DNA of 32,000 bases, taken from positions 30,001 to 62,000 of the forward strand of contig NJBF01000023.1 of NCBI GenBank assembly GCA_003144275.1, in the 5' to 3' direction. The DNA comes from Candidatus Heimdallarchaeota archaeon B3_Heim (GTDB taxonomy: Archaea; Asgardarchaeota; Heimdallarchaeia; Hodarchaeales; Hodarchaeaceae). Below are positions 1-32,000 of the stretch, piece after piece; position 1 is the first letter of the stretch; every line of letters begins with the position of its first letter. The notes beneath the pieces were generated by a model. The model saw nothing but the letters and a program-made list of their open reading frames with translations, did no database searches and was not told the DNA's origin. Position numbers and translations under genes: made by a program.

Positions 1-736
1 ATAGGATAGGCCATAGGATATTTCGTGTCTTTAAATATAGAAAACCTAGAAGGAGACCACCCAGCAAAGTGCTAATAAAGTGCTCTATTGCGAAGCCTAA
101 TGAGCCATTATATAGATCAGTGGGTGTGTGTTGTAATGAAAACAATAGGCTTGAAAATATTAATGCCCACGCTTGTCCGATCCCTCTTCGCTCAAATAAT
201 GGAATTAACGTCCGTCGAAAGACTAATTCTTCCCAAATCGGGGCTCCTATAGCGAAAACACTAAAAAATAAAAATAAAAAAACCGGATCATTAGCTAACA
301 CTGCTGTAGGACTAATTGTATCATAAGGCGATTCAGTTGTGAAGCCCTGCTCCTTTAAAAATGTATCTATCGGTAATAGAATGATGAAAATCAAAAAAAT
401 ATTCATTGCATGCAAGAGGTAAGTAGTAAGAATATGCTGGCCTTTAGGAGTTGTTTTTTCTTCAGGCTCAATTCTACCATATCTATATAAAATTGTAAAT
501 CCTATAATAGCCCCAATTTGGGCGCCAAAGTTCAGGATTAGGTGAAATATAGGTTCGTTTGTTTCTGTTACATGCAATATGTCATTAAAAATTCCGAAAA
601 AGATTCCAAACCTGAAAACGTTTCCTATAAGATCAAAACATGATACAAGAAGTAAAATTACAGCAAAAACATAAGCTATATCTTTTGTATGAATTCTCGT
701 TTTATCTTGCGATGTATTATCCAATGAATGTTCCAT
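1..736 (-). CDS. CPBP family (CAAX protease/Abi, Rce1-like) intramembrane glutamic endopeptidase, 3' end beyond window edge
   Basis: Not in ORF track because it runs off the edge. Manual translation from ATG at 736 (MEHSLDNTSQ...) is open to position 1. It has several TM helices and the family motifs PIWEELVFRR (EExxxR) and LFSLQH (FxxxH), ending ...FLYLKTRNILWPIL. SD-like GAGGTA upstream. Confidence 0.85.
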   Translation of the reverse strand, partial: MEHSLDNTSQDKTRIHTKDIAYVFAVILLLVSCFDLIGNVFRFGIFFGIFNDILHVTETNEPIFHLILNFGAQIGAIIGFTILYRYGRIEPEEKTTPKGQHILTTYLLHAMNIFLIFIILLPIDTFLKEQGFTTESPYDTISPTAVLANDPVFLFLFFSVFAIGAPIWEELVFRRTLIPLFERRGIGQAWALIFSSLLFSLQHTPTDLYNGSLGFAIEHFISTLLGGLLLGFLYLKTRNILWPIL

Positions 737-754
737 TTATCATTACCTCAAAGT

Positions 755-1708
755 TTAAGATGGAAGAAAAAAGATTCCGAAAAAGAATGCACCTAACGCT
801 ACCCACAATGACCAACGAGTGTATTTTCGTGCTTTTTTCCCGCCCTGAGATTTTTCTACAAAGATCGTATAACTCGTTAAGACTAGAATTGATGCAAAAA
901 CAGCATCAAAAAACCAGAATACCAGATTCTTATAAATAAATGTTCCTGCAACAAGTGACGAAACTATTGCAATAGCAAAACAGATTGTTGCAACAATGCT
1001 TGCCATTTTTGTTCCGTACTTCACTGCTAATGAATTAAGATGCTGCTTTTTGTCTCCCTGAACGTCTTGAATGTCCTTTGCCACTTCTCGTCCCACACTC
1101 ATAAAGAGTGTCGTGTTTAGAATGATTAGACATGCTGTTATGGTCATTCCTTTTTGGGGATTTAGCAAAAAAAATCCCATGAACAATGGGGCAACATAGC
1201 CTATAGATACCCAGACATTACCGATAAACCCTAATTGCTTGACACCAAAATTATACCCTACACCAATTATGACGAATATTATCGTGAAGATTAGAAGGGC
1301 AATGGTTACCTTATAAATCAATACAAGACCGCTTATAATGAGAACAGCTGTTAAATATATTAAAAAAGTTAAAATCTTTACAAAATTTCTCGAAAGGTCT
1401 CCGCGGGCTAATGGACGGTCAAGACGTTGATTTGCTATATCGGTCTCGACATCAAAGAAGTCATTAATCGCCTGGTTTCCCCAAGTGAGAAGCATAGTAG
1501 CAAATAGACCAAATACTAGTCCTGGCCACTCCAACACACCGTTATTAAATAAGAATGTAATGAAGTCGGGGTTACTCCCCTCAAGAACAAAAACAATGAA
1601 GCCAGCAGAGAGAACGGCAAAACTACTTAAAATCCCAAGGGTAAAACGTAAAAGGTCTAATATTGCCCTAAATTGTGTCATACTCACGGTTGTCTCTCCA
1701 CTGATCAA
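755..1708 (-). CDS. UbiA-family prenyltransferase, most like digeranylgeranylglyceryl-phosphate (DGGGP) synthase
   Basis: Polytopic membrane protein with Asp-rich motifs NQAINDFFDVETDIANQRLDRPLARG and REVAKDIQDVQGD. The start could be the downstream Met (MTQFRA). Confidence 0.8.
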   Translation of the reverse strand: MISGETTVSMTQFRAILDLLRFTLGILSSFAVLSAGFIVFVLEGSNPDFITFLFNNGVLEWPGLVFGLFATMLLTWGNQAINDFFDVETDIANQRLDRPLARGDLSRNFVKILTFLIYLTAVLIISGLVLIYKVTIALLIFTIIFVIIGVGYNFGVKQLGFIGNVWVSIGYVAPLFMGFFLLNPQKGMTITACLIILNTTLFMSVGREVAKDIQDVQGDKKQHLNSLAVKYGTKMASIVATICFAIAIVSSLVAGTFIYKNLVFWFFDAVFASILVLTSYTIFVEKSQGGKKARKYTRWSLWVALGAFFFGIFFLPS

Positions 1709-2109
1709 AATACGATAGAGCTGAAATTATGAAGGCATGAAACGACTTGGATTTTCTTCCTCAAATGTATTTTTCTCACGGAATTGCTAATTCCGAACTG
1801 AGAATTATTACTTGTTATCCCAAAGACAATATTGCCTGTCGAACCAGAATCAATAGCCAACATATAACTCAATGAACTCACCTAGAGACTAAGAAATCTG
1901 CAAAAATCTTCAGATAATGAACTAAAAGAGGAGTAGTTCAAGTTACGATTACCTTTAGGGAGTCTTTTATAAGGAGTATCTCAAATAAATATGTGGTTTG
2001 CTTCCATTCAAAAATCTCTTCTTTGAATAGGAAATAACCAATTATATCTTGTGAAAACTCTTGTATACAATCTGTGAAGTATTATAGATTAAATTAAAGA
2101 GGATTAATC

Positions 2110-3378
2110 ATGCCTGAACAACAACAAGTATATATTGCTGGAGGAACGACCACTCCTTTTGATTATCCAGTAAACCTGCAAATTGAAGAGCTTGTTGCAA
2201 ATACAATTCGTCAATTATATAAAGACGTTCCGAATTTTCATCTAAAGGATGTAAGAGATAACGGGATGGTGGTTTACAGTCATTTTAGCGTCCATTTTGC
2301 TCATCAATTAACTTCTTATTGGATATTACACGATCATTTGGGTTTGGTTGGAGTACCCCATTTTAGAATAGATAATGGTGGCAATACTGGAGGTAGTGCT
2401 CTTTATGCAGCTTATGCACTGGTCAGAGCAGGACTAGCTGATGTCGTCCCGGTAATTGGGTACGAATTGATGGGATCAGTTTCTCAGAGTAAAGGTTCAG
2501 AGTTTATTGCTATCGCGTCAGATACGAGATATGAGGCAATGCTTGGCGCAAATTATACTAACTATTATGCTGGACTTGCTCGTATTTTTATGGAGAAGTA
2601 CGGCTTAACTGAGGAAGATTTTGCGGAAATTGCCATAAAGAATAAGAATAATGCCATGGCAACTGGCGAAAAAGCACAACATTATCGAACTGTTGGTAAA
2701 AAATTAACAATCGATGATGTAATGGCAAGTCGTTTGATTTCTTATCCATTGAAGAAGTGGGATTGCTGCTTCATGTCAGAAGGAGCGGCCACAATTCTTG
2801 TTTGTAATGAAAAATATGCCAAGCAATATTCACCTGATCATTCTATAGAAATAACTGGTGCGGGTCTTTCTTCATGTACCATTCGCGCTGGTGATCGATA
2901 CGCGTTTCCTGGATGGACAGAAAAGTATGGAGAGGGATATCCAGGGTTAGGTGAGTTTGCAGCCTGTCGTCATTCTGCCGAAGTTGCATATAAAATGGCT
3001 GGAATAGACTGGAAAGATTCGCACAAACAGATTGATGTTGCAGAAGTACATGATGCTTTTTCAACGTCAGAATTTCAGATATACAATGCTCTTGGCTGGT
3101 GTGAATCAACCACACCAAAGCAGTTTATTCGGGATAAAATGCCCATGATGGAAGGAGAAATACCCACGAATCCTGGTGGAGGATTAATAGGGTATGGCCA
3201 TCCAGTGGGTGCAACAGGATTGATGTCGGCAATTGAGTGTTATTATCAGCTTACTGGGTTAATTCCGCGTGAACACAAAAGTACCGATAATGAGGTCAAA
3301 GATGCTGAAGTCGGGCTGGTGAATTCTCATGCTGGTACAGGTACATCTATCAGTAATTTTATCTTTAAGAGAGTGTGA
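2110..3378 (+). CDS. Thiolase-fold protein (SCP2/archaeal type) lacking the nucleophilic Cys
   Basis: Motifs WDCCFMSEGAA, EVHDAFS, NPGGGLIGYGHPVGATG. The usual ENACASG site reads DNGGNTG. SD GAGG upstream. Confidence 0.85.
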   Translation: MPEQQQVYIAGGTTTPFDYPVNLQIEELVANTIRQLYKDVPNFHLKDVRDNGMVVYSHFSVHFAHQLTSYWILHDHLGLVGVPHFRIDNGGNTGGSALYAAYALVRAGLADVVPVIGYELMGSVSQSKGSEFIAIASDTRYEAMLGANYTNYYAGLARIFMEKYGLTEEDFAEIAIKNKNNAMATGEKAQHYRTVGKKLTIDDVMASRLISYPLKKWDCCFMSEGAATILVCNEKYAKQYSPDHSIEITGAGLSSCTIRAGDRYAFPGWTEKYGEGYPGLGEFAACRHSAEVAYKMAGIDWKDSHKQIDVAEVHDAFSTSEFQIYNALGWCESTTPKQFIRDKMPMMEGEIPTNPGGGLIGYGHPVGATGLMSAIECYYQLTGLIPREHKSTDNEVKDAEVGLVNSHAGTGTSISNFIFKRV

Positions 3379-3390
3379 GGTGTAATAAAA

Positions 3391-4053
3391 ATGACTAAAC
3401 TTCATCCAACTCCAAATAATAAAGACTTTGATTGGAAAGAGTGGAAAGAATTAAGCAAACTGATCCCTGAAAAAGGATGGGTATGGCAAAATGTTCGTAC
3501 AGGGTCAGCAGAAGACGGAACAGATTGGGTTGAACAACAGATATACTACGATATGTTGTATACTTTCCGTTTAGGGGCTCTAAGCCCTTATGCAAAAGGA
3601 CTATTGAATGGTCAATTATTAGGCACAAAATGTGCAAAGTGTGGAGACATCACTTTTCCCCCTCGTGTTAATTGTTGGACGCTGGACTGCAAATTAGAGA
3701 TCACTGATTGGATTGAGATGCCTTTAACTGGGATTCTTCATACTTATACCATATGTGGCTTTGCTGCGAAAAGTGCTTTGAAAAAATTACCTTTTGTACT
3801 TGCTTACGTCCTTGTCGGTGAAAGCAAGACAGCCATCGCAAATATCCTGAAGATTGACGAACCCTGGCATACTGAAACAAATATGCCTGTGATTATTAAG
3901 TTTGCAAATGAAGAAGACCGAGTAGGAAATATTATTGATTTTTGGTTCGAGCCTGATCCAAAATGGTCACCTTCCCCCATGAATGCGGAGAAAGAACGGA
4001 TAAAAAAACTATGTGAACCTGTTTATGAATGGGTTCGTCGTTTGAAGCGATAA
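3391..4053 (+). CDS. DUF35-type Zn-ribbon/OB-fold protein (thiolase partner)
   Basis: LLGTKCAKCG...FPPRVNCWTLDC Zn ribbon followed by an OB fold (GILHTYTIC...PFVLAYVLV). SD GAGGTG overlaps the thiolase stop, so the two are cotranscribed. Confidence 0.9.
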   Translation: MTKLHPTPNNKDFDWKEWKELSKLIPEKGWVWQNVRTGSAEDGTDWVEQQIYYDMLYTFRLGALSPYAKGLLNGQLLGTKCAKCGDITFPPRVNCWTLDCKLEITDWIEMPLTGILHTYTICGFAAKSALKKLPFVLAYVLVGESKTAIANILKIDEPWHTETNMPVIIKFANEEDRVGNIIDFWFEPDPKWSPSPMNAEKERIKKLCEPVYEWVRRLKR

Positions 4054-4059
4054 ATAGAG

Positions 4060-4112
4060 GATTTTGCTTCTTTTTCAATTCCTCTTACTCCTTTTTTTCC
4101 ATTTAGATTTTG
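4060..4112. terminator. Pyrimidine/oligo-T tracts between convergent genes, probable archaeal terminator
   Basis: cttcttttttc and cctttttttcc runs just after the DUF35 stop codon. Confidence 0.45.
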
Positions 4113-4177
4113 CTTAAATACAGAAAAATATTCCATATAGGCTTTTGTGAGAAAAAGGAGGAATTGGAGATTTTAGC

Positions 4178-5623
4178 TTAGAGCTGCTGCCCGAAAAGTA
4201 AAATATCCTCAACATTCAGAATTTGCAGTTGATTGGTTTTCGAAGGGAAGCCAAGCATACTCCCGCCAACAGCTAATATAGTATCTTTAGCATCCAGCAT
4301 TTGCTGTTCAGTTGCTGCTAAGACAATTTCATATAAGAGTTCGTCATACGAAGGTGTGACTTTAACACATAACGGATAAACGCCCCATACTAATTGTAAT
4401 TGTCGTTTTACAGTTTCATATGGAGTTCCCGCAATGATCTTTTTTTCAGGACGACATTTCGCAATCATCCTAGTAGTCGAGCCTGATCGAGTACTTGTTA
4501 CAATTGCGTTGATTCCAAGTGAACTTGCATCACTAATTAGATGAACCGCTCTCCCAAGAACTTCAGGAATATTCGGAGAATCTGTAGTCCAAGAAGGTTC
4601 TGTCGAAATTAGATGGAGATTCTGTCCGATCTCATTAATAATCCGTTCCATATAACCTACGGTTTCAACAGGAAATTTTCCTATGGCAGTTTCTCCGCTC
4701 AACATCACAGCATCCGCACCATCCATGATGGCATTTGATACATCTGATACTTCTGCTCTCGTCGGTCTTGGATTAATTGTCATTGATTCTAGCATTTGGG
4801 TGGCGACAATCACTGGTTTGGAAGCTTTGTTGCATTTAGCAATAATTTGCTTCTGTACAATGGGTACTTTTTCACTCGGAATTTCTATTCCAAGGTCGCC
4901 TCGAGCGACCATAATGCCATCAGAAACCTCTAATATTTCGTCAAAGTTCTGTAATCCATCTTGATTCTCAATTTTACTTATTATATTCATAGAGGAGTTT
5001 GCTTCGTCCAACTTCTCTCTCACTACTAATATATCTTCTTTTCTCCGTACAAAAGAGGCTGCTAGGTAATCAGCGGGTTGATCGAATTTCCGAAGGACGA
5101 ATCTGATATCATCGAAATCTTTCTGGGTGGGAAAATAAATTGATAATGGAACGTCAGGAGCATTGATCCCCTTTCGTGATTTTAACACCCCTCCATTTAG
5201 GACTTCACAAATAAGCTCATTCTTCTTCGCATCCTTTTTCAAGATACGAAACTGTAAGAGACCATCGTCTATCGCGAGGTGATTTCCGATTTTTGCATCT
5301 ATTATGAGTGGTGGATAATTTGTGGAAACTATTTGGGAATTTCCTTCTAAACCAATCTTTCCTGAGATCCGAAATTCTTGGCCAGTATTTAGAAATGTGT
5401 CTTTTTCTACATCCCCTGTACGAATTTTGGGTCCACAAAGGTCAACCAGTACCGCAACATCTTTTGAAACTGACCGTATTCTTTCATACCGTTCTAAATG
5501 GTCAGGATAGGCTCCATGACTGAAGTTGAGACGACATACATCCACATATTTTAATAAGTCTTTCAAGACAAGAATATTATCGCTTGCGGGTCCGATTGTT
5601 GCTACAATTTTTGTGGTTACCAT
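4178..5623 (-). CDS. pyk: Pyruvate kinase
   Basis: TKIVATIGPAS, RLNFSHG, ISKIEN, IMVARGDLGIE, ATQMLESM, PTRAEVSD and DAVMLSGETA motifs, plus the C-terminal alpha/beta domain. Confidence 0.97.
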   Translation of the reverse strand: MVTTKIVATIGPASDNILVLKDLLKYVDVCRLNFSHGAYPDHLERYERIRSVSKDVAVLVDLCGPKIRTGDVEKDTFLNTGQEFRISGKIGLEGNSQIVSTNYPPLIIDAKIGNHLAIDDGLLQFRILKKDAKKNELICEVLNGGVLKSRKGINAPDVPLSIYFPTQKDFDDIRFVLRKFDQPADYLAASFVRRKEDILVVREKLDEANSSMNIISKIENQDGLQNFDEILEVSDGIMVARGDLGIEIPSEKVPIVQKQIIAKCNKASKPVIVATQMLESMTINPRPTRAEVSDVSNAIMDGADAVMLSGETAIGKFPVETVGYMERIINEIGQNLHLISTEPSWTTDSPNIPEVLGRAVHLISDASSLGINAIVTSTRSGSTTRMIAKCRPEKKIIAGTPYETVKRQLQLVWGVYPLCVKVTPSYDELLYEIVLAATEQQMLDAKDTILAVGGSMLGFPSKTNQLQILNVEDILLFGQQL

Positions 5624-5671
5624 GGAGAAGTCACACTAGAATAATGTAAGTTGATTTATCTTTAAGATAGT

Positions 5672-5685
5672 TCTCATCGATGAGA
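5672..5685. promoter_or_regulatory. 14-bp perfect palindrome TCTCATCGATGAGA upstream of pyk, candidate operator
   Basis: Seen directly about 50 bp upstream of the pyk ATG. Its function is inferred only from position. Confidence 0.3.
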
Positions 5686-5842
5686 TTTACTATACATATA
5701 TGTTTGTGTTTGATTTAAGTTTAGACTCTCATTCACCTCATATTCAACTAGATAACAAGAAGATCTTTGAAACTCGTAGTGCGAATATCAAATATAAAGA
5801 AAATTAGACACATTTATTTTTCTATAATCTTGAGACAATAAA

Positions 5843-6127
5843 ATGAGTTGGATGGATAGAAAATACATCTGGATAGGAGTAGGTACTGTTGTTTTGCTTA
5901 GCTTTGCATTTCCTTATTTATTTCAGAGGGTGACAAATTTTACCGATAATTCCTCAACCGATGATGAAACAAGCAATGCAAGCACAAATAATGGAATACT
6001 ATACCCACTCAAGTACATGCGTCTGACTACCATATCTACGATTTTCATTTTGTTACTAGCAGAAAAATCCCTAATGGAATTCCCATACCTAATGCTAATG
6101 TCATCGAAAAAAGTACTAATTCTATAG
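5843..6127 (+). pseudogene. Possible N-terminal remnant of a membrane-anchored protein; the 3' part is only the antisense of the oppB pseudogene
   Basis: First ~45 codons give an anchor helix (KYIWIGVGTVVLLSFAFPYLF) and a Ser/Thr/Asp linker with N-X-S/T sequons. The rest overlaps the opposite-strand oppB remnant. Confidence 0.35.
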
Positions 6128-6435
6128 ATGCGGGAAAAAGACGTTGAATCATACTTAAGACTGGTTGTTCACCCAACATTATGCCAGTTGTTCCCCAATC
6201 CCCTACAATGAATCTGCTAAAAGTGGAGGAAAAACCTTTCAAGCCATGGTTTATCTAGGCCATATGCCCGTTCAATAGCCTGTTATTCTTCTTCAGCATA
6301 CTCTAAGGGATCGCCTACGTAAGCTGTAATCGGATCACCACTAACATCCGATAAGAACCACGCAAAAAATGAGGCACCAAACAGTACTGGAAACAGAAAA
6401 ATCAGTCTTTTTAGTATAAAAACACTGTATTTCAT
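5923..6435 (-). pseudogene. Degraded N-terminal half of an OppB/DppB-type ABC permease
   Basis: Reconstruction: MKYSVFILKRLIFLFPVLFGASFF...GDPITAYVG...EEE*QAIERAYGLDKPWLERFFLHF/SRFIVGDWG...PVLSMIQRLFPASIELVLFSM...GIPLGIF/SASNKMKIVD...SGYSIPLFVLALL. It has an in-frame TAA at 6283-6285 and two frameshifts at T runs. It is colinear with the intact permease at 16688-17893. Confidence 0.8.
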
Positions 6436-6515
6436 CCAACTCAAACCTAGTTTACTATTTTTGATCTATTATAATCATTAAGCTTCTTTTTTTGATTTTT
6501 TTTTACTAAATATAG

Positions 6516-6728
6516 CTAAATGGATAGCATAACACCTAATAGGAAAATCACTAATGCTAGAATAAAGAAATTCAATGATTTATTCAGATAATCAAGACCC
6601 TCCACGTAGTTCCTTCGTAGATAACCCACAGGTAGTTCTAGATAGCTTAGACCTACTTCAAAGATGATTAGACTTGAAAAGAATAATAATCCGAACGCAC
6701 TTATTTTAAATATATCTTTCTTTGTCAT
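6516..6728 (-). CDS. Small two-TM hypothetical protein; the frame continues past TAG to 6447
   Basis: Two hydrophobic helices. After the TAG at 6516-6518 the frame reads LYLVKKNQKKKLNDYNRSKIVN*, which looks like the natural end of TM2 plus a basic tail. Confidence 0.55.
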   Translation of the reverse strand: MTKKDIFKISAFGLLFFSSLIIFEVGLSYLELPVGYLRRNYVEGLDYLNKSLNFFILALVIFLLGVMLSI

Positions 6729-7115
6729 TCATTATCCCTATCTTAATTATTCTAGAGATTTAGGACAACAGGCTGATTCCATTCTTAAAGGCTTGGAAGT
6801 AGGCAATTCACATTATAACTTCTGAATTTGAAGGGAAACTATCACCTCATAGTCTTCGCCAGAATTACTGTTTCCAATATTATCAAAAGAGGGATATTGT
6901 ATGAACCATTTAACTTGGAAATCAGGTTTAAACCTGCTGAAACAAGAATACTTGAACACTGATACATCTTAGCGGTAAATTCGTAGGTAATTGATTATTA
7001 GATTAGTCGAAACTTTTCGCTGGTAATGTCAAAACCTTTTTTATCTAAAAAAAACCTATCATCTTTTTGAGTTAAACGAACCTACTACGCTTTTGATAAA
7101 AGGAGTTGCTATTAT

Positions 7116-7844
7116 ATGGAACAAAGAGGTCACTTAGAATGGAATGTCCGAGATCTTATTCAGAGACGGACTAAATTTCCAGAAAAGAAAACTTTAGCTA
7201 AGATTATTTCTGTACAAAACGTTAAACGTTCTTTTTCAAATCTCTCCATTGCTGATACTTCGGAGGGCAAAATTTCAGAGATGGTTGCTTGGTTAGAAAA
7301 GATTTCGAAGTATATTCCCATTTCAAATGAAGACGAATTAGAGGCAATCATCAAAATAATGATTACCTTGAGTATAGTGCGAAATGAAGTAAATTATCTT
7401 TACGATAAACCTGGAATCGAATTAATGCAAAAGGTTAGAGAGTGTATGATAAGATATTTCGTTGTTCTCTCTGAATATCGAGCTCAACATAAAGAGTTCT
7501 TCCTTTACTGGCACTTAGAAGATAATTGGTATCATGAATGGAGTCAAGTAATTCTAAATCTCTTACCACATGAAAAAATGGAAAAATACGGATTTCCTGA
7601 TTTATTGGTTAGGGATTTCTTAAAATTGTTGGCTTTAGAGCTTGCATGTGCAGATTCAGCCTCTAAAATTGACGCTCCGTTAATTCGAACGCAAGAAACA
7701 CCTGATTTAGATGGAAAAATGATTTTTATTCCTACTGATACGGCATGTAATGAATATAAAATCACCGTGTCTAAGATTCTTAAAGGAGATCAGACTTTTG
7801 CAGAGTGGGTAAGAGAACTGAAACTCACGTTCTGTAATTATTGA
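7116..7844 (+). CDS. Hypothetical soluble protein (242 aa)
   Basis: Long ORF with a protein-like composition and a GGAG SD upstream. No motif recognised. Confidence 0.7.
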   Translation: MEQRGHLEWNVRDLIQRRTKFPEKKTLAKIISVQNVKRSFSNLSIADTSEGKISEMVAWLEKISKYIPISNEDELEAIIKIMITLSIVRNEVNYLYDKPGIELMQKVRECMIRYFVVLSEYRAQHKEFFLYWHLEDNWYHEWSQVILNLLPHEKMEKYGFPDLLVRDFLKLLALELACADSASKIDAPLIRTQETPDLDGKMIFIPTDTACNEYKITVSKILKGDQTFAEWVRELKLTFCNY

Positions 7845-7917
7845 ACTTGGGTCTTTATGTCGCCGTAAGGAGGGGACTTATTTTTTCTTCAGATGCAATT
7901 TTTACTGAATCATTTCG

Positions 7918-16687: not shown

Positions 16688-17893
16688 TCAATCATACCTA
16701 ATTCTTGGGTCAACAAAAGCATACAGAATGTCCACAAGGAGATTGCTAAGCACATAGATTAATGCGGTAACCATAACAAACCCTTGAATTGCTGCAATAT
16801 CTAAGTTTGATACCGCGGTTACGGCCCATCGGCCAATTCCTGGCCAGTCAAAAACCGTTTCAGTTAATACGGTTCCAGTTAATAACCCAGCTAAAGAAAG
16901 CCCTGCTATAGTAAGCGTAGGAATTAATGCATTCTTTAATGCGTGCCGGTATATAATTACTCTCTCAGAGAGACCTTTAGATTTTGCAAGTAAAATGAAA
17001 TCTTGCCGCATTGTTTCAATCATGGCCATTCTTGTCATTCTTGTAATGAGCGCCATTTGTACCCATGCAAGACAAAATGCTGGTGGGAAAATGTGAATTA
17101 ATGCATCAATAAACAGCTCCAAGCTCACGAGAATTGATTCGAGAGCAGGAACTCCTGCGGGTAAATACAACAGATTATCAATTAAGTAAAAACCAGTTGT
17201 CGGTATTGGTCCAAGATCTAAAAATGGTAGCAAATTAAGGAGGCCTACTACTGCACCAAGGATATTATCCTCCTTCGCAAAAAATTTATTTACATTATAC
17301 CGCTCATGATAAGGCATTTTAATTCCAAGACCTAAATCTTCAAAAATCATATTAGAATTAAATATCAATACTTGTAACATTAGACCAAGCCAGAATATTG
17401 GCATGGAAACACCAGATAATGCTGTAATTCGAGAAATTTGATCTGGTAGTTGATCCTTTCTAGTTGCGGATACAATACCGAGAGGGATACCAATGACTAC
17501 AGCAAAAATCATCGAAAATATGGCTAACTCCGCAGTAGCTGGGAAACGGGTTATAATTACGTCTAAAACAGGTAGGGGAGGCCGAAACGAGGCCGAAACT
17601 CCCAAATCTGGAGGTCTTAAGTACCAAGACCCTATATTTGTAAGCTCTGGCGTTTCGAGTGGCCAAAGCCGTTGAAGATACCTAATATATTGTATGTGAA
17701 GGGGTTGATCAAGTCCTAGTTGTTCTGTTAAGAGTTGAATCCTTGCTTCTGTTAATCGATCTTGATCTTCTCCGATATACGAAGCAATCGGGTCTCCAAT
17801 GCTATTGGAGAGAATAAAACTCATAATACTAACCCCGAACATTACGGGGATTAACAATAACAGTCTTTTTATCGCATAGTCTCTTAATTTCAT
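16688..17893 (-). CDS. oppB: OppB/DppB-type ABC permease
   Basis: KRLLLLIPVMFG, GLDQP, RFPATAELA, EAA motif QDFILLAKSKGL, RHALKNAL, and ETVFDWPGIG. Confidence 0.94.
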   Translation of the reverse strand: MKLRDYAIKRLLLLIPVMFGVSIMSFILSNSIGDPIASYIGEDQDRLTEARIQLLTEQLGLDQPLHIQYIRYLQRLWPLETPELTNIGSWYLRPPDLGVSASFRPPLPVLDVIITRFPATAELAIFSMIFAVVIGIPLGIVSATRKDQLPDQISRITALSGVSMPIFWLGLMLQVLIFNSNMIFEDLGLGIKMPYHERYNVNKFFAKEDNILGAVVGLLNLLPFLDLGPIPTTGFYLIDNLLYLPAGVPALESILVSLELFIDALIHIFPPAFCLAWVQMALITRMTRMAMIETMRQDFILLAKSKGLSERVIIYRHALKNALIPTLTIAGLSLAGLLTGTVLTETVFDWPGIGRWAVTAVSNLDIAAIQGFVMVTALIYVLSNLLVDILYAFVDPRIRYD

Positions 17894-18176
17894 ACTTTAC
17901 CCAGCCAAAAGTATTTCCTCTTCGTAGGCAATAATTGATTTGTACGAATAAATCATTTTCATCTTAGAAATTAGTTTCGTTCTGACAAGAATGAATATAG
18001 AGCGGAAATAAATCCATTCAGTCAGCACTTTGCTTGTTTTTTGAATTTTTTCAAAGACAAAAATAATTTTGAGAGGATAATGTATTTTCTTTTCATATAT
18101 GATACAGAACGCAACAGAAAAATTCTTTTAAAAACAAATTGCTTAATGCAAGATTTCCTGATAATATATACTATCG

Positions 18177-18692
18177 TTAAGAATCCAATGGCTTTTGATT
18201 TAGATGAATGTGGATTTTCTTTCGCGTAGTTCCTAGATAGATAAAGCCTATAATCAATATAATAGGTCCGATTATTGAAAGAACAAAACCTATCTGGAGA
18301 GCAATCGGATTTTCAAGACCGATGGAGGATGCCTTTGTATATGCATTAAAAATATCTTTTATAACAAAGATTATTCCAACAAACGAGCTCATAAATGACA
18401 ACGCTAGAATAACCATCACATTTTCTAGCTTTTTATCAATATCTATGGAGTTTAATTTGCCTAAATAGTTATATCCCAGAAACCCTCCAGTAAACACCAT
18501 CAACGTGCCAAATGTCAACGTTAGTGATTCAGTAAAATATAAATTCCCTCCAGTTAACTGTAATACTACGTTTTGATCGTGACGTATTGATATAAAGGGT
18601 ATACTTAATCCAATTAGAGAGAAAAGTCCACTAGACGTGAAAAGCAGGAATAAGATTTTTTGTCTCATTTTTATTTCATCAGTAAAAGTCAA
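18177..18692 (-). CDS. Four-TM hypothetical membrane protein
   Basis: Four hydrophobic helices. The start is probably TTG 18692 (SD GAGGT) or ATG 18668; the track's 18767 overlaps the upstream gene. Confidence 0.7.
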   Translation of the reverse strand: MTFTDEIKMRQKILFLLFTSSGLFSLIGLSIPFISIRHDQNVVLQLTGGNLYFTESLTLTFGTLMVFTGGFLGYNYLGKLNSIDIDKKLENVMVILALSFMSSFVGIIFVIKDIFNAYTKASSIGLENPIALQIGFVLSIIGPIILIIGFIYLGTTRKKIHIHLNQKPLDS

Positions 18693-18726
18693 CGATGTAC
18701 CTCTTTCATACAAGTCTTTAATAATT

Positions 18727-19023
18727 TCAATATATATCTTTTTTTGTATAATAGATAATAAAACCAATAATTAGTAAAACAATGGCAATACCCATAAGAA
18801 TAATCGAATTAAATGTTAACTGGTTCGCCAAATCACGATAGTATATTGCCGCTCCAACATGACCCGCTTCAAGATAAAATTTCAAATTATCAATACAAAC
18901 ACCGCTTGCTAGCAAAAAGGTTAAAGAAAGAAAGATCAGGGGGATAGCAAGAAAGACAAAGTATTTCTCTTTTTCCCTCTTTGGTTTACTAATCTTTAAA
19001 ATTGGAGTATCTACCATTTTCAT
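18727..19023 (-). CDS. Small two-TM hypothetical membrane protein
   Basis: Two TM helices with a ~30-aa loop and a basic tail. SD GAGGTA. Follows the FtsX permease in operon fashion. Confidence 0.7.
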   Translation of the reverse strand: MKMVDTPILKISKPKREKEKYFVFLAIPLIFLSLTFLLASGVCIDNLKFYLEAGHVGAAIYYRDLANQLTFNSIILMGIAIVLLIIGFIIYYTKKDIY

Positions 19024-19033
19024 ATACCTCTTG

Positions 19034-21814
19034 TTATTTAATTACGAAAATACCTTCACCAAGCAGCATTCCTCTTATGATAATTATAATGAGGAATATA
19101 ACAATGATATAATATAGAATCATGATTAATTTGGATAGATGACGGAAATAGGCTGGAATGAGAATATTCTCAAACGAGATCAGTTTGGGTAGATCAAGTT
19201 TTTTTAACATTTGTTCCGTTAAAGAGCGAATAGGACGGGCTGATATCGTTGCTACAACTTCTTTCTGGCTAGATTTATATGCTGGAATGATTGTACTCGC
19301 TATTGTAAATAGAAACGAGACGAATAACCACAATGCAACATGGTCAAGTGGAAAATTCAATGTAATAGGAATACTCAAGGAAATATACCATACGAGTAGG
19401 AGAGCACTAAATAATCCATCAAAAAAACCAAAAAATAGCGCGGTTATACCTAACGTCACCGATTCAACTAGAAAAATTGTAAATACTCCCCATTTCGATA
19501 AACCCATGCTACGCATAATTCCCATCTCCCTCTCCATTTGCAGAGTGGACATCAACACACCGACAAATTGTGCAATTCCTGCGAGAATAAATGTCTCAAA
19601 AAAGAGAATTTGAAATAAATTTGCCTGGAAGATTAGACTATTTTCAATGATTTTGCCATAATGCCCAATACCGATAACTTCTTTTAGAAAGGGGTATGTA
19701 AGTGACAAGTTCCCTTCAGTCTCCGACAGACTAAAACCTTCTATTACATCACAGACGAATAATTGAGCTAAGGAGGAGTTGAATAGTTCTTGAAAATAAG
19801 AAGTTCCAATATACAGATATCTTCCATTACCCAGAAAAATATTTCCTTTGATAATTGCTGCTATACGTATATTTACAGTGTTGTTTGAAGATGTTTTCAT
19901 TGATATATTAGAACCCATCGGCTTATTAATTGCACGATATAGATCTTCTGAAATTAAAGAGTTTATAATCGAAGGAGCAGAGGTGTTGGTTTCTAAAAAT
20001 TGAAAGCTTGGTACGTCTAAGATTGAATCGTAAACATTTTCAGCAAAAATTGAATACTGAGTTGGATCAACTCCATATACGTAGCCATTGGATTCACTAA
20101 TCTCAGTTCGTATTTCTTGAACGTATGCAACTTGTTTTATACGTTCATTTGCGAGTAAGCTTTCGGAAAAATTGATTGCTTGTCCAGGGTCATTCGCTTT
20201 GACTACTAGATCGACATTTCCCCATTGCCCCTGGTAATATTGGGGAACACTAGCTATTATAGTCGAAGAAACAACTCCTACCAATATAATAAATGTTAAC
20301 GCAATAGAAGATGTCATTATTGTAAAGAATGATCTCTGGAATTCACGTGCAATATTCCTCATCGAGATAAGACCTAACCGTACTTTAAAGGTCTTGAAAA
20401 ATAATTCTCCAGCTTTGGGTAAGAAGAATAATAATCCTGCCTCAACAAAAAGTGTCCCAGCAAAAATCAAGACAATTGTCATAAATTGAATAGAAAACAA
20501 AGAAAAGTCTAGGAATTGCGTGGTACTCGAAAAATTAGATAGAAAATAACCAGTAAAAGCCAAGACAATTCCAATAATTACTGTATATCTCCAGTACTCT
20601 GGAAGAGAAGATTTTTTAGCTGTTCTTATTTTAGAATGAATATTTTGAATTATAGGTTCCCGTATAATTAAATATAAAGGAAAAATTCCCGAGAAAAATG
20701 CCACTAGAATACCAGAGAGGAAGACCGTAATAACAGAGGCCGGATTAATAAGCACAGCTTGGAAATCTAAACTTGGATAAAACTGATCGATTACACCAAC
20801 TAATAAATTAGAGAAACTTATTCCAACGATTACACCCAAGATTCCACCGATGACGGAATACACAAGAATTTCATAGAACAATAGTAAAAATACTTGTTTT
20901 GTACTAATTCCAACAGTTCGAAGAATACCATACTCCTTTTGTCTTTCACGCACAGCAATTGTCAGGATATTAGTGGTAAAAAGAAATTCTACAAGTAAGG
21001 ATGCAAGAATTACAATATTCATTGCAATGGAATATGCTTTTATCCCAAGGACTTGGAGTTCAGAAATTTCCTTTCCTACAAATACATCATATTCTGGACC
21101 AAGAAAGTCTTTGATATTTTCCGAGATCTTTCTAATCTCAATGAAATCTCTGGTTGTAACATCTATCCTCATATTTAACGAGTCAATTTCTGGTGTAATC
21201 TCAAATAAATCAAGCATTGTGTTTATATCAATTAAAATAACAGCAAAAGCTTCTCTATTTCCAAAGAATGGTGGTGCCGAAAATATTCCTCCAACAATTA
21301 ATTCAGCACCTTTAAATCCAATTTCTGGTAATTGAGGTAACTCTATTGTTTCTCCCAATGATAACCCCATAAAATCTTTAACCGTCTGTGAAATTATGAT
21401 AGTACGTCCGACACCAGTCCTAAACCCCTCGGTGACATTCAAAATTGGTACATCAGGATGAGAATGGAAATTTACACCATATATTAACGCATTAACAGGA
21501 TATCCAGTTTCATTCTGTATCACATCTGCTGAGATATAGTATACTTCAGAAGCTTTTTGAACCCCTGGCACAGAGTGAACTTTAGATGTAAGATTTTGTA
21601 ATTCAGCTAAGCTTACCCACTTTTTCGGATGAACACTTATATCAGAATAATTTTGGTTTCGGTTATCAAAAAGAAAATCTGCGTAAATAGTGTCAACTGT
21701 TACAATTACTGCCATCTCTAGAGCAAGAGTAACGGTTATTCCGAATATTAGCAGAAATGATCTTTGTTTTGAGCGAAAAACATTTCTAAATGCTAGCTTA
21801 AGCATTGAATTCAC
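19034..21814 (-). CDS. FtsX/MacB-family ABC permease with two repeated halves
   Basis: AFRNVFRSKQRS, ERQKEYGILRTVG, RNIAREFQRS and QMEREMGIMRSMG, with two large extracellular domains rich in sequons. The start may be ATG 21805. Confidence 0.9.
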   Translation of the reverse strand: MNSMLKLAFRNVFRSKQRSFLLIFGITVTLALEMAVIVTVDTIYADFLFDNRNQNYSDISVHPKKWVSLAELQNLTSKVHSVPGVQKASEVYYISADVIQNETGYPVNALIYGVNFHSHPDVPILNVTEGFRTGVGRTIIISQTVKDFMGLSLGETIELPQLPEIGFKGAELIVGGIFSAPPFFGNREAFAVILIDINTMLDLFEITPEIDSLNMRIDVTTRDFIEIRKISENIKDFLGPEYDVFVGKEISELQVLGIKAYSIAMNIVILASLLVEFLFTTNILTIAVRERQKEYGILRTVGISTKQVFLLLFYEILVYSVIGGILGVIVGISFSNLLVGVIDQFYPSLDFQAVLINPASVITVFLSGILVAFFSGIFPLYLIIREPIIQNIHSKIRTAKKSSLPEYWRYTVIIGIVLAFTGYFLSNFSSTTQFLDFSLFSIQFMTIVLIFAGTLFVEAGLLFFLPKAGELFFKTFKVRLGLISMRNIAREFQRSFFTIMTSSIALTFIILVGVVSSTIIASVPQYYQGQWGNVDLVVKANDPGQAINFSESLLANERIKQVAYVQEIRTEISESNGYVYGVDPTQYSIFAENVYDSILDVPSFQFLETNTSAPSIINSLISEDLYRAINKPMGSNISMKTSSNNTVNIRIAAIIKGNIFLGNGRYLYIGTSYFQELFNSSLAQLFVCDVIEGFSLSETEGNLSLTYPFLKEVIGIGHYGKIIENSLIFQANLFQILFFETFILAGIAQFVGVLMSTLQMEREMGIMRSMGLSKWGVFTIFLVESVTLGITALFFGFFDGLFSALLLVWYISLSIPITLNFPLDHVALWLFVSFLFTIASTIIPAYKSSQKEVVATISARPIRSLTEQMLKKLDLPKLISFENILIPAYFRHLSKLIMILYYIIVIFLIIIIIRGMLLGEGIFVIK

Positions 21815-22432
21815 TGTAACAGTTATAGTTCTCTATAAAGGAATTTCAGAAAAACTCTATTTAAGAGTAAATCGTTCAATGCACTCCTAATTGGTATGTG
21901 TTTAATTGCTTACTGATGAAGGAATCAAATTACCATAACTAAATTTGTCAAACAACTATTTAGCAAATAGTTCTGGACAAGATGAGTCACACATCCGCTA
22001 TCAGGCAGGTTAGCAACAGGAGAATGTATGCTTTCCATTGGGACTACTTGAAACAAATCTATTTGAAACATCCCAAACACCATTGATTTTCCACCAGATT
22101 GGCCATTCTTCTCTTGCCTTTGACGGGTAACTCGTCTAACGTAGTTACAAGAAATTCTGACCTAAGAGCTAAGAAGATTTTTTTGTCATCACCTCGGGGT
22201 TGAACACGTATGGGAGGGAGGCCTTTTAAGATTGTGCGAGAGAGGTCAGCGAATACAAGAGATATTCCTTTGTCGGACAAAAATAATAAGGGTAAGATAA
22301 GAATGACTCGTGTACATTTGGAAGAAAACACTCAAAGAATAGCCATTAATATTTCAATTTAAACTAGCAATCTGTGAAATTTAGTATTTAAACATAAATT
22401 TTGTCTTCTTTACATATACGTGGGAACTTCCA

Positions 22433-23743
22433 GTGGATATTATTACAGGTTTACTACTAACAGGCATTTTTTTTATTATATTAGTTTTAATTGCATCCGA
22501 AAAGTTTGACAAGGTATCTATAACTCTTGTAGGCGTTGTTGTTACAGTTATCGTTGCGAGTTCAGTAAATTTAATTCGAGAAATAAACATCGTATACCAA
22601 TGGCTTGATATCGAACTTATCATGACCATTGTGGGTGTTACGATAATAATGGAGATGTTGAAATCTTCAGGGTTGTTAGAAGTATTTATACTTTATATAT
22701 TAAGAAGTATTAGAGGTTCCTTCTATGTTCTTACCATGATATTATCTCTTTCCGTATTAGTGCTGAGTATGATGATTACCAATGTTTTAGCATTAATCAT
22801 TGTATCTTCTATCACAATTCTCATTGCTACTATTGCTGAATTTGATCCTAAACCTATATTGTTTCTGGAACTTGTTTATTCCAATCTTGCGGGCATGCTA
22901 ACTCCTATCGCTTCCTATACAGCAGCATATGTTTCATTAGAACAGAATTGGTCTTATTTAGACTTCCTCATTTTGAGTTTACCTTTTGTGGTCATAATGG
23001 TTTTACTAACAATCCCTGTCACCTATTATATGTTTAAAGACTCATTTATGGCAATGAAAGAAAAAGAGAAAACATTTGGAATTGAACTCCAACGTCTTCT
23101 CCATACAATTGATCCATGGAGTTTTGTTGATTCGCGTAAGGATTTCTATAAAGCAACTATCATTTTTATAATAGTTACAATATTTCTTGCGATTGGAACA
23201 TCAGTAGGATTCAGTGTAGATGTCATTTGTATTGGAGGGGGTGTTATTGTGTTGATCTTCTTTTCTGATCACGTAGATTCATTCATAAGAGCAGTTGACT
23301 GGCCAATGCTCTTTTTTTTAACGGGAATCTTCATTATGTCAGGACTTATTCAACTTACAGAAATACCTCTTCTTCTTGAAGAACCAGCACTTAAATTAAT
23401 TGAAATTTCTCCAGAAATTGGTATAGTGACTTTTTCAGGAATTCTCGGGGCACTAACAAGCATAATTGAAAACATTCCCCTTATATTTCTTTTACGTCCT
23501 GTAATAGACCTTCTTAGTAACAATACAGACCCTAGAATTGTATGGTGGACAATCCTTGCAGTAGTAAATATTACAGATTCAGTTATTCTTATTAGCAGTG
23601 TAAAAGGCATCTATATTATGGAGATGAGCCATAGAGAGGGAATTCCAATCACTTTCATGGAATATTTTCGATATGGTTTATCAATCACGGGGATACACTT
23701 GATTGCGATGGCACTTTATGTTTTTGTTTTATTTCTCCTCTAG
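22433..23743 (+). CDS. ArsB/NhaD (ion transporter superfamily) permease, divergent
   Basis: About 11-12 TMs, with ASEKFDKVSITLVG, LDIELIMTIVG and VDWPMLFFLTGIFIM, plus a C-terminal ITFMEYFRYG. GTG start. Confidence 0.8.
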   Translation: MDIITGLLLTGIFFIILVLIASEKFDKVSITLVGVVVTVIVASSVNLIREINIVYQWLDIELIMTIVGVTIIMEMLKSSGLLEVFILYILRSIRGSFYVLTMILSLSVLVLSMMITNVLALIIVSSITILIATIAEFDPKPILFLELVYSNLAGMLTPIASYTAAYVSLEQNWSYLDFLILSLPFVVIMVLLTIPVTYYMFKDSFMAMKEKEKTFGIELQRLLHTIDPWSFVDSRKDFYKATIIFIIVTIFLAIGTSVGFSVDVICIGGGVIVLIFFSDHVDSFIRAVDWPMLFFLTGIFIMSGLIQLTEIPLLLEEPALKLIEISPEIGIVTFSGILGALTSIIENIPLIFLLRPVIDLLSNNTDPRIVWWTILAVVNITDSVILISSVKGIYIMEMSHREGIPITFMEYFRYGLSITGIHLIAMALYVFVLFLL

Positions 23744-23798
23744 AGCTGAGCTACCTTTATCAAATCCTTTCTTCCATGAGAGCGATTGGTGTTGTTCT

Positions 23799-26700
23799 AT
23801 GTCTGAAGTTCAAAAGGAATTAGAAAAAGCTCAAGCTTTTGAAACAACAGGAAATTTCGAAAAGGCTGCAAAATCGTATCTCCAAATTGCCAAAAGTATT
23901 CCAGACGGGCAAAGAAGTTTAAAACTCTATAATAAAGCATTTTTTTCATCTCAAAAAACGGGAAAAAACGCCTTGATGTTCGAGTATGCACGACTTTATT
24001 ATCAACAGCTTTTACAAGAAGAACAACATAAAGCTATCAAAGAACTTCTCCCTACTTTCCTGGATCTATCTGGTCGGATACGAGATAAAATTGACGAACT
24101 TAAAGTGGAAGGTAAACTAGAAGTTTTAACTTGGGCATTAGATTTATATCAGCTTGCTGGTAACCAAATAGGGGCATATGAGATTAGTCAAGATATAGGC
24201 GACACCTATTTTGTCTTTGGGAAACAATTGTTATCGTCTGGTCATCTCCTAGGAAAGGAAGAAAAATACAATAAGGGTGTTGAACTTTTTAATCAAGCTA
24301 TCGAGAGCTATCAGTTGATTTCACTTGATACAACAGTTATGGAGAAAATTCTTGTTGTTAAACTTGAAAAAATCAACCGTTTCATTGACATAAGTCGCCC
24401 AGCCGAAGCAATGGAAGATACTGCAAATCTAATGCGTTATTTTAAGACACTGAATGTTGATATTCGTCCCTATTCCCAAAAAGATCTTTCACTCAGAATT
24501 GCGGAATTATTAGCAACAAAAACCTTAGAAAAAGTTCAGAAACAAATTGATATTGCTCGAGTATTACAGAAAACTGCAAGTGCTGGTTTTATAGAAGCAG
24601 AAGAGCCAGGAAGGGTGGCTCCCTTTCTATGGTCGCTTGCTCAAATTTTTGATAAAAACAATAAGATAGAAGACTTTGATACCACAAGTAATGAGGCATT
24701 TAATGCGGCCATTAAAAATGGTAACCAAGACATTGCAGAAAGTATTCTAACCTATTTGTTTGACCAGGGAAAATCGATTTGTGAAAATACTATCAATTCA
24801 CGGATGTTATTAGTAAAAAAGGGGTCGGTTGAATTTCGAAATAATAAGGGTGTCCAATACTTACTCCAACGAATCAAATTAGCGAAAACAACTGACGATG
24901 AAATCGTAAATCAAACTACTGAATATTTGTTCAATTATGGTCAAACGATGTTTGATAAAAAACTTCGGGTACGTTCTCTTCCATATTTTGAATATTGCGC
25001 GCGTACATGGTGGGATTTACATCAGGATACTGGACGAGCGAGAGAAATCACTACTTTTTTACAAAGCAATTTTGGTGATTTACTAAGTGAAGGAAAGCTT
25101 GATGATGCTGCAACCCAATTAATATCGATCGTTGATTTATTCACGTACTTTGGAGATACAGAAATGGCTGGAGATACAGCTTTTTCTTTTGCTCAAACTC
25201 TTGGTCAAGAAGGAAAAATATCTTATGAGTATGACTTTCTAGAACGATCTTATGCGAATTTTGAGAAATTAAAAGCAACAGAGAAATTGCAATCATTGAT
25301 TGATTATCTTATTGAACGTTCTGATCCCTTATTCTCTCATGATGAGAATATGAAAGACAATCTTCAGAATTTTCTCGAATTGATAAGCAAAACTGGAGCT
25401 GCAATCTCAATTGAAAGGCAGGGAGAAGTATTAGCTACAACAACATATAAATTGATTAACAGTAGCTTGATGGATCTTGCATCAAAGTACGTAGAAGAAA
25501 CGTTTGCAATATACAGTTCTTACGATAAGGAACTAGCAGCAGATTTCTATTTCAAAATTGGTACAATGTTAATAGAGAATAATCAAGAGTTAGCGATTGA
25601 AATTATTTCAAAATCGACCCAATTAGCCGCGGATGAATCAGAGCTTGAACAAATTGTTCTTAGAAATCTTCAATATTTAATGGATCAAGCTCTGGCCTCA
25701 CCTTTACTAAGAACTAAGCTGCTAATTATTAACCAGCTGGAAAGCATTTCTTCTCTTGTTCATAAAAGTGCAATTTTCAATACATTCCTCTTTCCATTCG
25801 TTCAGAACTTAGCAGAAAAAGCTATGGAACCGGAATATTTATCAGAAACGAATAGATATCTAATGAAAACCTTTACAACATATTTTGAGGAAGATAATTC
25901 ACATCCACACTTGGAAGAGATTATTGAGTGGACTAACAAGTTTATTTTAAGCTTGGATCAACCTCATCTACTTACTGAGATGATTCTCTTAAGTCTGAAT
26001 TTCCACGAAAAAACCAATAAACCAGATCAATTTATCACTTTTATTTGGCCTATTATGGAGAAACTGTCATCAGAGAAGGAAGACTTCCAGAAAGCAATCA
26101 CAATTTATAGACAAACATTTTCCTTCTTGAAACGTCTTAATGCTGAAAATGAAGAATTCACAGATAAAGTCGTATCCTTACTTGATCGCGATCAGAAATC
26201 AAGAATTCATGATGAGCAATTTGAAGAAGCTTGGGCTATTCTTCAAGCTCTATTTCAAATTCTCACGGAAACAGATATGAAAACTCAAGCTGTGCGATTA
26301 TATAAGGATAATGCAGTTCTATTTGCCCCTCTTCGATTAGATCTCGCCTTAACAATGTGGGCTCAGGCCAGTGACGAAGCCAAATGTCTTGAAAATTCAA
26401 GGGAAGTAATTGGTGGAATTTGTTCAGATATAAAAGAACATGGATTAACGGTCTACAAAGAACAGCAAAATCTACCTGCTGTACTTCAACTCTATAATCA
26501 GATCATAGAATTAAATTTAGCCATTGAAAATCTAGTAGGTGTTACGGATAATAGTATTGAGCGTTCAAAATATCTCCTAATGACGGGAGACTTCACATCG
26601 TTATTAGAATGGGGAGAAAAAAGTCTTCGATTGAGTATTGAGAAGAAACTAATAGATCTTCTTGTGGAAATCACAAATATGTTTTATTCTGCAGGAAGGA

Positions 26701-27269
26701 GCTTACTTGAGGAAGATCCAGAAGTAGCCATTACCCTGATTAATACCGCATCAAAGAACTTAAAAGCTTTTGGGGAGAAGGGAATAAACATATATTCTAC
26801 TAAAATTGCCGAAATTTATGAAGAATTGTATAGATCACCCATTGGCAATCAATTAGCAATATCGGAAAGAGAAAATCTGCTAAGACATTTTAAGGAGAAT
26901 AATCAGAAGCAAGAAGAGGCAAAATTTCTTTTAACCTCCGCAAAAATAGCATTTACAGAAAATAATGTCAGTGATGGAATCGATCAAATTTACAAATCAA
27001 CAACACTATTTCAAGATCTAGAAGATAAGAATGGCCTATCCGAAATAGTTACTTTTTGTTTAAGAACTGCTTCACGATTTCAAGTAGGATCTCCAGAATA
27101 TAATTCGTTGTCACAACATGCTACGGCAATTCAGGATGGAGGAATTACTCTGTCTGATGAACAAACACAAGAAGCTTTTGGAGATTTATATGATGGAATC
27201 CTAGATGATATGACCACGTTATTTGATCCAAAAGAAAAGAGAAAACGGATGAAACAGAAAAAGAAATGA
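23799..27269 (+). CDS. Large all-alpha helical-repeat (TPR/SNAP-like solenoid) protein, 1156 aa
   Basis: No TM or catalytic motif. Recurrent helix-pair patterns such as GNFEKAAKSYLQIA, GKLDDAATQLISIV and EQFEEAWAILQAL. Start set at ATG 23799 (SD GGTG); the track's 23703 overlaps the upstream gene. Confidence 0.75.
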   Translation: MSEVQKELEKAQAFETTGNFEKAAKSYLQIAKSIPDGQRSLKLYNKAFFSSQKTGKNALMFEYARLYYQQLLQEEQHKAIKELLPTFLDLSGRIRDKIDELKVEGKLEVLTWALDLYQLAGNQIGAYEISQDIGDTYFVFGKQLLSSGHLLGKEEKYNKGVELFNQAIESYQLISLDTTVMEKILVVKLEKINRFIDISRPAEAMEDTANLMRYFKTLNVDIRPYSQKDLSLRIAELLATKTLEKVQKQIDIARVLQKTASAGFIEAEEPGRVAPFLWSLAQIFDKNNKIEDFDTTSNEAFNAAIKNGNQDIAESILTYLFDQGKSICENTINSRMLLVKKGSVEFRNNKGVQYLLQRIKLAKTTDDEIVNQTTEYLFNYGQTMFDKKLRVRSLPYFEYCARTWWDLHQDTGRAREITTFLQSNFGDLLSEGKLDDAATQLISIVDLFTYFGDTEMAGDTAFSFAQTLGQEGKISYEYDFLERSYANFEKLKATEKLQSLIDYLIERSDPLFSHDENMKDNLQNFLELISKTGAAISIERQGEVLATTTYKLINSSLMDLASKYVEETFAIYSSYDKELAADFYFKIGTMLIENNQELAIEIISKSTQLAADESELEQIVLRNLQYLMDQALASPLLRTKLLIINQLESISSLVHKSAIFNTFLFPFVQNLAEKAMEPEYLSETNRYLMKTFTTYFEEDNSHPHLEEIIEWTNKFILSLDQPHLLTEMILLSLNFHEKTNKPDQFITFIWPIMEKLSSEKEDFQKAITIYRQTFSFLKRLNAENEEFTDKVVSLLDRDQKSRIHDEQFEEAWAILQALFQILTETDMKTQAVRLYKDNAVLFAPLRLDLALTMWAQASDEAKCLENSREVIGGICSDIKEHGLTVYKEQQNLPAVLQLYNQIIELNLAIENLVGVTDNSIERSKYLLMTGDFTSLLEWGEKSLRLSIEKKLIDLLVEITNMFYSAGRSLLEEDPEVAITLINTASKNLKAFGEKGINIYSTKIAEIYEELYRSPIGNQLAISERENLLRHFKENNQKQEEAKFLLTSAKIAFTENNVSDGIDQIYKSTTLFQDLEDKNGLSEIVTFCLRTASRFQVGSPEYNSLSQHATAIQDGGITLSDEQTQEAFGDLYDGILDDMTTLFDPKEKRKRMKQKKK

Positions 27270-27362
27270 GAGATGACATAGTCTCTGGATTATGAAAAAG
27301 AAGGGAGGGGCCTTATAGGTAATCCTTTGGAAGAGTAATTATTCTGTATTAAAAATCACGGA

Positions 27363-27932
27363 TTGATTACAATTATGCTTGACTCTTTAATTCGATCACG
27401 AAGAGCGTTCAGGGCTCTTCAACCAGTGGAAATTTCCCCTGAAGAAGTAAAAAATATTGCTGAACTTGTTTCATTAAGTCCAAGCTGCATGAATAACCAA
27501 CCTTGGCGTTACATCTTTGTTCAAGATCCAGATACTCTCCAAACACTTTTTACTGCCTTAAGTCGAGGGAATGCATGGGCAAAAAATGCATCAATGATTG
27601 TAGCTGTACATTCAGAAGCAAGCTTAGACTGTCAGATTTCAGAACGTGATCCTTACTTTTTATTTGATACAGGTATGGCAACAGCCTATCTAATCTTATT
27701 ACTTACAGAAATGGGGTTGGTAGCACATCCTATAGCAGGTTATGATCTGGAAAAATCGAAAGAAATTCTCAAAATTCCCAAGGATAAGTCACTAATCACC
27801 TTAATTGTTGTAGGTAAGCATACTTCTGTTTTTCCTGAAGAAATGAGTGAAAAACAACGTGCAAGCGAACCACAGAGACCTAAGCGAAAATCTGTTGAAG
27901 AATTTATTTCCTTTAACCAATATTCTGAATAA
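27363..27932 (+). CDS. Nitroreductase family protein
   Basis: IRSRRAFR, SPSCMNNQPWRYIFV and DTGMA motifs. The start may be ATG 27375. Confidence 0.92.
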   Translation: MITIMLDSLIRSRRAFRALQPVEISPEEVKNIAELVSLSPSCMNNQPWRYIFVQDPDTLQTLFTALSRGNAWAKNASMIVAVHSEASLDCQISERDPYFLFDTGMATAYLILLLTEMGLVAHPIAGYDLEKSKEILKIPKDKSLITLIVVGKHTSVFPEEMSEKQRASEPQRPKRKSVEEFISFNQYSE

Positions 27933-27960
27933 CCGACTGGTAGTCTACATGCTTGGAAAT

Positions 27961-28530
27961 TTATGCAGATATCAATAGTTCTGGTTCTTCTTCTTCACGA
28001 AGTGGAAAAACATAGTGAATAGTAGAATGGTTCAAGGATAGATCATGTTCGACAAACCCACAGGCACGAAAACCTTGTTTTAGTAGAAAAGTGTGAACAT
28101 TAACCAGCTGTTCATCTGCAAACCCGCGTAAAATAGTGTACTGAGTATTCTTTTTAGCAAACCGCTTAATATGCTCCATTAATTGCTTCCCATAGCCTAG
28201 TCCTCGATACTGCTTCCCAATGATCAAAGATAATATGAAAATTCCCCGACTAAAGAAATCAATAACTGCATATCCTACGATGGATTCACTGGATTCTTGT
28301 TGCTCTGGACTATCTTCTTGCTCTTCTTTTTCCTCAGGAGCTGGTTTGGCAATACATGCAATAAAGACTTTTCCCTTTTCAGGTACTTGCACGTAAAAAT
28401 TAATGCGACCTTTCTCACTTTTGAGAACTGTGGAGCCATGTACGGTATAAATATCTGATTCTAGTAAAGCTAACTTTACAGATGGCCAATCTCCCTCCTG
28501 ATAATCCCGAACAGTAATTTTTTCACTCAT
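27961..28530 (-). CDS. GNAT family N-acetyltransferase
   Basis: Acetyl-CoA motif QYRGLGYGKQLM, plus FLLKQGFRACG. Start ATG 28530 has SD GGGAG; the alternative is 28554. Confidence 0.85.
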   Translation of the reverse strand: MSEKITVRDYQEGDWPSVKLALLESDIYTVHGSTVLKSEKGRINFYVQVPEKGKVFIACIAKPAPEEKEEQEDSPEQQESSESIVGYAVIDFFSRGIFILSLIIGKQYRGLGYGKQLMEHIKRFAKKNTQYTILRGFADEQLVNVHTFLLKQGFRACGFVEHDLSLNHSTIHYVFPLREEEEPELLISA

Positions 28531-28627
28531 TGATACTCCCGCTTTTTCATTCATTATGACCTATAAAACTATTCGTAGAAATAATATAAAGAAAAAGAGG
28601 AAGAAATGATGAATATTATTCAAGTAG

Positions 28628-29026
28628 CTAAATTTTATCCCAAGCAGCAGATACTCGTTCACCAGTTTTCTTGATAACGGGTGCCATAGCCTCGTGAGAA
28701 GTAAATCCTAATTCAGCTGCTATCTTCATAATTGACACATGTGCCACTTTAATTTCTGAATCTTCTTCATAAACAACAAAGCTACAGGGAAATAAAGTTC
28801 CAACATCTTTGTGTACATCCAAAGCAGCCTTTGCTAGATCGGCACCACATGCCATGATGCTAGTATATCGAGGATAGTCTTTAACACCCAATTTTTTTTC
28901 GATAACCTGATCAATTGCTTTAGTTAATAATACAGTAAAGCCTTCACTAGCTACAATAGTTTGTACATGTTCCACAGTCTCATCAAAGGACATATTTGTA
29001 ATTGTTTTACGTAAGATTTCCACCAT
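28628..29026 (-). CDS. DUF302 domain protein
   Basis: Pattern SFDETVEHV...EGFTVL...KKLG...IMACGADLA...GTLFPCSFVVYE. Confidence 0.85.
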   Translation of the reverse strand: MVEILRKTITNMSFDETVEHVQTIVASEGFTVLLTKAIDQVIEKKLGVKDYPRYTSIMACGADLAKAALDVHKDVGTLFPCSFVVYEEDSEIKVAHVSIMKIAAELGFTSHEAMAPVIKKTGERVSAAWDKI

Positions 29027-29161
29027 AAAAACTCACTAAACGGTGTGATTTAATGAATCTTTTAGTATTTATCTCTGCTAAAATCGTTTGAAATGGTTCC
29101 GTATTTTTTTTTTCTGATTAAACCAATATTTGCTCACGATTAATAATGGAATCTCCATTCA

Positions 29162-31132
29162 TTAGGTGAGATCTGAACGGATTTTTTCGTAAAAATCCAA
29201 TGCTTCTGGATTAGAAAGAGCTTCCCGATTCGTAACAGGTCTACCATGAATAATATTGGTAACTGCCATTTCAACTTTTTTCAAACTGAAAGTATAGGGA
29301 ATATCAGGTGTTTCAAGGATAAGAGAAGGTACATGTCTAGGAGATGCTTTTGAGCGTAATTCTTTCTTTATTTTTGACTTTAATTCATTAGTAAGAACAG
29401 ATTTAGGCGCCAATTTGACGAAAAGTATGATTCTCTGATCATTCTTCCATTTTTGGCCAATCGTAAGACTATCTGCAACTTCAGGTAGTGCTTCCACAAT
29501 ATTATATATCTCTGATGTACCGATACGAACCCCTGATGGTTTTAACACTGCATCTGAGCGTCCAAGAACAGTCATTCCACCTGTATCACTGTGAATAATA
29601 ATATAATCTCCATGTCTCCAAACTTTTCTTTCAAGCGTATCAAAAAAATTGAAATAGGCATTTTTATATCGCCTATTATCTGGATCATCCCAAAAATAGA
29701 GAGGCATACTTGGAGATGGGGTTTCACAGACAAGTTCAGCCTGTTGATCTCGTACGGGATTACCACCTTCATCATACGCTTCAATACTCATCCCTAAAGC
29801 ACTTGCTTGAAGTTGACCAGCGTAAACAGGAAGAATAGGGCAACCACCAGCAAAAATAGCATTCAGATCAGAGCCTCCTGTAATAGAGTTAAAATGCAAA
29901 TCTGCTTTTATTGCTGAATACATCCATTCGTTAACCTCCGCTGAAATAGGAGATGCGGTCTGAGAAATAACTCTTAGAGACGAAAGATCATGATCTTTAC
30001 CTGGTTCGGCTCGTATTCCATGTAGATAATGCAGATAACTTGCTGATGTACCAAAAATCGATATTTTTTCTTCTTCAATTATTTTCCACATAGCTCTCCA
30101 ATCAGGAAAGAGAGGATTCCCATCATAGAGAAGAATTGTGGCTCCTACTGCCAACGACGATGTAAGCCAATTCCACATCATCCATGAGGGAGAAGTTATG
30201 TAATTTATACGATCACTCCTTTTCAGATCTGTGTGTAAAATTAAATCTCTCAATTGTGTTAAGAGAACACCACCTGCACCTTGAACCATAGACTTTGGCT
30301 TACCTGTTGTACCTGAACTAAACATGACATATCCAGGATGATTAAATTCTACCTGCTCAAATTGTATTTCAGCATTAGCTATTGGGGAAGAAAATTCTTC
30401 CATAGTAACAGCTTTGGGGATTGTAGAGATATCTAAATTTCTCTTTTTTGTATATGGTGTAACTATTACCTTTTCAACTGAATTTAAACCCTCTACCACT
30501 TTTCTTACATTGGGTAGTAAATTAATTGATACCCCTTTGTAGAAATAACCATCAGATACGAACAGTACTTTCGGTTTAATCTGGCCTAGTCGATCAAGTA
30601 CAGCATCTGAACCTAATTCCCCACCCGTAGATGCCCAGGTTGCTCCTAAACTAGTTGCAGCTAACATTGCAATGGTAGTTTCTATCAAATTAGGCTGGTA
30701 TGCAGCTACAAAATCTCCTTTTCTTACGCCCATTTTCCGCAATGAAGTTGAAAGCTGAGCTACTTTTAGATTAAGTTCAGAATATGTCATTACTTCACGA
30801 TATTTGGTTTCTCCACGAAATATGAATGCATATTGATCATCTTTATACCTTAACAAATTTTCAGCAAAGTTTAGTCTCGCTCCTGGAAACCATTCGTTAC
30901 CAATGAATTGATCTAGATTTTCCCCAACTTTGGTGTACTTACGTGAGGAAATTATCCCTGTAAAGTCCCACAAAGTCGCCCAAAAATCCATCATATTATT
31001 TGTTGACCATTCATGCAGTTGTGAATAATTTGATAACTGTAAATTATACTTTTTGTTTACATTTTTCATGAAACGAGTCATATTTGAGTTTTCAATTTGC
31101 CTTGCTGATGGTTTCCATAACAGTTTTGCCAA
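29162..31132 (-). CDS. Acetoacetate--CoA ligase (acetoacetyl-CoA synthetase)
   Basis: LWKPS, WFPGARLNFAENLL, FSSGTTGKPK, MMWNWL, WRHGD, GRSDAVLKPSGVRIGTSEIY, SPRHVP and KKVEMAV. TTG start with SD GGAG. Confidence 0.93.
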   Translation of the reverse strand: MAKLLWKPSARQIENSNMTRFMKNVNKKYNLQLSNYSQLHEWSTNNMMDFWATLWDFTGIISSRKYTKVGENLDQFIGNEWFPGARLNFAENLLRYKDDQYAFIFRGETKYREVMTYSELNLKVAQLSTSLRKMGVRKGDFVAAYQPNLIETTIAMLAATSLGATWASTGGELGSDAVLDRLGQIKPKVLFVSDGYFYKGVSINLLPNVRKVVEGLNSVEKVIVTPYTKKRNLDISTIPKAVTMEEFSSPIANAEIQFEQVEFNHPGYVMFSSGTTGKPKSMVQGAGGVLLTQLRDLILHTDLKRSDRINYITSPSWMMWNWLTSSLAVGATILLYDGNPLFPDWRAMWKIIEEEKISIFGTSASYLHYLHGIRAEPGKDHDLSSLRVISQTASPISAEVNEWMYSAIKADLHFNSITGGSDLNAIFAGGCPILPVYAGQLQASALGMSIEAYDEGGNPVRDQQAELVCETPSPSMPLYFWDDPDNRRYKNAYFNFFDTLERKVWRHGDYIIIHSDTGGMTVLGRSDAVLKPSGVRIGTSEIYNIVEALPEVADSLTIGQKWKNDQRIILFVKLAPKSVLTNELKSKIKKELRSKASPRHVPSLILETPDIPYTFSLKKVEMAVTNIIHGRPVTNREALSNPEALDFYEKIRSDLT

Positions 31133-31226
31133 TGAAAGTGACTCCTACAGATTTAGATTACCCAACCAGATATATTAAATTTCTTGATAGTATTTTCTTC
31201 TCTATTTGTATCGTAGGTCCCAGCAT

Positions 31227-32000
31227 TTAAACGGGTAGTAATGAAGTTAGAATCCAAACGAATAACAAACTATTGAATACAGCTCCAGGTACGATAGAGT
31301 TACTTAGATGATACCAGAACCATGAAATCAATGATCCAGCAATGATAAATAAGCCCAATACCCAATAAAATTGTATGGATAGCGTGATTAATCCACCTGG
31401 TAACAAGTTAATATCAAAAACTATCCGTGGGATGTAAATACAACCAACTACGAGAAGAAATGGCCAAACTTTCGCTACAAGTAATCGACCGATTTGTGTA
31501 AGATCTTCTCGGAAGGCAGATCCATTGTTTGGTGTAGTAAGATCCGCGTGAAATAGTAACCCATCAATAAGGAAATAAATCAGGAATAAGGGCAAGAGAA
31601 TTACAAAACTCACAATTCTAGGAAAAATCAGCAAGTTTGAGAAGAAAGCGATGATAAATCCCAACTGGATTGAGAAAAAATTGTTTAAAATAAACATAAT
31701 CCCATAAAGGCTTGCGATAATACCACAAACAAGACCAACACCTCTTTTCACCCACCATACTCTTCTATCCTTCTTCAAAACTTCCCTAAGAGAATGGTTC
31801 ATTTCAAAATAGGAAGAAAATAAGTATATAATAGCAAACAGAATAGAGTTGATCATAAGAAACCATAATGCAATAGAAGGCGCGAATGTCATCGGGGGAA
31901 CAGGAATAAATGTTCCTATCAGCATTACTGGAAAATATAGCACGATCACCAAGGATCCCCAAACTAGACCTGTCTTTTTGAGAGAGGGTTTCTCAAAATC
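31227..32000 (-). CDS. Polytopic membrane protein, C-terminal part (5' end beyond window)
   Basis: The frame is open to the edge (DFEKPSLKKTGLVWGSLVIV...) and has about 7 TM helices. The ending WYHLSNSIVPGAVFNSLL resembles tails of membrane-anchored hydrolase fusions, but this is not established. Confidence 0.7.
   Translation of the reverse strand, partial: DFEKPSLKKTGLVWGSLVIVLYFPVMLIGTFIPVPPMTFAPSIALWFLMINSILFAIIYLFSSYFEMNHSLREVLKKDRRVWWVKRGVGLVCGIIASLYGIMFILNNFFSIQLGFIIAFFSNLLIFPRIVSFVILLPLFLIYFLIDGLLFHADLTTPNNGSAFREDLTQIGRLLVAKVWPFLLVVGCIYIPRIVFDINLLPGGLITLSIQFYWVLGLFIIAGSLISWFWYHLSNSIVPGAVFNSLLFVWILTSLLPV

What the first reader, a model, noticed from the sequence alone, without database searches (positions are those of the whole stretch)
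2110..4053. Thiolase-fold enzyme without the catalytic cysteine, paired with an extended DUF35 protein: candidate retro-aldolase
Seen: the nucleophile site (typically E-N-A-C-A-S-G) reads D88-N-G-G91-N-T-G, with Gly codon GGC at 2380-2382. The first Cys of the protein is far downstream (WDCC). HDAF (His314) and GHP (His364) are retained. The DUF35 partner has long N- and C-terminal extensions and CxxC...CxxxxC spacing. Known: thiolase chemistry needs this Cys, while actinobacterial Ltp2-type steroid side-chain aldolases lack it and work with a DUF35 domain. Inference: this is not the mevalonate-pathway thiolase despite neighbouring a lipid gene. It may be a CoA-thioester aldolase for branched, isoprenoid or steroid-like substrates in an archaeon.
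Basis: partly seen in the sequence, partly recalled or inferred. Interest (0 to 1): 0.7.

Follow-up and report, generated by a model that had tools for sequence, protein, structure and literature searches.

The report
Cysteine-less thiolase-like enzyme with DUF35 partner
This Asgard archaeon has an intact two-gene operon for a thiolase-shaped protein with glycine where thiolases need their reactive cysteine, plus a dedicated zinc-ribbon partner; the pair belongs to a large, conserved, unstudied family that probably cuts or makes C-C bonds in short acyl-CoAs without thiolysis.

Summary
ORF 2110-3378 is a 422-aa thiolase-fold protein with G91 (GGC 2380-2382) at the nucleophile site. HDAF replaces HDCF, so the second catalytic Cys is also missing, while His314 and His364 are kept. 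ORF 3391-4053 is a 220-aa DUF35 protein with conserved N- and C-terminal extensions.

This is not a one-off mutation. Gly-Gly is invariant in 107 database homologues and 56 genomic orthologues. The family forms its own clade beside the Cys-bearing DUF35-type archaeal thiolases and is under strong purifying selection. It also has its own invariant residues: H62, Y149, Y153, S406 and H407.

It is not an Ltp2/Sal-type aldolase, because the defining Tyr of YDxF is His here. It lies much closer to archaeal acetoacetyl-CoA thiolases. Nothing points to steroid or isoprenoid substrates. In other genomes the pair sits in operons with acid-activating enzymes (a glutaconate-type CoA-transferase or an ACS/AACS-like ligase) and acyl-CoA dehydrogenases.

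My best reading, at modest confidence, is a non-thiolytic, aldolase- or lyase-like C-C enzyme acting on short acyl-CoAs. A decarboxylase, a scaffold subunit and an alternative-nucleophile thiolase remain open. A specific HMG-CoA-lyase role is only weakly supported. This scan has already flagged the same family on other genomes.

The parts
2110..3378 (+). Cys-less thiolase-fold subunit of the 'GG family', 422 aa
   Evidence: Pfam Thiolase_N and Thiolase_C_1. AF2 model with pLDDT 88 and pTM 0.92. Best Foldseek matches are 6esq and 7yvy. Homologues are 82-92% identical in Hodarchaeales and about 60% in Thor/Loki/Thermoplasmatota.
2377..2382 (+). Codons GGT GGC for G90-G91, with G91 at the thiolase nucleophile position
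   Evidence: Sequence read directly. Alignment to the catalytic Cys of 7yvy and 6esq. Invariant in 107 + 56 family members.
3049..3060 (+). H314-D-A-F loop: the His is kept and the SCP2-type acid/base Cys is replaced by Ala
   Evidence: H in 54/56 and A in 54/56 family members, whereas Cys-type neighbours read HDCF.
3196..3204 (+). G-H364-P loop, the second enolate-stabilising His
   Evidence: H364 is invariant.
3325..3330 (+). S406-H407 in the loop that holds Cys378 (CxG) in classical thiolases; this pair is specific to the family
   Evidence: S in 54/56 and H in 56/56 family members, whereas Cys-type relatives have N-[IV].
3377..3382 (+). GAGGTG ribosome-binding-like site overlapping the thiolase stop codon, 8 nt before the DUF35 start; 12 nt separate the two genes
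   Evidence: Sequence read directly. The same tight coupling (median gap 3 nt) is seen in 77 of 81 loci.
3391..4053 (+). Extended DUF35 partner, 220 aa (Zn ribbon plus OB fold)
   Evidence: Pfam. Homologues cover about 99% of its length at 44-86% identity. Predicted complex. A natural thiolase-DUF35 fusion exists, P0206.
3391..3594 (+). N-terminal extension of the DUF35 partner (residues 1-68), ending in the conserved Y-D-x-L-Y motif
   Evidence: Y57 is invariant, and D54 and L56 are at least 90% conserved in alignment A3.
3631..3690 (+). Zinc ribbon, C81-x2-C84 ... C95-x4-C100
   Evidence: C81, C84 and C95 are invariant. The fourth position varies between C, D and E across orthologues.
3898..4050 (+). 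C-terminal extension of the DUF35 partner, a conserved E-K-E-R...P-V-x-E-W helix
   Evidence: R203 and W214 are invariant. Residues 203-211 are predicted to pack on thiolase residues 208-212.
4068..4100 (+). T-rich tract after the DUF35 stop, resembling an archaeal terminator
   Evidence: Sequence read directly; not tested.
29162..31132 (-). Acetoacetate-CoA ligase, 25 kb away on the same contig; a possible but weak functional link
   Evidence: TIGR01217 scores 777 bits against a cut-off of 521. In a congener the same gene lies directly after the pair (L023), but there is no phylum-wide co-occurrence.

Best explanation
The two genes encode the subunits of one enzyme complex: a thiolase-fold dimer flanked by DUF35 subunits, as in the solved thiolase/DUF35 assemblies.

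The catalytic subunit keeps the two histidines (H314 and H364) that polarise an acyl-CoA thioester and stabilise its enolate in thiolases. It has replaced both catalytic cysteines (G91, A316). It has also gained its own invariant polar residues: H62, Y149, Y153, S406 and H407.

It therefore most likely breaks or makes a C-C bond at the alpha-carbon of a short acyl-CoA without a covalent acyl-enzyme. The most probable reaction is a retro-aldol (lyase) cleavage of a 3-hydroxyacyl-CoA into acetyl-CoA (or a similar acyl-CoA) plus a ketone, keto-acid or aldehyde. In that scheme the backbone NH of G91 would hold the beta-oxygen, as in the Sal and Ltp2 aldolases, and a His or Tyr would act as general base.

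Shown here: the fold, loss of both Cys, retention of both His, family-wide conservation, purifying selection, operon coupling, and acyl-CoA gene context in other genomes.

Inferred: complex formation, the reaction type, the roles of individual residues and the substrate. An HMG-CoA-like tertiary alcohol is one candidate substrate.
For: 1. Conserved active site, not a decayed one.
- All four thiolase catalytic loops are invariant or nearly so within the family, but with non-thiolase residues: G-G-x-T, H-D-A-[FY], G-H-P and S-H-A-G.
- F59, H62, Y149, Y153, R259, S406 and H407 are invariant here and differ in the Cys-type thiolases encoded in tandem with GG pairs in the Bathyarchaeia loci.

2. 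Selection. Among Hodarchaeales orthologues pN is 0.08-0.17 while pS is 0.73-0.91 for both genes.

3. Family size and shape.
- Of the 50%-identity representatives scoring above about 300 bits that cover the site, all but two (P0203, P0215) carry G-G, and Cys/HDCF thiolases begin below that score.
- The family forms one clade in a tree (SH-aLRT 87) beside the Cys-type DUF35 thiolases, apart from one AVG variant and one long-branch Cys row placed next to it.

4. Partner.
- DUF35 lies directly downstream in 77 of 81 loci.
- A natural fusion protein, P0206, joins the two.
- The complex model scores 0.75, against 0.06 for the best of 3 controls. That mark was reached by 58 of 80 solved complexes and 2 of 110 mismatched pairs. 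The runs agree in at least 95% of contacts, and the partner's pLDDT is at least 84. Similar complexes have been solved, so this pass may reflect likeness only.

5. Chemistry precedent. CtSal and TcLtp2 are thiolase-fold/DUF35 retro-aldolases that also have Gly at the nucleophile site, and its backbone NH binds the beta-hydroxyl (PMC12329534).

6. Gene context.
- In Thermoplasmatota, a glutaconate-type CoA-transferase (12 loci; PDB 1poi, 132 + 167 bits) or an ACS/AACS-like ligase (9 loci) lies immediately upstream on the same strand.
- In bacteria the operon reads ligase, GG-thiolase, DUF35, acyl-CoA dehydrogenase, with 14-20 nt gaps and 4-nt overlaps.
- One diverged member sits with ACAD, a MaoC hydratase, HBD and an aldehyde:ferredoxin oxidoreductase, which fits hydration followed by retro-aldol cleavage and aldehyde oxidation.

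7. Own genome.
- It has an operon of biotin carboxylase, BCCP, carboxyltransferase and a LiuC/AtuE-like hydratase.
- It has an acetoacetate-CoA ligase.
- It has no canonical HMG-CoA lyase: the best NF004283 hit is 34 bits against a cut-off of 246.
Against: - No biochemical data exist for any member. None of the 14 model genomes has one, and the literature searches found nothing on this family.
- The catalytic Tyr that defines the known thiolase-fold aldolases is absent, since the motif is HDAF. Aldolase chemistry would therefore need a different base.
- I could not measure distances in the model because no coordinates are returned. The active-site placement of H62, Y149, Y153 and H407 is inferred by homology only.
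- The contexts are heterogeneous. In this window and in most Thorarchaeia loci there are no acyl-CoA genes next to the pair.
- Across the Asgard sample the pair does not co-occur with acetoacetate-CoA ligase: family f13 has AACS in 21/29 genomes and the pair in 0/29, while f10 has 3/32 and 25/32. Nor does it co-occur with carboxyltransferase.
- Canonical HMG-CoA lyase was found in 0 of the 151 Asgard genomes searched and in 1 of the 151 Thermoplasmatota genomes searched, whether or not the pair is present. The 'missing lyase' argument is therefore not specific.
- The retained His-His pair suits decarboxylation equally well.
Confidence: 0.4

Rival explanations
1. It is an acyl-CoA decarboxylase. 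With the Cys gone, the retained His314/His364 pair stabilises the enolate formed when a beta-carboxy (or vinylogous) acyl-CoA loses CO2. Candidate substrates are malonyl-, methylmalonyl-, glutaconyl- or 3-methylglutaconyl-CoA. Ketosynthase Cys-to-Gln 'KSQ' domains work this way.
For: - The His-His pair is invariant while both Cys are lost.
- TbSLP, another thiolase-fold protein without the nucleophile Cys, decarboxylates malonyl-CoA slowly (kcat 0.005 s-1, as cited in PMC12329534).
- The Thermoplasmatota upstream gene is a glutaconate-CoA-transferase-type protein. Its next-best solved relative is 5mzw, which I recall as the M. xanthus 3-methylglutaconyl-CoA decarboxylase AibA/B. The naming is from my own knowledge; the tool labels it only 'glutaconate CoA-transferase family'.
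- Methylmalonyl-CoA-mutase-like, MeaB and B12-domain genes lie nearby in Bathyarchaeia, L045, L094 and L098. This recalls the E. coli mutase/MeaB/decarboxylase/CoA-transferase operon (own knowledge).
Against: - TbSLP's decarboxylase rate is so low that its authors' successors now doubt it is the real function.
- No conserved Arg or Lys specific to the family was identified that could bind a carboxylate. R86 and R263 are shared with Cys-type thiolases; R259 is family-specific but lies in the predicted DUF35 interface.
- Mutase neighbours occur in only a minority of loci.
- The gain of two invariant Tyr, one Ser and two His suggests acid-base chemistry beyond simple decarboxylation.
Confidence: 0.2
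2. It is a non-catalytic subunit, a pseudo-thiolase. Together with its DUF35 it would scaffold, regulate or deliver acyl-CoA to another enzyme, for example a Cys-bearing thiolase or an HMG-CoA synthase.
For: - Both catalytic Cys are gone.
- DUF35 proteins are known scaffolds, in the thiolase/HMGCS complex (6esq) and in the S. acidocaldarius KT/DUF35/reductase/dehydratase assembly (bioRxiv 10.1101/2024.07.05.601840).
- In Bathyarchaeia the pair is followed in tandem by a Cys-thiolase with its own DUF35.
- In acidophilic Thermoplasmata it abuts HBD and a classical thiolase.
Against: - The strongest conservation lies exactly in the four former catalytic loops, with new invariant polar residues there. 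This is atypical for a pure scaffold.
- Most loci hold no second thiolase or HMGCS.
- The pair has its own dedicated DUF35 rather than sharing one.
Confidence: 0.15
3. It is still a thiolase or acyltransferase that uses another nucleophile. Candidates are Ser406 (at the position of classical Cys378), the nearly invariant Cys220, or direct attack by free CoA in a ternary complex.
For: - S406 is 54/56 conserved at the Cys378-equivalent position, next to the invariant H407.
- C220 is conserved in 52/56 members.
- Neighbours such as acetoacetate-CoA ligase (L023), CoA-transferases, HBD and ACAD are what one expects around a beta-ketothiolase.
Against: - C219 is shared with ordinary Cys-type thiolases (D-C-C or D-C-S). 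The neighbouring C220, although largely family-specific, is not invariant (S or A in 4 of 56) and its distance from the catalytic centre was not tested.
- The genome already has two canonical thiolases: C52 with Cys and HDCF, and C31 matching PRK06445 at 576 bits.
- No thiolase using a Ser nucleophile is known (own knowledge).
- Cys304Ser abolished activity in the related CtSal.
Confidence: 0.15
4. It is the first reader's specific version: an Ltp2/Ltp3/Ltp4-type aldolase for steroid-like or isoprenoid side chains.
For: - Gly at the nucleophile site and a DUF35 partner, as in Ltp2 and Sal.
- A UbiA prenyltransferase gene lies upstream, transcribed divergently.
Against: - The defining Tyr base is absent, since the motif is HDAF.
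- Ltp2 and Sal are distant: 60 and 40 bits, and Foldseek ranks 31 and 36.
- No MaoC hydratase, ChsE-type dehydrogenase or sterol genes lie in the window.
- The UbiA synteny is confined to the genus.
- Neighbours elsewhere are short-chain acyl-CoA enzymes.
Confidence: 0.03

Closest known systems
Archaeal DUF35-dependent acetoacetyl-CoA thiolases (M. thermolithotrophicus thiolase/HMGCS/DUF35 complex, PDB 6esq/6et9; P. furiosus thiolase, 7yvy)
   Same: These are the best sequence and fold matches: 122-142 bits, TM about 0.85-0.92, 28% identity. They share the SCP2-type fold, the A-S-D...E loop, the GHP histidine and a small Zn-ribbon/OB partner encoded downstream.
   Different: The nucleophile Cys is Gly here. 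HDCF is HDAF here (7yvy also reads HDAF). The N-[IV]-G-G loop is S-H-A-G. The partner is about 90 residues longer, and no HMG-CoA synthase is encoded alongside.
TcLtp2-ChsH2(DUF35) and CtSal-CtShy(DUF35) steroid side-chain retro-aldolases (PDB 6ok1, 9myr; PMC12329534)
   Same: Thiolase fold, Gly at the nucleophile position, dependence on a DUF35 domain, and C-C cleavage without an acyl-enzyme. This is the chemistry proposed here.
   Different: Their catalytic Tyr (YDHF or YDCY) is His314 here. Ltp2's second Tyr appears to correspond to the retained His364. Sal's catalytic Cys304 corresponds to Ala316. Sequence similarity is low (60 and 40 bits). Their DUF35 is fused to a MaoC hydratase, and their genes lie in steroid catabolic clusters.
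Trypanosoma brucei SCP2-thiolase-like protein TbSLP (PDB 5ab4-5ab7)
   Same: A thiolase fold without the nucleophile Cys, with oxyanion holes preserved. It binds malonyl- and acetoacetyl-CoA, and its function is unresolved.
   Different: It has a YDCF motif, no DUF35 partner, and is eukaryotic and mitochondrial. It is only a distant match (37 bits).
Thiolase-like protein ST0096 of Sulfolobus tokodaii (PDB 4yzo)
   Same: An archaeal SCP2-type thiolase-like protein that also lacks the Cys (D-N-T-S-G-S-G-G in the alignment). It matches at 111 bits.
   Different: It has Ser rather than Gly at the site and lacks the S-H-A-G loop. No function has been published.
S. acidocaldarius ketothiolase/DUF35 fatty-acid-synthase core (Saci_1121/1120; bioRxiv 10.1101/2024.07.05.601840)
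   Same: A KT/DUF35 heteromer. The paper notes an average of 3.8 KT/DUF35 pairs per Asgard genome. This genome has such a Cys-bearing pair, with DUF35 fused to an SDR, on contig C52.
   Different: That ketothiolase is a working Cys enzyme. The pair studied here is a separate, Cys-less paralogue family.

Membership tests
Thiolase (acetyl-CoA C-acetyl/acyltransferase) | Nucleophilic Cys in the N-beta3/N-alpha3 loop (E-x-A-C-x-S-G) | tested here: not met
   G91 aligns with this Cys. Gly is invariant in the family.
Thiolase (acetyl-CoA C-acetyl/acyltransferase) | Acid/base Cys, either in the CxG loop or as the Cys of HDCF in SCP2-type enzymes | tested here: not met
   The motif is HDAF (A316), and the CxG-equivalent loop reads N-S-H-A-G.
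Thiolase (acetyl-CoA C-acetyl/acyltransferase) | Thiolase fold with the His (or Asn) of loop 2 and the His of GHP | tested here: met
   Pfam Thiolase_N and Thiolase_C_1. Foldseek TM is 0.8-0.9 to thiolases. H314 and H364 are conserved.
Ltp2/Sal thiolase-fold retro-aldolases | Catalytic Tyr at the first position of YDHF/YDCY | tested here: not met
   That position is His314 (HDAF) in 54 of 56 family members. The requirement for Tyr is taken from PMC12329534.
Ltp2/Sal thiolase-fold retro-aldolases | Gly replacing the nucleophile Cys | tested here: met
   G91. Gly89 in CtSal and its equivalent in TcLtp2 are described in PMC12329534.
Ltp2/Sal thiolase-fold retro-aldolases | DUF35 partner supplied by a MaoC hydratase (ChsH2/Shy) inside a steroid-catabolic cluster | tested here: not met
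   The partner is a stand-alone DUF35 with no MaoC domain. No steroid genes lie in the window. A MaoC gene is adjacent in only one diverged relative, L094.
Ltp2/Sal thiolase-fold retro-aldolases | Retro-aldol activity on 3-hydroxyacyl-CoA | not testable with these tools
   This needs an enzyme assay.
DUF35 (zf-ChsH2 + OB_ChsH2_C) partner proteins | Rubredoxin-like Zn ribbon followed by an OB fold, encoded next to a thiolase-fold gene and binding it | tested here: met
   PF12172 scores 27.1 bits (cut-off 23.2). PF01796 scores 20.8 bits, which is below its cut-off of 27.1. The 6esq DUF35 chain matches residues 75-152. The gene is adjacent in 77/81 loci. Binding is predicted only.
NCBIfam NF004982 (PRK06365, 'thiolase domain-containing protein', equivalog) | Score at or above the curated cut-off of 695 bits | tested here: not met
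   The score is 324.8 bits. This is the best-matching model but lies below the cut-off, so the protein is a related subfamily, and the model carries no functional name anyway.
SCP2-thiolase-like proteins (SLP) | YDCF fingerprint | tested here: not met
   HDAF.

The most novel reading that the evidence does not exclude
The GG-family thiolase-fold/DUF35 complex is a previously unrecognised, cofactor-free acyl-CoA C-C lyase. For example, it could be the non-orthologous HMG-CoA or 3-hydroxy-3-alkylacyl-CoA lyase of Asgard, Thermoplasmatota and Bathyarchaeia, in which the canonical HMG-CoA lyase was almost never found in the Asgard and Thermoplasmatota genomes searched. It would use a new His/Tyr active site built on the thiolase enolate machinery, and it would link amino-acid or ketone-body catabolism to acetyl-CoA in the closest archaeal relatives of eukaryotes.
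Probability: 0.15. Interest if true: 0.75.

Novelty: new variant of a known kind. Interest (0 to 1): 0.55.

Why it matters
Databases label these proteins 'acetyl-CoA C-acetyltransferase' or 'thiolase domain-containing'. Metabolic reconstructions of Asgard, Thermoplasmatota and Bathyarchaeia therefore count them as thiolases of the mevalonate, fatty-acid or butyrate pathways, which they cannot be.

The family is large: more than 593 species-level loci and roughly 20-40 clusters at 50% identity. It is old, patchily distributed (39/151 Asgard and 23/151 Thermoplasmatota genomes sampled), strongly conserved, and has no characterised member.

Finding its reaction would add a third active-site solution to the thiolase-fold/DUF35 enzymes, beside Cys-Cys thiolases and the Tyr-based steroid aldolases. 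It could also fill a gap in archaeal short-chain acyl-CoA metabolism.

The same genome also carries a second Cys-less thiolase, with Pro at the site, followed by a DUF35 gene in the arrangement of the archaeal mevalonate-type thiolase-DUF35 pair, although no HMG-CoA synthase gene lies next to it. How these archaea make acetoacetyl-CoA for lipids is therefore worth asking.

Tried and rejected
1. A catalytic Cys supplied in trans by the DUF35 partner. C208 in the C-terminal extension looked conserved among Asgard partners. It is Val in Thermoplasmatota and Leu in Bathyarchaeia partners, whose thiolase subunits are 42-64% identical. Rejected.

2. Co-occurrence with acetoacetate-CoA ligase. The two are adjacent in one congener (G119/L023) and 11-25 kb apart in two others. 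Across 151 Asgard genomes the distributions do not match. This is a weak, genus-level link only.

3. Anti-correlation with canonical HMG-CoA lyase. NF004283 is found in 0/151 Asgard genomes, 1/151 Thermoplasmatota genomes and 0/5 genomes that carry the pair. The test is uninformative because the lyase is missing almost everywhere.

4. Co-occurrence with acyl-CoA carboxyltransferase. It is present in 86/151 genomes and is unrelated to the pair's distribution.

5. Literature. No paper on this family or on ST0096 function was found.

6. Model organisms. None of the 14 control genomes has a member above the cut-off.

7. Expression. No RNA holder was listed among public runs. This says nothing about expression, and read laying was not used.

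8. Active-site distances. The structure tool returns no coordinates, so proximity of H62, Y149, Y153, C220 and H407 to G91 could not be measured.

9. Tree with Ltp2/Ltp3/Ltp4, BbsB and PhlC. I could not add these sequences by reference. The tree holds only the family, Cys-type DUF35 thiolases and classical thiolases. The relation to Ltp2, Sal, BbsB and PhlC rests on phmmer and Foldseek scores.

10. The UbiA 'lipid gene' neighbour. It is divergently transcribed and syntenic only within the genus, so I did not treat it as functionally linked.


Full report
**What is there**

The window lies in a 3.95-Mb, 94%-complete genome. Its closest database relatives are labelled Hodarchaeales, an Asgard group.

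ORF 2110-3378 (+) encodes a 422-aa protein with Pfam Thiolase_N and Thiolase_C_1. Twelve bases further on, behind a GAGGTG that overlaps the stop codon, ORF 3391-4053 (+) encodes a 220-aa DUF35 protein. It has a Zn ribbon at residues 69-95 and a weaker OB-fold match at 107-169. A T-rich tract follows.

Upstream, transcribed divergently, is a UbiA-family prenyltransferase. Downstream, convergent, is pyruvate kinase.

- Residues 88-94 are D-N-G-G-N-T-G, and codon 91 is GGC at 2380-2382.
- phmmer alignments to solved archaeal thiolases place G91 on the catalytic Cys of E-A-A-C-A-S-G. The alignment with this genome's own Cys-bearing paralogues agrees.
- The first Cys is C219 in W-D-C-C. HDAF starts at H314, and the GHP histidine is H364.
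- HDAF in place of the SCP2-type HDCF means the acid/base Cys is also missing.
- The loop that holds Cys378 in classical thiolases reads N-S-H-A-G.

**It is a family trait, not a lesion**

- All 107 full-length homologues from the 5.8-billion-protein search have G-G at positions 90-91.
- In the 56 GG-type full-length orthologues aligned, G90, G91, H62, Y149, Y153, R259, H364 and H407 are invariant, and S406, A316 and H314 nearly so. The Cys-type thiolases encoded in tandem with GG pairs in the Bathyarchaeia loci have A-C, S, F, F, G, N-[IV], C and H at the corresponding positions.
- A profile search of 1.84 billion representatives gives G-G in all but two of the clusters scoring above about 300 bits that cover the site. 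Cys/HDCF thiolases start below that score.
- In a maximum-likelihood tree the family forms a clade (SH-aLRT 87) beside Cys-type DUF35 thiolases, with one AVG variant and one long-branch Cys row placed next to it. The N-G-G-N-T-G-G subgroup (Hod, Thor, Loki, Thermoplasmatota) sits on a long, fully supported stem.
- Among Hodarchaeales orthologues synonymous sites are saturated (pS 0.73-0.91), while pN is 0.08-0.17 for both genes. This indicates strong purifying selection.

**The partner**

- A DUF35 gene follows directly in 77 of 81 loci, with a median gap of 3 nt.
- The extensions are conserved in the partners of about 220 aa found in Asgard, Thermoplasmatota and Bathyarchaeia. There is a Y-D-x-L-Y motif before the ribbon (Y57 invariant) and an E-K-E-R...P-V-x-E-W helix at the C-terminus (R203 and W214 invariant). 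Partners in the acidophilic Thermoplasmata subgroup and in bacteria are shorter (148-170 aa), and I did not check them for these motifs.
- Three ribbon cysteines are invariant, and the fourth position varies.
- A 752-aa protein in the database fuses a GG-type thiolase to such a DUF35.
- A complex model supports binding, with a score of 0.75 against 0.06 for the best of 3 controls. That mark was reached by 58 of 80 solved complexes and 2 of 110 mismatched pairs. The runs agree in at least 95% of contacts, and the partner's pLDDT is at least 84.
- The predicted interface uses thiolase residues 125-162, 208-215 and 259-268, together with the OB domain and C-terminal helix of the partner.
- Because thiolase/DUF35 complexes have been solved, this pass may only reflect likeness.
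- The monomer model is confident (pLDDT 88) except for residues 123-147, a conserved loop that lies in this predicted interface.

**What it is not**

Ltp2 and Sal, the known thiolase-fold/DUF35 aldolases, also have Gly at the nucleophile site. They are defined, however, by a catalytic Tyr in YDHF or YDCY (PMC12329534). Here that residue is His314.

They are also distant. Ltp2 and Sal score 60 and 40 bits, against 122-142 bits for archaeal acetoacetyl-CoA thiolases. Their Foldseek ranks are 31 and 36, against 1-6.

No steroid-type genes lie in the window. The UbiA neighbour is syntenic only within the genus.

The protein is not needed as a conventional thiolase either. The genome has:
- a Cys/HDCF ketothiolase in a cluster of enoyl-CoA hydratase, MDR, KT and a DUF35-SDR fusion, resembling the archaeal fatty-acid synthase of bioRxiv 10.1101/2024.07.05.601840;
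- a classical thiolase next to a FadB-like gene.

**Clues to function**

The pair is patchily distributed: 39/151 Asgard and 23/151 Thermoplasmatota genomes sampled. This suggests an accessory, probably catabolic, role.

In most Asgard loci, including this one, the neighbours are uninformative. Elsewhere they are telling.

- **Thermoplasmatota.** The gene immediately upstream on the same strand is one of two alternative ways of making a CoA ester from a free acid. In 12 loci it is a fused glutaconate-CoA-transferase-type protein (PDB 1poi A+B, 132 + 167 bits). In 9 loci it is an ACS/AACS-like ligase. Both lie 61-269 nt away. An AcrC/Bcd-like acyl-CoA dehydrogenase, an MbcS-like ligase and a carboxyltransferase often lie next door.
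- **Bacteria.** The operon reads ligase, GG-thiolase, DUF35, acyl-CoA dehydrogenase, with 14-20 nt gaps and 4-nt overlaps.
- **Bathyarchaeia.** A Cys-thiolase/DUF35 pair follows in tandem, and a B12 mutase set lies nearby.
- **Acidophilic Thermoplasmata.** HBD and a classical thiolase abut the pair.
- **One diverged relative (L094).** It sits with ACAD, a MaoC hydratase, HBD, a Cys-thiolase and an aldehyde:ferredoxin oxidoreductase.
- **A congener (L023).** A bona fide acetoacetate-CoA ligase follows the pair. In this window the same gene is 25 kb away, at 29162-31132.

**Reading**

The enzyme keeps exactly the part of the thiolase machinery that stabilises a thioester enolate, namely the two histidines. 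It discards the part that forms and resolves the acyl-enzyme, and it adds new polar residues.

This argues for C-C chemistry at the alpha-carbon of a short acyl-CoA without covalent catalysis. Retro-aldol (lyase) cleavage is favoured for three reasons:
- the Gly-for-Cys precedent in Sal and Ltp2;
- the ligase/ACAD operons that lack a dehydrogenase step;
- the hydratase and aldehyde-oxidoreductase context of one relative.

An HMG-CoA-lyase-like role is attractive. This genome has an operon of biotin carboxylase, BCCP, carboxyltransferase and a LiuC/AtuE-like hydratase. It also has an acetoacetate-CoA ligase and no canonical lyase.

That role is only weakly supported, however. The canonical lyase was found in almost none of the Asgard and Thermoplasmatota genomes searched, regardless of the pair. 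Neither the ligase nor the carboxyltransferase co-varies with the pair.

Three alternatives stay open. The first is a decarboxylase using the His-His pair. The second is a non-catalytic scaffold. The third is a thiolase using another nucleophile.

A catalytic Cys donated by the DUF35 tail was tested and rejected.

**Prior notes of this scan**

The same family was flagged on at least eight other windows. One follow-up, on the congener with the adjacent ligase, likewise judged the HMG-CoA-lyase idea weakly supported. My tests agree with that.

**Verdict**

This is a real, conserved, uncharacterised Cys-less member of the thiolase-fold/DUF35 enzymes, mis-annotated as acetyl-CoA acetyltransferase. 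It is a new active-site variant of a known kind. Its reaction and substrate are unknown, and direct enzymology is the decisive step.

Noticed in passing
L005:5465-7005 (own genome, contig C43:68464-70004): A second Cys-less thiolase (395 aa) has Pro at the nucleophile position (E-N-G-P-A-S-G) and HDAF. A 118-aa DUF35 follows it. Its best models are PRK06064 and the M. thermolithotrophicus acetoacetyl-CoA thiolase model, both below cut-off. The upstream 255-aa ORF has no family hit.
   Followed up: partly
L006:1604-5936 (own genome, contig C52): A cluster of enoyl-CoA hydratase, Zn-dependent MDR, a Cys/HDCF ketothiolase and a 421-aa DUF35-SDR fusion protein. It resembles the archaeal fatty-acid-synthase components described for S. 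acidocaldarius, but with DUF35 and the reductase fused.
   Followed up: partly
L015:985-2664 (own genome, contig C19): The only HMG-CoA-synthase-like gene found is a 559-aa ORF that scores below both curated cut-offs (NF003274 205 bits against 244; TIGR00748 180 against 353). It has no Pfam hit at E <= 0.001.
   Followed up: partly
window 29162-31132 (-): A bona fide acetoacetate-CoA ligase (TIGR01217, 777 bits). In congeners it lies 0.16 kb or 11 kb from the Cys-less thiolase pair; here it is 25 kb away.
   Followed up: yes
window 7918-17893: An oligopeptide/dipeptide ABC transporter cluster: three ATPase genes, a family-5 solute-binding protein and two permeases, one of which has an FG-GAP-like insert. 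This fits a peptide-fermenting lifestyle.
   Followed up: no
window 19034-21814 (-) and 22433-27269 (+): Three large ORFs of 926, 436 and 1188 aa that I did not annotate.
   Followed up: no
L106:5542-10355 (own genome, contig C63): An operon of biotin carboxylase, BCCP, carboxyltransferase and a LiuC/AtuE-like enoyl-CoA hydratase. It is of the methylcrotonyl/geranyl-CoA carboxylase pathway type, in a genome with no canonical HMG-CoA lyase.
   Followed up: partly
P0206 (752 aa, metagenomic protein): A natural fusion of a GG-type thiolase domain (residues 19-486) with an extended DUF35 (BLASTP against the window's partner, E 1e-8).
   Followed up: partly
L094:3303-15762 (MAG labelled Deltaproteobacteria): A long same-strand cluster: IclR regulator, ADP-forming acyl-CoA-synthetase-like protein, citrate-synthase-like protein, ACAD, a diverged GG-thiolase that has lost H314, DUF35, MaoC hydratase, HBD, a Cys-thiolase, a 331-aa DUF35 and an aldehyde:ferredoxin oxidoreductase.
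   Followed up: partly
L073-L076 (Bathyarchaeia): A tandem of GG-thiolase, DUF35 (225 aa), Cys-thiolase and DUF35 (135-169 aa), with a methylmalonyl-CoA-mutase-like gene, a B12-binding domain gene and MeaB upstream.
   Followed up: partly
representatives P0203-P0238: Among the thiolase-like clusters just outside the GG family, other residues occupy the nucleophile position (D, S, P, A, E, N). Loss of the Cys has therefore happened repeatedly in DUF35-type thiolases.
   Followed up: no
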